From Thermoplasmatota archaeon (GTDB lineage Archaea; Thermoplasmatota; Penumbrarchaeia; Penumbrarchaeales; Penumbrarchaeaceae), in NCBI GenBank assembly GCA_965234725.1, contig CBDDUX010000026.1:32001-96000 (forward strand): 64,000 bases of DNA, written 5' to 3'. Both the position numbers and the translations under genes were made by a program. The notes under the pieces are model-generated. The model did not search any database and had not been told where the DNA came from. It saw only the letters and a list, made by a program, of their open reading frames with translations. This document shows, piece by piece, positions 1 to 64,000 of the stretch (positions within the stretch are counted from its first letter, which is position 1; each line of letters begins with the position of its first letter).

Positions 1-345
1 AACGATGATGTCTTCTCGGTGAGACCTATCATCCAGGAGGATCTGGTACAACCGTTCCCTACCTTCTCTGCGATAGTGACGTTCAAGAAAGGGACCTCCT
101 TCCCCTCATGCTACAGCGAGGTCCAGAGGATAGGAAGAGGTATTTGGTCTTGCATGCCTCTTGAGGACCCTAAGGGAATCTGGATCAGGTCCTTCGGCAG
201 GGACCTCCACGAGATGGACATGATGATAGAAAGGTACAGACGTGAGGATTTTGCCGAAGAGGTCCTTGTGATAATACCGGATACAATGATAACGAAGAGG
301 TCTGTGGACCTTCATATCCTGAAGAGGGCGGAGAAAAAGACCTGA
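1..345 (+). CDS. Partial gene (5' end outside window), hypothetical; possibly the C-terminal domain of an Lrp/AsnC-like regulator
   Basis: Frame is open from position 1 to the TGA at 345. The pattern 'IWIRSFGRDLHEMDMMIERYR' loosely resembles Lrp/AsnC ligand-binding domains. Confidence 0.4.
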   Translation, partial: NDDVFSVRPIIQEDLVQPFPTFSAIVTFKKGTSFPSCYSEVQRIGRGIWSCMPLEDPKGIWIRSFGRDLHEMDMMIERYRREDFAEEVLVIIPDTMITKRSVDLHILKRAEKKT

Positions 346-705
346 CATTATTTTCGTTATTTCCGTTATTGTATCATTATATCAGTTCTTGGTCTTTATC
401 TTCGGATAAAATGATAATACCGATTTTTTCATTGTGAAAACTGAAATTTTTCAGCAAAAGGTTTGAGGGGACTACATCAGGTCCTTATTTAGTTCTCCTT
501 TGAAGAGAACAGATAAATAACCGTGGCGGAGCTGTGAAATATGAGGAAGTTGGTTCCTTAAAACGGCATCACGATTATTATCATTTCGCTGATGATCATT
601 ACAATGTATCATATCAGGAAAACTATATATCTGGCTTAATTCTTTGTTTTGACGATCTGGGCGATGAACATATCTTATCTCATGAACAATTCGAAGGTAT
701 AGAAG

Positions 706-1725
706 ATGGATTTTGAAACATTGAAGGGGTCCACCGGGATCAGGAAGGTGCTATTGGCGGGAGGAGCAGGTTTCATAGGAAGCCACCTTGTAAGATATTT
801 CCTCGATCAGGAATGCATAGAAAGGGTCCTGGTAATCGATAATTTCGTATCCGGCAGTAGAGAAAATCTAACCGATTCCGTCATGGACGAGCGTTTGGTT
901 ATTTTAGATATGGATATTACGGACCCTTCTGTCATACATAGTTCAGGAGATGGATTCGATCTTGTTTTACATCTGGCAGCTGTCGCCAATCCCAAGGATT
1001 ACGAGAAGCATCCCGTGGAGACCCTGATGGTCAATTCACGAGGATCGGAGAATATGGTGGCCATCGCCGAGAGGAACAATGCCAAATACATATTTTTCTC
1101 AAGCTCCGAGGTTTATGGGAATCATAATCCCATTCCAAACGACTCTCTGGGAGAAGCATCGCAGAGCAGAATAATACTCAACCAGAAAAGGAGCCCCTAT
1201 GTGGTGGGAAAATGTTTCGGAGAGGAAATGACCATCAACCTCTGCAGAAATAAGGGTCTGGATTATCTGATAATACGCCCCTTCAATATCTATGGGCCCA
1301 ATATGGATCTAATGACCAATTACGGTAGGGTAATTCCCAATTTCTGCCTTTGGGGTTTGAAAGGGGATCCATTGAAGATAAACGGCGATGGTACCCAGAT
1401 ACGCTCTTTCTGCTTCATAGATGATTTCATCGAAGCATTCATTTCCCTCCTTAATGAGGGTGTGGCGGGTAAGAGCATCAATATAGGTTATCCCCATCCG
1501 ATTTCCATACTGGAACTTGGTAGATTGGTATCCCAGATATTGAATGTGGAGGAGAAATTCCAGTACGGGGAGAAATATCCTTTCGAACCGTATATGAGGG
1601 TTCCGGATATAACGCTGATGAAGAAACTCACGGGTTGGGAACCCCGGATATTTCTTCGATCAGGGTTGGAGAAGACCATCGAATGGTTCAGGGAGACCGG
1701 TATCGAAAAATACGTCAGGATGTAA
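706..1725 (+). CDS. NAD-dependent epimerase/dehydratase (UDP-glucuronate decarboxylase-like extended SDR)
   Basis: GGAGFIGSHL Rossmann motif, HLAAVANP, SSSEVYG, YxxGK, RPFNIYGP, GDGTQIRSFCFIDD. Confidence 0.9.
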   Translation: MDFETLKGSTGIRKVLLAGGAGFIGSHLVRYFLDQECIERVLVIDNFVSGSRENLTDSVMDERLVILDMDITDPSVIHSSGDGFDLVLHLAAVANPKDYEKHPVETLMVNSRGSENMVAIAERNNAKYIFFSSSEVYGNHNPIPNDSLGEASQSRIILNQKRSPYVVGKCFGEEMTINLCRNKGLDYLIIRPFNIYGPNMDLMTNYGRVIPNFCLWGLKGDPLKINGDGTQIRSFCFIDDFIEAFISLLNEGVAGKSINIGYPHPISILELGRLVSQILNVEEKFQYGEKYPFEPYMRVPDITLMKKLTGWEPRIFLRSGLEKTIEWFRETGIEKYVRM

Positions 1726-2119
1726 AGGCCGTATAATTTTGATCTTATTGATAAATGAAGTAAAAGAAGTGGTAAGATTTCATATGATCCAAATCTTCAC
1801 CGGAAGACCTCTTGATATCGTTAATGGTCTTTCCTTCTTCGGTTCATTTGGTCTTTGCCTCCACGCGGTCATAATATTGTCTATTGATCTTCTGGGAATC
1901 CTGAGCGTGTTGTTGAATGCGGATATAGGATCAAAGCTGATCAATGATTGGTATATTGACTCGTACCAAAGCGGAAGTGGTTTCATAGTGGACATGCGAT
2001 AAGCCTGCAGGAAAGTATTTTATTAAGGTATTGACCGATATACTGAGGTCCAGTATTCCATGATATGCTGAAAACGGCTGGTGAAAGGAGATCCGCGGTT
2101 ATTTTGATCCAAGGGAAAG

Positions 2120-3511
2120 GTGAATTACATGATGGACATCTTCAAGATCCTTTACCTCATCTTCCTGGTTCTTTTCCTTTATTATCTTACAGTCAGGATA
2201 TTTATCATGAAGAAGTCTCTGGGAAGACGGGAATGGTTCATCACATTGTTAGTGCTGGGATTTTCCCTTGTATTTTATATCCGCTTCATAATCCATGATC
2301 TTGTTTTGGTGGAACCTTCGGATGAAGCCATGTATGTTTCCCTGATTAAGGAAGTATCAAATGGAATGGATCCGCCAGCCTCCGGACCGGGTTTCGTATA
2401 TCTGATTCTGCTTATAAAACGAATTTTCGGTTGGCCGGTGGATATTATCACAGGTGTCCTTGGTCTTATTGTTGGATCTTTGTACCTACTTCTTCTCTAT
2501 CAAGTTTACAAAGTGAACTTGAGTTCCCGGGAAACTGCGGTATACTCTTGTTTGATGATACTTAGTACCAGTTACTTTCTTTGGCCTATGATCGAATCCA
2601 GACCTCAGCAGCTAGGGATGTTGCTGGTATTGGTCGGGGCATACTTCTACCATGCGCATCTGGGCAATGGAAGATATCTTGGATTGCTGATCACCATCAC
2701 GATATTCACCTTTGTTTTCCATATACTTTCCTTCCTATTCCTCATTTCAATAATGTTAATTCTTTGGTGGTTAGGATTTATAGAGAACAAGACCAGATTG
2801 AAGCAGGGAATATGGCCGGGATTAGTGTTGATATCCGGTCTGCTGATATTCTTCAGTCCCTTGCCCCTATATTCCAGTATGAATGGAGGGGTCGGCTGGA
2901 TGCTCAGGAGATCCGAACTGGGTTTTTTACAAAACAGTCCTATCCTTGTGGTCCTCTTTGCGATCTCAATTTTGTTCTTGGTCGCACTTACAATTTACCT
3001 TAAGAATATTAAGGTCCCAGAAGGGTTAATGAGCTTTGGTGGAAAGCATATAGGTAAACTCTGCCCGATCATTATTATAGCCACGATTCTCGTTTTATTT
3101 GTCCAATTCATGATTAATAGAGATGTTTACAGCAGCAAGTACCGGGGATCGATCCTTCTGTTTATTGTCTTTCAAATGGGGAATATCGTTTTCGGAGGCT
3201 TGTTCATAAGATCATTTCTCAAGTCCATGAGGAATGGTGATTTCGAAGATCCATTCTTCAGGATAGTATCGATTCTGATGTTCATGGGAATCGCAACACT
3301 TCTGATCTCGATCTTCCTTCCGATGAATTTCAACAACTGGATGATAAGGACGGTAAATTACTGGACGGTTTTCGCAGCACCATTGGTTGCAAGGGAAGTT
3401 ATGGATATGCCTTCCAAATGGAGGAACCTGTTGGTCATGTTTCTGCCTATTCTTATTATACTGAGTCTGATCAATATCTCACGCGATCAGACCATCTTCG
3501 GATATCCCTGA
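2120..3511 (+). CDS. Polytopic membrane protein, possibly GT-C fold glycosyltransferase/polymerase-like
   Basis: About 12 hydrophobic segments; acidic loop 'EPSDEAMY' after the N-terminal helices; glycan locus context. Confidence 0.6.
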   Translation: MNYMMDIFKILYLIFLVLFLYYLTVRIFIMKKSLGRREWFITLLVLGFSLVFYIRFIIHDLVLVEPSDEAMYVSLIKEVSNGMDPPASGPGFVYLILLIKRIFGWPVDIITGVLGLIVGSLYLLLLYQVYKVNLSSRETAVYSCLMILSTSYFLWPMIESRPQQLGMLLVLVGAYFYHAHLGNGRYLGLLITITIFTFVFHILSFLFLISIMLILWWLGFIENKTRLKQGIWPGLVLISGLLIFFSPLPLYSSMNGGVGWMLRRSELGFLQNSPILVVLFAISILFLVALTIYLKNIKVPEGLMSFGGKHIGKLCPIIIIATILVLFVQFMINRDVYSSKYRGSILLFIVFQMGNIVFGGLFIRSFLKSMRNGDFEDPFFRIVSILMFMGIATLLISIFLPMNFNNWMIRTVNYWTVFAAPLVAREVMDMPSKWRNLLVMFLPILIILSLINISRDQTIFGYP

Positions 3512-3560
3512 AGGACATGTCGCCTTTTCATTTTTCCGATTGTTTTTTCTATTTATCCCT

Positions 3561-5921
3561 TCAATGCTGATCCATGTCCTCATTATCCAGGTTCGTGTTC
3601 ACTCCTGATACCGGAGGTGGTGGAGGCGGCATGGAAGGAACTTGAGGGATGTTCTGTGATTCTACCGAAACCTCTTCACCAACATCCTGTGCAGTCTCCC
3701 CCATGGTAGCTGAAGGCAGATTCTCGACAGGTTCTGGTTCGGCGATGGAGGGAGTCTCCATCTGATCGCCAGGAAGGACGTTCTGGGTGATTTCATCTGG
3801 ATATTCCATCACCTGGGCGCCTTCGTGGGATTCCTCGCGGATCACATCGGTTGGTTCCGCCGGATAGAATTCAAGGGGAGCATCCGGAGTGTAACTTCCA
3901 ACGGCCATGTCCTTATCATTTGGGTCATAAAAACCCTCATATTGGGCTTCCGGTGACATATCTACTCCACCATGATCGGTATCGTATTCTTCCTGGCCAT
4001 AATTATTCATCTCAGTATCTTCCCCAGTCTTCTTTTTCCTTAGAACAAGGACAAGGATCAGGACGATGATGATCAACACAACAATGACGGCTATTATGAT
4101 CGGGAGCCAGGGGAGTCCTTCTTCCTCTTCATTCACAGTGATCCTAACAGTCCCGGTTGTGTTTGACCATTCGTCGTCCACAGTAACCGTGAAGATGTAA
4201 TCTCCTTCTTCAAGATCCAAAACGGTTATTGGATTTCCTGTCTTTTCCCACTCCGGATCGCTGTCATGAGTCCATGTATAGGTAATTGTTTTATTCTCCG
4301 GATCGCTGGCATTCACAGATAATGTGAGGTCATCCCCGACTGTAATCTCGGCCTCACTTGAATCCACCGAATGGATCACGGGTGGAAGGTTATCAAGTAT
4401 GGTCACTTTAATGGATTCTGTTCTGGTATTTCCCATTTCATCCGCTATCTCAACGGTGAAGATATAAACTCCTGGATCGAATCCGGTCAGATCCAACATG
4501 CTGCTTGATTCCGTCCATTCTGGATCCTTGTCATTTTTCCAGGTGTATGTCAGATCCTCCGATTCCGGATCATCTGCGACCACCATCAGGGAGAATACAT
4601 CGCTCTCCAGGACCGTGAGGTTTTGTGTTTTTCCCGTAACCACCGGAAGCAGATTGTGTATTTTCGGGAAGTTGTCCTCGGGGTTTGGAATACCATCTCC
4701 GTCCATGTCATCATCATCGTTGTTAAAAACACCATCATTATCCAGGTCGTTATCTACCACTTCCCCCATATCTTCCGGAATGTCGTCCTGGTAATCGCTA
4801 ACAATTGTTGTCTTTTCTATGGTCCCGGTCTCGATGTCCGTGATCATAACCTCGTACATGTCCAATGTAAACTTCCCGGTAGCTCCGTCCTCTTTGGCAC
4901 TGACGAGAGACTTGACAGGTATGTCACCAGGGTCCATCAATGCTGCTACTGTTGCTCCGGAATCTGTTATATACTCGAATCCAAACTGTGAGGTCATGAA
5001 ATCACCGCTCCTTGTGGGTGAGAAAAGGAGCTGCCCCCCGTATTCAACCTCAAGATGACAGGAAGGTGTCTTAAGTACTATGATAAGGAAGCTATCCTCA
5101 TTATCGGCTGTGATATATGGATAGGGGAACGGGTCGAATGCTGTGAGTGGGGCCCCAGGACTTTCTGTTTGAAGGTCTCCAACCTTTAAGTTGATGGAAT
5201 CATCCCCCATCTTGAATCCTGGTTCATCGGTTGTGTTGAATGAAACAGATAATGTGATTCCTTCGCTGAGGTCGTAGACAGGATTATCACCGTCATTGTA
5301 ATCCTCAATAAAATCAAGGGCATCATCGATATTTCCGGCAGTATCGTAGTAGGGAACCTCTCCTCCTTCGGACCCTAGGAAATCATCCTGTGCCTCGAAG
5401 CTTATGGTATCAGTGGAGATTAGATCATGAGTCCACTCATGGTCCCCGTCCGAACGATACCATTCGTAGGATCCGGTTTCGATATCCGAGTCCGGTATCA
5501 CTACCTCGATGGTATCGATATCATTGTCTGGATCAAGATTGTATACCTCGAAATTCAGAATTGCCGGTTGACCCGCCCCCAGGATAAGTAGCCCTTCTGG
5601 AATGGCGGGATCATCAATGTGGCCCTGTTCCATAATGATCTTGGAATTTATCTCTCCCTGTGCGAAGGAATCTCCAAAGTCCCCATGAGGCACATCAAGA
5701 AATATCACCGTTATTAAAGCTCCAAGCAAGGCCAAGGCAAAAATGATGGTCATAATCTTTTCGTTTACCTTGTTTCGATTCAAAAAACCAACTCCTATCT
5801 CTCCCATCGGAGGTACAGCGATTACACTAGTGACTGGATACTTAATACTTTGCAGAATAATGTTTTCAAACTTATCTATGGTCAGGTTCAGAATCTGATA
5901 ACTTTCATAATAATTTCTCAA
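3561..5921 (-). CDS. Acidic cell-surface protein: TSP3-like Ca-binding repeat, two PKD/Ig-like domains, TM helix, acidic/Pro-rich tail
   Basis: DNDLDNDGVFNNDDDDMDGDGIPNPEDNFP; two 'DPExxxxTYTW...G.YIFTV' repeats; hydrophobic helix followed by RKKK. True start is probably a downstream ATG (~5806 or ~5752). Confidence 0.75.
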   Translation of the reverse strand: MRNYYESYQILNLTIDKFENIILQSIKYPVTSVIAVPPMGEIGVGFLNRNKVNEKIMTIIFALALLGALITVIFLDVPHGDFGDSFAQGEINSKIIMEQGHIDDPAIPEGLLILGAGQPAILNFEVYNLDPDNDIDTIEVVIPDSDIETGSYEWYRSDGDHEWTHDLISTDTISFEAQDDFLGSEGGEVPYYDTAGNIDDALDFIEDYNDGDNPVYDLSEGITLSVSFNTTDEPGFKMGDDSINLKVGDLQTESPGAPLTAFDPFPYPYITADNEDSFLIIVLKTPSCHLEVEYGGQLLFSPTRSGDFMTSQFGFEYITDSGATVAALMDPGDIPVKSLVSAKEDGATGKFTLDMYEVMITDIETGTIEKTTIVSDYQDDIPEDMGEVVDNDLDNDGVFNNDDDDMDGDGIPNPEDNFPKIHNLLPVVTGKTQNLTVLESDVFSLMVVADDPESEDLTYTWKNDKDPEWTESSSMLDLTGFDPGVYIFTVEIADEMGNTRTESIKVTILDNLPPVIHSVDSSEAEITVGDDLTLSVNASDPENKTITYTWTHDSDPEWEKTGNPITVLDLEEGDYIFTVTVDDEWSNTTGTVRITVNEEEEGLPWLPIIIAVIVVLIIIVLILVLVLRKKKTGEDTEMNNYGQEEYDTDHGGVDMSPEAQYEGFYDPNDKDMAVGSYTPDAPLEFYPAEPTDVIREESHEGAQVMEYPDEITQNVLPGDQMETPSIAEPEPVENLPSATMGETAQDVGEEVSVESQNIPQVPSMPPPPPPVSGVNTNLDNEDMDQH

Positions 5922-5977
5922 ATTTCAGAGGTTGCACTCGGAAAACAACATTAGCTAATAAGACCATCATCAGGCGG

Positions 5978-6916
5978 ATGGCCGATATTGGAATAGAAAA
6001 AATCGGAGATGGTCCGATCATCTCGGTAATCATACCTGTCCGCAACGGCGAAAAAACCCTCGAAAGATGCCTGAGATCCATTATGGACCAATCCATCACG
6101 GGGTACGAGATCATAGTTGTTGATAATGCATCCGATGATTCCACATCAGACCTGATACATGCATGTTCATCGGAGGATCATAGAATTCGTTACGAGTTCG
6201 AGGGCAGGAAAGGAAGGGGTCATGCAAGAGCAAAAGGGATCTCATGCTCCAATGGGAGTATTCTTGCTTGGACAGATTCGGATTGTGAGGTTCCACATGA
6301 TTGGCTGGAAAGGCTAACCGGCCCAATATTGAGGGGAGAGGAAAAGATCGTCCAAGGAAACGAGGACCAGATGAGAGGCGGTTATTGGTCCAGTGAAGCT
6401 CAGGATGCAGGACAGAGGCATTTGGACAATCAGGTTCGGAATCCCCCATATATTGATCATGTGGATACGAAGAACTTAGCAATCAGAAAGGACGTTCTTC
6501 TCGGCGTAGGGGGATTTGATAGAAGGCTGAAAGCGCTTGAGGACTTCGAACTCAAGGTCAGATTAAAAAAGGCCGGTAACCGGATTTTTTACATTAGGGA
6601 TATTCGAGTTAAACACCACCACAGAGAAAAGTTAGGACAGCTCTTTCGATCCAGATTTGAGCAGGGATACTGGGCTGCGGTTATCTTCTACATGCATAGA
6701 GACTTCTTCGATTCGGAAAAAGGGCAGGATAATACAATCAAATCCATGTATTTTCTGGACATTATCAAATTCCCATTGCATCTTGGTTTATTCCTTATGC
6801 GCAAAGGACCGAGAAAGTTTCTTTTCGAGGCGGTATCGGGTCTTATCTGGAGATTGGGTAATATAAAGGGAAGAATTTTCCATAGAAAAGCTCTGGAGGA
6901 AATTCGATTTGCATAA
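5978..6916 (+). CDS. Glycosyltransferase family 2
   Basis: ISVIIPVRN, IIVVDNASDD, TDSDC, GGFD..L..EDFEL. Confidence 0.92.
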   Translation: MADIGIEKIGDGPIISVIIPVRNGEKTLERCLRSIMDQSITGYEIIVVDNASDDSTSDLIHACSSEDHRIRYEFEGRKGRGHARAKGISCSNGSILAWTDSDCEVPHDWLERLTGPILRGEEKIVQGNEDQMRGGYWSSEAQDAGQRHLDNQVRNPPYIDHVDTKNLAIRKDVLLGVGGFDRRLKALEDFELKVRLKKAGNRIFYIRDIRVKHHHREKLGQLFRSRFEQGYWAAVIFYMHRDFFDSEKGQDNTIKSMYFLDIIKFPLHLGLFLMRKGPRKFLFEAVSGLIWRLGNIKGRIFHRKALEEIRFA

Positions 6917-7919
6917 ATCGGTCCTTGTCACACTTGCGAATGTTAATTTCCTTGAACAGGCCAAACAGCTCTTTTCCAGTGCATATCACAATTCCGGTTG
7001 GAACGGAGATTTTCTTCTTCTCTCATACGATATTCCGGAAGACAAGCTTCTCTGGTTTAAAAAGTACGGAATCGAGGTGTTCCAATGTAAACCCATTGTG
7101 CAGGATAAGATAGGTATTTGGCATCCATCCGTAATGTCCAAATTCCATCTCTTCACAGAGATGGTAACAAAATGGGACCGAGTCGTTTTTCTCGATGCCG
7201 ATGTCACCGTGGAAGCATTCCTCGGTGAGCTCGGGTCACCAGAGTCCTTCCATGCCGTTGAAGATGTTCATCATATTCCTGTAAGGAATCAATTCATCGA
7301 AAGGAGATCTGTTTCAGGAGATCCGAAAAAAAGGGAATTGATTACGAGGTTGGAACGGGATTTTGATATGGACCTGCTGTCTTTCAACTCCGGTATCTTT
7401 TCATTTTCCACCAATGTGATAAAGGATGATACGTTCCAAGTCCTTGTGGAACTTTTCAGGGAATATCGTACTGTATTGAGATTCCCCGAGCAGGCAATAT
7501 TGAACCTTTATTTCTCAGGAAATTGGTCTCAACTTCCCCTGGTCTATAATAATTATTATACCAGGATCAGACGTCCATGGAGATTCGGTACAGAGATTTT
7601 CAACGGGATATGCAACCATTTCATTTTTGAGAAACCCTGGATAGTCAAGGACGAGTATTTCTATTCCAAATGGAAGAAAAACCTGGAGATGTCTTCTTCG
7701 ATTGACCTTGGAAAAAGGAAGACTCCTGCCAGAATCTGGACCGAAGAGGAAATATTATATAAAACAAAAATGATAGAAAAACTGATGGTCCAGAGGCCAT
7801 TGATGACCCGGATCGGTAATGGTGTGTTGATGAGTCTGGAAAGAGCTGCAGGTCTGGCGGGAAAGGTAGTTGAAAATGCTACACCGACCCTGTATGAAAG
7901 GATTAAAAGAGGAAGTTGA
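6909..7919 (+). CDS. Glycosyltransferase family 8
   Basis: VVFLDADV, FNSG, EQAILNLYF, LPLVYN, H..KPW motifs. Confidence 0.85.
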   Translation: MHKSVLVTLANVNFLEQAKQLFSSAYHNSGWNGDFLLLSYDIPEDKLLWFKKYGIEVFQCKPIVQDKIGIWHPSVMSKFHLFTEMVTKWDRVVFLDADVTVEAFLGELGSPESFHAVEDVHHIPVRNQFIERRSVSGDPKKRELITRLERDFDMDLLSFNSGIFSFSTNVIKDDTFQVLVELFREYRTVLRFPEQAILNLYFSGNWSQLPLVYNNYYTRIRRPWRFGTEIFNGICNHFIFEKPWIVKDEYFYSKWKKNLEMSSSIDLGKRKTPARIWTEEEILYKTKMIEKLMVQRPLMTRIGNGVLMSLERAAGLAGKVVENATPTLYERIKRGS

Positions 7920-7933
7920 TCGGGCGATGTTAA

Positions 7934-8953
7934 ATGGCAGGTAATCTAGTTGTAACTCTTGCTGACGGCAATTACTTCGACCAGGCAAGACAGCTTCTCT
8001 CATCCGTCTATCACAATTCCGGATGGAGGGGTGATTATATGGTCCTCGCCAAACATATGGAGATAGAACAGATAAAATGGTTCAATGAGAAGGGCATAAT
8101 CGTAAAGGAGATAGAGGATATAGGAAAATGGGAACTTCCGAACCATCCGAGAACCGTTCTTGCTAAATTTCATCTATTCAATGATGACATGGACAGTTGG
8201 AAAAGGATAATCTATCTGGACGCAGATATAACTGTAACCGCGAGTCTAGATCATTTACTGGATCTCAGGGGTTTTTGGGCTGCTGTGGATTTCCATGAAA
8301 TGAAGCTCAAGGGACAATTTAAGATCTCCGGGGAGGATGATTTTGGAGATAAGGAAAAGAGGACCCATGACCTCTTGTCTTCTCAATACGATCTTGATAG
8401 GGTTTCCTTCAATTCGGGAGTAATGGCATTTGATGGAAGTATGACCGGGCAGGAGCAATATGATCGCCTGATCGAACTCTATCATGAATACGAATCCATA
8501 ACCCTTCATGACCAGAGCATTCTCAATCTTCTTTTCTACGAACGATGGAACAGACTTCCACTGGCTTTCAACAATTACTTTCTATATGGCAGGAAATCAG
8601 GATCGATACGGTTTGTTAAATGTGACGGAATAGTAAATCACTACATCCTTGACAGAGTTTGGAAGACAGAAAGCAGGGATCACTTCCCCGTCTGGAAGAG
8701 GAATCTGGATATGAGTGAGGGTATCAATTTGGAGAGAAGACCACCCCCTGCGGATGTTTGGGATGAGCTCAGGATCAAGGACGTCTCAGACAAATTGGAA
8801 AGTAGCACAATAAGGAATGAAACCATCACTGGAAAGCTGCTTATGGCAGGCACTGCATTAGATCGGGTTATAGGAAGAATGGGTCTGATGATCAAGAAGA
8901 GGAATCCAAAACTCTACAGAATGATCCATGGAGAGGAGACCGGTGATCAGTGA
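7934..8953 (+). CDS. Glycosyltransferase family 8 (tandem paralog of the previous gene)
   Basis: IIYLDADI, FNSGV, DQSILNLLF; colinear with 6909..7919 (shared SS.YHNSGW.GD). Confidence 0.85.
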   Translation: MAGNLVVTLADGNYFDQARQLLSSVYHNSGWRGDYMVLAKHMEIEQIKWFNEKGIIVKEIEDIGKWELPNHPRTVLAKFHLFNDDMDSWKRIIYLDADITVTASLDHLLDLRGFWAAVDFHEMKLKGQFKISGEDDFGDKEKRTHDLLSSQYDLDRVSFNSGVMAFDGSMTGQEQYDRLIELYHEYESITLHDQSILNLLFYERWNRLPLAFNNYFLYGRKSGSIRFVKCDGIVNHYILDRVWKTESRDHFPVWKRNLDMSEGINLERRPPPADVWDELRIKDVSDKLESSTIRNETITGKLLMAGTALDRVIGRMGLMIKKRNPKLYRMIHGEETGDQ

Positions 8954-9062
8954 TTATCTACGCAGGACCGTATTCAAACTTACTGAGTCCAGTTATTCAA
9001 AAAATTTTTCAATTGTCTGAAAACATCAGCAGTATTAAATATCCTTCCCTCGGTGAACTTCC

Positions 9063-9821
9063 GTGAAGAATGTTCGATTATTCATGGAACAGAGTATGAC
9101 CTTGGCAGTCATGGGATTCAAACTCAGAAATGAAGGAAGTTATCTCGGGATCATATGGTATCTTCTTAACCCTCTTCTGATGTTCCTTCTTCTCCTTGTG
9201 ATCTTCTCCAACAATATTGGAGGGGACATCGAACAATATCCGATTTATCTGCTTACCGGTATAATTATGGTGAATTTTTTCCTTGCAGCAACCTCTGAAT
9301 CAACAAAGATAATAAGAGCAAACAAGGGAACTATAAGGTCCATACATTACAATCGGGAATCGCTTATCGGATCCATAGTCCTTGTCGCGATATTTTCACA
9401 TCTTTTCGAGCTCGTCATGTTGGCTATTGTCATGTTGGTGTTCGGGATCTCACCTTGGGGTGCCGCCATCTATCTGCTCGTCCTTCTGGTTTTCAGTCTT
9501 TTTACCCTGGGTGTTTGCTTGATCCTTTCATCCATTGCCGTATATTTCATGGACCTTGACAATATATGGTCATTTGCATCAAAGTTGCTCTGGTTCGCGA
9601 CGCCTATCTTCTATTCCACATCCGGTAAAGATGGTTTGAGTGTTGTGATATTGTTCAATCCGCTTTACCATTTTCTTACCATTGCCAGGAGCTTAATTAT
9701 TTACCATGAGACACCCTCTTTGTTACTGGTTGCGGGGGCCCTCGGATCAACTGCTGTAATATTGCCGATAGGTCTGCTCCTTTTCGGTAGGTTCCAGAAG
9801 AAATTCGCGGAGATGATCTAA
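9063..9821 (+). CDS. ABC-2 polysaccharide/polyol-phosphate exporter permease (Wzm/TagG-like)
   Basis: FKLRNEGSYLGIIWYLLNPLL, TPIFY, NPLYHF motifs; six TM segments. Confidence 0.9.
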   Translation: MKNVRLFMEQSMTLAVMGFKLRNEGSYLGIIWYLLNPLLMFLLLLVIFSNNIGGDIEQYPIYLLTGIIMVNFFLAATSESTKIIRANKGTIRSIHYNRESLIGSIVLVAIFSHLFELVMLAIVMLVFGISPWGAAIYLLVLLVFSLFTLGVCLILSSIAVYFMDLDNIWSFASKLLWFATPIFYSTSGKDGLSVVILFNPLYHFLTIARSLIIYHETPSLLLVAGALGSTAVILPIGLLLFGRFQKKFAEMI

Positions 9822-10555
9822 TGGTATACATTGAAACCCGGGACCTGAAAAAGGATTTTAAAATAGGTTTCTTGAAGAATCGGGGTGCTCTTTCGAGGAC
9901 GCTATCTATATTTTCCGGTAAGGAACCGACGAAAAAGCTCAGGGTCCTGGATGGTATATCCTTCAGATTGGAAGGGGGTGAGATTATGGGGATCATCGGA
10001 AAGAACGGGGCCGGTAAGAGTACGTTCATAAGGGTCCTTTCAGGTATCTATCCCAGAACAGGCGGGGAAATTGAGGTTGACGGAAACATTGTTCCGATCG
10101 TGGGTCTGGGATATGGTTTTCAGGACAGGCTTTCCATGAGGGACAATGTATTCCTTACCTGCTCACTTCTCGGATTGAGAAGAAATGAGATCCGGCAGAA
10201 GTTCTCTTCGATCGTGGAGTTTGCCGAACTCCAGGATTTCGTGATAACAAAACTCTATCAGTTCTCAGATGGAATGAAGCATCGTCTCGCATTCTCCGTT
10301 GCGATCCACTGTATGCCGGACCTGTTGCTCTTGGATGAAGTATTCGAGATCGGAGACCAGGGATTCAGGGCAAAATCATCGAAGAAGATAAAGGAACTTG
10401 CCCGAAATGGGTCAGGTGTAATTTTGGTGAGCCATGAGTTAAAGATGATAGAGAAGCACTGCAGGAAAGTTCTGTGGCTGGAGAAGGGGAAGGTCAAGAT
10501 GATGGGGGAGACCAAAGAAGTTTTAAAACTCTATCGTGAGGCTTTCCCATCTTGA
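9821..10555 (+). CDS. ABC polysaccharide exporter ATPase (Wzt/TagH-like)
   Basis: GKNGAGKST Walker A, FSDGMKHRLAFSVA, LLLDEV, VSH. Confidence 0.92.
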   Translation: MVYIETRDLKKDFKIGFLKNRGALSRTLSIFSGKEPTKKLRVLDGISFRLEGGEIMGIIGKNGAGKSTFIRVLSGIYPRTGGEIEVDGNIVPIVGLGYGFQDRLSMRDNVFLTCSLLGLRRNEIRQKFSSIVEFAELQDFVITKLYQFSDGMKHRLAFSVAIHCMPDLLLLDEVFEIGDQGFRAKSSKKIKELARNGSGVILVSHELKMIEKHCRKVLWLEKGKVKMMGETKEVLKLYREAFPS

Positions 10556-11640
10556 ATAGCATTTTCGATGATATTTCTGATCTTTATTATATATCTGGAT
10601 GTATCGAACTCGCTTGCTCGTCTGATACATTCATCTTTGAATTCTTCCGGGTGTTCCCCGATCTCCTTTACCGCGCTAGATAACTTTTGGGCATCAATAT
10701 CGTTTATCAATCTTCCTGTGATTCCATCGATTATGCTTTCTTTGTATCCCCCTTCATTTGGTGCTATCACAGGCTTTCCGGAAGCCATGGCCTCCACCGG
10801 TGTCATACCAAAATCCTCATCCTTAGATGTGGTGATAAACCCTTTGCAGTTCGAATATAGATCTAAAAGCTCATTCTGTGGGACCCATTTGAGTATCTCA
10901 ACATTATCTGGTTTCAAACCCTCGATATAATTCGCATACTGCTGGAAATGTTTTGATTTCTCGTAGCATCCCACAACGATCAGTTTTTCCTCTGGCATCT
11001 TTGAGAATGACTTCATCTGGATATCAACTCTCTTGTGACTTATCAAACGGTTGACGGAAAGCCAGTAATCTCCGCAGCTCTTGTAGCTGAACCTGGATGT
11101 TTCGATAGGGGGATAGATCACTTCCCCCTCCCGTCCCAGATATCTTTTCAGTCTGGAGCAGGTATTTTTTGAATTGCATGCCAGATTCTGGACATGTTTA
11201 AAATATTTCCTATTTAGATGTCTGTTGAGATTGACCCAGAGATCGAATACCGGACGTTGCAGGGGGTGAATATTGTTCTGCCTGGTGTACTCGTAAAGAT
11301 CCCAGATCTCCCTTATCGGCGAATGGACGTACCATAGGTTGGGTTTATTCTTTACAGCTCCGGACATTGCCCAATCCCCGTCCATTATGTAAAAATCGTA
11401 TTTATCCTTGAGATCGAGCCTTCTGAACCGGAGTAATGCCATTTGCTGTCTGAAGGGAGCGTTAATCGGTACCTTCCCTATGGATATCATGTTCAGATCC
11501 TTGAATCCCATTTTTTCTATCTTTTCAATGTCGATATTGGTGGAATAGAAATCAGCTTTCAGCTCTCTAGAAAGTGTAAGTCCCACCACCTCCGCACCAC
11601 CTATATTATCCATGTAATTATGAAAAATTGCAACTTTCAT
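10531..11640 (-). CDS. Glycosyltransferase family 4
   Basis: GGAE motif, VIYPPI, EDFGMTPVEAMASGKPVIA. Confidence 0.92.
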   Translation of the reverse strand: MKVAIFHNYMDNIGGAEVVGLTLSRELKADFYSTNIDIEKIEKMGFKDLNMISIGKVPINAPFRQQMALLRFRRLDLKDKYDFYIMDGDWAMSGAVKNKPNLWYVHSPIREIWDLYEYTRQNNIHPLQRPVFDLWVNLNRHLNRKYFKHVQNLACNSKNTCSRLKRYLGREGEVIYPPIETSRFSYKSCGDYWLSVNRLISHKRVDIQMKSFSKMPEEKLIVVGCYEKSKHFQQYANYIEGLKPDNVEILKWVPQNELLDLYSNCKGFITTSKDEDFGMTPVEAMASGKPVIAPNEGGYKESIIDGITGRLINDIDAQKLSSAVKEIGEHPEEFKDECIRRASEFDTSRYIIKIRNIIENAIQDGKASR

Positions 11641-11908
11641 CAGAACTCACCCAGATCGATCTATGCCAGAGGGCAGATTACACCGATATCGATGGAATGT
11701 TGAGCCAGATAATTAATCTATTCCATGGAAATTTTCAAATACTATCCATTCTGAGTATGTAGTTGATGATCATCAATTACATAATCAGTGGAAATTTCCT
11801 TAAAAAGGTTAGATATATTTTTATAAATATCTCGACTTCTTCTGGTATTATTAATCCAGAGAACGGCTATCAATTACAGCCCTCATACCAGGCGAATGGG
11901 AAGATATC

Positions 11909-12772
11909 ATGAAAGGTGTGGAAGTCCCCAAAATATCGGTGATCATTCCGGTCAGGAATCGTGAAATAAAACTCTCAAGATGTCTTGAAAGTGTCCTTGA
12001 TCAAACCTTCGGCGATTATGAGGTGATAGTTGTCGATAACGCTTCAACAGACGGAACAAGATCAGTAATAGAAAAGTTCGCTAGAAAGGATCCTAAAGTG
12101 AAATATGTATACGAATCGGTTCTCGGTATTGGCAGCGCTAGGTACAAGGGAGAAATATCATCCAAAGGAGAAGTCATTCTAATGACCGACAGTGACTGTG
12201 AAGTCCCTCCTGATTGGATAGAGCGGATGTCAGCACCTGTACTTGGAGGGAAAATTCCAGCAGTGCAAGGGTTGAAGCATGCGATAGGCAATCATTATTG
12301 GCCTCTGCAGGTGGAACAGGATGAACATAGATTTATGCGGTCATTCTTTGAGCGCACCGGGACTAGTACGGTAGATACCGCTAATTTCTGTATTGACAGA
12401 AAGGTTCTCGAAAAGGTTGGATATACGGATAAAACCATCAATAACCTTAACGACACAGAGCTGGCTGCAAGGCTAATTCAAAATGGATACACGATCGCAC
12501 TCTTGGAGACAAGTGTTGGCCATCACTATCCAATTTCGCCGTTTAAACTTGCGAGAATTCCATTCCATAGAGGGTCTGTTCATTCAATTTTAAGTAGAAG
12601 GTACCCCGGGAATCCCTTATTCGGGAAGCAGACATTCAAACTTTTTTTCGATTATCTCCTCGGTCTGATATCCGAGGTTTTTAAAATGGAAAAGACTTTT
12701 CCCTATGATCTGGTTACTGGAATATCGTGGAGGTTAGGACTTCTATGGGGATACCTAAGAAAACCAAGGTGA
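11909..12772 (+). CDS. Glycosyltransferase family 2
   Basis: ISVIIPVRN, VVDNASTD, TDSDC; paralog of 5978..6916. Confidence 0.9.
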   Translation: MKGVEVPKISVIIPVRNREIKLSRCLESVLDQTFGDYEVIVVDNASTDGTRSVIEKFARKDPKVKYVYESVLGIGSARYKGEISSKGEVILMTDSDCEVPPDWIERMSAPVLGGKIPAVQGLKHAIGNHYWPLQVEQDEHRFMRSFFERTGTSTVDTANFCIDRKVLEKVGYTDKTINNLNDTELAARLIQNGYTIALLETSVGHHYPISPFKLARIPFHRGSVHSILSRRYPGNPLFGKQTFKLFFDYLLGLISEVFKMEKTFPYDLVTGISWRLGLLWGYLRKPR

Positions 12773-13665
12773 AGGTGTCCGTCGTGATATCTGTTTGGAA
12801 TAGTGCAAAGACGATTGAGCGATGTCTTACAAGCATTCTCCATCAATCATTCTCTGATTTTGAAATATTGGTCATCGACGGCAATTCAACTGACGAGACA
12901 AAAAAGATCATTGATGAAATCCGGAAAAAATCTCCGAAGGTTCGGTATTTCCACGAGGAATTTCCTTCTAAAGCCGCTTCATTCAACCGAGGTATTATGG
13001 AATCTGAAGCAGAATTAATAATGATTACAAATGCTGATTGCGAGGTTCCAAGAGATTGGATTTCAAGAATGATGAAACCATTAACTGCAGGGGAAGATAT
13101 TGTCCAGGGTGGAAAAAATTTAGCTTCTAAGGGATTCTGGTCAAGAATGCAACAAAAATCCGATGAAAGGTTCGTTGCGGATAATTCAAGCGATAATTAT
13201 TCTTTCAACATTGATATGGAAAACATCGCTTTCAGAAGGAGCGTTCTCCTCGATGTTGGTTTATTCAACAGACATATCAGGAACTTGGAGAATTTTGATA
13301 TGAGACTTCGATTAATAAAATATGGTTATCGAATATATTTATTAGAAGATATCAGGGTCATTCACCATCAAAAGAGTAACTTTATAGAACTTTTAAAAAA
13401 GATGAGTAGAATGGGCAAATGGACATATTTCATATACTGGATGAACCGGGATGGCATTAGGACAAATGAAAAAAAATTGTTTAAATCACTCGGACTGTCA
13501 AGTTTCCCGTTTTTGATACCACGGACTCTTTTAATATTAATTCGCCATGGAATTTCGGCTTTCATCTATGAACTAATTTCAGGTACTGCATGGAGTATCG
13601 GCGTGCTTAGCGGATTCATCAGGAAAGAGCGTTTCCTCAAATCTATTAAGGCCAATTATTATTGA
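12769..13665 (+). CDS. Glycosyltransferase family 2 (DxD altered to NAD)
   Basis: VSVVISVWN, IDGNSTD, TNADC; GTG start overlaps the upstream TGA. Confidence 0.85.
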   Translation: MKVSVVISVWNSAKTIERCLTSILHQSFSDFEILVIDGNSTDETKKIIDEIRKKSPKVRYFHEEFPSKAASFNRGIMESEAELIMITNADCEVPRDWISRMMKPLTAGEDIVQGGKNLASKGFWSRMQQKSDERFVADNSSDNYSFNIDMENIAFRRSVLLDVGLFNRHIRNLENFDMRLRLIKYGYRIYLLEDIRVIHHQKSNFIELLKKMSRMGKWTYFIYWMNRDGIRTNEKKLFKSLGLSSFPFLIPRTLLILIRHGISAFIYELISGTAWSIGVLSGFIRKERFLKSIKANYY

Positions 13666-14738
13666 GGTGTTATATGATTACATTCACGGAAGAAGTTCTG
13701 GAGAACTTAAGGCTCAATGAAAAAGAATTAAGCGAAAGAAAAACAACGCTTGATTCATACCCGATCAAGATATATGTTGAGCCCACACAGCGTTGCAACC
13801 TAGACTGCTGGATGTGCGACTGGGAAAGAAGAAGATTGAAAGAAGACATGGACATACAACTTTTTAATAAAATCGAGAAAGAGCTTTTCAGCCATGTAGC
13901 TGAAGTTGATTTCTTTCTCAACGGTGAACCTCTCCTTTCTAAAAACTTCCCGGAAATGATCAAATCCTCCCAGCGTTATTCGTTTTTACCAAAGATATTT
14001 ACAAATGGTTTGATGCTTGACGAGAAAAAGATGGATCTACTGGCAAGCAACGGTGTCTTTGTCAACATCTCCTTCGATGGGGCTACTGAAAGCATATATG
14101 ACAGTGTAAGGGGGAAAGGAAATTTTAGAAGGATCATCCCTAAAATTAAGCAATTATTAGAGATAGGTCGAGAGATCTCAAATGATCGGTTTCATGTAAG
14201 ATTGGCTGTGACCTTAGGTATCCATAACATACAGGAAGCGCCAAAAATAATCAGACTTGCCCGGGAGCTAGGGGTTGATGATGTCATGTTTGGTGCTCTC
14301 GATTATGGAATTTATTTTGAGCAGCATCTGACCTCGGATCCTGCAAAAACCGAATTCTTTTTGAAACTCGCTAAGAAAGAGGCAGATGATTCATCAATAA
14401 GGTTCTCGTGCCCGAGAAAGATTGGACCCGTTCTAATTAAAGATCATCATAATTGGGACGACTTCACATTGGACATAGATAAGTATGCCCCTTTTTCTCT
14501 TGAGGCGAATAATCCCTATGGTGGTCAATGTGGTTACCCCTGGGTAGAATCGGTTATCCGTTCTGACGGGAAGGTTGTAAGTTGCTGTCAGAAGCATCAT
14601 AATATGGGAGATATCACAAAAAACACTTTTCGGGAGATATGGAACAATAATGAATACATACGTCTCAGGAACCAAAATAATTACAACGTATGCCTTGGAG
14701 TCAATTGCAACATGACCAGGTACTCCATATGGAAATGA
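13662..14738 (+). CDS. Radical SAM protein with C-terminal SPASM/Twitch domain
   Basis: CNLDCWMC (CxxxCxxC), GEPLL, TNG, ISFDG, CGYPW..DGKVVSCC..C..C. Confidence 0.9.
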   Translation: MRCYMITFTEEVLENLRLNEKELSERKTTLDSYPIKIYVEPTQRCNLDCWMCDWERRRLKEDMDIQLFNKIEKELFSHVAEVDFFLNGEPLLSKNFPEMIKSSQRYSFLPKIFTNGLMLDEKKMDLLASNGVFVNISFDGATESIYDSVRGKGNFRRIIPKIKQLLEIGREISNDRFHVRLAVTLGIHNIQEAPKIIRLARELGVDDVMFGALDYGIYFEQHLTSDPAKTEFFLKLAKKEADDSSIRFSCPRKIGPVLIKDHHNWDDFTLDIDKYAPFSLEANNPYGGQCGYPWVESVIRSDGKVVSCCQKHHNMGDITKNTFREIWNNNEYIRLRNQNNYNVCLGVNCNMTRYSIWK

Positions 14739-14785
14739 TATTGGCAAGAGACGTAATAGGAAAATCTGAATTAATGTCCAAAAGA

Positions 14786-15535
14786 TTACCCCTCAGGAGG
14801 TCCTGAATACAGCTTACCAGAATCCGAAAGGGAGACCTTGACATATCTGCCCTTCTTGATCAATGATACATATCCCTCCTTTTCAAGGGACCTCAAAACC
14901 CTGCTGAGGTAGGCCCTCTTCCTGGCGAGATAGGCCCTCTTTGATTCTCCCTCCCGTATCTCGGTGAAGAAACCCTTCGATCCCTCCATTGGTTGTATGA
15001 GAGCGCCCTCGTGCCTTACACTTCCACCCAAGGACCCCAGGACCTTCAGAAGCTCCTGTCCTGCCGGACTGGGTCCGATTATCCTGACAGATGGTATCTC
15101 CATAACGGATGATACACCGATGGAGAGGACCTCCTGGTCATGGGGTATGGAATATTCCTCGGGTCTAACATAATAGGGATGTGATCCGGTCATGAAGCAT
15201 GATAGAAGGGCCGCTGAGGTGATTATCCTGTTACCCGTGGAGAGGTTGACATATACCTCGAACCCATCGGATATCAAACCATTGAACAGGGATGTCAACA
15301 TCCTGGAAGATGTGTAGAAATCGAATATGTCCAGTGTCATCTCCTCTATGTCAATGGTAGCCGAGACCTTTTCCTTTATCCTGTCCCCATTCCTTCTTGC
15401 CCTCTGCTCGATATCCGATCCCTCATTGCTTCCGTAGATCAGTATGGCCCTGTTGGTGGGAAAGAACTTCAAGCCCCCAAGGACCCTGTCTATCTCCAGA
15501 CCCATCGGTATGACGTGGACGGTTCTCTTCTCCAT
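14786..15535 (-). CDS. CARF-like (Csa3/HFX_2341/DUF6293-type) domain plus winged-HTH transcriptional regulator
   Basis: VHVIPMGLEIDRV, VYVNLSTGNRI, PYYVRPEEY, C-terminal LEKEGYV..KKGR..V.LSDSG wHTH; start taken at ATG 15535. Confidence 0.75.
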   Translation of the reverse strand: MEKRTVHVIPMGLEIDRVLGGLKFFPTNRAILIYGSNEGSDIEQRARRNGDRIKEKVSATIDIEEMTLDIFDFYTSSRMLTSLFNGLISDGFEVYVNLSTGNRIITSAALLSCFMTGSHPYYVRPEEYSIPHDQEVLSIGVSSVMEIPSVRIIGPSPAGQELLKVLGSLGGSVRHEGALIQPMEGSKGFFTEIREGESKRAYLARKRAYLSRVLRSLEKEGYVSLIKKGRYVKVSLSDSGKLYSGPPEG

Positions 15536-15726
15536 GCTATACGATATTGACGTATAGAGATATCTATTTTCGTATAGATCAAAAGTCAACTCATCTATAC
15601 ACTCATGGAACCTCCGATACGTAGGACCATTTAAATCCAAACGCGACCATTCAAGCTTTTGCTGTCAGGGATGGGGGCAGCTACGGGGAAGGACCATCTC
15701 GTCTGTTTATCCGGGAATGATCTTGC

Positions 15727-17583
15727 ATGGTGGAAGCATTGGCCGTCAACGATGAAGGGGACCCAGTTTATCAGGGAATGCATTCCGATATCATTCAGTC
15801 CATGGACAAGAAGATGGACATTCTAGCCCTCGTCCCCTCGGTCGGTTCCCTGGCCAGGAGCTTCATCGGAAAGACCTTTTTAGAGGCCAGAAGGAGGAGG
15901 AAGAAACCGATATTCCTGACCTCCTCCCATGATGCATCATGGATACATTCTGCTATTATGGAAGCAAGGGGTGTGGACCGCGGGAGGGAAGGCATCGTCT
16001 CCATAGGAAAGGATGTGATGTCCTGCATGGAATTCGATTCCAGGATAGATCCGGGCGACATGATCAACCACTGCTTCAGGAAAGGGACGATCGAGACATG
16101 TCCGTTCCAGTCCGGTTTCGATCTCGATATCTACAGGGACCTCAAACGGAGCGGAGGCGCCCTTCTCCATGACATGACAGAAGAGATGAGGCAGAATGGA
16201 ATGTGTCCGGCCAGGACAGCACTGGATCTCGTTGTCGAAGCTGAGGCTGTTGTGGCCCACCCATCGTTCCTTTTCACTGAGGACTGGAAAGGTGTCATGG
16301 AACTTTTGGAAAGGGATGGAAGCGGTTGCATCCTTGTGATACATGACCCGGCCTATCTGGTAGAGTTCCTTGATAACAGGTTCTCCTACGAGTTCACATC
16401 TGATGACCTAACCAAAGATAAATGGACCATAGAAGGCCTGACCGTTGAGGAACAATCCGGTCTATATCTCCTGGTTGAGCTTCTATCGGAATTAGCTGCC
16501 AGGACAGATCCCATGAAGCAGATCGAGAGAAGCCTTCTCATACAGAATCACAGGGACAGGGCGCTGGTCAATGGAAGTGCCGGACTAGTTGCTGTTATCT
16601 CTGCTTTGAAACGCGTCCTTGAGACCGGGATCCAGGGTAGTATCTCTCGAAGGAGGAGTATTAAGGACCTCTACATGTTCCTCAAACTTTGGATGGGCCA
16701 GTATACTGGAGTGTCAAGGGCCAGGAGGGAGTCTGAGGATGGTGACAGTGTCGAGGTCTCTCTGGTGGATATTTCGTTGATGACCCAGCCTATCCTCCAG
16801 ACGTTCTCCACTGTAATACTGTTCGGAGATACGCTCTATCCCCATTCGATATACAGTTACACACTTGGTATGAGGTCCGAGAGGATCATGAACAGAACAT
16901 ATATTGACAGATCGACAATGGATGGCACCCATGTCATTTCCATAGGGAATGTTGACATCTCCTATAAGCACAGGTCAGAGGCCTCCTATGCAAGGGTGGT
17001 GGAGGGTCTCTCCAGAATATGTGAGACCACTCCGGGACTCAAGATCGCCGTCTTCCCCTCATATTACATCCTGGAGCAGGTAATGGGATCCATGGCTGAG
17101 AACGTCTTTGGCTACCCGGTGATAGATGAGACTAGGGGGATGTCAAAGGAAGCAAGGGGACATCTGCTTACAGAGGTAAAGACCGGTGGGGACATACTTG
17201 CACTTACTGTTCAGGGAAGCTTCCTTGTGAGGTCCGTGGAGGATGGTTCCATCAGTCCTGATGCAGTGATATTGGTAGGGCTCCACATACCTCCTCCCGA
17301 TGCTGGATCCACACAGAAGAAGGTTCACCTCCAGAAGAAGTACACACCCAATATCGGGCACATCATTACTGTCTTGATGCCTGCGATAACAAAGGTCTTG
17401 AGGATGGTCAATACCATGATGTCCTCGGACATGGACCGAAGGAACATGGTGATCCTGATGGACCGTAGATATCAGGACCGCAGGGTCCTTGAATGCCTTC
17501 CGAGGTTCTACGATATCAAGCTCCTTTCTTCTCCAGGAGAGTTCGACGGAAGCAGGATCCTTGAGGGAGGTGATGGTGGTTGA
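15727..17583 (+). CDS. XPD/Rad3/DinG-family helicase homolog with degenerate ATPase motifs
   Basis: Fe-S cysteines (SC..HC..CPF..MCP), VFPSYYIL, VILVGL..P, VILMDRRY; no intact Walker A or DEAH. Confidence 0.7.
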   Translation: MVEALAVNDEGDPVYQGMHSDIIQSMDKKMDILALVPSVGSLARSFIGKTFLEARRRRKKPIFLTSSHDASWIHSAIMEARGVDRGREGIVSIGKDVMSCMEFDSRIDPGDMINHCFRKGTIETCPFQSGFDLDIYRDLKRSGGALLHDMTEEMRQNGMCPARTALDLVVEAEAVVAHPSFLFTEDWKGVMELLERDGSGCILVIHDPAYLVEFLDNRFSYEFTSDDLTKDKWTIEGLTVEEQSGLYLLVELLSELAARTDPMKQIERSLLIQNHRDRALVNGSAGLVAVISALKRVLETGIQGSISRRRSIKDLYMFLKLWMGQYTGVSRARRESEDGDSVEVSLVDISLMTQPILQTFSTVILFGDTLYPHSIYSYTLGMRSERIMNRTYIDRSTMDGTHVISIGNVDISYKHRSEASYARVVEGLSRICETTPGLKIAVFPSYYILEQVMGSMAENVFGYPVIDETRGMSKEARGHLLTEVKTGGDILALTVQGSFLVRSVEDGSISPDAVILVGLHIPPPDAGSTQKKVHLQKKYTPNIGHIITVLMPAITKVLRMVNTMMSSDMDRRNMVILMDRRYQDRRVLECLPRFYDIKLLSSPGEFDGSRILEGGDGG

Positions 17584-18353
17584 GGTTCTGTGTGCTAGGT
17601 TCTTCTTCATCGGGAAACTCCACCCTTGTCACCCACAAGGACACGACCATTCTCATAGATGCTGGACTTCCTCTCCGCTATACCGTAGAAAATATAATAT
17701 CCATCACAGGAAAGGATTCTCTGGATGGCATATTCATAAGCCACGAACACTCCGACCATACAAGGAGCCTTAAACCGCTTGCTCAGAGATACGGATGTCC
17801 TGTCTTCCTTTCCCCTCCGGTATCGTGGTATATCGGTCCCGGGGAGGGTATGGACATCAGGAAGGTCAGGGACGGATGGAAGGTGGGGGTCGGACCACTG
17901 ATGATAACTCCTTTCATAGTATCCCATGATGCCATAGATCCGTACGGGTTCATCATTGAGGACGAATACGGTTCCATGGGTCTTGTAACAGACCTTGGAT
18001 GCTATGACGATAACATTTGCGACAGATTGAGGAACAGGGATGCACTCGTTGTGGAATCGAATTATGATCTGGACATGCTCGTGAACGGAAGGTATCCCCA
18101 TTACCTGAAGAAGCGGATCCAGGATGGCAAAGGCCATCTATCGAACCAACAGTGCAGGGACCTTCTCGAGAACATAGTAGGGCCGAGGACCCGTGATATT
18201 GTCCTTGCACACCTTTCCGAGGAGAACAACGATCCCCTCCTTGCAATGGAAACTTCTCTTGAGGTCCTTGAATGCATGGAGTCGCCACCTTCGCTCCATG
18301 TATCCTATCCAAAGCATCCCACATCTGTCCTCGATCTATCCCGGACACCCTGA
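17580..18353 (+). CDS. MBL-fold metallo-hydrolase (YycJ/WalJ-like)
   Basis: LGSSSSGNST, ISHEHSDH, SHDA, TDLG, ESNYD, GHLSN, LAHLSEENN. Confidence 0.9.
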   Translation: MRFCVLGSSSSGNSTLVTHKDTTILIDAGLPLRYTVENIISITGKDSLDGIFISHEHSDHTRSLKPLAQRYGCPVFLSPPVSWYIGPGEGMDIRKVRDGWKVGVGPLMITPFIVSHDAIDPYGFIIEDEYGSMGLVTDLGCYDDNICDRLRNRDALVVESNYDLDMLVNGRYPHYLKKRIQDGKGHLSNQQCRDLLENIVGPRTRDIVLAHLSEENNDPLLAMETSLEVLECMESPPSLHVSYPKHPTSVLDLSRTP

Positions 18354-18481
18354 TATCCACCGTACGATTCGATTCTGTACTAATCAGTTTATATATTCTT
18401 ATAAGAGTAAGTTATCCCATAGACAGAAGGCAGAAGCGGTATGATCAATGAAAAAATTTACAGATCACCGCATCTGGCAAT

Positions 18482-21379
18482 TTGGAGGCATATCATATGT
18501 ACCCCTCAACGGCTCCTAGAAGGACCGGAAACATGGAACCGCCCGGAAGAAGATATCAACATAGCAGTAACGGACCGCAGTATGCACGGACAGGTCCCGG
18601 ACCAGAGCGATCAAGACCAGCCCATTCGGGATATGACACAAGAGGCCATCGAAGGTATAGGGCCGTTGAAGAGGCTGCTCCGGATGGGGAGATCTCAAGA
18701 TGGGCAGGCGAGAACAGGGGTCTGCTGACGGCAGTTCTGGTGATCTCCATCTCATTCATCATGGTCCTGGCTGGTCTGATGGTATGGGCGAACAATGATG
18801 ATAATGGTCCTTCAGGACCGACCTATTCGATAACCGAGTTCAGGGGCGGATCCTCCGAGGTCCTGGTAAATGCGACCTTTCTGGGGAATGATGCCTTCAT
18901 CACCGTACCCTGGAATGCTACTGTGACGGATGCTTCCCTTAGGATATCGGGTGCCCTTCCACCTGAGAGAAGAACATTTGAGGCCGGAAAGAACCCCATC
19001 GATCTGGATGTGGGTGATATCGATCTCGACCTAAGGGCAGATGCCGTTGTATTGAACTACGGGGATTCCACACTTATGGTCATGCGCAACCTGGGAGATG
19101 GCAGATTCCAGAGAGGAAGGACGATCCAGGTAGGAAACGCTCCGATCAGGGTCGAGCTGACATATCTGAACAATGATGCCTACCTGGATGCGGTGGTCCT
19201 TTCCGAGGATTCCCGGGATATGAGGGTCCTGATAAACGATCAGGTCGGAGGATTCATGAACAGGGGAGACCCGTTCCTTCTTCCAACCCTTCCATCGGAT
19301 ATCGGTGTCATAGACCTTGAGGGAGACGGTGATAACGATATAATTGTGTCAACTGTGAAAGACAACAATGTGACAATGTACATTAATGATGGCAATGGCA
19401 TTCTAACCCAGGGTTCCAAGCTCCTTACCGAAGGGAACCCAACTCGCCTGGGGATATCCGATATGGATGGGGACGGCCTTTCAGATATCGTCGTTTCAAA
19501 CCGCAGGGACCTGGATGAGAATCTGACACCCAGGGACAAGGAAAAGAAACCTGTCAATTGGTTCAACTCCATATCGGTCTTCAAGAACATGGGTGATCTC
19601 ACTTTCACGAAGTTGGTTGATGATATAAGGTCTGAAAAAGGAGTAAGCTCAATTGCATTGGGGGATTTAAACGGAGACGGGTCGGATGATATTGCGATGT
19701 CCAACCTGGGATATCATAATATTTCCTATGTTCTCAGCGATGGAAAGGGTGATTTCATCAGAGGTGACCCGTGGGAGCTTGACGTTGTCGAGCTCAGGTC
19801 CATGGACCCGATAGAGATGAAGCTTGAAGACCTGGATTCCGATGGTGATCTGGACCTTTGGGCACTTACCAAATCGGCTGATTCGGTCCTCTTCTATTGC
19901 AACATTGGGAATGGGGAGTTCCTTCCCTACTCCCAGATATTCGTTGGTGTTAACCCCACATCCTTCGAGATGATAGACATGGATGCCGATGGGGACAAGG
20001 ATATCATGACCTCGGACTGGAGAGGCTGGGATATGTTGTACAATGGCAATTCCACGATCTCTGTCATAGAGAACATGAGAGATGGGGTCTTCAAGACATA
20101 CAGACAGTACACCACAGGTAACAGTCCCAGGGGCGTATTTGCCAGGGACATCGACATGGACGGTGATCCTGATATTGCATCTGCCAACTACTTCGGGTCC
20201 ACCGTTTCGATCTTGGAGAACGATGGTCTTGGGAGATTTTCCGAGGACAGGGAATACCCCATAGGTTTGGAACCCTACGCGGTAGTGCTTGAAGATTTCG
20301 ACGGTGACGGTCTGGTTGACGGGGCATCTGCTGATGAGGCAAATTTCAGGATAGTACTCCTTAAGTCCAATGGTGATGGTGGTTTCACCACTGACAGGTA
20401 CCTCTATGATATCGGAGCATACCCGTTTTCACTGAGGACAGGGGATATTGATGACGACGGGGATATGGACCTCTTCACTTCCAACTATTTCCAGAATTCC
20501 ACCACTCTCCTGTTCAATGATGGTTCCGGTGATTTCCAGACCATGTTCAAGAACACCAAGACCATATTCCTCGGGGACAAAATGCCCTATGATTCCATAA
20601 TGGAGGACCTGGATGGTGACGGTCTCAAGGACCTGATAACTGTCAACAGAGGTGATTCCCTCGATCCAACGGATACCATTAGCGTTATGCTGAACGATGG
20701 TTCATTCACCTTCGATGTGATGAACGAATACAAGGTGGGAAAGGAGCCCACCTCGGCTGTTGTGATGGACCTTGACATGGACGGTGATCTGGACATAGGG
20801 ACGGCTGATACAATGGGAGATAGTTTCACGGTCCTACGGAATAACGGGGATGGAGTTTTCGAAGCTTGGGAATCACACCCTGTTGCCGATAGGCCGCAGT
20901 ACATCAATTCATTCGATTTCGATGGTGACGGTTGGCCAGACATCCTTGTCAGCTCATCGGATTCGAATTCTCTGTCCTTCTTCAGGAACGAGGAGGGTGC
21001 AGGTTTCACATGGTTCACCGATCAGAACATAGGGGCCTATCCTTATGCCATAGAGATGGCGGATTTCAATTCTGATGGGAGAATGGATATGGTATTGACC
21101 TCCGTCAACACCAACTCGGTCATTGTTACCGGATGCTACTACTATCCACATGGTCTAATGATCAACATTGGAAAGGATTCCTCGATAGAGGTCCAACATG
21201 ATGGAATGCTTTCGCCGGATGTTGTTCTTCAACTGGAAATGAAGAATGAGCTGAACAGATATATCAAGGCTAACAGGGTGGAGGGAGAGGACCTTAACAT
21301 TCCTTTGAGCATAATATGCCAGCAGGAAGGTATTGTCAGGTTGTCAAACCTGCTCGTGGTCTACTCCCTTGATGGTTGA
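18482..21379 (+). CDS. Membrane-anchored FG-GAP/VCBS repeat (beta-propeller) surface protein
   Basis: N-terminal TM helix; about 14 DxDxDGxxD repeats with N.G.G.F spacers. Confidence 0.85.
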   Translation: MEAYHMYPSTAPRRTGNMEPPGRRYQHSSNGPQYARTGPGPERSRPAHSGYDTRGHRRYRAVEEAAPDGEISRWAGENRGLLTAVLVISISFIMVLAGLMVWANNDDNGPSGPTYSITEFRGGSSEVLVNATFLGNDAFITVPWNATVTDASLRISGALPPERRTFEAGKNPIDLDVGDIDLDLRADAVVLNYGDSTLMVMRNLGDGRFQRGRTIQVGNAPIRVELTYLNNDAYLDAVVLSEDSRDMRVLINDQVGGFMNRGDPFLLPTLPSDIGVIDLEGDGDNDIIVSTVKDNNVTMYINDGNGILTQGSKLLTEGNPTRLGISDMDGDGLSDIVVSNRRDLDENLTPRDKEKKPVNWFNSISVFKNMGDLTFTKLVDDIRSEKGVSSIALGDLNGDGSDDIAMSNLGYHNISYVLSDGKGDFIRGDPWELDVVELRSMDPIEMKLEDLDSDGDLDLWALTKSADSVLFYCNIGNGEFLPYSQIFVGVNPTSFEMIDMDADGDKDIMTSDWRGWDMLYNGNSTISVIENMRDGVFKTYRQYTTGNSPRGVFARDIDMDGDPDIASANYFGSTVSILENDGLGRFSEDREYPIGLEPYAVVLEDFDGDGLVDGASADEANFRIVLLKSNGDGGFTTDRYLYDIGAYPFSLRTGDIDDDGDMDLFTSNYFQNSTTLLFNDGSGDFQTMFKNTKTIFLGDKMPYDSIMEDLDGDGLKDLITVNRGDSLDPTDTISVMLNDGSFTFDVMNEYKVGKEPTSAVVMDLDMDGDLDIGTADTMGDSFTVLRNNGDGVFEAWESHPVADRPQYINSFDFDGDGWPDILVSSSDSNSLSFFRNEEGAGFTWFTDQNIGAYPYAIEMADFNSDGRMDMVLTSVNTNSVIVTGCYYYPHGLMINIGKDSSIEVQHDGMLSPDVVLQLEMKNELNRYIKANRVEGEDLNIPLSIICQQEGIVRLSNLLVVYSLDG

Positions 21380-21394
21380 TCGGAACAGTTTATA

Positions 21395-23404
21395 TCATGC
21401 CAACCTGAAATGCTCTCCACAGAAGGGACATTCCCCCTTCTGTGCGACCTTTTCAGTAAGGTTCCTGTTGCATCCGGGACAGAGGTAGATGGTGACCTCT
21501 TTCTCCCCTGTGCTGAACATCTCTCCGCAGTGAGGACAGACGGACGATCCAAGTTCCTCTTCTGAGAGTATCCCGCTGCAGTGCGGGCAGTGATATTCAA
21601 CGGATCCTTCATCTTCCATTCTTGAGAGTCTTTTTTTCTCCTCTTCCAGTTCATCCTTCATCTTCTTGAGGTTCTCCTGGGCCTTCTTGATCGATGCAGA
21701 CCTCTGATCCAGGTCCTTTCTCTCTGACCCAAGCCCATCCTTTGTGGAATCGAGTTCGTTCTTGTATACATCGAGGTCTCTTCTATTTGCTTCAAGCTCT
21801 AGCCTGATGTTCGAGATCTCCTTCCTTTCATCCTCAAGCTTGGACCTATCGTCTTCCAGCTTCAACAATTCAGCGGAGGATTCCTCGATCTCCTTTCTGG
21901 CTGCAGCGATCTCCTCCTGTTCTACCGTGAGGTTCTGTTGGAACTGTTTCAGGGATTCACCGTACTGTTTCCACTTATCGGCATCCAGTTTCAACTGTTC
22001 TTCCCAGGTTTTTAACTCTACCTCTTTGCTTTCAAGTGACTTCTCCATGTCTGTCGGGTCCTTGGCTTGTTCGATGGTTCCAGGAGTAGCTTCCAGTTTC
22101 GCTTTAAGGCTCACGTTCTCCTCCTGAAGCTTGACGATCATGGCCTCAAGGTTCTCGGAATTGTGCCTTACTTTGCGGAGCTCTTCTTCCAGGAGGCTTG
22201 ATCTGACCAGCTCTTCCTGCTTATCGTCTTCATTTTCGGTCTTTGCGGAATTTTCCAGCTCCTTTTTAGCCGCTTCGAACTCCTGTTGGACCTTGTTGAA
22301 CTCTTCTTGTTCCTTGGTCAGGTCCTGCTGGTACTGTTTGAGGGACTCTCCATACTGTCTCCATTTTTCTGCACTTTCCTCGATCTGGGCCTCCCTCTGG
22401 GTAAGTTCCATCTCACGCTCTTCAAGGGCGGCGGTGTCAACCTTTTCCTCCTCACCACCGGTTTCCTGGGCTTGTTTCAACTGTGAGTTCTGCTCCTGAA
22501 GTTTCATCACAGCCTCCTGGAGCTTCTCAAGGGTGGCATCCTTCTTGTTGATCTCCTCTCTGAGTGACTCGATCTCTATTGATGTGGATGATCCAGGTGG
22601 AACAGATGAGGATCCCTTTTCATCGAACTCACTTCTTTGTCTTTCGAATTCTTCTTTTACCCTGTTGAACTCTTCTTGCTGTTGGGTGAGGTCCTGATGA
22701 TAGTTTTTGAGGGTCTCACCGTATTCCTTCCATCTTGTGGCCTTTTCCTCAAGCTCGGCCTCTCTGGAAGCCAGGACGGATGCCATCTCTCTGAGTGATG
22801 CATCTTCTTCATTGCTTTCCTTGGGGTTTTCCTTTTCTTTCAACTCCCTGTTCAGTTCCTGGAGCTTTACAACTGCTTCCTGGAGTTTGATGACTGTTGC
22901 CTTTGATCCCTCAAGCTCCTCCCTCAGAGCATCTATCTCTCCGCTATCCACAGAATTATCCTTCACACCTTCTGTCCCACTTTCTGGTCCCAGGGTCTTG
23001 GACCTTTCATATTCTTCTCTTTCCTTGTTGAACTCTTCCTGCTGTTGGGTGAGGTCCTGATGATAGTTCTTGAGGGTCTCACCGTATTCCTTCCATTTCT
23101 CAGCGTTTGTTTCGACCTCTCTCTCCTTTCCCAGAAGCTCCTCCTCTCTTGAGGCCAGCTCCTTGGAAGCGGTCTGATACTGGTCTCCTGTTTCCTTGAG
23201 TTTCAGATTGTATTCCTCAAGTTCCTTCCGATAGTTCTCGAGGTCGACCCTCGCCTTCTCGATCTCCTTTTCCCTCTCGGAAAGGGATGACTTCATCTCA
23301 TTGATCTCCAGTAGTCTCTCCCGCAATTTCGCCTTCATCGGATCAATGTCCGCGGCTTTATCGGTCGTTTTCTCATCATTACTGCTGGCATTTGCCTCGG
23401 GCAT
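21395..23404 (-). CDS. Long coiled-coil protein with four internal repeats and C-terminal double Zn ribbon
   Basis: E/K-rich heptads; WKEYGETLKNYHQDLT-type repeats; CPHC..CPHC..CPGC..CPFC; GGAGTG RBS before ATG 23404. Confidence 0.8.
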   Translation of the reverse strand: MPEANASSNDEKTTDKAADIDPMKAKLRERLLEINEMKSSLSEREKEIEKARVDLENYRKELEEYNLKLKETGDQYQTASKELASREEELLGKEREVETNAEKWKEYGETLKNYHQDLTQQQEEFNKEREEYERSKTLGPESGTEGVKDNSVDSGEIDALREELEGSKATVIKLQEAVVKLQELNRELKEKENPKESNEEDASLREMASVLASREAELEEKATRWKEYGETLKNYHQDLTQQQEEFNRVKEEFERQRSEFDEKGSSSVPPGSSTSIEIESLREEINKKDATLEKLQEAVMKLQEQNSQLKQAQETGGEEEKVDTAALEEREMELTQREAQIEESAEKWRQYGESLKQYQQDLTKEQEEFNKVQQEFEAAKKELENSAKTENEDDKQEELVRSSLLEEELRKVRHNSENLEAMIVKLQEENVSLKAKLEATPGTIEQAKDPTDMEKSLESKEVELKTWEEQLKLDADKWKQYGESLKQFQQNLTVEQEEIAAARKEIEESSAELLKLEDDRSKLEDERKEISNIRLELEANRRDLDVYKNELDSTKDGLGSERKDLDQRSASIKKAQENLKKMKDELEEEKKRLSRMEDEGSVEYHCPHCSGILSEEELGSSVCPHCGEMFSTGEKEVTIYLCPGCNRNLTEKVAQKGECPFCGEHFRLA
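21930..23096 (-). repeat. Intragenic repeat with ~363-bp period (four copies of a W-K-[EQ]-Y-G-E-[TS]-L-K module)
   Basis: 22663-22733 and 23026-23096 are ~71-bp copies with 2 mismatches; more diverged copies near 22293-22363 and 21930-21975. Confidence 0.85.
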
Positions 23405-23475
23405 ATGATTCACTCCATTCCTTAAATTGACCAAGCCTCACTGTGCAAGGTCCTATATCTTTTTCACTTCATTTT

Positions 23476-25755
23476 CTAGGTCCCTTCCTTTTGGGAGGGT
23501 CCATCGTCAAGATCTCCATTGGAAGTTATCTCCTTTGGATCTGAATGTTTTTTCATTGTTACCTTGAATTCCTTTAATTTCTTCTGGATGCGCTCCCATT
23601 TCTCCTTGAGTGAGGCTTCTCTTTCATTCAATGAGGCCTCTTTACCCTGCAGGGAACTTTCCCAGCTCTCAAGGAAACCCTTCTGACCATCCAGCTGTTC
23701 CTTTCTACCTTCAATTTCAATATTTGAGGCCTCAAGGAGCTTCTTGTATTCCTCGAGTCTTTTGGAATAATCCTCCCAATCCTTCTTGACCTTTTCAAGC
23801 TCAGCGGCTTTTTCAACAATCTTGTTCTCTTTAAGAACAAGTTCCTCCTTGAAGGTATCCGATTCCTGTTTTTCAGAGGCTAAATTTGCCCTGGTCGAAT
23901 CAAGTTTGGAACTTTGCTCAGCTAAGTCCTTCTCAGCTGATGCGATCTCTTTCTCCCTTTTGTCAAGGTTCTCTTCTTTGGGCCTGATGACATTTTCCCT
24001 CTCCTCCAGTTCCCTTCCCTTCTCCTCCAGTTCCCCTGATCTCTCCTCTGCCTTTTCCTTTATTGATGTCAATTCAGTGGAAAGTTTTTCCAAAGATGAG
24101 GTCTGCTCATTGAGCTCGATCTCCTTTTTTTCCGCATTCTCTTCTCTTTTCTTCATAACAAGGTCCAAACGGTCCAATTCTTTTTTCCGCTTGGAAAGAT
24201 CCTTTTCTCTCTCGGATATTCCATTTTCCCTCTCATCAAGTTCTGCAGAATGGTCCACAAGTGACCTTTCGGTCTCCTCGATCTCCTGGGTCCTTTTTTC
24301 AAGGTCCTCCTCTTTTTCTTTAATGATCACCAAATTATCTCTGATACTGGACCGATCCTCTTCGAGTTTCTCTTCGATTTCCTTGATACGTTGTTCCTTC
24401 TCTGAGAATTTAACCACCCTTTTTCCAAGGTCCGCTTCCGCAGCAGCGAGATCGTTCACATTCTGCTTCTGTTTCTCATCTCTCAAATCAAGTTCGTTTG
24501 AACGGTTCTGTAATGAATCCTCTCTATTCTTGATATCATTTTGAAGTGCCTTCAACTCTTCTTCCTTTTTCTCAAGGGAAGAAAAGATCTCATCCAATTC
24601 CCTGGACCTTGTATCAAGGGCTGCGCTTCGGGAATCTACATCCTCCAGCTTCTTCCTCCATTCTCTCCTCTCTGCCACTATGTGCTCTTTTTCGATCCTT
24701 GCTGAACCGATCAATGAATCGAGTTCCTCTTCCTTTCCCTTGAGGACCGATGTCAATTCCTCATTCTGTTCGAGGTTCTTCTTCGAGATGTTGAGTTCTA
24801 TTTCCTTTTCGTTCAGGGATGCCTGTCTTTCATTCAGATCATTCTCCCTCTCATCCAGGTTCCTGAACCGATCGAGTATGTCCTTTGATCCCTCTCTTTT
24901 CCTTTCGAGTTCCTCTGAATCATGGGAGATCTCAAGAGCCTTTTCCTCAAGTTCTCCTCTGTATCTCTCAAGTTCCTCTCTGAACTTGAGATTTGATTCC
25001 CTGTCCTCTTCCATCTCTTTTTTAAGAGTGTTGACCTTTTCTCTCTCTTCATCCATTTCGGCGTTGAGCCTCCGGATCTCATCTTCCTTTTCCTCCAGAA
25101 GGTCCGCGGCCTGGTGATCGTTCATGGAAGTCCCAGAGACCATTTTCAGTTCTTTGGAAAGCTCCTGGTTCTTGGTATTGAGGTCGGAGATTATCTCTGC
25201 CTGGTTTTCGATCCTCAGTTTTAGTTCGTTCAATTCCTTGATATGCCTCTGGTGGATCTCCTCTGAGCCATCTGTTTTGCTGGTTGAAGTTGCTTCCCTT
25301 GCTTCCTTGAGGTCACTCTGGAGCTCTATCATCTTCTTTTTAAGGTTCTCGTTTTCTTCCATCAATTTATTAAATGAGGCAGGGTCGACCTCCATTTCCT
25401 TGATCTGGTTCTGTTTCTTTATGATCGATCGAAGCTGTCTGTTTATTGATCCATAGATCTTGATCTCCTCATCCCTGTCCTTCCCATCATTTAGCTCTTT
25501 CAGGTCTTCTTCCTTGGATCGAAGGTCTTGAGATATGGCATCAAGTAGTGCAAGTGTCTCTTTGTCATCAGAACCTTTCTCAACGGAACGCTTCCTTGCA
25601 TCCCCTTCCAATACGCTGGAATCAGGCATGACAGTGAATATACCCTGGCATTTCATGCAGCTATATGCCTTGGGACCCGTGGATACTTCTGCCCAGAGCT
25701 TTGACTTGCAGAAGGGGCAGGTGAAGATCTTTCTGTTCGAACCTTTAATATCCAA
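23476..25755 (-). CDS. Long coiled-coil protein with N-terminal Zn ribbon
   Basis: CPFC..CMKC at the N-terminus followed by ~650 aa of heptad-rich E/K/L sequence. Confidence 0.8.
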   Translation of the reverse strand: MDIKGSNRKIFTCPFCKSKLWAEVSTGPKAYSCMKCQGIFTVMPDSSVLEGDARKRSVEKGSDDKETLALLDAISQDLRSKEEDLKELNDGKDRDEEIKIYGSINRQLRSIIKKQNQIKEMEVDPASFNKLMEENENLKKKMIELQSDLKEAREATSTSKTDGSEEIHQRHIKELNELKLRIENQAEIISDLNTKNQELSKELKMVSGTSMNDHQAADLLEEKEDEIRRLNAEMDEEREKVNTLKKEMEEDRESNLKFREELERYRGELEEKALEISHDSEELERKREGSKDILDRFRNLDERENDLNERQASLNEKEIELNISKKNLEQNEELTSVLKGKEEELDSLIGSARIEKEHIVAERREWRKKLEDVDSRSAALDTRSRELDEIFSSLEKKEEELKALQNDIKNREDSLQNRSNELDLRDEKQKQNVNDLAAAEADLGKRVVKFSEKEQRIKEIEEKLEEDRSSIRDNLVIIKEKEEDLEKRTQEIEETERSLVDHSAELDERENGISEREKDLSKRKKELDRLDLVMKKREENAEKKEIELNEQTSSLEKLSTELTSIKEKAEERSGELEEKGRELEERENVIRPKEENLDKREKEIASAEKDLAEQSSKLDSTRANLASEKQESDTFKEELVLKENKIVEKAAELEKVKKDWEDYSKRLEEYKKLLEASNIEIEGRKEQLDGQKGFLESWESSLQGKEASLNEREASLKEKWERIQKKLKEFKVTMKKHSDPKEITSNGDLDDGPSQKEGT

Positions 25756-26148
25756 TCACATCACCACACGAACATAATGATCCAGGGACCTTTCCCCCAT
25801 ATGTAGGATATATTTTAATACGTTTTGTTGGATAATGCCAAATTCGATCGAACATCCATTGATTTATTGAATTAGAAGGTGACGATGATCGATGGATCGA
25901 TCGTTCCTTCGGATATTTTTTTCGGGCTTTTGGTGACTTGTCTGATGATATACCAGAAACTTAATGAATGTTTACAAGTGTGGCCAATCCTAGGCATATC
26001 GAAAAGCAAGTTACTACCCATGTCCCTTCATATGATCCGGACTGGGAGTGGATCGAGACTTATAGTATAGACATGAAATGGTGGTGGGATCGTGCCGATC
26101 CCCTGGGCAGGGATCAACTCTTTCTAAAAACAGCATGAAGGCTAAAGA

Positions 26149-26475
26149 ATGATCGTGTCTAAGAAACTGAAATGGAATCCGAACAAATGGAAGGAAAAAC
26201 CCAGGTATGAGCTGGACCTCTCTATAAACAAGAGACGTATTCACATTTTTTACCATCACTCAGAGATCTCCGAGGGGAGATTGATCAACGATATTGAAGA
26301 AAGGAGCGGTCAAGAGGTAGTTGTCTATATACCGGAAATGCCCAAAATTGGAGAGGATATCACCTTCTATCTATGTATAATAGGATATCTACCCAATTAC
26401 TCAAAACTCTGTCCTCCGGAATCTGGGTGCTGTCCCCATTGCGGAGAAAGAATATCGGGATACAGTGAGGCATAA
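26149..26475 (+). CDS. Small hypothetical protein with C-terminal Cys cluster (Zn ribbon-like)
   Basis: 108-aa ORF ending LCPPESGCCPHCGERI. Confidence 0.5.
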   Translation: MIVSKKLKWNPNKWKEKPRYELDLSINKRRIHIFYHHSEISEGRLINDIEERSGQEVVVYIPEMPKIGEDITFYLCIIGYLPNYSKLCPPESGCCPHCGERISGYSEA

Positions 26476-26593
26476 TATCTCCTTCAAGTAGATCCGGATC
26501 AATTTCCAGATCATAACCTCTTTTTAAAAATGATCGGATAATTCACAGGATTATAGTTTGTGACATAAACTTTTTAAACACATCCAGGATTAG

Positions 26594-28705
26594 ATGACTA
26601 TGATCAACCAGGGAACCCTGGGCCCAACACCTCAGGCACGCCGAGCTTTCGTGGCATTGGGTTTATGCCTGGTATTCTTCCTTTCGGTCCTTTTACCAAC
26701 CGGAAATGTGATGGGAATGGGATCCCGTGCTCTGGTAACCTACATCGGATCGATCGAAGGGGACGGAGATGATGGAGAGACGGTCCTTGCAGGTTATCGA
26801 TGGTATACCTGTAATTTCACATTCATAGACTGGATCGAGGGAATTGACTCTTCCCTGGTCACAATTGAGAGGGGAGAGGGAGAGGATGAGGAGCTTTTCC
26901 ATTTCGATCCGGAGGGATCCAATCTTACATTTTTGGAGACCTCAAAGACTATCGATGTAAAGGACCCGATGATCGTACTTCAGAACGGTAGGAACCTAAC
27001 CCTCACCTTCAAGATCTGGATCCACTTGAACTGGACATTTCAGACACAGGTGACATTGAAACCGCGCATATGGAGCAATGGTTCTGAGGTCGGCCTCGAT
27101 TCACCCCAGTTACTGAGGTTTGATATCTATGGATATCTTCAGCCTGTCAGAGACCTGATAAGGGTGGTAGACCACTTAGGAAATGATATCCGGACAGGAG
27201 AAGCGGTCCTTTCAAACTCCACCATATCATTAACCGGACTCAATTTCGAATATGATGATAACTCAGAGAGATTCTCCGGGCTCAGGCCGGACCCTGAAAG
27301 GGTCCATCCGCAAGTGGAATATGGGACCATGTCCACGAACGCTACCTTCATGACAAACGGATTTCAGGCAGAGATCATGGTTCCGGACCTTGAAAGCGGA
27401 AACCTGATGCTATCCATAGACATTCCGGGTGTGAGGAGTGAATGGAAACTCGCCCTCTCGGCATGGTCCTTCTCTCTTGACATCGACGGGATAGGACCGA
27501 AGATAGAGATCACCAAACCAGCCCCTGGAAAGACACAATCCGATAAGGAATTCGTATGGAACATCACGGTGACCGACCGACCCGTTACAGCTGGTGTTTA
27601 TGTAAACGGTTCAACTGTCAGATATCGGGTCTGGACCATAGAATCGAACTGGTCACAGTGGTACGATATTCCTTCCTCAACTGATGCAAGGTCCATCTTC
27701 TTTTCCGGTTCTGCTACAGGTATTCCAGGGACCGGGACCACAATGATCCAATTTATGGCCGAGGATGTTCTTGGCAATGTCAATATCACAGAACCATACC
27801 CTGTGAAGATAAACAAGGCCCCTTCCCTGAACATCTCAGAGGTCATAATAGGCCTGGAATTGCCCAATAATAGTTCATTGGAGTTAGACGGATCGGACTA
27901 TGTCAGCGATCCGGACGGGGATGCCATATTCTACAAATGGTATCTTGATGATTCCGAACCACTCTCCACCCTTGCAAATTTCAGAAAACCCCTATTTGAT
28001 GTGGAACCCGGTGTCCATACCATCAAACTGGAGATAAGTGATGGCCACGAAGAGGTCTCACAGTCCTTTACATTCAATGTCACCAAGGCTAAGGACCGAG
28101 ATGAGGGAAAAACCTGGTTCGAGGAGTTGATGGAAGATGAGAACCTTTTCTGGTATCTTCTTCCCATCGCCCTTATTGCTATATTGATACCTCTCATCGT
28201 ACTCATCCTTTTCATATCAAGGAAGGCCAGGGAAAGGAGGGGGGACGATTTCATCATCGATGAGGATAGGGCCATGGACATGTCCCAGGCAGAGGAGACG
28301 GCAAAGCGGATATTGGATAATATGACCGCCAGGGAATCCGTTGATTTTCAGACATCCTCCTATGCTGTTACCATAGATGAGGGATTCGATTTCGATTATG
28401 ATCTCTATGAGGTCCTTGGCCTTGAATCGAACGCAACTGAAACTGAGATCAAGAAGAAATACCGCAAATTGGCGGCATTCTATCATCCCGACATGGTCGC
28501 ACAGCACGGGGAGGTGTCCGGGGAGGATTCCGCCGAGGAGATGATGAGGATAAACAAGGCAAAGGAGGTCCTTCTTAATCCAGAAAGGAGGGTTATCTAT
28601 GACTCCTACATCAATGACTTGGATTTCTCCATGGATATCGGGGACATGGGGGACATGGGGGATATGGGGGATGACGATCCCGACTTCGATGATGAATGGA
28701 CTTGA
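26594..28705 (+). CDS. Secreted Ig/PKD-like domains, TM helix and C-terminal DnaJ (J) domain
   Basis: N-terminal hydrophobic signal; SDPDGD..YKWYLD..G.HTI.LEISDG PKD-like domain; TM helix; DLYEVLGL..EIKKKYRKLA..YHPD..INKAKEVLLNPERR..YD. Confidence 0.88.
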   Translation: MTMINQGTLGPTPQARRAFVALGLCLVFFLSVLLPTGNVMGMGSRALVTYIGSIEGDGDDGETVLAGYRWYTCNFTFIDWIEGIDSSLVTIERGEGEDEELFHFDPEGSNLTFLETSKTIDVKDPMIVLQNGRNLTLTFKIWIHLNWTFQTQVTLKPRIWSNGSEVGLDSPQLLRFDIYGYLQPVRDLIRVVDHLGNDIRTGEAVLSNSTISLTGLNFEYDDNSERFSGLRPDPERVHPQVEYGTMSTNATFMTNGFQAEIMVPDLESGNLMLSIDIPGVRSEWKLALSAWSFSLDIDGIGPKIEITKPAPGKTQSDKEFVWNITVTDRPVTAGVYVNGSTVRYRVWTIESNWSQWYDIPSSTDARSIFFSGSATGIPGTGTTMIQFMAEDVLGNVNITEPYPVKINKAPSLNISEVIIGLELPNNSSLELDGSDYVSDPDGDAIFYKWYLDDSEPLSTLANFRKPLFDVEPGVHTIKLEISDGHEEVSQSFTFNVTKAKDRDEGKTWFEELMEDENLFWYLLPIALIAILIPLIVLILFISRKARERRGDDFIIDEDRAMDMSQAEETAKRILDNMTARESVDFQTSSYAVTIDEGFDFDYDLYEVLGLESNATETEIKKKYRKLAAFYHPDMVAQHGEVSGEDSAEEMMRINKAKEVLLNPERRVIYDSYINDLDFSMDIGDMGDMGDMGDDDPDFDDEWT

Positions 28706-28716
28706 TGGTAATCTGA

Positions 28717-28744
28717 GGGTAATTACCCCTTGTCCCTTTATATA
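28717..28744 (+). promoter_or_regulatory. Perfect 12-bp palindrome GGGTAATTACCC followed by archaeal TATA box TTTATATA, upstream of the giant pilin operon
   Basis: Palindrome 28717-28728; TATA 28737-28744; gene starts at 28782. Confidence 0.55.
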
Positions 28745-28781
28745 AAAGATCGGAACCTAAACAGTTCAAGGAGTTGATGAT

Positions 28782-31700
28782 TTGAAGAGATTATCGTCCG
28801 TTTGGAAGAACAACGGATCGAAGGATAGGTTTTTAGCGGTATCCGAAGCCGTTGGAACGGTCCTCCTTCTTGGCATATCCATCACGCTAGCAGGCGGTAT
28901 TGCGGTATGGACCTCCAATATTGAAGAAGGTGAAGAAGGTATCTATGTCGATCTTTGGGCAAATGTTCAGGGAAACGACCTGGTTATTGTCCACAGAGGT
29001 GGGGATCACCTTGACGGAGTGAATACAAAGATAATGATCACAGATTCATCGAGATACAGTGTTATAGAAAATACTTACACTGTCATGTCAGGAACGAACG
29101 ATGATACCTGGTCTCCTGGAGAGGAGTTGGTTATCGATATAACAAATCCTTCTGTTACAGATACGTTCAAAATAATAGTTACAACCACCAGAGATAATGG
29201 TGAAGCTGTTGTTATTTTCAACAATGAATTGCAGAGGTCTAATTCCAATACCGGTCTCCCTGACCTTGCGATCACAATGATAAATCTGAGAGACTCAGAA
29301 GATAATATCGTAACCACTATTCTGGACAATGGAGCATACGTCATCCAGATAAGGGTTTCGAATTTCGGATCTGATATGACGACCGTCCATCATTCGGATC
29401 TTGGAAATGGTGCTATATCAAATCTCAAGATATTTGACTCGAATGAACCCATAGATATGGCCTCGGTCACTTACAGTCATTATACAACCGGAGATGTAGA
29501 GGTCTTTGGTCCTGACGACCTGGGGAAAATGAAGAATGGAGATTACATGGTATTTGATTTCATTTGGCAGGTCTCCGGCAGCATTCCAAGATCACTTGGT
29601 CTCCATAGATTCAATGTGAAGGTCATTCCTGTTTATACTGGAGAGCTGAATTACAGGAACAATTACATCGAGAAGAAATTCAATGTTGATAAGGAACTGA
29701 CACCTCTCGATATCCATGGTCCGGACCCAGGTATCTACGATATTCTTTTCTCGAACGAAGCTCCAAACAGTGGTGAGGAGGTTACTGTTACAGTGATCAT
29801 CCAGAATTCCGGTGATGAAGGGATCGAGATCACGCATGGAGTTAATTTGATAGTCACAACTTGGGAACCGGAAAGGTACCATGACTCTTATGATGAAAGT
29901 GAGATCCATGATTGGAAGATGGATTATGAAGGATACTATGGCATGTGGAGGAGTGAATACAGTGAGGTGATCCCTGTAACCGAGGATGACACATTCCCTA
30001 CCTGTGTCAGAACAAACATCGAACTTCTCCCCGGAGCGTATCTATTCTTCTATTTCACCCTGGAAGCAAGGGTTGACGTCCCTGGAGGTGAACAGTGGGT
30101 TTTCGCAGCGATCGATGCCTTCAATGATAATTCTCAACCCCAGGGGATCGGATATTATCCAGGAGGAGATGATCCAGGCGACAATATGAGGCTCGGAAAG
30201 ATCCAGGTCCTTCCGAGGATCCTGGTGGTCGATGATGACGGATCTCCAACAGGAACCGAGGGTGACATGACATCAACAGTTCTTGAAGCTCTCATAGGAG
30301 CTGGTGTGACAGTGGACAAGGTTTTCACTTCCCAGGAGGTAAGCGATCATTCTGATACCAGGGATGCACCGGCTTTCTCCTACAATCAAGCGGAGATATC
30401 CGCACCTGCAATGGAAGATTATGATATTGTTATGTGGGTGACCGGATTCGAGACGGATCCTCTTACCAATGTTCCAAACGATCCTGTGAAGGATATTGGA
30501 GGAAATATCCAGGAGATAATGAAATATCTTGATTCAAACAGATATTTCCTCTTGGTTGGCACTGATCCTTTCAACGGATTGATGTCCTACTTCAATTCAA
30601 AGTCCACAACAGATCGTATTGTGGAAGACGACCCGAGCTTGGATGCCACTGCCTTCCTCTACAAATACATGGGGATACAGCAGGTTACAACAGATGTTAA
30701 CATTTCTGCAGGTGATCCCCCAACGTTACATGGAATGGACATATTCGTGGACCTTCAATTATCATCACTTGAAGGGGACCTGATAATCACACATAAGTCC
30801 GGAGATGATATCAGTGGCACTAATACAAATATTGTGATCTACGATCAGTTTGCGACACCTGTGATATCAGGTTCATATTCAGATTTTTCAGGTACCTTTG
30901 GAGAGGATTGGTCATCAGGGACCGAAGTAAGCATCGATCTGTCAACTTTGACACTTTCCGACACCTATGATATTGTCATCACGACCCCGAGGGACCTGGG
31001 AAGTACCATGATAGTACACAAGAACGAGTTCACAATGTCCGATGAGATCGGAGAAAATCCTTCGATAAAATATGGTGATATTTACCCGGGAGGTATATCA
31101 AGCAGGGATGAGACAATTGAACTCCTCACCCAGACTCCAGGAAATGGATTGATGAACCTCTTTGTAATAAGGAGTAGCTATGAGGAGAATCTCTTCGAGA
31201 TACCTGTGGGAACATTAACGAACTCGGATGAAGTTGTCAAGGCAGATCCAAGTTTCAATTCGATAAGGTCCTTTGGTACACCTGATGAAGACCTATTCGA
31301 TGCTGCATACCGATCGGTCGTGCTTGGCTGGGACATTACCCAGATAAAGTATCTCAACGAGAAAGTCGACCTTTTCTCTGATATACTCAAGTGGTTCGAC
31401 TGGGAGGTGGAGGTTGGAAGGGACCTTGCTGTTACAAGGATGAACCTTTATATCATCTCAGAGGATGAAGAGGGAAATTGGTTCAACGATCCTGTGGACG
31501 AGGATAATGCTCCCAAGTACCTGGACACTGTTCTTATTGAAGCATATGTGAGGAACAACGGACCCAATCTGGAAAGTTCTTCAGTAATGTTCTATGTCAC
31601 AGGTCCAGATGGTTTGGAGCTTCCGATAACACCGAACATTCCAGATCCCAGAGATGACCTCGAGCCCGAATATTATGATAATCCATATGACATGAACGGT

Positions 31701-34700
31701 CTTTCAGGAGGGGGGGCCGAGGAAAGCGTTTTCAAATTATGGCTTGCGGTGGGAGTAGGGACATACACATTCAGGGTCGTTGTTGATCCATTCCACCTTA
31801 TATCTGAGATAAGTGAGGAGAATAATGATATCTCGTACTCCACATCGACAATAACATCTTTCGTAACCAAGAACAACATCCTTGTTGTCGACGATGACAT
31901 GTCAACTGATAATTTCCCTGTTGGCATGGACGTTGGAACCATGGATCTGAGGAGGATCTCGTATGCTTCCCTTGGAGGAGAACCCTCACAGGTGATAGAG
32001 GATACACTTGTTTCTCTGGAATATGATTTCGATAACCATGTTGTGGAAAATGATAATGTAGGGGGTGTATGGGATTATGCAAGTGGACTTTCCATTCTTG
32101 ATCTCAAGAGATACAACTCGATAGTATGGGTCCTTGGAGATTCAGGGTTAAAAGATGCAACAAACAGGGAAACTCTCACCGACAAGGACATGGAAGCCAT
32201 CAAGAGGTATCTGGACGGTGATTATCAGGAGGCCAAATACCTGCCGGAAGACCATCATGAAAACCTTATGTTGATAGGGACGAACCTTACCCATGACCTT
32301 AGTGTTTCAAATGATGAGATAACCATGCTCTCAGGGAATTATTTCCTATTTGACCTGATGGAGGAATATTTCGGCATACTTCCGAATGTTCCGGCTACTA
32401 ATATCGGAACCACTCTTGTGGGGCCAACAGAAGGAGAGATCCTTGATGAGGTATATCATGGAATTGATTTCGAGTTTGGAGAGCTTGACTCAGTATATGA
32501 ATATTCAACTCTGGATCTGGCACCTCCAATGGATACCTATGCAGAGGTTACACCTGGTCTTTGGGCCGGGGCAGATCTCATATCCGCACAGTACAAATAT
32601 GACAATATCGAATCTGCAATGGCGATCCAGAGGAACTTCCAGGTCATAGTGCATACATGGCAACTGACAAGGGCCTCTGTGCTTGCTAGAGAGAGCCCCC
32701 TCAGAGAATTGGTGTATCTACCGCTTCACTGGTTCGATACGCCTGAGGACGATCCGGAGCTTCTCGGTAGGTCCTCAGATATATTTCTTGATAACACGAA
32801 TCCTGTGATCGGAAATTCATATGTGATCCAGGTTGAGGTTGCAAATCTTGGAGGAGCTGCAGGCGGTGGTACAATCGGATTCATGGATGGGGCATCGCTT
32901 ATCCAGTCCGAGAACCTCTATCTGAATGCAGATACCACAACAACCGTTGAAGCTATCTGGAAACCACTCTATGCTGGTGAAAGGACCTTGACCATATGGT
33001 TGGATCGTTACAACGATACTTCCGAGGTCTTCGATATTCAGAACAATGCACCATCAATTACCATCGATGTGTTCTTCTTCTGGGACGATATGGAAGCCGG
33101 AGATGACAACTGGGACCATGATTCGACCATCCTGAGGATAAACGGTGAAGGAACACTTGATTATATGAGTGAACCAACCTCTACGAACATCGAGAACAAG
33201 TGGCTGGCAATGAATGGTTTCAATGTGAATACCGATGTTGAGAATACAGTTGTTCAAGGTGAGTACTACAGCTCTCCCAATTCATTTTACATGTATGAAC
33301 CCAGCCTTTCCGGTACCTCGAGAAAGGATATGGATCTTGTAATGATGCTCGACACATCAGAATCAATGGATGATGGTGGTTGGGATCTAGCAATTGAAGA
33401 TTATCAACCAATTGGGAATATGAAATTGGCGGCAAAGAATATTATAGATCAGTTGACACCAACAGATCGAATTGCAATCTATTCTTTCAATGGACTTGGT
33501 GCTCCAGTCCAGAGGTTTTCATTCACATATATGACACAGACCAATCGTGAGAATGCAAAGGATGAGATAGACTCCTTGACAGCAAGTGGGGACACTCCTC
33601 TTTGGGACGGGATAGGTGAGGTTATCAACTATGTTTTAACCAATCAGAGGACGTCGAATGTTTATACATCGATAATTTCTTTGACAGATGGGGATGACTT
33701 TGGAAAATTTGAAAGAGAGGATGGAAGCACTGTTTATTGCCCAGGTTCTGAAAGATCTACATATTACGGATCTCATACTTGGGGAAATGCCCTTGGTTTG
33801 AAATGGGGAGATTCCAGTATTGACTTCAGAAATCAGGGATCGGCCAATGGAGATGATATTCTCAGGGTTGGTGGGGAAGGAGGAGTACCTTTGACCGGGT
33901 CATGGCTTGATCTTCAAGATTCAACAAGGACCGGACTATTGTATTCACCTATCCCTGTATTTACTGTTGGATTGGGGATATCCCCTCATGAAGCTGATCC
34001 ACTGAATCCAACAATTGGTACGAATTATTTCTTTACTACAGAATATGACCTTTGGCGTGTTGCTGAGACTTCCAAGGGGGAATATTATTATGCATCTGAT
34101 TCCACGATCCTTGGAAAGATATTCCAGGAGATATTCAATCAAGTGGAACAGAATGCGCAATCATCTACTCGTGGTGAACCTTCAAGAGCCGCAGGACTCT
34201 GGACAGATGGGAATGAGGTTGCCAGCAACAAATACATGCACACCAGTATAGTTGACCTGAAATATGCGGATACGGCAATACTTTCATTCAACCATAAATA
34301 CAACATGAAGGTCGGTTCCAACGGCGGAGTGATCCTTATTGGAACAGATACAGACGGTGATGGGTCCTGGGATTTCGAATATGTTCAGCCAGATCAGGCT
34401 TATACCGGAAATTTCCTCACTTCACAATGGGACAATCTAAAAGACAGTTATGGAAACAGGATGCGTTGGTGCTGGAACGGACTTTCCGGTGGAGGAAGCC
34501 TCGGATGGGATCATGTGACCGTCGATCTTGAAGAATTCCTAGGTGAAGAGGTGATCGTCGCATTCATCTATTACTATCTAGGGGGAGGAACAGGATACGG
34601 TTGGATGATAGACGATGTTGACATCAAGATATCCACATTTGATACCAATCTGGACAAGGGTTTATCCGTTGACAGCTGGACCCTTCAAAATGTGACCGAT

Positions 34701-35516
34701 GTTGGGTCTACCAGGGGAGTTGGATCATACAGTGGATATAATTCCTGGTTCATAGGCGATCCCAACAATGGTGGGGATCTCAAACCTGGAGTTGATAACT
34801 CACTGTATACCAGGCAGATAGACCTCACCAACACCAGGGAAGCTACTCTTGAGGCGCAGCTCAGGTTCAATATCGACACAGATCCCGGCAGACCTCCGGA
34901 TGGTTTCCGGGTGGAAGTGTCTATAGATAACAAACAGACATGGGTTCCTCTGAATCTTGGTGTACGATCATCCTGGGGAGTTTCAGGGACCGAAGCCGAT
35001 GCTGATGACGGGATCCCGGATGATCAGAAATCCTATACGGGTCTTGACCTCGAGGGGAACGGAAATAACTGGGTTCCGGCAAATACATTGACAAGGTTGA
35101 GTACCAATCTGGATTCCTTCACCGGGAATGTTATAAACATTAGGTTCCGGGTGATAACGAACACAGACCTCACTCATTATGCAGATCCTAACGAGGACCT
35201 TGGTATCTATATCGATGATGTCTTCGTCTATGGTTCGTCGCTTCACGCAACGAGATCTGAAATTGGATCGACAGAAGAGATCTTATCCGAAGTTGATGAA
35301 ATTGTAGAACCTGTTGATGTAACGATACCCATGGAAAGTGAATGGGAAGAAGAACCTATGATCGAAACTGTAGAGGCCATTCACGAAGACAGTGAGATCG
35401 GATCTGAAGATAGAGGGATCGGATCCTATCTCATATGGGTAATTGTTCCCTTCCTTCTGATATTGATGGCGGTACCAGTTGTATTTGTTCAGGTAGGTAG
35501 AGTGAAGAGGGATTGA
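28782..35516 (+). CDS. Giant multidomain surface protein: archaeal type IV pilin N-terminus, CARDB repeats, VWA domain, beta-sandwich domains, C-terminal TM
   Basis: A|VSEAVGTVLLLGISITLAG pilin helix, HRGGD..WSPGE pilin domain, PDLAI/N.G/VDP..I.E..E.NN CARDB motifs, DTSESM..TDG MIDAS, hydrophobic C-terminal helix. Confidence 0.85.
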   Translation: MKRLSSVWKNNGSKDRFLAVSEAVGTVLLLGISITLAGGIAVWTSNIEEGEEGIYVDLWANVQGNDLVIVHRGGDHLDGVNTKIMITDSSRYSVIENTYTVMSGTNDDTWSPGEELVIDITNPSVTDTFKIIVTTTRDNGEAVVIFNNELQRSNSNTGLPDLAITMINLRDSEDNIVTTILDNGAYVIQIRVSNFGSDMTTVHHSDLGNGAISNLKIFDSNEPIDMASVTYSHYTTGDVEVFGPDDLGKMKNGDYMVFDFIWQVSGSIPRSLGLHRFNVKVIPVYTGELNYRNNYIEKKFNVDKELTPLDIHGPDPGIYDILFSNEAPNSGEEVTVTVIIQNSGDEGIEITHGVNLIVTTWEPERYHDSYDESEIHDWKMDYEGYYGMWRSEYSEVIPVTEDDTFPTCVRTNIELLPGAYLFFYFTLEARVDVPGGEQWVFAAIDAFNDNSQPQGIGYYPGGDDPGDNMRLGKIQVLPRILVVDDDGSPTGTEGDMTSTVLEALIGAGVTVDKVFTSQEVSDHSDTRDAPAFSYNQAEISAPAMEDYDIVMWVTGFETDPLTNVPNDPVKDIGGNIQEIMKYLDSNRYFLLVGTDPFNGLMSYFNSKSTTDRIVEDDPSLDATAFLYKYMGIQQVTTDVNISAGDPPTLHGMDIFVDLQLSSLEGDLIITHKSGDDISGTNTNIVIYDQFATPVISGSYSDFSGTFGEDWSSGTEVSIDLSTLTLSDTYDIVITTPRDLGSTMIVHKNEFTMSDEIGENPSIKYGDIYPGGISSRDETIELLTQTPGNGLMNLFVIRSSYEENLFEIPVGTLTNSDEVVKADPSFNSIRSFGTPDEDLFDAAYRSVVLGWDITQIKYLNEKVDLFSDILKWFDWEVEVGRDLAVTRMNLYIISEDEEGNWFNDPVDEDNAPKYLDTVLIEAYVRNNGPNLESSSVMFYVTGPDGLELPITPNIPDPRDDLEPEYYDNPYDMNGLSGGGAEESVFKLWLAVGVGTYTFRVVVDPFHLISEISEENNDISYSTSTITSFVTKNNILVVDDDMSTDNFPVGMDVGTMDLRRISYASLGGEPSQVIEDTLVSLEYDFDNHVVENDNVGGVWDYASGLSILDLKRYNSIVWVLGDSGLKDATNRETLTDKDMEAIKRYLDGDYQEAKYLPEDHHENLMLIGTNLTHDLSVSNDEITMLSGNYFLFDLMEEYFGILPNVPATNIGTTLVGPTEGEILDEVYHGIDFEFGELDSVYEYSTLDLAPPMDTYAEVTPGLWAGADLISAQYKYDNIESAMAIQRNFQVIVHTWQLTRASVLARESPLRELVYLPLHWFDTPEDDPELLGRSSDIFLDNTNPVIGNSYVIQVEVANLGGAAGGGTIGFMDGASLIQSENLYLNADTTTTVEAIWKPLYAGERTLTIWLDRYNDTSEVFDIQNNAPSITIDVFFFWDDMEAGDDNWDHDSTILRINGEGTLDYMSEPTSTNIENKWLAMNGFNVNTDVENTVVQGEYYSSPNSFYMYEPSLSGTSRKDMDLVMMLDTSESMDDGGWDLAIEDYQPIGNMKLAAKNIIDQLTPTDRIAIYSFNGLGAPVQRFSFTYMTQTNRENAKDEIDSLTASGDTPLWDGIGEVINYVLTNQRTSNVYTSIISLTDGDDFGKFEREDGSTVYCPGSERSTYYGSHTWGNALGLKWGDSSIDFRNQGSANGDDILRVGGEGGVPLTGSWLDLQDSTRTGLLYSPIPVFTVGLGISPHEADPLNPTIGTNYFFTTEYDLWRVAETSKGEYYYASDSTILGKIFQEIFNQVEQNAQSSTRGEPSRAAGLWTDGNEVASNKYMHTSIVDLKYADTAILSFNHKYNMKVGSNGGVILIGTDTDGDGSWDFEYVQPDQAYTGNFLTSQWDNLKDSYGNRMRWCWNGLSGGGSLGWDHVTVDLEEFLGEEVIVAFIYYYLGGGTGYGWMIDDVDIKISTFDTNLDKGLSVDSWTLQNVTDVGSTRGVGSYSGYNSWFIGDPNNGGDLKPGVDNSLYTRQIDLTNTREATLEAQLRFNIDTDPGRPPDGFRVEVSIDNKQTWVPLNLGVRSSWGVSGTEADADDGIPDDQKSYTGLDLEGNGNNWVPANTLTRLSTNLDSFTGNVINIRFRVITNTDLTHYADPNEDLGIYIDDVFVYGSSLHATRSEIGSTEEILSEVDEIVEPVDVTIPMESEWEEEPMIETVEAIHEDSEIGSEDRGIGSYLIWVIVPFLLILMAVPVVFVQVGRVKRD

Positions 35517-35528
35517 GGAGGTGAACCC

Positions 35529-38500
35529 TTGAATAGGAATTATCCAAAAATCATGAAAAAGAAAGGGAAAAGCGATCTCCTGGGTGTTTCGGAAGCCATA
35601 GGCACGGTTCTCCTTCTCGGGATCACGGTTGCCATGACCGGTGGGATCGCATTGTACACCTCTCAGATAGATGGTATGGATGAAGGTCTTTTCGTGGACC
35701 TCTATGCATCCCTATCAGGTGAAACACTCTCAATAACACATCGCGGTGGCGATGTTCTTACCGGGACAGAAACATACATAACAATACAGAATTCTGACGG
35801 GACTGAATTTCGGAGCATAAAGTATTTTGATCCAGGACAGGGAAGGAGTGATGAATTCTGGGAATCAGGTGAATCACTTGATATTTCTCTTGTAGGAACC
35901 ACGCTCGATATCACGATCTTAGTTACAACTGTTCGAAATGATGGTATTAGCATTGTAGCAATGAAGACCGAGCTTTCCAAATCATCCCTTGATCCCAACA
36001 GTCCTGACCTTGCAATAACTCGGATCTCCATCCAGCAGTCTGGAACAACAGGTATCGATGGCTATATTCTGGATCACGGTCCATTTCTGATAATTGTCAA
36101 TGTGAAGAACATTGGTGGATCCATGACAGAGAAATGGGTGGAACCATTGAGCGATTCGGAAGTCTCGAATCTGATGATATATGATGATAGTGATTCGCTT
36201 GAATTGTCTTCACTCAGTTACACTCACAGGGATAGTTCAGGAAACGTGAAATCACCTTCAGACATGATATTGTTGAATGATGAATATCTTGAGATAGTAT
36301 TCACATGGAACAGAGAGAAGGGTGATTACAGAGCTCTAGGTGACCATGTATTGACAGTCAAGGTCAATCCATACAGTTCAAGTGAACTGGATTATCGCAA
36401 CAACATCATGACAAGGTCCTACACGGTTGACAAGGATACAACACCTGAACCTATTCCGGGACCTGACCCGGGTATCTATGATATCTATTTCTCGGATGAT
36501 GCTCCAAGAAGCGGAGATACCATAACTGTTACAGTTGTAGTTCAGAATTCTGGTTCGGAAATATTAACTCCTGATATGAACGTCCATCTGATAGTTTCCC
36601 TGTGGGCACCTGCACAGAAAAGGATCCCGATGGTCGGTTACGAGGAGGAGGTAACTGTCTATGATTGGATGATGGATGATCCGGCCCATTATCAATCATG
36701 GAGAATGGGTAATGATACCCTGGCTGTGGAGACAGACCTTATCTTCCCAACCTGCACGATAAATGATATTGAACTTCTCCCCGGAGCATATATTTTCTTC
36801 CATTTCTCACTCGAAGCGAGAGTGGATATTCCGGGAGGTCATCAGACAGTCTATGCTGTCGTCAATCCATACGATGGTTATGATCCAGTGGACCCTATGG
36901 GTCTGATGTATGACGAGGGAGATAATCATAAGGATAATACCGGACTCGGTATCTTCCAGGTATTCCCAAAGATCCTGCTTGTTGATGACGATGGTGCATC
37001 CTCGGGGACCGCGGGTGACATGACGACAATAGTAACAGAAGCGCTCACAGGTTCCGGTGTCAAGACGGATGCTATAGTTGTAGCACAGCAGGTGGAGGAC
37101 GATCTCGGTATGAGGAATGCACCTGCCTATCAATATGACCGGACCAATGTACCGTTCCCGGCCATGGAGGATTATGATATAGTAATTTGGATAACCGGTC
37201 AAAGAACGGATGCACTGACCAATGATCCAATTGCTGCATATGGAGGCAACATTCAGGAATTGATGAAGTATCTCGATGATAATGGATATTTCCTCCTCGT
37301 CGGATCACATCCACTTGATGGATTGACACATTATTTCAACGGTGCAAATAACACTCTGATGCCGGGGACAGGATGGTCAGGTAACCCTGAATATGAAGAT
37401 GCACAGAACTTCATCTACAATTATCTCGGCATACAGAGAGTCTACTCTGGTGAGGACCTGCCTCTTGGAAACGATGATAGAATGGTTGGAATTGATGGAG
37501 ACGAGGGAAACATCACAGAGGTCGATGGAGGAGGAGAATACAACATTGAATTCAATGATATGGCAGAGTTCAACGCCATGTCGACCCTCTTCCTTCCAAG
37601 AAGTGTTCAGACAGAGAAGGACCTTCAACCGTATTTCGAGATCCCTGCAGGCGTTCTTACGTATCAGGATGAGATCTCAGGCGGGACCGAGACCGATCAT
37701 GTCAATACTGTCAGGTCATGGTCTGTCCCGGATCCTGTGACCGGAGCAATATACAAATCAGTGGTCATGGGGTGGGATGTCAGAGAGATCAAGTATCTCA
37801 ACCAGGAGATCGATATCTTTGCACGAACCATGAAATGGCTTGACTGGGAGATCCAGATAGGAAGGGATCTTGCAATAACCAAGATGGAGCTCAGTCTGCT
37901 TTCCCAGGATGAGAACAATGACTGGATCAAGGTGCCTATAGATAACGATGAGGTCGTTCCAAAATATCTCGATACCATCGAGATAGAGGTGTCGGTTCGT
38001 AACAATGGACTCCTGGAGGAATCCACTACACTGATATTCTACGTCACCGGACCCAATGGAATTGAGGTTCCGGTCACGACTGATCTTCCAGAACCAAGAT
38101 CGGAGGAATTCATTCCCGAAGAGAAAATAAATGATAACAACCCGATAGATCTTGCATACATTTCAGGAGGTGGCGGAGAGGTGACAAGGTACAAATTATG
38201 GCTCGCTCTGGGTTCGGGAATTTACAATTTCAGGGTCATGGTTGACCCATATCACCTCATTGATGAGGTTAACGAGGATAACAACGACATCAGCTATTCA
38301 ACAACAACACTTGCATCTTTTGTTGCAGAGAACAATATTCTGATAGTGGATGATGATGGTTCATCCGATAACTTCCTGGCCGAAGATCTTCCATTGGCTA
38401 CGTGGAACGGACTTGTTATCAATTATCCATTGGGAGAACCTTCAGAGCTTATTGCCGATTCACTTGTTGAACTCGATTTCGACCATGAAGTGTTCACCAC

Positions 38501-41500
38501 CGAGAACTATCATGATTCCTCGGATTGGATAATGGGAAGCGGACCCCTGGTGGAGGAATTGAAGAGGTTCAATTCGATCATATGGGTCAGTGGGAATTCT
38601 GGAAGTGTGGTTTCTCTTGATAGAGAAACGCTGACAGATTCCGATATCATTGCCATTGAGAAATATCTCAGCGGATTATATGACGAGGCACAGTTCCTGG
38701 GTGATGATCACAATGAGAACCTGATGTTGACAGGAAGTCATGTCCTAGAGGATATTTCAGGGTCCGGTGACCATTCAATTTCGGGGGTCGGGATAGAGAC
38801 ATCCACCCATGAATTCCTCAGGAATTTCCTGGGAGTGCATCCTGAAACAACATCACCTCCACAGGAAACCGGAAGTATCATTTTCGGTGCAAGGTCGGGA
38901 AGTATGCTCTCGGATATCTATTTTGGATTGGAAATATTCGATGAAGATATCGAAGGAGGAGACTTCAACTATCAGGATCTCACAACGTTCAACAGACCAT
39001 TCTCAACTGTCAGAAACGCTTTCATGACATTTGACGGAACTATGAACATTGATACAGCTTCGGTCCAGTTCTCTCATCATGATGATGAGGCTGGTGATTA
39101 TTTCAGATCTGTATTCCATTCATGGGACCTTGCAGAGTTGCAAAAATCGGGTGATGGTTCCATTGAACATCCTTTCCAGGAATCGATATTTCTCACTCTC
39201 AGATGGTTCGATACACCGATCATTCAACCTGAGATACTATCGAGGAACATCATGGTGGATATCAATCATGATAATCCCTCACTTGGGAATTCCTATCTTG
39301 TTTCTTTAAAAGTTGCAAACCTCGGAGGAGCATCCGGAGGTGGGACCGTAAGGTTCATGGATGGAGATACACTTTTTTCGACCAGGTTCATTTTCCTCGA
39401 TCCGGGAGATCAGGTCACAATTGAAGCCATATGGGAACCACAATATGCAGGTAACAGGATAATCAAGGTCTGGCTTGATCGGTTCGATGATTATGATGAG
39501 GTTTTCGATTCGATCAATAACATACCTCAAAGATCGATCACTGTATACTATTTCTGGGACGACATGGAGACATATGGTTCCAACAATTTTGAACATGATG
39601 CATTAGTTGCGATGATCAACGGTGAGAATCCTCTTGATTACTACGATCCATTGGACCCTGACCCTCAGACCAATGTTATTGACTCATGGGACAGATCAAT
39701 GTCATACGGGGTCAGAGAAGCGGACGACACTTCCAAGAGCGCCCCTTATTCCTATAGATTGGAGGAATCCAAAGGAGCAGTGCTAAATAGAGCTGACGTG
39801 ATAATCAGCTTTGTCATAGATGATTCAGCGTCGATGACCAAAAGGACATCAACTGCTGGAAACACATGGCTTCAAGAGGCGAAGGATGCAGCACAGATAC
39901 TTCTAAATGAACTTTCCGATGCATCAATTTGTGTTAGTATCTGGGATTTCAAGGGTAACGCTGAGAGAAGATGGTCTGGCCCGACAGATAGAGGAACATC
40001 TGAAGGTGGTATTTCTACAACAAACAGAAGAGATCCTGTTAGACTTGGAGATGATTTCGGGGGTATTGATGGACGTACTCTGGTAAGCAATGAAATAGAT
40101 AGCATGTCAAATCCATCCGGAACCACGATCATTTGGGATTCCATAGGTGAAGCCTACAAGGATATCGAATACTGGTCAGTTTACTATCCGGATCTGACCC
40201 CGGTTGTTGTCGTATTATCAGATGGAATGGATATTCAGGCTTCAGATGGTTCATCATTGAGCCTGTTGACAGTGGACAATACTGTGGAAGGTGGAAGCAC
40301 ATACTGGGCACCATGGGGTTCGATGGCAGATGGTGAACAATATTATCAGTATCATCTTGGAAAATACTCCACGGACCTTTCAGATCTGAGTGCATCTACT
40401 TACTGGATGTATGCGATGAACCTGGGTTCCATGGACCATTACAGATATGGTCTCCTTGATTCTGATATACCCATATATACGATAGGTCTTGGTCTGGAGC
40501 ATCATGATCCGCCTTACCTTCCTGAAATTTCCACAAATCCTGTTACTACAATAGGAGACCACATCCTCGATTACACTAATGCTCACTGTTCTGCAACGGG
40601 AACGGGTATTGGTGAATCAGGTACCCTGGAATATAATCTCTGGAGGATAGCTGATTCCTCGGATGCCAAGTATTTTTATGCTCCAACTGCAGATGAACTG
40701 GCAGATATTTTCCAGGAGCTTGGACAGTTGCTTGCAAAACCACAGGACCAGACAAGGAGTTCGGAACCTACCAGGCAGGATGAGGTCCCCAATGAAAACA
40801 AATGGGCGGTCACAAGTGAATTTGATGTATCTGGTGCTGAAACCGCAAGCTTGAGTTTCTGGCACAAGTACAATATCGTTGACGGTGCAAACGGTGGATA
40901 CGTCATGGTTGGCTATTTGGATGATACAGTGGATACTGATGCAGATGGTGATCCTACCAACGATTGGGATTGGAAGTACATGACCCCGGTAAATGGATTC
41001 TATTCGGGAAGCCTCTATCCTGGTCTTGAAAGGAAGGATTCTTTCGGCAATACTATAAATTGGGGTTACAACGGTAGGAGCGGTGAAGGTACATTTGATT
41101 GGGACAATGCGGATTTCAATATCCTTGATTTTGTACCTCCTGGATACAGGGACAGGGTCAAAGTTATGTTCTACTACATACAGTATGGTGGAGGAACAGG
41201 TGATGGATGGTGGTTCGATGATGTCAAGATAGTGATGTCAAGAGCCGAAGAATCACCTGTGGATGCTGATTCTATTGATACATGGAGGTTTCTGGAAGGA
41301 ACAACAGAAAGCGGAACCGTTCACAGCGGAACCCATTCATGGTTTGCAGGGGGCATAACAACAGCATATGATCTGCATGAGGGGATAGATAATTCACTGT
41401 ATACCAGACCCATCGATCTTACAAATGCAAGAAATGCATATTTAGAATTCTACACCAGGTTCAACATCCAGTATGAAGCCGGAAGGCCACCAGACGGATT

Positions 41501-42080
41501 CAGAGTGGAGATATCTAAGAACAACGGATTGAGCTGGGCACCTCTGAACTTCGGAGTCAGATCCTCATGGAGGGTTAGCGGGACTGAAGCCGATCTGACA
41601 GATGGTGAGTTGGACGGAAAATCATTCACCGGGGCATCCGAGAGATCCGATGTCCACAACTGGGTTCCTGCATCATCAATATCAAGGCTTACTCTGGATC
41701 TGGGTGGTTATACCGGTTATGTGGTAACTTTGAGATTCAGGATTGTGACCAACATTGATGGTATCCATTATGAGGATGTCAATTCGTTCAGAGGAGTATA
41801 TCTCGATGATATCAAGGTGTTCGGTGAATCACTGGAATCATCACCTACAAGGTCTCAGAGTATGGAAAACCCGGATATCGATGAAATGATATTGGAAAGC
41901 TTATCAAAGGGATCTGATGATGGATCGACCTCGGAAATTATTGAGGTTCCCGAACCGCAAGAATCTGTTGAAAGGGCAAAAGTACAGAACACATTATATG
42001 GACCCACTTTACTTATCTTGTTATTAATCATAATATCTATCATCTGGATGGTCGGAAGACGCTTGGGGGTTCATAGATGA
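35529..42080 (+). CDS. Giant multidomain surface protein, full-length paralog of the previous gene (pilin head, CARDB, VWA, C-terminal TM)
   Basis: G|VSEAIGTVLLLGITVAM, HRGGD..WESGE, DDSASM..SDG MIDAS; shared blocks GPDPGIYDI, GRDLA, GRPPDGFRVE. Confidence 0.85.
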   Translation: MNRNYPKIMKKKGKSDLLGVSEAIGTVLLLGITVAMTGGIALYTSQIDGMDEGLFVDLYASLSGETLSITHRGGDVLTGTETYITIQNSDGTEFRSIKYFDPGQGRSDEFWESGESLDISLVGTTLDITILVTTVRNDGISIVAMKTELSKSSLDPNSPDLAITRISIQQSGTTGIDGYILDHGPFLIIVNVKNIGGSMTEKWVEPLSDSEVSNLMIYDDSDSLELSSLSYTHRDSSGNVKSPSDMILLNDEYLEIVFTWNREKGDYRALGDHVLTVKVNPYSSSELDYRNNIMTRSYTVDKDTTPEPIPGPDPGIYDIYFSDDAPRSGDTITVTVVVQNSGSEILTPDMNVHLIVSLWAPAQKRIPMVGYEEEVTVYDWMMDDPAHYQSWRMGNDTLAVETDLIFPTCTINDIELLPGAYIFFHFSLEARVDIPGGHQTVYAVVNPYDGYDPVDPMGLMYDEGDNHKDNTGLGIFQVFPKILLVDDDGASSGTAGDMTTIVTEALTGSGVKTDAIVVAQQVEDDLGMRNAPAYQYDRTNVPFPAMEDYDIVIWITGQRTDALTNDPIAAYGGNIQELMKYLDDNGYFLLVGSHPLDGLTHYFNGANNTLMPGTGWSGNPEYEDAQNFIYNYLGIQRVYSGEDLPLGNDDRMVGIDGDEGNITEVDGGGEYNIEFNDMAEFNAMSTLFLPRSVQTEKDLQPYFEIPAGVLTYQDEISGGTETDHVNTVRSWSVPDPVTGAIYKSVVMGWDVREIKYLNQEIDIFARTMKWLDWEIQIGRDLAITKMELSLLSQDENNDWIKVPIDNDEVVPKYLDTIEIEVSVRNNGLLEESTTLIFYVTGPNGIEVPVTTDLPEPRSEEFIPEEKINDNNPIDLAYISGGGGEVTRYKLWLALGSGIYNFRVMVDPYHLIDEVNEDNNDISYSTTTLASFVAENNILIVDDDGSSDNFLAEDLPLATWNGLVINYPLGEPSELIADSLVELDFDHEVFTTENYHDSSDWIMGSGPLVEELKRFNSIIWVSGNSGSVVSLDRETLTDSDIIAIEKYLSGLYDEAQFLGDDHNENLMLTGSHVLEDISGSGDHSISGVGIETSTHEFLRNFLGVHPETTSPPQETGSIIFGARSGSMLSDIYFGLEIFDEDIEGGDFNYQDLTTFNRPFSTVRNAFMTFDGTMNIDTASVQFSHHDDEAGDYFRSVFHSWDLAELQKSGDGSIEHPFQESIFLTLRWFDTPIIQPEILSRNIMVDINHDNPSLGNSYLVSLKVANLGGASGGGTVRFMDGDTLFSTRFIFLDPGDQVTIEAIWEPQYAGNRIIKVWLDRFDDYDEVFDSINNIPQRSITVYYFWDDMETYGSNNFEHDALVAMINGENPLDYYDPLDPDPQTNVIDSWDRSMSYGVREADDTSKSAPYSYRLEESKGAVLNRADVIISFVIDDSASMTKRTSTAGNTWLQEAKDAAQILLNELSDASICVSIWDFKGNAERRWSGPTDRGTSEGGISTTNRRDPVRLGDDFGGIDGRTLVSNEIDSMSNPSGTTIIWDSIGEAYKDIEYWSVYYPDLTPVVVVLSDGMDIQASDGSSLSLLTVDNTVEGGSTYWAPWGSMADGEQYYQYHLGKYSTDLSDLSASTYWMYAMNLGSMDHYRYGLLDSDIPIYTIGLGLEHHDPPYLPEISTNPVTTIGDHILDYTNAHCSATGTGIGESGTLEYNLWRIADSSDAKYFYAPTADELADIFQELGQLLAKPQDQTRSSEPTRQDEVPNENKWAVTSEFDVSGAETASLSFWHKYNIVDGANGGYVMVGYLDDTVDTDADGDPTNDWDWKYMTPVNGFYSGSLYPGLERKDSFGNTINWGYNGRSGEGTFDWDNADFNILDFVPPGYRDRVKVMFYYIQYGGGTGDGWWFDDVKIVMSRAEESPVDADSIDTWRFLEGTTESGTVHSGTHSWFAGGITTAYDLHEGIDNSLYTRPIDLTNARNAYLEFYTRFNIQYEAGRPPDGFRVEISKNNGLSWAPLNFGVRSSWRVSGTEADLTDGELDGKSFTGASERSDVHNWVPASSISRLTLDLGGYTGYVVTLRFRIVTNIDGIHYEDVNSFRGVYLDDIKVFGESLESSPTRSQSMENPDIDEMILESLSKGSDDGSTSEIIEVPEPQESVERAKVQNTLYGPTLLILLLIIISIIWMVGRRLGVHR

Positions 42081-42940
42081 GAAAACTACTGAAAATGGAT
42101 AACAACGGTGACGCTGTCATGGTTACCGCTGTACTTTTGATGTCGCTATTTCTCTCTGCAGGTTCACAGCTTCTGATATCATACGGGGAGGACCTTGGAA
42201 AAGACAATGACCGGGAGCATATGACAGATGTTGAGGAATCGATGCTAAGGCTTCGGACCTCCATGAAATCCCTTCTGAAAGCAGAGGATACCGATACGTT
42301 GATGGTTAACAGATTCACACTCGGAACTATGGGTAATCCATATTTGGCGGTTGCCCGGTCATCGGGAACTCTCACACATACAAATGATCCTTCGGATTTC
42401 CATATGGAAGTAGTGATCGAAGATGGAGGTTCGGAGGATGTCCTCAATACGGTGAGTGGTGCCCTGATCTTTGAATCAAATAATTACTACTATCATGACC
42501 AGGACCTGACAATTATTTCAGGCGGTGTTATCAAGGAACAACACGGTTTCGAGACGATGTCGTCCTATCCTGACTTATCAATATCGCATACAATCAGTGG
42601 ATATTCATTGGATATGTTTCTATTCGGTATGGCAGGAGATTACTGGAAGGTTTCCGGGATAGAATCATTGATCCTGTCGGTTTCAATGATAGGTTATTCC
42701 CAGATAGACAGGATAATGGGACCTGGAGAGGTTCTATCAGTAAGGATAAACGGCATGGGGGAGAGATCATGGTACGAGATGATGGAAGGGACCTTCCAGA
42801 CCTTCGGTCTTATCTCGGGTGTGGATTATCAGATAAACGTCCCGGTCGATTGGGACGATGCAGGTCAGGAACTTGAAGTGGAATTTCTGACACTTGAATC
42901 ACTATCAGCAAGAATTTGTGAAATGGAGGTGACATTATGA
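42077..42940 (+). CDS. Archaeal pilin-like (class III signal peptide) protein
   Basis: Short charged leader, hydrophobic helix, 'E..HM.DV..S' and 'G.L.F.SNNYYYHDQ...GGVI..Q' pattern; overlaps the upstream stop. Confidence 0.7.
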   Translation: MRKLLKMDNNGDAVMVTAVLLMSLFLSAGSQLLISYGEDLGKDNDREHMTDVEESMLRLRTSMKSLLKAEDTDTLMVNRFTLGTMGNPYLAVARSSGTLTHTNDPSDFHMEVVIEDGGSEDVLNTVSGALIFESNNYYYHDQDLTIISGGVIKEQHGFETMSSYPDLSISHTISGYSLDMFLFGMAGDYWKVSGIESLILSVSMIGYSQIDRIMGPGEVLSVRINGMGERSWYEMMEGTFQTFGLISGVDYQINVPVDWDDAGQELEVEFLTLESLSARICEMEVTL

Positions 42941-43767
42941 AACTGACAAGGTCCAGGAACGATGAAGGTGTAACAAACGTGGTTTCATTGATAATGATAG
43001 CAGCAATAATCGTCTCCTTCATGGGAATGGTCTTCACAACATATCTACCTGCATGGGGAAAGGATATCGAGGTACAGACCCTGAACGATGTGATGGATTC
43101 CTTCATGGACCTTAAGTCTGGAATGGATACATTATCAGTTGGTGGAGATCAGGGAACCTCCATAACAACAAAGTTTGCACTCGGGTCCGAGGGTGGACCC
43201 ATGTTCGGTTTCGGAAGGATGACAGGATCCATAACCCTTGACAATGAAGGGGGAGAAATGTCAGTCAGCGACGCAACAACGACCTATGCTCAGACAAGAG
43301 GAACCCTCAGTTACAGCTCATATAATGTCTATGTGGAAGAACAGGACATCATACTCGAAGGTGGGGCCATCTTCAGGGACCAGGCTGTATCATCTGTTGT
43401 CAAAGGCCCACCGAACTTACTTGTCGACAGGGACTCGGCAACTGGTAGCATTAAATTGTATATTCTCCTCCAGAACCTTCAAGGAACCGAGATCGGATTT
43501 GCAGGCACGGGAAGCTACATGGTGAAGACAAGCCTCCTTACAGCTGAATTCTCAGAATATTCTCTCGGCGGAGTTGATGTGACCATAGAGATCGCAACAG
43601 AACACGATGGACTATGGCAGGATATTGTAGATGATATGATGACAGAACAGGGAATACCGGGAACTGATTATTCCACCTCGTATGCAGGAGGAGTATTCTC
43701 ATTCACGATAGATAATGTTGATAATATGTCCATAAGAACGTCATTCTTCAAGATAGGAGTGACCTAG
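42937..43767 (+). CDS. Archaeal pilin-like (class III signal peptide) protein
   Basis: NDEG|VTNVVSLIMIAAII, PAWGKDIE...V.DSF..LK, EGGAIFRDQ; ATGA coupling with the upstream gene. Confidence 0.78.
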   Translation: MKLTRSRNDEGVTNVVSLIMIAAIIVSFMGMVFTTYLPAWGKDIEVQTLNDVMDSFMDLKSGMDTLSVGGDQGTSITTKFALGSEGGPMFGFGRMTGSITLDNEGGEMSVSDATTTYAQTRGTLSYSSYNVYVEEQDIILEGGAIFRDQAVSSVVKGPPNLLVDRDSATGSIKLYILLQNLQGTEIGFAGTGSYMVKTSLLTAEFSEYSLGGVDVTIEIATEHDGLWQDIVDDMMTEQGIPGTDYSTSYAGGVFSFTIDNVDNMSIRTSFFKIGVT

Positions 43768-43826
43768 GCAAGATGTATCTATTCAAAATTGAATTTCATA
43801 CTAAGCATTTCATTTAATATGTAATT

Positions 43827-44843
43827 TCATACTAAGTAAAGTTCTCCTTCTATCAAAGCGCCTTTGATGGTCTCACCTTCGATGGTCCTGTTCTTTAGAA
43901 GGAGCTCAACGGTCCTCATGGTGCTTGGATGGAGCACCTGAACCTCATTTCCAATGTTGGAAACCACCACGAGATCGCACTCTACCTCGTCCTTTTTCAT
44001 CTTTCTCAGAGACATTGCTATTGTGGGGTCCATTGTCTCTTCCCTGTGTCCCTTCAGTGACCTTACAGTCACCCTTCTGGACATCTTTACAACCTTCAAT
44101 GGTTCTCCCTCCCTGATGAGGTAATCTCCTACAAGGAAACCCGGAAGCCTGACCAGGTAGGTATGTCTGTAGATATCCCGGCCTTCCCTTCTTCCGAACA
44201 GGGAGGCTGACCATTTGTAATCACCACCGTAGATCTCATATAGCTTCATTGACAGCTGTTTTGCGAAGGAGTTCTCACCCATGTAGAAATCATAACCCCC
44301 TCTTACCTTCTCTTCCTTGGTGATGAACACATTCGGGTCCATGAGGGACATCTGGTCCGTTGAATCCCTAACCCTGTCCAGGAGGTCCTCGATCTCCTGG
44401 TCAGTGAGGCCTTCCAAGCCTCTCAACTGTATGATGGCTTCAAAGTAGTTACCGCTCTGTTTCGAGCAAAAAGGACATTGGGAAAGGGATATCCTCACCT
44501 CTGTGGCTATGTCTTTTTTGATCACAATTCCCCTGTATGTGGATTCGGTGTTACCCGATATCCGGAACAGTGTATTGTCGAAATGGTCAACGGAGAGTTC
44601 GGTCTTATGGTTCTTGATATCATCCAAGACATGGATGGAAGAAAATGCGACCTTGCAGGCTGCATTGGAGAGGTCACCCGGACATTCCTCCCAGGAATGA
44701 CCCCTGAGTATACGGTTGCAGGTTGGACATACGGTCCCATGGATCACAGGGTCAAGGCTGATAGGGTTCACAGTCTCCAGAATGCACTCTTCACATAGGT
44801 TGTCAGCAAACTGCTCCCTGATCCCACATCTTAGACAAAGCAT
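43827..44843 (-). CDS. nmd3: NMD3-family protein (archaeal ribosome biogenesis factor)
   Basis: CLRCG..LCEEC..CPTC..W..CPFCSKQSGNYFEAIIQLRG, GYDFY, G.DIYR.TYLVRLP. Confidence 0.85.
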   Translation of the reverse strand: MLCLRCGIREQFADNLCEECILETVNPISLDPVIHGTVCPTCNRILRGHSWEECPGDLSNAACKVAFSSIHVLDDIKNHKTELSVDHFDNTLFRISGNTESTYRGIVIKKDIATEVRISLSQCPFCSKQSGNYFEAIIQLRGLEGLTDQEIEDLLDRVRDSTDQMSLMDPNVFITKEEKVRGGYDFYMGENSFAKQLSMKLYEIYGGDYKWSASLFGRREGRDIYRHTYLVRLPGFLVGDYLIREGEPLKVVKMSRRVTVRSLKGHREETMDPTIAMSLRKMKKDEVECDLVVVSNIGNEVQVLHPSTMRTVELLLKNRTIEGETIKGALIEGELYLV

Positions 44844-44878
44844 CTAGCCTGACTCTACGAAATGATACTAAAATGCTT

Positions 44879-45103
44879 TCATTCTTCCTTGTCCCTGATG
44901 AGCCCGATGGACCTGTGGTCGGTCAGGGAGGGTCTGGATAAAATGGAATCAGAGTTGAGGTCCCTCAATGGGAACATATGGCAGGCTGTGCAGGACGTCC
45001 CGTCGCATAGACCCTGGACCTTTCCGCACCAGAGGCTCTTGACCAGCCTGTCTCTTTGAAGGGGATCATCGAACTCTGGCCGGCGCTTCTTGATCTCATC
45101 CAT
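44879..45103 (-). CDS. Small Cys-rich hypothetical protein
   Basis: C-x6-C-x4-C-x2-C pattern; TATA-like TTTATAT about 45 bp upstream on the minus strand; fills the gap between ahcY and nmd3. Confidence 0.45.
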   Translation of the reverse strand: MDEIKKRRPEFDDPLQRDRLVKSLWCGKVQGLCDGTSCTACHMFPLRDLNSDSILSRPSLTDHRSIGLIRDKEE

Positions 45104-45191
45104 AGAAATAACACCCTGGAATATTTTAGTAAAGGACAGAACCGATATAAAATAATTAACCTGGGTAATCTGAATAATCCAAATGTGACCA

Positions 45192-46451
45192 TCAGGTCCC
45201 TTCTTCCCACGATGAGAGATATCTTCTCTGTTCTTCCGTCAGAACATCCAGTGTGGAACCCATTGTCTTTAGCTTTATCTGGGCTATCCGTTCATCAAGC
45301 TCTCTGGGAAAAGATATGACACCTGGTTGAAGACCACCCTTGGCGATGATCTCCGCTCCTGACATCTGGATTGCGAATGACATGTCCATGATCTCCACCG
45401 GGTGACCCTGACCGGATGCGAGGTTCACAAGTCTTCCCTCGCTGAGCAGATGTATTTTTTTCCCCGAGATAACAAAGGATTCCACATGTTCCCTAGTCCT
45501 GGTGTAGGGATAATTTCTAAGGTATTCTACATCGATCTCGTTGTCGAAATGTCCTGCGTTGGCCAGAGTACAGCCATCCTTCAATTTGCCTATCACGTCC
45601 CTATCAATGACATCCTTGCAACCTGTCGCTGTCACTACCATGTCAGCATAGGGGGCAGCTTCCTTCATCGACCGGACCTCGAATCCATCGTGGGCGGCCT
45701 CAACTGCCTTGACCGGATCTATCTCTGTAATCGTGACTATAGCTCCCATCCCTCTCATTCTCATGGCAATACCTCTCCCACACCACCCGTATCCTGCGAC
45801 GATAACTCTCCTACCTGCAATCGTCAGGTTCGTGGCGTTCAGTATCCCATCCATTGTGGACTGTCCGGTTCCGTACCTGTTATCGAAGAAATGCTTCATC
45901 GCACAATCGTTGACATTCATTACCGGGATCTCCAGCTTCCCCTCCTTTTCCATGGCCTTCAACCTGATCACACCGGTGGTGGTCTCCTCACAACCTCCGA
46001 GGACATCTCCGATCAATTCTCTCCTTTCCGTATGCAGGAGCTTAACGAGATCACCGCCATCGTCTATCAGGATTTCCGGCCTCATGTCAAAGGCCCAGTT
46101 CAAAGCGTGGTAGTAATCTTCTTTTGACTCTCCGTGTCTCGCTCTTACTTCGACCCCCCTCTCCATCAAGGCCAGGGAAACGCTGTCATCCGTTGAAAGA
46201 GGGTTGCAGGATGTCAACCTCACTATAGCACCCGCATCCATCAAGGAGAGGGCAAGCACACCTGTCTTCGCTTCTGTGTGGAGGGACATCGCTATTCTTT
46301 TTCCCTTAAGCGTGGCATTCTCTTTGATCTCTTTCTTTAAGGTCGAAAGGACAGGCATGAAGGACAAGGCCCAATCCAGTCTTCTGCTTCCTTTCTCGAT
46401 CAGCGATCCCCTCTCTTCAGATGAGAGGTCCTCGAAAAGCAAAGGTTCCAT
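45192..46451 (-). CDS. ahcY: Adenosylhomocysteinase
   Basis: SCNPLST, DDGGD, EETTTG, FDNRYGTGQS, GYGWCGRG, GRLVNL..GHP..MDMSF. Confidence 0.97.
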   Translation of the reverse strand: MEPLLFEDLSSEERGSLIEKGSRRLDWALSFMPVLSTLKKEIKENATLKGKRIAMSLHTEAKTGVLALSLMDAGAIVRLTSCNPLSTDDSVSLALMERGVEVRARHGESKEDYYHALNWAFDMRPEILIDDGGDLVKLLHTERRELIGDVLGGCEETTTGVIRLKAMEKEGKLEIPVMNVNDCAMKHFFDNRYGTGQSTMDGILNATNLTIAGRRVIVAGYGWCGRGIAMRMRGMGAIVTITEIDPVKAVEAAHDGFEVRSMKEAAPYADMVVTATGCKDVIDRDVIGKLKDGCTLANAGHFDNEIDVEYLRNYPYTRTREHVESFVISGKKIHLLSEGRLVNLASGQGHPVEIMDMSFAIQMSGAEIIAKGGLQPGVISFPRELDERIAQIKLKTMGSTLDVLTEEQRRYLSSWEEGT

Positions 46452-46455
46452 GATA

Positions 46456-47619
46456 TCACAGCCCTGCCAGGTCTCTCAGCTCCCCTGCCCTGTCTGTCCT
46501 TTCCCAGCTGAAACCATCCCTTCCGAAATGGCCGTAGGCTGCAGTTTCTCTATATATGGGTCTAAGGAGGTCAAGTTCCTTGATTATCGAGATCGGTCTG
46601 AGATCGAAGTTCTCCTGGATCAAGGTTTCAATGGTCTCTTCAGGTACCACAGATGTCCCGTAAGTATCCACCATGAGTGATACAGGTTCGGCCACTCCAA
46701 TGGCATAGGCTATCTGCACCTCGGCACTTTCCGAAAGACCCGCAGCAACTATGTTCTTTGCAATATATCTGGCCATATAGGACCCGGACCTGTCCACCTT
46801 GGATGGGTCCTTTCCAGAGAACGCTCCTCCTCCATGTGATCCTACTCCGCCGTATGTATCCACTATGATCTTCCTACCCGTAAGACCGGTATCCGCTTGA
46901 GGTCCGCCTATGATGAAGGAACCTGTTTCATTTACATGGAAATTAGTATCATCTCTCAACATCTCATCTGGTATCGAGGGACTGATGACCTTTTCAATGA
47001 TATCATCTTTAATGGTCCTGTGGTCCACACCTTCCCTGTGTTGGGAGGCTACCACAACCGCTGTAACGGAGATGGGTTTCCTATTGAGATAGTCCACTGT
47101 CACCTGGGATTTACCGTCCGGCCCGATGTAATCTATAATTCCCTTCTTCCTTACCTCTGCAAGTCTTTTTGTGATCCTGTGTGCGAATAGAAGTGTGGAT
47201 GGGATCATCTCCTTTGTTTCATTGGTTGCATATCCGAACATCAAACCCTGGTCGCCAGCTCCCTGTTCATGATGGAGTCCCTCACCTGTTACACCCTGTC
47301 GAATATCATTTGATTGTTCATGGATGGATGTAAGGACCGCGCAGGATTTATAATCGAATCCCAGGGCGGGATCATCGTATCCGATCTCCTTCACGGTATC
47401 TGTAACAACTTTACGTACATCCACATAGGCAGTTGTAGAGATCTCTCCTGCCACAAGTGCCAATGAGGAGGTGAGAAGTGTCTCGCATGCCACTTTTCCA
47501 AGAGGGTCCTGTTCCAGGACATCATCCAGTATGGCATCCGATATCTGGTCCGCCATTTTATCAGGATGGCCCTCAGTTACCGATTCCGAGGTGAACCTGT
47601 AGGGACGGCTTCTTATCAT
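46456..47619 (-). CDS. metK: Methionine adenosyltransferase (bacterial/eukaryotic type)
   Basis: [55 protein letters not shown]; start taken at ATG 47619. Confidence 0.97.
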
Positions 47620-47641
47620 GATATCTATAATGGTGTCGAAA

Positions 47642-48706
47642 TCATTTATTTTTCGGTTGAACACGGACCATTTTCATGGGGATCGGGAGGTTGACATACC
47701 ATATCCTCTCATCATCGAAGGCTCCGACCTGTATTCTATCCATCCCAATGTTTGCCCTTTGTGATAAGGCCTGACCATATCCGATGAGGTCCCTGAGGGT
47801 CATAGGATCATCGATCCTTCCCTGAGCATATTTGAGGCAGATCACCTTCTCTCCGTCGAACTGGAGTAGGTCCAGGAAACCGAAGGTCTTAAGCTCCTTT
47901 CCAAAATTATAGTAAAGGGGAAGGTTCCTGCAAAGAGACCTATCATCGTTGATCAGGATAGATCTTAGTGGATCCGATTCGTTGTTCTCTTCAGCTATCC
48001 TGATCATCCTGGCTTCAGGAGGCCCTTCTTTGAACTCCCTTTTCTGAAACAGTTCCAAGGACCGGTCCACTATGTTGGTTCCGATGGGTTCTCCGGTCAG
48101 GTTGGATTGCTCGATCCCCCTGTAAGCCCTGTAGATATAATCGGATAGGGATCCCAGATCCTCAGGAAGTGAGGATACTTTCGTACGATGTAAAGAGAAG
48201 ATGTGTTTCAGGTATACCTTTGGCATCAACGGAAGCCTGGGTTCATTTCTCTTCCTTATCCTTAGGTATGTGAATATATCAGAATAATTGTTCTTCCAGT
48301 AGTGAATAGTGTTCCTTGGAACCCTTTCATTGAAGGTTCGCAGGAGCATCTGGGACACTTGACCGAGTGAGTAACCCTGATTATAGAGGGACAATCCGCG
48401 AAGTACAAGAACGGACCTTGCATTCATATGTGGAAGGGATGCCTTTGAAAAGACCCTTTGACAGTCTCTGCACAGATATATCTGGACAGGACCTTTCTTG
48501 GTCCTCCTATTGCCGTGCTTGATAACATTTGTTCCCGTGCAGTAATTGCAATTCAACGGTTCGAATCCTATCTCCGATATGATAAAACCTTCTACCCTGT
48601 TATCCCAAATTGGACATTTGTTCCATTTACGATTGAAATTACTGAAATCTTTTTCTATAGGGTAAGCTTTGGATACCCATGGAAGACCCGACCGAGGTCC
48701 GGCCAT
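47642..48706 (-). CDS. IS1/IS1595-like Zn ribbon plus HTH fused to a degenerate PD-(D/E)XK nuclease-like domain
   Basis: CNYC..VIKHG....[14 protein letters not shown] '[23 protein letters not shown]'; '[23 protein letters not shown]'. True start is probably near 48555. Confidence 0.6.
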
Positions 48707-49035
48707 GGGGTTCCTTCAAGGTGATCCACGATGGCAGTAAGTTCAAAGTGAAGATAATTGAGGTCCTTCCAGGTAAAAGACTGAGTTATCAGAGGCATAG
48801 TAGAAGGGCCGAGAGGTGGACGGTAGTGTCAGGAGAGGCCAACGTTATCATTGACGGTTCGGAATCGATCCACTCCCCTGGAGATGTTGTCATGATCGGT
48901 CTTGGTCAGAAGCACCGCCTCATCAACGACCGAACCGAAGTTCTCATACTTGTCGAGGTACAGATCGGTGATTACTTCGGAGAAGATGACATAGAAAGGT
49001 TCGAGGACGATTTTGGAAGGGTAGAACTGGGTTAA
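48679..49035 (+). CDS. Cupin, mannose-6-phosphate isomerase type II C-terminal domain
   Basis: RPWG, LSYQRH..RAE.W.VVSG, HRL.N, EVQIGDYFGEDDIERFEDDFGR. Confidence 0.9.
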   Translation: MEDPTEVRPWGSFKVIHDGSKFKVKIIEVLPGKRLSYQRHSRRAERWTVVSGEANVIIDGSESIHSPGDVVMIGLGQKHRLINDRTEVLILVEVQIGDYFGEDDIERFEDDFGRVELG

Positions 49036-49159
49036 AAATATAAAAGGTTAGGATATTTTCAATCCTGATAAAAAACCTCAAACACTATTTATATTGCACC
49101 GGTCGATCGAACTTCGATATCTAATATGCCGTTTGGCTACCCAGACAGAGGAAGATGAA

Positions 49160-50011
49160 ATGTCCAGGGAGAAACCAAGGATCAAGGTCATCCTGATAGC
49201 ACAGGATTACGAGATGAGGATAGCTTCAGATATCCTCCTCCTAACCTATTACATGGATAAGGAGCTTGGAATTGAACCCTGGATAACGATCTTCGATAAC
49301 GGTTCCAAGGATAGGACAAGTATAATTGCAAGGAAACTTGGAGCGACCCTTATCAGGTCCAATGAGAGAAGAATAAAGAAGGATATTGTCGAAGAGGTTA
49401 TGGCCACTGGTATAAAGAACAATATCAACACACTGATAATCATTGACGTCCAGGGTGGGAACACAGCTGATGATGCGATCAGTCTCATGGCAAGGTCCAT
49501 CGCTGAGGGCGTTCGGTTCGCATCCGCATATATAAGACCCGAAAAAGGAATGAGCGGGATCGGATGCTGGGCAATAGACAAGGGAATACTTGTCAAGATC
49601 GGGAGGGGGGAGGAGCTGGACATTCAGAAAAGGATACTGGAACTCGCTTCCAAACAGGACCTTGAACTTTGGGCGATATCTGAAGAGATCTCTCTTCAGT
49701 CCAAGAAGAACAGACGTAAACTTTTCCAACTTTTCAAGAGGTCACCTGGTGAAGTGATGACCGGTCTTATCAAGTATCATCCGCTTTCGGTCTATGGTCT
49801 GACAGGACTGATACTATTATGCCTGGCATTGTTCAGTGGGTTCTATACAGTGGATTATTTCTACAGCCACAACGAGTTGAACTACTTCCCGGCTTTCATA
49901 ACCATGGCCCTTGCAATGATTGGTGGATTTTTCATGGTGGCTGGTCTTTTCCTGAACACATTGAACATACTTGCTGAGAGATTGGAGGCAATGGCCAAGT
50001 GGAACGAGTGA
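49160..50011 (+). CDS. Degenerate GT2 (DPM-synthase-like) with two C-terminal TM helices
   Basis: DNGSKDRT retained, but DxD and SGFRA motifs missing; C-terminal 'HPL..YG..G' followed by two TM helices. Confidence 0.7.
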   Translation: MSREKPRIKVILIAQDYEMRIASDILLLTYYMDKELGIEPWITIFDNGSKDRTSIIARKLGATLIRSNERRIKKDIVEEVMATGIKNNINTLIIIDVQGGNTADDAISLMARSIAEGVRFASAYIRPEKGMSGIGCWAIDKGILVKIGRGEELDIQKRILELASKQDLELWAISEEISLQSKKNRRKLFQLFKRSPGEVMTGLIKYHPLSVYGLTGLILLCLALFSGFYTVDYFYSHNELNYFPAFITMALAMIGGFFMVAGLFLNTLNILAERLEAMAKWNE

Positions 50012-50952
50012 GACTGATGGGCATAAGGAGAAGGTTGAAGGTCGCGGTCGCGATTCCCGCAAAGAACGAGCAGAGGACAATAGGTACTATCGTTACCATC
50101 TCAAGGGAATATGCTGACAAGGTCGTTGTGATCAATGACGGATCCACGGATAAAACAGCTCTAGTCGCTCTATTGGCCGGTGCCGAAGTATTGTCTCATC
50201 GGATCAACAAAGGAAAGGGAGCTGCCATTGCCACAGCCCTTAAATGGGCCATGAAAGAAGAGATGGATATACTGGTATTCATAGATGGTGACGGTCAGCA
50301 CGATCCAGGTGCTATCCCGGATCTGGTAGGACCTATTGTGAGAGGAGAGACGGACATCACCATCGGATCAAGATGGCATCATGATCAAGGCCTCAAGGAG
50401 ATGCCAATTCACCGACTCCTCGGGAATTGGATCCTCAGCACAGCCACATCCCTGTCGCTTTCAAAGATGATAAGAGATTCCCAATCCGGTTTCAGGGCCT
50501 TCCATAAAAGGACCTTCCCCGCTTTCATGCAGTCGATCGAGATGGGATTCGCAGTGGAATCCGAGATGATAGCACTGGCTGACAAGGCAGGTTTCGGATG
50601 GAAGGAATTGGGAATAAAAGCTTCCTATAATGACCTTGATGCCAATACCGAGAGCTCTTGGTATCATGGTCTATCGGTACTTGGAAAGGCACTTAAGGTC
50701 ATGAGGCTCCAGAAACCAGGGAGGTTCTTTGGAGCTTTCTCCTTATTATCCTTCCTGATCGTAGTGGCCCTTGCTTTCTATGGAAGGATTTCCCATCCTG
50801 ATGAGAAGCTCCTTCCCCTTTACCTCCTTTACTTGATTTCTTTCTTTATTATTTGCGGTGGATTTTTTATGTTCTCAGCTATAATTGTTTCAGGTATGGA
50901 CAGGATATCCGAGAGGATATTCAAATTGATGATATCACTCCTTAAGAGATGA
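49999..50952 (+). CDS. GT2 family (DPM-synthase-like) with C-terminal TM helices
   Basis: IPAKNE, DGSTD, NKGKG, DGDGQHDP, GSR, DSQSGFRAF, ESEM. Confidence 0.9.
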   Translation: MERVRLMGIRRRLKVAVAIPAKNEQRTIGTIVTISREYADKVVVINDGSTDKTALVALLAGAEVLSHRINKGKGAAIATALKWAMKEEMDILVFIDGDGQHDPGAIPDLVGPIVRGETDITIGSRWHHDQGLKEMPIHRLLGNWILSTATSLSLSKMIRDSQSGFRAFHKRTFPAFMQSIEMGFAVESEMIALADKAGFGWKELGIKASYNDLDANTESSWYHGLSVLGKALKVMRLQKPGRFFGAFSLLSFLIVVALAFYGRISHPDEKLLPLYLLYLISFFIICGGFFMFSAIIVSGMDRISERIFKLMISLLKR

Positions 50953-51013
50953 TAGTTCAAATAATGATAATGGGTCAATACGCTTTTAATATCGATGATC
51001 AGAGTCCCTTTCA

Positions 51014-51196
51014 ATGGAAATGATGGTGGAGATCAAGGCATCCGTCCGGTCCTTGGGCTCATGTATTCTCGCTTCCTGTGACAGCTGCAGGTCCTATGGT
51101 TTCGGTGATAACGAGTATGAGGCGGTCCTCAGATTGAAATCAAATATCAATCAGATGTACGGATGTATATTCCCCATGGATAATATCAATATTTAA
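51014..51196 (+). CDS. Stand-alone HicB-like (UPF0150-like) small protein
   Basis: beta-beta-beta-alpha pattern '..ILASCDSCRSYGFGDNEYEAVLRLK'. Confidence 0.45.
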   Translation: MEMMVEIKASVRSLGSCILASCDSCRSYGFGDNEYEAVLRLKSNINQMYGCIFPMDNINI

Positions 51197-51447
51197 TTTT
51201 ATTATTTAGGGTATTAAGAGTATTAGTAAATAATTATAATGAAGCTTTTTATAAACATGTTTTATATTGGATATATACATGTTGAACAATATTTGACCTA
51301 CTAAAAAGTATATAATATAATAGTGCAAATATGTAATTTTATATGCATATTTAATCTATGAATCAGTCATTATCACTTTTGATAACAAATGACTTTATAT
51401 ATGACATGTATGATATATTGAATACCCCATCCCCCGGGGGTTGAACT

Positions 51448-51618
51448 ATGACTACAAACAATGTGATATCCCTCAAAGAGGTAGAACTGGAGGTAGACAA
51501 GAAGAGCCTCCTAAGGAATTGGGACTCGATCTCATCGATCGGTAATCCCGCCTTCGAGACCAATTCGAGGGAGATCCTTCTTTTCAGGTATCCCGATAGA
51601 AAAATGGAAAGGGCCTGA
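51448..51618 (+). CDS. Micro-protein 1 (56 aa) of the R-x-I-phi-phi-phi-x-Y-P family
   Basis: MTTNNVISLKEVELEVDKKSLLRNWDSISSIGNPAFETNSREILLFRYPDRKMERA; TATA upstream; full-length paralog of 54484..54651. Confidence 0.75.
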   Translation: MTTNNVISLKEVELEVDKKSLLRNWDSISSIGNPAFETNSREILLFRYPDRKMERA

Positions 51619-51776
51619 TCACAAGAATGGATGAAATCCTCAAATTGGTCGTAGATAGAAAGGTTCAAGAGCAGTTCTATTTAGGATCATTTCAGGTTTA
51701 ATACTATTAAATATTTAAATTTGGAAATGTCTTTCAATGTCAGGTTTAATATAACATGTTCAACATATTCTAATTT

Positions 51777-52085
51777 ATGGTGGGTGATAGCAAAGGCTGT
51801 AGAACCCCCGTTAAAAAGAAGGGTTCCAAGGATCCTGATTGTCTTGAGGAGGTCATCGATCGATTCAATAAAGGTATCGATGATGTCGATGAGGCTATAA
51901 TGGACGAGGATAGTCTGACCAATGGTCACGATAAGGTCTCACTCAAGGATTCCATCATCGAGAACCACTTCACCAAACCATCAGATATCGAGAAGGATAT
52001 CTCTTGGAAAGAAGAGGAGACAATACCTATTCACGAACTCGTCATCAGGAATCCGAAGGATCGGGGCCTGAAGAAGAGAAAGTGA
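51777..52085 (+). CDS. Hypothetical acidic protein; C-terminal HELVIRNP may be a divergent copy of the micro-protein motif
   Basis: 102-aa ORF downstream of AT-rich promoter-like sequence. Confidence 0.55.
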   Translation: MVGDSKGCRTPVKKKGSKDPDCLEEVIDRFNKGIDDVDEAIMDEDSLTNGHDKVSLKDSIIENHFTKPSDIEKDISWKEEETIPIHELVIRNPKDRGLKKRK

Positions 52086-52152
52086 TCCATATTCTTATCA
52101 TTATCGATAATCTGATGAACGGTATTTTAAGCAAGGTAACCGATGATTACCT

Positions 52153-52335
52153 ATGAGGGCATCTTTGGAGCTTCCTACAAGGATAAGGAAGAAGGGTGAT
52201 ACCTTTATTGCCGAATGTGCTGAGATGGGTTTACATGAAATTGGAAATACCGAGGAAGAGGCCAGAGAGAGATTGATGATCAAAGCTAGGAAGTTTCTTT
52301 TATCATCTATGGTGGAAAATTCCATACTGACATGA
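52153..52335 (+). CDS. Stand-alone HicB-like (UPF0150-like) small protein
   Basis: 'GDTFIAECAEMGLHEIGNTEEEARERL' matches the HicB N-terminal pattern (F.A.C......G.T.EEA...L). Confidence 0.65.
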   Translation: MRASLELPTRIRKKGDTFIAECAEMGLHEIGNTEEEARERLMIKARKFLLSSMVENSILT

Positions 52336-52478
52336 ACGTGAAAGAGATACCCTTAAATAAATCCGTTCGTTGCAACCGCCCGGAGATGAATGTGGTGGAG
52401 ACTTCTACTGACTTTGACCATGATGATGCCAACAGGAGGGAAAGGAGAATTGTCATCCTTTCCTATCCAATTTCCTGA
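52332..52478 (+). CDS. Micro-protein 2 (48 aa)
   Basis: MNVKEIPLNKSVRCNRPEMNVVETSTDFDHDDANRRERRIVILSYPIS; ATGA overlap with the HicB-like gene. Confidence 0.65.
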   Translation: MNVKEIPLNKSVRCNRPEMNVVETSTDFDHDDANRRERRIVILSYPIS

Positions 52479-52573
52479 AATGATCTAGACAATTGGCAAT
52501 TGAACAGTACATTTGGTTTGATTTTCAATTGATGTAACTGAGATGGTCTTGTTTAAATAATTAATAGGATTAG

Positions 52574-52672
52574 ATGTTCTTGATGGATCTATTATTGGAG
52601 AGGAGGAACGATGAGGTCGAAAGACCTCTGAAGAGAGAGATCGTGATCCTCACATATCCCCTAGGAAATTGA
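52574..52672 (+). CDS. Micro-protein 3 (32 aa)
   Basis: MFLMDLLLERRNDEVERPLKREIVILTYPLGN; TTTAAATA about 20 bp upstream. Confidence 0.6.
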   Translation: MFLMDLLLERRNDEVERPLKREIVILTYPLGN

Positions 52673-52830
52673 ACCTGATATTCATTGAACACAGCCTAGG
52701 TTTTCCCATGTACAAATCGAACCAAGGCCCATGCTTTCCTACCTTCATACTGATAGAAATGTTACCTAAATTGATACTGAACATAAAAGTTTTATATACC
52801 CAGAGCAACAATTATTTATTAGGTGATCAA

Positions 52831-52935
52831 ATGGATGCTTCATACAGGCTTCGACAGTTCAAGGATCAAGCCTCAAGGCTCCATTCGATCTACCTGACAA
52901 ATGTCCCTTTCTCCAAGGACAAGAAAAGGACATAG
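52831..52935 (+). CDS. Micro-protein (34 aa), possible divergent family member
   Basis: MDASYRLRQFKDQASRLHSIYLTNVPFSKDKKRT; TTTATATA at ~52791, AGGTGA RBS, T-tract right after the stop. Confidence 0.5.
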   Translation: MDASYRLRQFKDQASRLHSIYLTNVPFSKDKKRT

Positions 52936-53074
52936 ATTTTTTTTTCTGGAAAAAACCTCTATTAGGAACGAAAAGACACCCCGGAGGGGCCCTCTGAAAC
53001 CCACTATGGGCTCCTTCAATTCGACCTGATCAATGTGTAACAGGTTTTAAAGATAATATTACCATTCGGATATT

Positions 53075-53296
53075 ATGAACGATAAGGAGATGTTCCTCAA
53101 GAAGATGAGGGCGATGTCCTTGATAAAAGCCGAGCTGATGAGTTCCGGAAAGGATCCCGAGATAATACAACGGTTACTGATGGATGAATATGACCGGAAG
53201 GAGGAAAACGGGATCTCGAAGATGATAGAGAGGATCGACCTCGACAATGGAGAGGACTTTAAAGGATTGATGAAAATGGTATTTAAAAGGATCTGA
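53075..53296 (+). CDS. Small helical hypothetical protein
   Basis: 73-aa ORF with purine-rich coding-like composition; TATA-like TTTTAAA upstream. Confidence 0.55.
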   Translation: MNDKEMFLKKMRAMSLIKAELMSSGKDPEIIQRLLMDEYDRKEENGISKMIERIDLDNGEDFKGLMKMVFKRI

Positions 53297-54241
53297 TCCT
53301 CTTTGGAAATCTGAACATCTATCGAGACCTTTCGCAAATTAGTAATCTTACTATCTATCCGGAATGATCTGATTTTTGGTATGAAAATTGGGCATCATAG
53401 TATCGCCCTTTTTTCATACCCACGCAAAGCAGTGTCTGTAATTGACGCTCTGTTTTGCTGTGTTTCGAACTTTCGATGTGATGTAGTTATGACGGGAGAA
53501 AGTTACGAAAAAACTCGCTCCACATTTTCATAATCTTTTTTGAACAACAGTTCATGAGAGTTTTGTGATACTTTGTTCAATATTCTGATAATTGAAGACC
53601 AAAATTAAAATACCCACTTGATCAATGGATAATGTGGTAACACTGTGGGACCCTGCTCAGGACTACCACCCGGAAATCCATTTTTTTCAAGGTCCCAAAG
53701 ATACCTCTATTGAAACCACGAGGGAAATAGCAAAATATGTCGCACCGGGGCCCGGATCTATGGCGGGAAACGGGCCCACTTCTTCTTCTGAGTATTCATC
53801 CTTCAGAGTTGCATCCTGAAAGTAGAACGATATGTGCATCCGTTATTCAGTGTTCAACCGGGTTCTTGTTGAGAGAACAATAGGTATTTGAACTGTTCAA
53901 TATACGATTGTTCACATCCGTTTTTTACTTTTGATAATCCAATAAACTGGTTTATATATGTTTAGACATTTATTCCATCTGGTGTGGCCTATTTATATCG
54001 TTAGGGGGAAAATGGCAAAGCTTCCATTGAACCTCTCTTTCATTATTGACCAGTGCCGATGATAAACAGAGAGTGTGAGCTCCGTGATGGAAGTTGCGGT
54101 ACTATCAGCGAAAGCCTTCAGGGAAGATCCTTTCTTTAGATAAATATTGGAACAACCGTTATTTGAACACTTTTTTTGAAATTTCGTATTATTATCATTC
54201 GATGTAATCCATCGGGTTCCCTTTATATAGTTCAGCAATAG

Positions 54242-54352
54242 ATGGTTTCCACAGTGAGAAAAATGGGAACCAACGGAAACAAAGGATCAACAACGGAAGA
54301 GAGCGATCTTCACCACCAGCGACAGATCGTGATACTCACCTATACCTTCTGA
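54242..54352 (+). CDS. Micro-protein 4 (36 aa)
   Basis: MVSTVRKMGTNGNKGSTTEESDLHHQRQIVILTYTF; TTTATATA about 20 bp upstream. Confidence 0.6.
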   Translation: MVSTVRKMGTNGNKGSTTEESDLHHQRQIVILTYTF

Positions 54353-54483
54353 AAATATTGGTTCCTGCTGACCGATCCTTCTTTTAGGTCCATTGACAGT
54401 TTCCTTGACATTGTTGATAGTCGAATTTATATATTTGAAAGGACTGGCTTGGTTTGCATCCAATATCCCCCAAAGGTGATAGC

Positions 54484-54651
54484 ATGACCAAGAAGATCCA
54501 GCCAATGAGAGAGATCGAGATGGAGATAGGCAGAGCAGGTCTTATCTCCAACATGGATAAGATGGAATCTTCGTTCGGTGGGGACATGTTCACCCATTCA
54601 AGGGAGATCATTCTTTTCCGATATCCACCCAAGGCCGGAATGAAGCTTTGA
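54484..54651 (+). CDS. Micro-protein 5 (55 aa)
   Basis: MTKKIQPMREIEMEIGRAGLISNMDKMESSFGGDMFTHSREIILFRYPPKAGMKL; AGGTGA RBS and TTTATATA upstream. Confidence 0.75.
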   Translation: MTKKIQPMREIEMEIGRAGLISNMDKMESSFGGDMFTHSREIILFRYPPKAGMKL

Positions 54652-54815
54652 TATGGGATTGACCTTCAATATAACCCCCAATTTTTTAATAATTTAGTTC
54701 AATTTCTTTGTGTACATTTGGTCGGGACTGTTTTCCTCCATGGTTACCACTCTCGATTTTTATTTTTTAAACGTTTAAGACAAGGCCTTCATATAGGTAT
54801 TAATAATTGTAAAAG

Positions 54816-55799
54816 GTGTTTTATTTGGTAGAACATAGGGATATCCTGAAACTGGATATTGAAAGGGAGATAGATAGGATAAGATCCTTTCTCAATGACC
54901 ATTTCAATGAATATAGAAAAGATGGTGCCATTATCGGTCTTAGCGGTGGAATTGATTCCGCAGTGGTTTCCGCACTCCTTGTGGATACGATAGGTAAGGA
55001 AAAGGTGAAAGGTATCATCCTTCCCGAAAAGGAATCGAACCCTATCAGCAAAGAACTTGGGATCCAACAGGCTGAGAAATTGGGTATCGAATACGAGGTA
55101 TTCGATATAACCGGGGTCCTAGAGGCCTTTGGAACATACAGTATGAGAGATGAGGCGGTCAGAGAAGTATTTCCCGATCATACAGAAGAATGCAGGATGA
55201 AACTCGTTCTTCCCGGGGGCCTCATGGAAAATTACACTTACAACATCTTTTCCTTGACGGTGACCTATCCAGATGGAAGGGAGGAAACAAAAAGACTTCC
55301 AAAGAAGGTCATTAACAGGATACTTGCCGCAACAGATACAAAGCAAAGGACCAGGATGATGGCCTTATACTATCATGGTGAGAGTCTATTTCGTTCTGTT
55401 GTGGGAACGACAAATCGTCCGGAGACCTTACAGGGTTTCTTCGTGAAATACGGTGATGGTGGAGTGGATATCGAACCCATTGCCCATCTTTACAAGAACC
55501 AGGTATACCAGCTTGCAGACCATTACGGGGTCGTCAAAGAGATAATAGAAAGAGAACCCTCCCCTGATACGTTTTCCTTCCCTGTAAGCGATGAGGAATT
55601 CTTCTTCAGGATCCCGTACGAGATCCTTGATCTTGTCCTCTATTGTTGGGAGAGGGGTATCGGAATTCCAGAGGCATCAAAAATTACTGATCTTAAAGAG
55701 GAGCAAGTTGAAAGGGTATACCGTGACCTTACCTCGAAATTCAAAGCTACCAAGCACTTGAGAGAAATGACTCCCTCTCTGTTGAAAATGGGATTTTAA
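54816..55799 (+). CDS. nadE: NH3-dependent NAD+ synthetase-family protein
   Basis: IGLSGGIDSAV, KQRTRM, GTTNRPE..GFFVKYGDGGVDIEPIAHLYK.QVY, PSPD. Confidence 0.85.
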   Translation: MFYLVEHRDILKLDIEREIDRIRSFLNDHFNEYRKDGAIIGLSGGIDSAVVSALLVDTIGKEKVKGIILPEKESNPISKELGIQQAEKLGIEYEVFDITGVLEAFGTYSMRDEAVREVFPDHTEECRMKLVLPGGLMENYTYNIFSLTVTYPDGREETKRLPKKVINRILAATDTKQRTRMMALYYHGESLFRSVVGTTNRPETLQGFFVKYGDGGVDIEPIAHLYKNQVYQLADHYGVVKEIIEREPSPDTFSFPVSDEEFFFRIPYEILDLVLYCWERGIGIPEASKITDLKEEQVERVYRDLTSKFKATKHLREMTPSLLKMGF

Positions 55800-55830
55800 C
55801 GTTCATTAGGTCAATAAGAAGGTCAGTTCA

Positions 55831-57003
55831 ATGAAGGTCCTTTTCCTTCCAAAGGAAGGTCACCCCCTTAAACGTGTTAGATTGACCGAGCTTTTCATGC
55901 GGGAATTTGTGTCATTAGGTAATGAGATAGATTGGGTACTGACCTCATTTGAAAATGAAAGGAGTAACATTCATGTTCCCTTCGGAGGAGGTCTTCTATC
56001 CAATCTCATTCTACCTTTCTATAGAATGAAGAAGTTAAGAATTTCAGAGAAGATCCTTAGGAAGGAGAAACCTGATATCATCATAGCAAATGATGGGATA
56101 ATTGAAGGTTTGATAGCATCGAGATTATCAAGAAAGTACGACATCCCATTTTGCTACTACCTCTCATCCCTTTTCACAGATATGGAGAAGAACGAGTTTC
56201 TTGCAGGTGGAAAACCAAAAAATCTCGTGAAATGGTTGGCAATGGTGATCAAGGAACCATTGAGGACCCGTGTTATCAAGAGATGTAATGTATTCCATCC
56301 AATTTCGGATGCCATGGGTCGACCATTTATTAAGATATGTACTGGTATTATCCATCCTCTTCCTCTCTGTCCTTCACATATATTTTTAGAGACAGAAGTG
56401 GGGTCGACAAGTGACTTTGACATTGGAATTGAATTGGTATATACAGGCCAGGTCACACCGAATAGAAAGATAGAGCTTCTTTTAGAGATCGTCAAGGCCC
56501 TCAAGGAAGGAACTGATAAGAATGTTAATTTGACAATAGTAGGCAGGATCTTCTACAGTAGTTATGAGAGATTCCTTAAGAAGAAAATGGCTCAATTAGG
56601 GATAGAGGATCATGTTGAGATCATCCCTGAGGTCCCAATCAGTAGAATACCAGCAATAATCAGGAAGTCAAACATCGGACTCTGTCTCCTACCACCGATA
56701 AGATCATTTATTGTTTCCTCCCCGACCAAGGTTGTTGAATATCTATCTCTTGGAATACCTGTTGTCGCAAATAAAGAGATAGAGGATCAAAAGGTAATAA
56801 TTCAAAATTCCAAGGGTGGTTTCTCGCCTGCATATGATAAGAAAGAGATAGTTGATTCTATTCTTGCATTAGTAGGGGAGGCGGATATGGCTGTTGAGAT
56901 GGGCCTTAAGGGTAGGAGATGGATACAGGAGAACAGGAACTATCAAAAAATGGCAGTGGAACTGGATTCTCTATACAATGGGATAATAGGAGATAGACCA
57001 TGA
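55831..57003 (+). CDS. Glycosyltransferase family 4
   Basis: LVYTG..R, SSPTKVVEYLSLGIPVVAN. Confidence 0.85.
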   Translation: MKVLFLPKEGHPLKRVRLTELFMREFVSLGNEIDWVLTSFENERSNIHVPFGGGLLSNLILPFYRMKKLRISEKILRKEKPDIIIANDGIIEGLIASRLSRKYDIPFCYYLSSLFTDMEKNEFLAGGKPKNLVKWLAMVIKEPLRTRVIKRCNVFHPISDAMGRPFIKICTGIIHPLPLCPSHIFLETEVGSTSDFDIGIELVYTGQVTPNRKIELLLEIVKALKEGTDKNVNLTIVGRIFYSSYERFLKKKMAQLGIEDHVEIIPEVPISRIPAIIRKSNIGLCLLPPIRSFIVSSPTKVVEYLSLGIPVVANKEIEDQKVIIQNSKGGFSPAYDKKEIVDSILALVGEADMAVEMGLKGRRWIQENRNYQKMAVELDSLYNGIIGDRP

Positions 57004-57377
57004 GGATAATCGGTATTGGAGTCGATGTCATCGATATTGATAGGGCTCGGGAATTATTTGAAAAGGAGAGGACCCTAGAGAGGGTTTTTACTGATAATGA
57101 GATCAATGCAAGCAGTCAGAGGGCTGACAGGTTGAAGAACCTTGCCGGATGGTTCGCCCTGAAGGAAGCAGTCCTGAAATCCCTAAAGGCTCCAAGGGAC
57201 ACTGGCATTTTATTGCAGGATATCGAGGTCCTCCATGGTGAGAACGGTGAACCAGTATGTGATCTGCATGGAAAGGCAAGGGATATCTTCCTGGATTCCG
57301 GAGGGGAAGAGTTGATGGTCTCCGTTTCCCATTCTGAAAAGTCAGCCGTGGGAGTCGCCATCTGTATAGGAAGCTAA
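57000..57377 (+). CDS. acpS: Holo-ACP synthase (phosphopantetheinyl transferase)
   Basis: IGIGVDVIDI.R, FT..E, LAG.FA.KEA..K, G.P, VSVSHS. Confidence 0.9.
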   Translation: MRIIGIGVDVIDIDRARELFEKERTLERVFTDNEINASSQRADRLKNLAGWFALKEAVLKSLKAPRDTGILLQDIEVLHGENGEPVCDLHGKARDIFLDSGGEELMVSVSHSEKSAVGVAICIGS

Positions 57378-57437
57378 CATGTCTGGCCACAGCTATAATG
57401 ATACGAATTGTGTTTAGATCTTGGTGAGAAATTGGAG

Positions 57438-57578
57438 ATGAAGACAAACACCGGCAGAACAACTTTCATAGATAACAATGAAATAGAAAATTACCGGATA
57501 TTCGACCTGGAAGGAAGTGATACTAGGGATTGTTCACGTCCATGCAGGCAGATAATCATGCTCAGGTATCCCGAGTGA
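57438..57578 (+). CDS. Micro-protein 6 (46 aa)
   Basis: MKTNTGRTTFIDNNEIENYRIFDLEGSDTRDCSRPCRQIIMLRYPE; GGTGAG upstream. Confidence 0.65.
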   Translation: MKTNTGRTTFIDNNEIENYRIFDLEGSDTRDCSRPCRQIIMLRYPE

Positions 57579-57646
57579 TTCCAAGATTAGGGTAATAATA
57601 TAATTTCACTGGACCAGTTAAATAGATAGGGTTTTACTGTAATATT

Positions 57647-57769
57647 ATGGATAATGAAGACTCCAATGAGAATAAAAGGAGAATTAACTCTAAGGAGGTC
57701 AAGATCAGTTTTCTTTCTTATCCTTTTGAAATAAAAAAGGTGAAAAAAGATAGCGTTGAGATCGAATGA
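57647..57769 (+). CDS. Micro-protein 7 (40 aa)
   Basis: MDNEDSNENKRRINSKEVKISFLSYPFEIKKVKKDSVEIE; TTAAATA about 28 bp upstream. Confidence 0.55.
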   Translation: MDNEDSNENKRRINSKEVKISFLSYPFEIKKVKKDSVEIE

Positions 57770-57822
57770 GATGAAATTTTCTTTTTTATTAGGGTAATAA
57801 AAATTGAGGATAGGATATTTTC

Positions 57823-58875
57823 ATGATCATCGCTATTTTTCTTAACACACCTGCTCAAGTTCATTTTTACAAGAATATTTGGAGGAAATTAAGAGATGAT
57901 GGTCATAAAGTATACCTTATTGCTAGGGATTACGGTGAGACCATCCCACTTTTAAAGGAGATGAATATTGACCATTTCCAGTATCTTTCTCCTCCGGAAT
58001 CTAAAATTGGAAAGGTCCTGTCTCTTCCTTTTGCAGTCATTCGGGTAAATAGATATCTCAAAAATAAAAAGGTCGACCTAATCACTGGATTCGGTGTCTA
58101 TGATGTATTGGTTTCCATTTTAAGAAGGAAACCAGTAATTGTGTTCTCAGATTCTGAACCTAGAATAAATAAGAAGACATTTTCTATCCAATTTGATTTA
58201 CTTAAACCTTTTACAAATCTTTTCATTACTCCCTCATCCTTCGGCCAGGATATGGGGAAGAATCATAGAAAGATCAATTCTTTTAAAGAGTTAGCTTACC
58301 TCCATCCAAAGTATTATTCACCAAGTGGTGATATCTATTCACTACTTGGTATTGAAAAAGGTGAGAAATTCATCATATTGAGATTTAATGCCTTCGATGC
58401 ACTGCACGATGCAGGTGTAACAGGATTTTCCGATGATATGAAGATAAAAATGGTAAGAGAGTTCTCCAAGAAGTGCCATGTTTTTATTTCATCAGAGAAA
58501 GGTATTCCAGATGAGATCAAGGATCATGTGTTGGATATTCCAAAAAGCAGAATTCATGACGTTTTATCTTATGCTCATTTGCTGATAACTGATACACAGA
58601 CGATGACAACTGAGGCTGCCCTTCTTGGAACACCTGTTGTAAGGTGCAATTCCTGGGTTGGGGATAATGATATGGGGAATTTTATTGAACTGGAGAACAA
58701 GTACAAGATGATATATAATTTCAACAATGAGAAATTGAGTTTTGAAAAAGCAAATGAACTCATTAATAAAGATGATATCAATGAAATCTATGATAGAAGG
58801 AGAGATTTGCTATTAGAAGATAAAGTTGATATTGTAGATAAGTATTGTGAGATCATCTATGAGTTCAATAATTGA
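57823..58875 (+). CDS. DUF354-family GT-B fold protein
   Basis: PAQVHFYKN, ARDY..T..LL, DSE, KELAYLHPKYYSP, ILRF....A.HD, QTMTTEAALLGTP. Confidence 0.85.
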   Translation: MIIAIFLNTPAQVHFYKNIWRKLRDDGHKVYLIARDYGETIPLLKEMNIDHFQYLSPPESKIGKVLSLPFAVIRVNRYLKNKKVDLITGFGVYDVLVSILRRKPVIVFSDSEPRINKKTFSIQFDLLKPFTNLFITPSSFGQDMGKNHRKINSFKELAYLHPKYYSPSGDIYSLLGIEKGEKFIILRFNAFDALHDAGVTGFSDDMKIKMVREFSKKCHVFISSEKGIPDEIKDHVLDIPKSRIHDVLSYAHLLITDTQTMTTEAALLGTPVVRCNSWVGDNDMGNFIELENKYKMIYNFNNEKLSFEKANELINKDDINEIYDRRRDLLLEDKVDIVDKYCEIIYEFNN

Positions 58876-58939
58876 GTTAGATATTTTTTTTATTAATAAA
58901 AAAAGTACATATTTAAATATCTTTTAGATATATATATTA

Positions 58940-59078
58940 AGGGGGTATCAGCTTAACTCCCAAATACACATAAAATCTTTAATATTGTTGATAAATAAAA
59001 AATGACATTATTTTATTATTATATGAAGTATTATCCATTTATCCGTCCAATATTTTAGGAGTTAAGCTGATACCCCAC
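58940..59078. mobile_element. Putative MITE (non-autonomous IS derivative)
   Basis: Perfect 19-bp inverted repeats GGGGTATCAGCTTAACTCC (58942-58960) and its complement (59058-59076); flanking 9-bp direct repeat TATATATTA (58931-58939, 59079-59087). Confidence 0.7.
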
Positions 59079-59362
59079 TATATATTATTTATCCTAAGGA
59101 GAATCTTGAACGGATAAGATTGGATTAGTTAATAAAATTGAATTTATATTGAAATATAAATATTATATATTTTTTATACTAAGTCTAACTATCACTTGTT
59201 TATCAATTGAAGATTGTCAAAGAATTCGATGATGGAGTATTGTATAGGCTGATAAAATAAATTTTAAAAATGAATAATATTGGATATATTGTGGTAAAAT
59301 GCCATACAGGAAAGATGTGAGAAATTTAATATCTCAATGAAATAAAATATTAAAGTGATATT

Positions 59363-60199
59363 ATGAAGAGAATGAAGATGGGCATCTATGTAATAGTCAA
59401 AGATAATGAGATGCTGATCTCATCAAAACTACTTCTTTTAAAATATAAGCTCCTTCAAAAAGGGATAACCCACATAGAGATCATAGGTATCGACAATGGT
59501 TCCAATGACCGCACTGCAGAGGTCATGCATTCATCCGGATTCAGGGTCGTAAAACACAATACGACAAGAAGCCTGGAGAGGAACGTAGAAGAGATCAAGA
59601 AACAGGTGGAAAAGTACCAGCATGAGATCATTGTTGTTCTTGACGGAAATTCATCTGTAGAGATCGATACCGTGGTGGAACTGATAGTGTCTTTCCTGGA
59701 TGCCAAGAAGAAACCGGGTATGGGATATATCTCCGAGGTTTCGGATGAAGAGATCGTTAATATGAACTGTCTTATTTTCCTGGCACCTGTTTTCCAGCAA
59801 ATATCGATCAAAGGTTCCAACATCAGAAGCGAGGAACATCTTATATCGTTCGGAAGATCCATGGGTCTAAATGTTGAAGCGAGAAAACCTGTTTTCACAA
59901 GAGATAGCAAAGAAAGCCATCTTCAGAGGATCCCATTGAAATCCGCATGGGACCTGATAAACCAGTACAAGAAGACCTATCCGTTGAGGTATTACGGATT
60001 CATCTCCCTTGCATTCTTTGTTTTTGCCCTTGCCCCCGGGATATATGAGATAAATTACATGATGAAATATACCCACTTGAATTACCCTTCCTTCTTCCTA
60101 ACAGTGGTCCTTGGTGGAATTGGAATGGTATCATTATCCCTGGGTTTGATAATGAATGCTTTGAAGGTCCTTTCCGATAAGGTCAGAGGTATGATGTGA
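59363..60199 (+). CDS. Degenerate GT2 with C-terminal TM helices; paralog of 49160..50011
   Basis: DNGSNDRT retained; 'LDGNSS' in place of DGDGQH; 'YPL.YYG..S' and 'HLNYPSFF' tail. Confidence 0.7.
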   Translation: MKRMKMGIYVIVKDNEMLISSKLLLLKYKLLQKGITHIEIIGIDNGSNDRTAEVMHSSGFRVVKHNTTRSLERNVEEIKKQVEKYQHEIIVVLDGNSSVEIDTVVELIVSFLDAKKKPGMGYISEVSDEEIVNMNCLIFLAPVFQQISIKGSNIRSEEHLISFGRSMGLNVEARKPVFTRDSKESHLQRIPLKSAWDLINQYKKTYPLRYYGFISLAFFVFALAPGIYEINYMMKYTHLNYPSFFLTVVLGGIGMVSLSLGLIMNALKVLSDKVRGMM

Positions 60200-60219
60200 T
60201 AAAATGGAGGTGAAAAAGA

Positions 60220-61203
60220 ATGGATGAGGATATCACATTGTTCCCGGAAAAGGCGAGGATCGGAGTGGCAATATTTGCCTACAACGAGGAGAGTACCGTT
60301 CCTTCGATCGTTGTACTTACCAAGCCTTATACGAAACGGATACTGGTTGTGGATGACGGTTCCAATGACAACACCAAGGTCCTTGCCAAACAGGTTGGGG
60401 CCGAGGTAATATCTTTCCCAAGTAATCTAGGAAAGGGTTACGGTCTGAAAACCGCCTTTGAGTGGGCTATAAAGAACGATCTGGATGTTCTGGTGACCAT
60501 AGACGGAGATGGTCAGCATGACCCAGGGATAATACCATTCCTTGCGGAACCTGTCATAAAGGACAAATTCCAGATCACTATAGGATCAAAAGGTTTCACT
60601 TATCAGGGAAAGAGCAGGAAGGGGTTAAGCTGGAGATTAGGAAACTGGATGACGAAAAAGGCATCAGGGAACAAGACCAGGACGTCCATTTATGACAGAA
60701 GATCCGGATTTCGGGCCTATCATAAGAAAACATTCGACAAGTTCAAGTTCACATCGAAAGGGTTCGAACAGGAAAGGGATATACTTCTCCAGGCAGATGT
60801 TAAAGGTTTCAAGATCGAAGAGATCCCGATGAAGGCCATTTACGGCCAGATGAGCAAGGAGGATATCGGTCTCGGAAACTGGGTCCTATCAAAGATATAC
60901 AATACGATGTCATTTCTCCATATCACATCCCCCATCAGATTGTCCATACTGATCAGTTTGTTCTTCTTCGGACTGACCATCGCTGCGGTGGCTTATTCAC
61001 GTGTGAATTATTCGAATTATGAATTCCTTCCCCCCGGTGGGATATTCGTTGTTATGGTCCTTGTATCACTTTCGGGTTTTATATTGTTGAACGGTATAAT
61101 ATTCGAGGCGATCAAACATATTGGATCGAACATGACCTCATATCTTCAGAAGAACGATCAGGTCAAGCTGGAATATGATCCGCTAAAGGGATTCCAGAGA
61201 TAA
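60220..61203 (+). CDS. GT2 family (DPM-synthase-like); paralog of 49999..50952
   Basis: AYNEE, DDGS.D.T, NLGKG, DGDGQHDP, SGFRAY. Confidence 0.9.
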   Translation: MDEDITLFPEKARIGVAIFAYNEESTVPSIVVLTKPYTKRILVVDDGSNDNTKVLAKQVGAEVISFPSNLGKGYGLKTAFEWAIKNDLDVLVTIDGDGQHDPGIIPFLAEPVIKDKFQITIGSKGFTYQGKSRKGLSWRLGNWMTKKASGNKTRTSIYDRRSGFRAYHKKTFDKFKFTSKGFEQERDILLQADVKGFKIEEIPMKAIYGQMSKEDIGLGNWVLSKIYNTMSFLHITSPIRLSILISLFFFGLTIAAVAYSRVNYSNYEFLPPGGIFVVMVLVSLSGFILLNGIIFEAIKHIGSNMTSYLQKNDQVKLEYDPLKGFQR

Positions 61204-61209
61204 ACACGG

Positions 61210-62166
61210 GTGGTGTCTTTGTACAGAGGAAAGAAAGTGGCAGTGGTGGTTCCGGCCTACAATGAGGAGGTCCTTATCAGGCCCACATTGGAATCAATGC
61301 CTGCTTATCTGGACAGGGTCTATGCTGTGGATGATTGTTCCAAAGATAGAACTGAAGATATTGTGAATTATACTATCAAGAAGAATCCCAATATCGTTTA
61401 TATCAGACACAAGAAGAACCAGGGAGTTGGCGGAGCAATTGCAACTGGGTACAAGAGAGCAGTGAAAGATGGGATGGATATCGTTGCGGTGATGGCCGGT
61501 GACAATCAGATGGATCCCAAGGAACTGCCCAAGTTATTCGATCCGATCATCGATGGAAAGGCGGATTATACCAAGGGGAATAGATTGCTAGCGGATCCTC
61601 ATAAATTTGGTATGTCCCCCTGGAGGCTTACCGGAAATGCAGTATTGACGTTCCTGACGAAGATGGCTTCCGGTTACTGGGACATTATGGATCCCCAGAA
61701 CGGATATGCAGCCATCAGTGCACAGGCAATAAAAGGGATCAATATCGACAAGATGTACAAACGTTACGGATACTGCAATGATCTTCTGGTAAGGTTGAAC
61801 ATACACAATTTCAGGGTAATGGACGTTGACATCCCTGCAAGGTACGGAGCGGAGAAGTCCAAGATCAGGTATGGGACTTATATCAGAAAAGTATCAAAAC
61901 TCCTCATCACAGATTTCCTCTATAGAATGATAGTCAAGTACATGGTCCTCAGCCTTCACCCGCTGGTATTCTTCTACTTCTGGGGTTTCATAATGATCAC
62001 ATTAGGATTCCTCGGCATGATCGGAGGACCTTTCTACAAACATTTCTTCGGAGGGTCCTTGATCCTATCAGAGATCCTTTCATTATTGGTATTGATGGGA
62101 GGTTTCCAGCTAACATTCTTCGGCATGTCCTTCGACATGCAGTCCCAGAGAAAATGCAATCGGTGA
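61210..62166 (+). CDS. GT2 family glycosyltransferase with C-terminal TM helices
   Basis: VVPAYNEE, VDDCSKD, NQGVGGA, MAGDNQMDP, KGNR, DPQNGY. Confidence 0.92.
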   Translation: MVSLYRGKKVAVVVPAYNEEVLIRPTLESMPAYLDRVYAVDDCSKDRTEDIVNYTIKKNPNIVYIRHKKNQGVGGAIATGYKRAVKDGMDIVAVMAGDNQMDPKELPKLFDPIIDGKADYTKGNRLLADPHKFGMSPWRLTGNAVLTFLTKMASGYWDIMDPQNGYAAISAQAIKGINIDKMYKRYGYCNDLLVRLNIHNFRVMDVDIPARYGAEKSKIRYGTYIRKVSKLLITDFLYRMIVKYMVLSLHPLVFFYFWGFIMITLGFLGMIGGPFYKHFFGGSLILSEILSLLVLMGGFQLTFFGMSFDMQSQRKCNR

Positions 62167-62171
62167 ATTAT

Positions 62172-62906
62172 ATGGCAGAAAGAAAGAATGCAATTATAAC
62201 CGGAGCATCAGGTGCTCTGGGAGGAGAAATGGCAAAGTACCTTCATGAAAAAGGATATGATATTATTTTGCATTATAATAGCAATAATGCAAATATTGAT
62301 AATATTATAGATGGATTAGATGAAGGTAAGAATATATCCATAAAATCTGATATTACAAATGAAAATGATGTTTTAAAAATGTTTGAAAGGATCAATGAAG
62401 AATATGGAAAGATCGATTGTCTAATCAATAATGTAGGAATCCACATTGATGCTCCAATTTGGAAATTATCATTGGAGAATTGGAAGAAAGTAATCGATGT
62501 CAATCTTACAGGCACATATCTTTGTTCAAAATATGCAGTACCGATGATGAAACAGAATGGCTTTGGCAGAATAGTGACCATATCTTCAGTTGTCGGTCAA
62601 CGGGGAGAATTTGGAACATCCAATTATGCTGCTTCCAAATCTGGATTGTTCGGTCTGACAAAGACAATTGCCAGAGAAGTTGCAAAATATGACATCACGT
62701 CGAATTGTGTCGTTCTGGGTTATTTCTCCATAGGTATGATCAATGACGTACCTCCAGAAATGCAGGAAACCGTGAAACAAATGATTCCAAAGAAACGATT
62801 TGGGGAACCAAGAGAGCTTAACTCGTTGATAAATTATCTGACATCAGAGGACGCTTCTTATTTGACAGGCCAGATAATCGGTTTGAACGGCGGATATTAT
62901 ATGTAG
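62172..62906 (+). CDS. fabG: 3-oxoacyl-ACP reductase-like SDR
   Basis: TGASGALG, NNVG, W.KVIDVNL, SSVVG, NYAASK, GQIIGLNGG. Confidence 0.8.
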   Translation: MAERKNAIITGASGALGGEMAKYLHEKGYDIILHYNSNNANIDNIIDGLDEGKNISIKSDITNENDVLKMFERINEEYGKIDCLINNVGIHIDAPIWKLSLENWKKVIDVNLTGTYLCSKYAVPMMKQNGFGRIVTISSVVGQRGEFGTSNYAASKSGLFGLTKTIAREVAKYDITSNCVVLGYFSIGMINDVPPEMQETVKQMIPKKRFGEPRELNSLINYLTSEDASYLTGQIIGLNGGYYM

Positions 62907-62920
62907 ATAGGGGGGTTTTT

Positions 62921-63826
62921 TTGGAAGGTTCGATTTCAGTCACCGTTGATGTTGAGGATTGGTATCATATCCCATCGGTAACTGGATCTTCATTTTCGGT
63001 GTATCCGACTGTAGAGGATTTTTTTGAGAAATGGAAAGATAAATATGATTATCTAACAGAACCCACACTAAGAACTCTAAAATTATTGGATGATTTCAAT
63101 GTTAAAGCGACTTTTTTCATAGTTGCGGATGTTGTGGATCATTATCCCGGCTTGGTTGAGAAAATTATCGAACATGGGCATGATATCGCCTGTCATGGTT
63201 TGAATCATGCATGCAATGTCGATTCGGATACTAAAAAGGAAATTTATTCAACTGAAGAATTCAAACAAAGGACATTGAAAGCCAAAGGGATCCTAGAAAG
63301 AATTGCTAAGAATGAGATAATCGGGTATAGGGCTCCGGCAGCATATATTAACGGAAATATCATGGATTCATTGGAAGATATGGGTTTTCGATATGACTCT
63401 TCAGTTTATGTGAATTCATTGATCAATAAAACCGGGATCAAACTTGAAGGTATTTCCACAACTCCATATTATCCAAAAAAGGGTAGTCTTTTACCAGGGA
63501 AAAAAAGGAATTTTGTGGAATTTCCAATGACTCATTGGAATGTCTTCGGGTTCAAATTTCCTACCTCAGGTGGCCCTATGCTTCGTTTCTTCGGAGCTAG
63601 AGTGATCCACCAAGGTATAAAACAGAGTGTTAAACGAGGCCATGCGGTCTTTTATTTTCACCCTATCGATATCTCTTATGAAAAGTTCCCAAATATCGGT
63701 AAAAGAAGACCGATGTATTGGATAATTAAAGGAAAAATTGTTGAAAGAAGATTAAAATATATTTTGAAAAAGATAAAAAAGTACAGAATAATGACTTTAA
63801 ATGAAGCTTTGGAGAATTATTATTAA
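62921..63826 (+). CDS. Polysaccharide deacetylase (CE4) with DUF3473-like C-terminus
   Basis: TVDVEDWYH, KATFF, GHDIACHG..H, GYRAP, YDSS, FYFHP.D. Confidence 0.9.
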   Translation: MEGSISVTVDVEDWYHIPSVTGSSFSVYPTVEDFFEKWKDKYDYLTEPTLRTLKLLDDFNVKATFFIVADVVDHYPGLVEKIIEHGHDIACHGLNHACNVDSDTKKEIYSTEEFKQRTLKAKGILERIAKNEIIGYRAPAAYINGNIMDSLEDMGFRYDSSVYVNSLINKTGIKLEGISTTPYYPKKGSLLPGKKRNFVEFPMTHWNVFGFKFPTSGGPMLRFFGARVIHQGIKQSVKRGHAVFYFHPIDISYEKFPNIGKRRPMYWIIKGKIVERRLKYILKKIKKYRIMTLNEALENYY

Positions 63827-63840
63827 TCGAGGTCCTTTAT

Positions 63841-64000
63841 ATGTCCAATAGAAAATATCCTGAGAAGAAGGCTTTACCCTATACCGTAGTGAAATCCACT
63901 TCAGAAAGGATTAAAATGTCTGCAGAGGAACGTGGATATGAGGGATTATTTGGAAGAATCCATTTTTCATTAAAATATTTAAAAAGTTTTTATTTGAATT
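63841..64000 (+). CDS. Partial gene (3' end outside window), unknown
   Basis: ATG 15 bp after the previous stop with GAGGT upstream; frame is open to the end of the window. Confidence 0.55.
   Translation, partial: MSNRKYPEKKALPYTVVKSTSERIKMSAEERGYEGLFGRIHFSLKYLKSFYLN

Follow-up and report, generated by a model that had tools for sequence, protein, structure and literature searches.

A lineage-restricted family of micro-proteins with a common C-terminal motif in a glycan gene cluster of a Thermoplasmatota archaeon

In a glycan gene cluster of an uncultured marine-sediment archaeon of the Thermoplasmatota, several very small ORFs with similar C-terminal ends lie in apparently "empty" DNA. Are these ORFs genes, and on what might their products act? 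The window analysed here is a stretch of 64,000 nucleotides from one contig of the genome (3,535,829 bases, labelled G000). GT2, GT4, DUF354, polysaccharide deacetylase and cupin genes are found in it, consistent with the initial annotation, which had placed the peptides in a glycan locus. The micro-protein region is AT-rich (GC 0.37–0.40 vs about 0.45) and contains a small multi-copy mobile element.

Members of the family in the window

The motif R-x-I-phi-phi-[LF]-x-Y-P is located in the C-terminal part, followed by a short, often basic tail, and is the sole strongly constrained part of the proteins. Seven ORFs bearing it had been listed by the initial annotation, and all seven translate exactly as written there. 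A profile of 12 columns was made from 41 distinct members from other genomes, none of them from G000, and used to scan 129,616 six-frame segments of G000. Its top eight matches (24.2–12.7 bits; noise from 11.5 bits) are six of the seven window ORFs and two copies on other contigs. By this independent profile the proposed membership holds for six ORFs and not for 57647–57769, and copies exist outside the stretch as well. The glycosyltransferase genes, the family members and an adjoining enzyme gene are as follows.

49160..50011, + strand: GT2L, a divergent GT2-like membrane protein, 283 aa from ATG 49160; overlaps the start of the GT2 gene
50017..50952, + strand: GT2, a polyprenyl-phosphate glycosyltransferase-like enzyme (PF00535, 6e-22); candidate docking partner
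51448..51618, + strand: L1, long form, 56 aa, ...SREILLFRYPDRKMERA; 24.2 bits, the best match of the independent profile
52386..52478, + strand: S1, short form, 30 aa from ATG 52386, ...RRERRIVILSYPIS; 14.4 bits
52574..52672, + strand: S2, short form, 32 aa, ...KREIVILTYPLGN; 17.5 bits
54242..54352, + strand: S3, short form, 36 aa, ...QRQIVILTYTF (Thr instead of Pro); 12.7 bits
54484..54651, + strand: L2, long form, 55 aa, ...SREIILFRYPPKAGMKL; 21.8 bits; directly upstream of the NAD_synthase-family gene
54816..55799, + strand: NAD_synthase-family (PP-loop) gene (PF02540, 2e-51), directly 3' of L2
57438..57578, + strand: C-type member, 46 aa, ...DCSRPCRQIIMLRYPE; 20.1 bits
57647..57769, + strand: seventh ORF, of doubtful membership, 40 aa, VKISFLSYP and a 14-aa tail
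G000:C40:66364-66600, + strand: extra copy in the profile top eight
G000:C22:43415-43639, - strand: extra copy in the profile top eight

The seventh ORF is absent from the top 30 of the independent profile, has no counterpart within the scanned stretches of G003, and showed no TATA or SD-like element in an upstream scan. A regular expression of the motif, applied in six frames to the whole genome, gave 7 matches, all on the + strand at 51568–57724 of the window. A broader expression gave 19 matches in the genome vs 4 in the reversed genome, or 14 vs 3 when only short ORFs with a short tail were counted. The proposed check by a motif profile over six-frame translations favours the family, six ORFs ranking among the top eight segments genome-wide. 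Two weaker candidates of the same annotation, HELVIRNP (51777–52085) and HSIYLTNVP (52831–52935), both fall outside the profile top 30. These two ORFs are real conserved genes all the same.

The orthologue of L1 in G003 is 80% identical (dN/dS 0.15). L1 has a TATA-like box about 54 nt upstream, and its population variants at 51582 and 51591, with the codons read by hand, are both at third codon positions and both synonymous. For S1, the start given earlier (52332) yields 48 aa, whereas the G003 orthologue begins at an ATG aligned with 52386, which is likely to be the true start; three wobble changes in the S1 motif are all synonymous. S2 shows a dN/dS of 0.30 against G003; of the changes in its motif and tail, five are synonymous and one is non-synonymous. 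The G003 orthologue of S3 (dN/dS 0.43) ends in ...TYPF and carries GGTGAG 5 nt before the ATG matching 54263, and from the alignment this ATG, rather than 54242, is probably the true start of S3, giving 29 aa. L2, preceded by GGTGA 6 nt before its ATG and by a TATA-like box at -58, aligns without internal gaps with L1 and seven other long forms. Orthologues of the C-type member, whose gene directly follows AcpS in the window, are present in G003:C2 and G014:C60, with the common pattern C-x3-4-C-R-x-I-x-x-LRYP and a dN/dS of 0.52.

Coding evidence, subtypes and distribution

Conservation at the codon level, read earlier as selection on the peptide rather than on a DNA site, is borne out by the codon pattern and by the orthologues. 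The mean entropy at codon positions 1, 2 and 3 is 0.92, 0.27 and 1.51 bits (26 copies), where positions 1 and 2 are partly constrained because the copies were chosen by their peptide motif, and it is the unconstrained third position that is informative. In six G000–G003 orthologue pairs, pN in the motif is 0.045 (5.5/123.2 sites) vs a pS of 0.66 (25.5/38.8), namely a pN/pS of about 0.07. In the parts upstream of the motif pN is 0.34, which fits the earlier description of variable N-termini, the C-terminal motif being the constrained part. The dN/dS of whole ORFs, which had been suggested as a test on orthologues, is 0.15–0.52 where dS is unsaturated. The sense frame is the sole stop-free frame in 9/9 long-form loci, and no internal gap is needed to align nine long forms from 7 genomes. 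TATA-like and SD-like elements precede most copies, though not all, much as the initial annotation had described a TATA box or RBS for most of them. Judged by their sequences, the ORFs are real protein-coding genes, with the motif under strong purifying selection.

The AT-richness of the region and its mobile element would suit the opposite reading, in which the ORFs are not genes but remnants of a larger gene that has decayed, or else copies of some DNA or RNA element. This reading is contradicted by the free wobble positions and the low motif pN/pS, and also by the searches. Blastx of 50950–54820 and 57370–57830 against 3,720 genome ORFs of at least 120 aa found no match at E up to 1; no longer homologue was found among 7,999 scored candidates, and the only two long matches among 1.84 billion representatives are repeat artefacts without the motif. 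Alignment by hhalign to GT2L (probability 0.5%) and GT2 (0.1%) is not significant either, and an origin as debris is extremely improbable.

Three subtypes can be distinguished: long, short and Cys-containing. The long form is about 55 aa with an N-terminal segment LEVxRxSLLSNLDSIG, while the short form is 25–36 aa. Motif positions 3–6 are hydrophobic, i.e. on both faces of a strand, and the position after Tyr is Pro in 25/26 copies and Thr in one; from this Pro, 1 to 20 residues remain to the C-terminus. The AF2 model predicts a largely disordered long form (mean pLDDT 61.9) with only two 4-residue helices, the best-defined block being residues 41–50, the motif (pLDDT 79). No member has a hydrophobic stretch of more than about 6 residues, arguing against transmembrane anchoring. 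Members were confirmed by eye in 12/24 genomes of one Thermoplasmatota family, and paralogues occur in tandem in G000, G003 and G010. Outside that family, the 13 genomes of the class yielded no match to a long-form profile or to a short-type DNA pattern, and the micro-proteins are restricted to it. The statement that they are unannotated applies to the short and Cys types, which are essentially uncalled, and not to the long-form orthologues, which appear in public MAG records as "hypothetical protein".

Similarity to known systems and genomic context

No described family matches, as had been supposed: none was found in Pfam, in NCBIfam or among the published papers searched. For none of the seven ORFs did Pfam-A give a family at E up to 1, NCBIfam gave 0 families for L1, L2, S1 and the C-type, and the nearest ESM Atlas clusters (0.75–0.76) are unnamed and under the useful range. 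The ORF at 52153–52335, which abuts S1, had been called HicB-like, and small adjacent ORFs do recall HicA/HicB pairs. Neither it nor the micro-proteins have a Pfam or NCBIfam HicA (YcfA) or HicB match at E up to 1, however, and the 4-nt overlap is lost in G003 because the start of S1 is shifted there by about 50 nt in the 3' direction. The antitoxin, adaptor-mimic or modified-peptide roles considered in the initial annotation likewise find no support, and no maturase, toxin or protease gene was seen near the copies.

The PIP-box, a PCNA-binding element, has the form Q-x-x-[LIM]-x-x-[FY]-[FY]. It is also short and often C-terminal, with a hydrophobic position 4, an aromatic position 7 and basic flanks, and QIVILTYP superficially matches Q-x-x-I-x-x-Y. 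In the micro-proteins, however, positions 2–3 are hydrophobic and the context is glycan synthesis rather than replication, and the PIP-box pattern is not matched, with Gln at position 1 in just 7/26 copies and position 8 never aromatic. The HbYX tail of proteasome activators consists of a hydrophobic residue, Tyr and X as the final three residues; here Tyr is never penultimate, given the residues that follow the Pro. Prokaryotic small regulatory proteins and microProteins that bind larger enzymes resemble the family in size (25–60 aa), their own promoter, the lack of an enzymatic fold and presumed binding to a larger protein, whereas the present paralogues have one C-terminal linear motif in common and differ elsewhere. 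The micro-proteins are not truncated copies of a partner like classical microProteins, because the genome has no larger "parent" with the motif: no protein of at least 100 aa in G000 carries it above noise in the profile scan, and the blastx and hhalign results described above agree.

GT2L has no Pfam match, although hhalign aligns it with GT2 over the full length at 99.2% probability. The best solved relative of GT2 is the dolichol monophosphate mannose synthase of P. furiosus (5mlz, 8e-17), followed by GpgS and ArnC. The founding long form is syntenic with the GT2L–GT2 pair, being located downstream of it in 8 genomes (G000, G003, G006, G008, G010, G012, G013 and G023). A short-type ORF occupies this place in G015, and a weaker short-like ORF does so in G018, with 10.3 bits, below the noise level. 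In G010, an ORF ending in ...RRILLLKYP is just upstream of a second GT2L–GT2 pair. Within genus g1, the peptides and GT2L are both present in G000 and G003 and both absent from G001, G002 and G004. On the other hand, GT2 synteny is not obligatory. In G019 and G022 no member was found within 2.5 kb and 0.9 kb, respectively, downstream of GT2, two long-like copies in G000 have an AsnC-type HTH gene and a PRC-barrel gene as neighbours and are distant from any GT2L, and the C-type copy in G003:C2 is outside a glycan context. In G010, G023 and the metagenome contig L036, where the gene order is L peptide, carrier protein and NAD_synthase-like, the long form is equally near this operon. Co-occurrence of genes within a single island does not count as independent evidence that their products interact.

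Possible partners and functions

The micro-proteins are best explained as a lineage-restricted family of small, largely disordered cytoplasmic proteins of three subtypes, encoded by separately transcribed genes. We infer that the motif serves as a short linear element for docking, in which a hydrophobic strand with a Tyr-Pro cap would be added to a folded partner in trans, and that the differing N-termini and separate promoters would provide several alternative inputs at one site. Docking of a short strand on a common partner, already suggested from the ORFs, agrees with the disordered AF2 model and its best-defined motif. The likeliest partner would be the neighbouring dolichol-phosphate-mannose-synthase-like GT2 together with its paralogue GT2L, and the peptides would then be small accessory or regulatory subunits tuning how much lipid-linked sugar is supplied to cell-surface glycan synthesis. 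We put this forward tentatively, as a reading with a real chance of being right and a larger one of being wrong. The predicted complex of GT2L, GT2 and the long form scores 0.48 (runs 0.47, 0.48 and 0.51), with three chains and shallow alignments unlike those of the calibration. At least 54% of the contacts are common to the runs, the partner has a pLDDT of 38 or more, and the verdict of the prediction is weak support. The best control reaches 0.15 (GT2 replaced), and two unrelated peptides give 0.00 and 0.00. In the calibration the mark was reached by 58/80 solved complexes and 2/110 mismatched pairs, with just 7/80 solved complexes and both passing mismatches at 0.60 or under, so that a pass in the range of 0.48 is wrong in most cases unless the guess was already probable.

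The common partner could instead be part of the island's carrier-protein pathway (acyl carrier protein, NAD_synthase-family PP-loop enzymes, AcpS) and not be GT2. The gene order in G010, G023 and L036 suggests this, as do the positions of L2 directly before the NAD_synthase-like gene and of the C-type directly after AcpS, and in G014 the C-type precedes an ORF read by eye as a putative acyl-ACP thioesterase. The long form nevertheless occurs in G013 and G008 without such a neighbour and the carrier protein gene of G000 sits on another contig, C3, and we consider a partner in this pathway rather unlikely. Similar doubt attaches to self-association, in which paralogues would form homo- or hetero-oligomers or a cross-beta assembly as the functional unit. 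A strand that is hydrophobic on both faces and lies between Arg/Glu and Pro is compatible with it, together with the predicted disorder of the monomer and several same-strand paralogues per genome, some in tandem. The invariant Arg, Tyr and Pro, however, suggest a specific fit over generic aggregation, and the unrelated-peptide controls weakly indicate that the predicted placement on the GT pair is peptide-specific. The motif might also be a C-terminal tag on otherwise unrelated small proteins, i.e. a degron or sorting signal, for instance for rapid turnover by a protease or unfoldase. A conserved C-terminal part is indeed common to subtypes with unrelated N-termini, and a loosely similar tail of a strand, Pro and basic residues is present in two further conserved small proteins of the island (...ELVIRNPKDRGLKKRK and ...IYLTNVPFSKDKKRT). 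A general tag would not be expected to be absent from the larger G000 proteins, the motif lies at varying distances from the C-terminus, and no protease or secretion gene is linked, which makes a tag quite unlikely.

Small tandem paralogous ORFs, with two conserved Cys in one subtype, could be precursors of ribosomally made, enzymatically modified peptides. The pattern is inverted in this case, however: a 9-residue tail is conserved and the N-termini are variable, with no conserved leader and hypervariable core. No radical-SAM, YcaO, lanthipeptide or peptidase/transporter gene is present within about 8 kb on each side (Pfam, 17 flanking genes), and the copies are in differing genomic contexts; such precursors are therefore highly improbable. 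Arrest peptides of the SecM, TnaC and MgtL type are encoded by small ORFs and have a conserved C-terminal part with an essential Pro. The C-terminal conservation, invariant Pro and variable N-termini of the micro-proteins recall them, and L2 and the C-type are located upstream of same-strand enzyme genes, as expected if the ORFs acted in cis as leader or ribosome-arrest peptides controlling a downstream gene. In G013 and G008, however, the long form and its neighbour GT2 are convergent, with 44 nt to the GT2 stop, so that it cannot be a leader ORF there. The short forms have no consistent downstream gene, and the stop codon comes 1–20 codons past the Pro. Moreover, the long form is conserved end to end, including the whole of its N-terminal segment, which is unexpected for a tunnel-acting peptide, and control in cis hardly seems credible.

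For docking on GT2 and GT2L, the closest analogy is provided by DPM2 and DPM3, small membrane subunits of the eukaryotic dolichol-phosphate-mannose synthase with transmembrane helices. They too are shorter than 100 aa, and they bind a polyprenyl-phosphate glycosyltransferase of the GT2 family, which they stabilise or regulate. The micro-proteins, on the contrary, lack such hydrophobic stretches and any sequence similarity to them and have many paralogues, and their binding is putative. A more specific and more doubtful form of the docking proposal is that GT2 and a degenerate GT2L form a heteromeric dolichol-phosphate-sugar synthase into which the peptides plug as interchangeable subunits, each paralogue having a promoter and an N-terminal tail of its own and competing for one strand-docking site. 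If this is true, the choice of lipid-linked sugar, and hence the cell-surface glycan, would be switched or tuned by the set of expressed peptides, which would constitute an undescribed micro-protein-based layer of control over archaeal glycan variation.

Small ORFs united by a nine-residue tail

The seven plus-strand ORFs to which the initial annotation assigned a common C-terminal motif, R-[EQR]-I-phi-phi-[LF]-[RTS]-Y-P, translate exactly as written there, and a regular expression for the motif gives seven matches in the six frames of the 3,535,829-base assembly, all within 51568-57724 of the window. A looser expression matches 19 times in the genome versus 4 times in the reversed genome. The ORFs are as follows.

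Motif-bearing ORFs of the window
51448-51618, plus strand, long form (L1)
52386-52478, plus strand, short form (S1; from the likely start, 52332 in the initial annotation)
52574-52672, plus strand, short form (S2)
54242-54352, plus strand, short form (S3)
54484-54651, plus strand, long form (L2)
57438-57578, plus strand, Cys type (C-type)
57647-57769, plus strand, seventh ORF (VKISFLSYP)

A 12-column profile, trained on 41 distinct members from other genomes and public protein sets and on none from the window's own genome (G000), was run against 129,616 six-frame segments of this genome, where noise starts from 11.5 bits. Its top 8 (24.2 to 12.7 bits) comprise six of the seven ORFs and two copies from elsewhere in the genome, C40:66364-66600 and C22:43415-43639. 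The seventh ORF falls outside the top 30, and no counterpart of it was found in the scanned stretches of G003, the sister genome of the same genus. Two weaker candidates proposed at the outset, HELVIRNP (51777-52085) and HSIYLTNVP (52831-52935), are also outside the top 30. Six ORFs of the island and two elsewhere in the genome are one family, united by a nine-residue tail. In G000 the profile finds no larger protein with the motif, so the peptides do not represent a partner in truncated form. Debris of a decayed larger gene, an origin that the initial annotation had left as a way to overturn the family, was rejected, since blastx against the genome's own ORFs of at least 120 aa gives no match at E up to 1 and no longer homologue was found.

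The family falls into three subtypes. Long forms (L1 and L2; about 55 aa) show no internal gaps when aligned with their relatives in six other genomes and with public proteins, and follow the pattern x-[LM]-E-[VI]-x-[KR]-x-S-L-L-x-N-x-D-x-[IV], about 12 variable residues, [ST]-R-x-I-[LI]-[LV]-[FL]-R-Y-P and a basic tail. Short forms (S1-S3; 25-36 aa) have a charged variable N-terminus and a basic patch followed by R-[EQ]-I-V-[IL]-L-[ST]-Y-P and 1-5 residues. The Cys type, [DE]-C-x-(x)-R-P-C-R-x-I-x-x-L-R-Y-P, has orthologues in G003 and in another genome of the class, G014. Most copies are preceded by a TATA-like box at a distance of 40-60 nt, or have an SD-like element (GGTGA or a G-run) ahead of the ATG, and this layout is common to the long forms of several genera. 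An AlphaFold2 model of the long form from 19 sequences is disordered (mean pLDDT 61.9, two 4-residue helices), and its best-defined block (79) is the motif.

G003 is syntenic with G000 at about 71% nucleotide identity, a divergence sufficient for reading selection. In the nine motif codons, the six ortholog pairs of these genomes pooled have 25.5 changes per 38.8 synonymous sites and 5.5 per 123.2 non-synonymous sites; pN upstream of the motif is 0.34. Over whole ORFs, dN/dS is 0.15 in L1, 0.30 in S2, 0.43 in S3 and 0.52 in C-type, with dS saturated in L2 and S1, and across nine long-form loci the sense frame alone is free of stops in all nine. Across the motif (26 copies, 12 genomes), entropy averages 0.92 bits at the first codon position, 0.27 at the second and 1.51 at the third, the informative part being the free wobble positions, as the copies were selected by peptide pattern. 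The freedom of the wobble positions excludes a DNA or RNA element and upholds the initial reading of conservation at the codon level. A strain about 95% identical, from another marine-sediment study (one contig, depth 7.8), has two differences in the L1 motif region, both at third codon positions and both synonymous when the codons are read by eye. The six member ORFs of the window are genes maintained by selection.

Distribution within one archaeal family

The long-form profile matches in 8 of the 37 genomes of the class, all inside the window's own family (8/24), and in none of the 13 outside it. For the short form, a strict back-translated pattern has 10 sites in 6/37 genomes, again all in this family, and its reversed control has none in the 37. 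Read by eye, some subtype is present in 12 of the 24 genomes of the family.

When 1.84 billion representative proteins were searched exhaustively with a profile, 24 matches were obtained, 22 of them 46-90 aa in length; the two long ones are repeat artefacts, in which matches to repeated 'LE.ER..LL' segments were summed and the motif is absent. A word-indexed search of 5.8 billion proteins gave 17 matches from Thermoplasmatota MAGs, all of 53-70 aa and named at most 'hypothetical protein', and no longer homologue occurs among the candidates scored. Gene callers almost always miss the short and Cys types. The short-form search of the 5.8-billion set returned the window's own two proteins and three weak matches (E 0.045-6.9), all of which contain the motif when read. 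With alignment A6, no relative was found in IMG/VR, and a viral origin was rejected on this ground; the same alignment added no genomes to the two already known in a GTDB-wide scan. The metagenome scan gave one contig of 1,062 nt. Pfam, NCBIfam and the ESM Atlas contain no family match.

The full-text literature search likewise returned nothing to set against the initial statement that no described family matches, its sole listed match to the motif string being an unrelated plant virus preprint. The peptide family is undescribed, and the theme of small-protein regulators is already known. Its range is narrow, one family of uncultured marine-sediment Thermoplasmatota in which no cultured member was found.

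A small-gene block in a glycan island

In the window, genes for NMD3, SAH hydrolase, SAM synthetase and a cupin are followed by GT2L, GT2 and the 3.8-kb small-gene island, then by an NAD_synthase-family gene, GT4 and AcpS, the C-type peptide and DUF354, and a second GT2L, two GT2 genes, an SDR and a polysaccharide deacetylase. Besides the peptides, the island holds five further small ORFs.

Further small ORFs of the island
51014-51196, 60 aa
51777-52085, 102 aa
52153-52335, 60 aa
52831-52935, 34 aa
53075-53296, 73 aa

These five are kept in G003 at 60-79% amino acid identity, with dN/dS of 0.10-0.14 where dS is unsaturated, and nothing in Pfam or NCBIfam matches them significantly. With these included, the island amounts to a tightly packed array of some eleven small genes.

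Two non-coding blocks of the island, 52936-53045 and 53690-53785, share about 98-100% identity in G000 and G003, compared with only about 71% DNA identity for the flanking genes. Both are single-copy in G000, without an Rfam match at E up to 1 or a tRNA, and no counterpart was found beyond the genus; they may be small RNAs of an unknown kind. The stretch 53369-53560 (about 192 nt) is missing from related strains, whose contigs (4 runs of one study) join 53368 to 53561 with 5 other letters between, and it is missing at the same place in G003. It is multi-copy in G000 and relatives (e.g. contigs C100, C63, C3, C27, C31 and C69) and has the appearance of a miniature mobile element, within which there is a weak match to snoR4a (E 0.77). 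The 5' end of the NAD_synthase-like gene contains a weak match to the CRISPR-DR47 model (54830-54865; E 0.037, with 29.2 bits against a gathering score of 39), most likely due to chance.

GT2 (50017-50952) is a dolichol-phosphate-mannose-synthase-like glycosyltransferase. Among solved structures, the P. furiosus dolichol monophosphate mannose synthase (5mlz, 8e-17) is its best match, with GpgS and ArnC next. GT2L (49160-50011; second copy 59363-60199) has no Pfam or PDB sequence match and is a full-length GT2 homologue by hhalign (99.2%). It carries DN.S.DRT and LD..GGN.A.DA where GT2 motifs are usual, and in the hhalign output lacks about 25 residues ahead of the strand equivalent to GFRAF. 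The overlap of its gene with the start of GT2 suggests a heteromer of the enzyme and a degenerate paralogue.

Eight genomes have a long form downstream of GT2L-GT2. In G000, G003, G006, G010, G012 and G023 it is co-directional, and in G013 and G008 it is convergent with GT2, at 44 nt from the GT2 stop. At this place G015 has a short-type ORF, G018 a weaker short-like one (10.3 bits, below the profile's noise level), and in G019 and G022 no peptide ORF was found. Directly upstream of a second GT2L-GT2 pair in G010 is an ORF ending in '...RRILLLKYP'. In the genus of the window, G000 and G003 have both peptides and GT2L, and neither was found in G001, G002 and G004, a co-occurrence that is not independent evidence because the two share one island. 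The two extra G000 copies belong to a duplicated three-gene module (C40:64537-66600 and C22:42607-43980) of a double PRC-barrel protein, an AsnC-type HTH protein (90 aa and truncated in C22) and a gene for a long-like peptide, oriented divergently to that of the HTH protein.

The glycan island also has genes of carrier-protein chemistry: AcpS (PF01648), one or two NAD_synthase-family PP-loop genes, an acyl-carrier-like protein and an SDR.

Loci with carrier-protein chemistry
Window 54816-57377
Other loci of the analysis: L017:1-2193, L020:6835-7137 and L036:448-1060
G000, contig C3:2223-2453

Carrier protein and NAD_synthase-like genes follow the long form in G010, G023 and one metagenome contig, and an ORF of G014 resembles an acyl-ACP thioesterase when read by eye. 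Such chemistry would be unusual for archaea. These genes suggest that the glycan may be acylated or amidated.

A putative docking tail and its possible partner

The peptides would be trans-acting small proteins, whose constrained strand-Tyr-Pro tail docks on a partner. A cis-acting leader ORF, which would act on the gene behind it, is opposed by the convergent arrangement of the long forms in G013 and G008 and by the lack of a downstream gene in common. Precursors of modified peptides are opposed by the lack of a maturase nearby and by conservation residing in the tail. Tested on a defining feature of each class, the peptides fall outside PIP-box and HbYX proteins, arrest peptides, RiPPs and microProteins, and HicAB, brought in by the initial annotation through neighbouring HicB-like proteins, failed on its own defining feature. 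A copied segment of the glycosyltransferases was also considered. By eye, EILLFRYPDR resembles DILLLTYYMD of GT2L helix 1, IVILT the first strand of the G010 GT2L, and the order of helix and strand a GT2 segment. The first pairing is the best local hhalign match to GT2L, but this alignment has a probability of 0.5% (E 0.13), and that to GT2 0.1%, and the origin was rejected as unsupported. The idea that the peptides supply a strand missing from GT2L was also dropped, as GT2L keeps 'GCWAID', taken as the equivalent of the 'GFRAF' strand; by eye on the hhalign output, the missing part is the preceding helix.

For a tail that docks in trans, the partner was approached by complex prediction with GT2L, GT2 and the long form as chains, run in one combination. 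The score was 0.48 (0.47, 0.48, 0.51), compared with 0.00 and 0.00 for unrelated peptides and 0.15 with GT2 replaced. Of 80 solved complexes, 58 cleared the pass mark, as did 2 of 110 mismatches; at 0.60 or less it was cleared by only 7 of the 80 and by both mismatches. Contact agreement between runs is at least 54% and partner pLDDT at least 38, with no interface given. The prediction gives weak support to GT2, shifting the odds slightly towards it as the docking partner. That the peptides are accessories or regulators docking on GT2 is a possible reading, to which we give somewhat less than even weight. Otherwise the partner may belong to the carrier-protein pathway, or the motif may be a self-association element or a C-terminal tag. 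The nearest functional analogy to the role proposed on GT2 is offered by DPM2 and DPM3, the small subunits of eukaryotic Dol-P-Man synthase, although these are membrane proteins without homology to the peptides.

No part of archaeal genomes is charted less well than the small proteins, and gene calling passes over most short ORFs; here, a 3.8-kb "gap" in a glycan island is packed with selected small genes, and several paralogues with one putative docking tail are found in such an archaeal island. Whatever their function, they provide a clean test case for small-ORF annotation, in which the codon evidence is clear, three subtypes are distinguished and a 12-column profile is available. If the tail docks on the neighbouring dolichol-phosphate glycosyltransferase, the peptides would be the first archaeal small-protein accessory or regulator of lipid-linked sugar synthesis, and an example of several regulators on one docking site.
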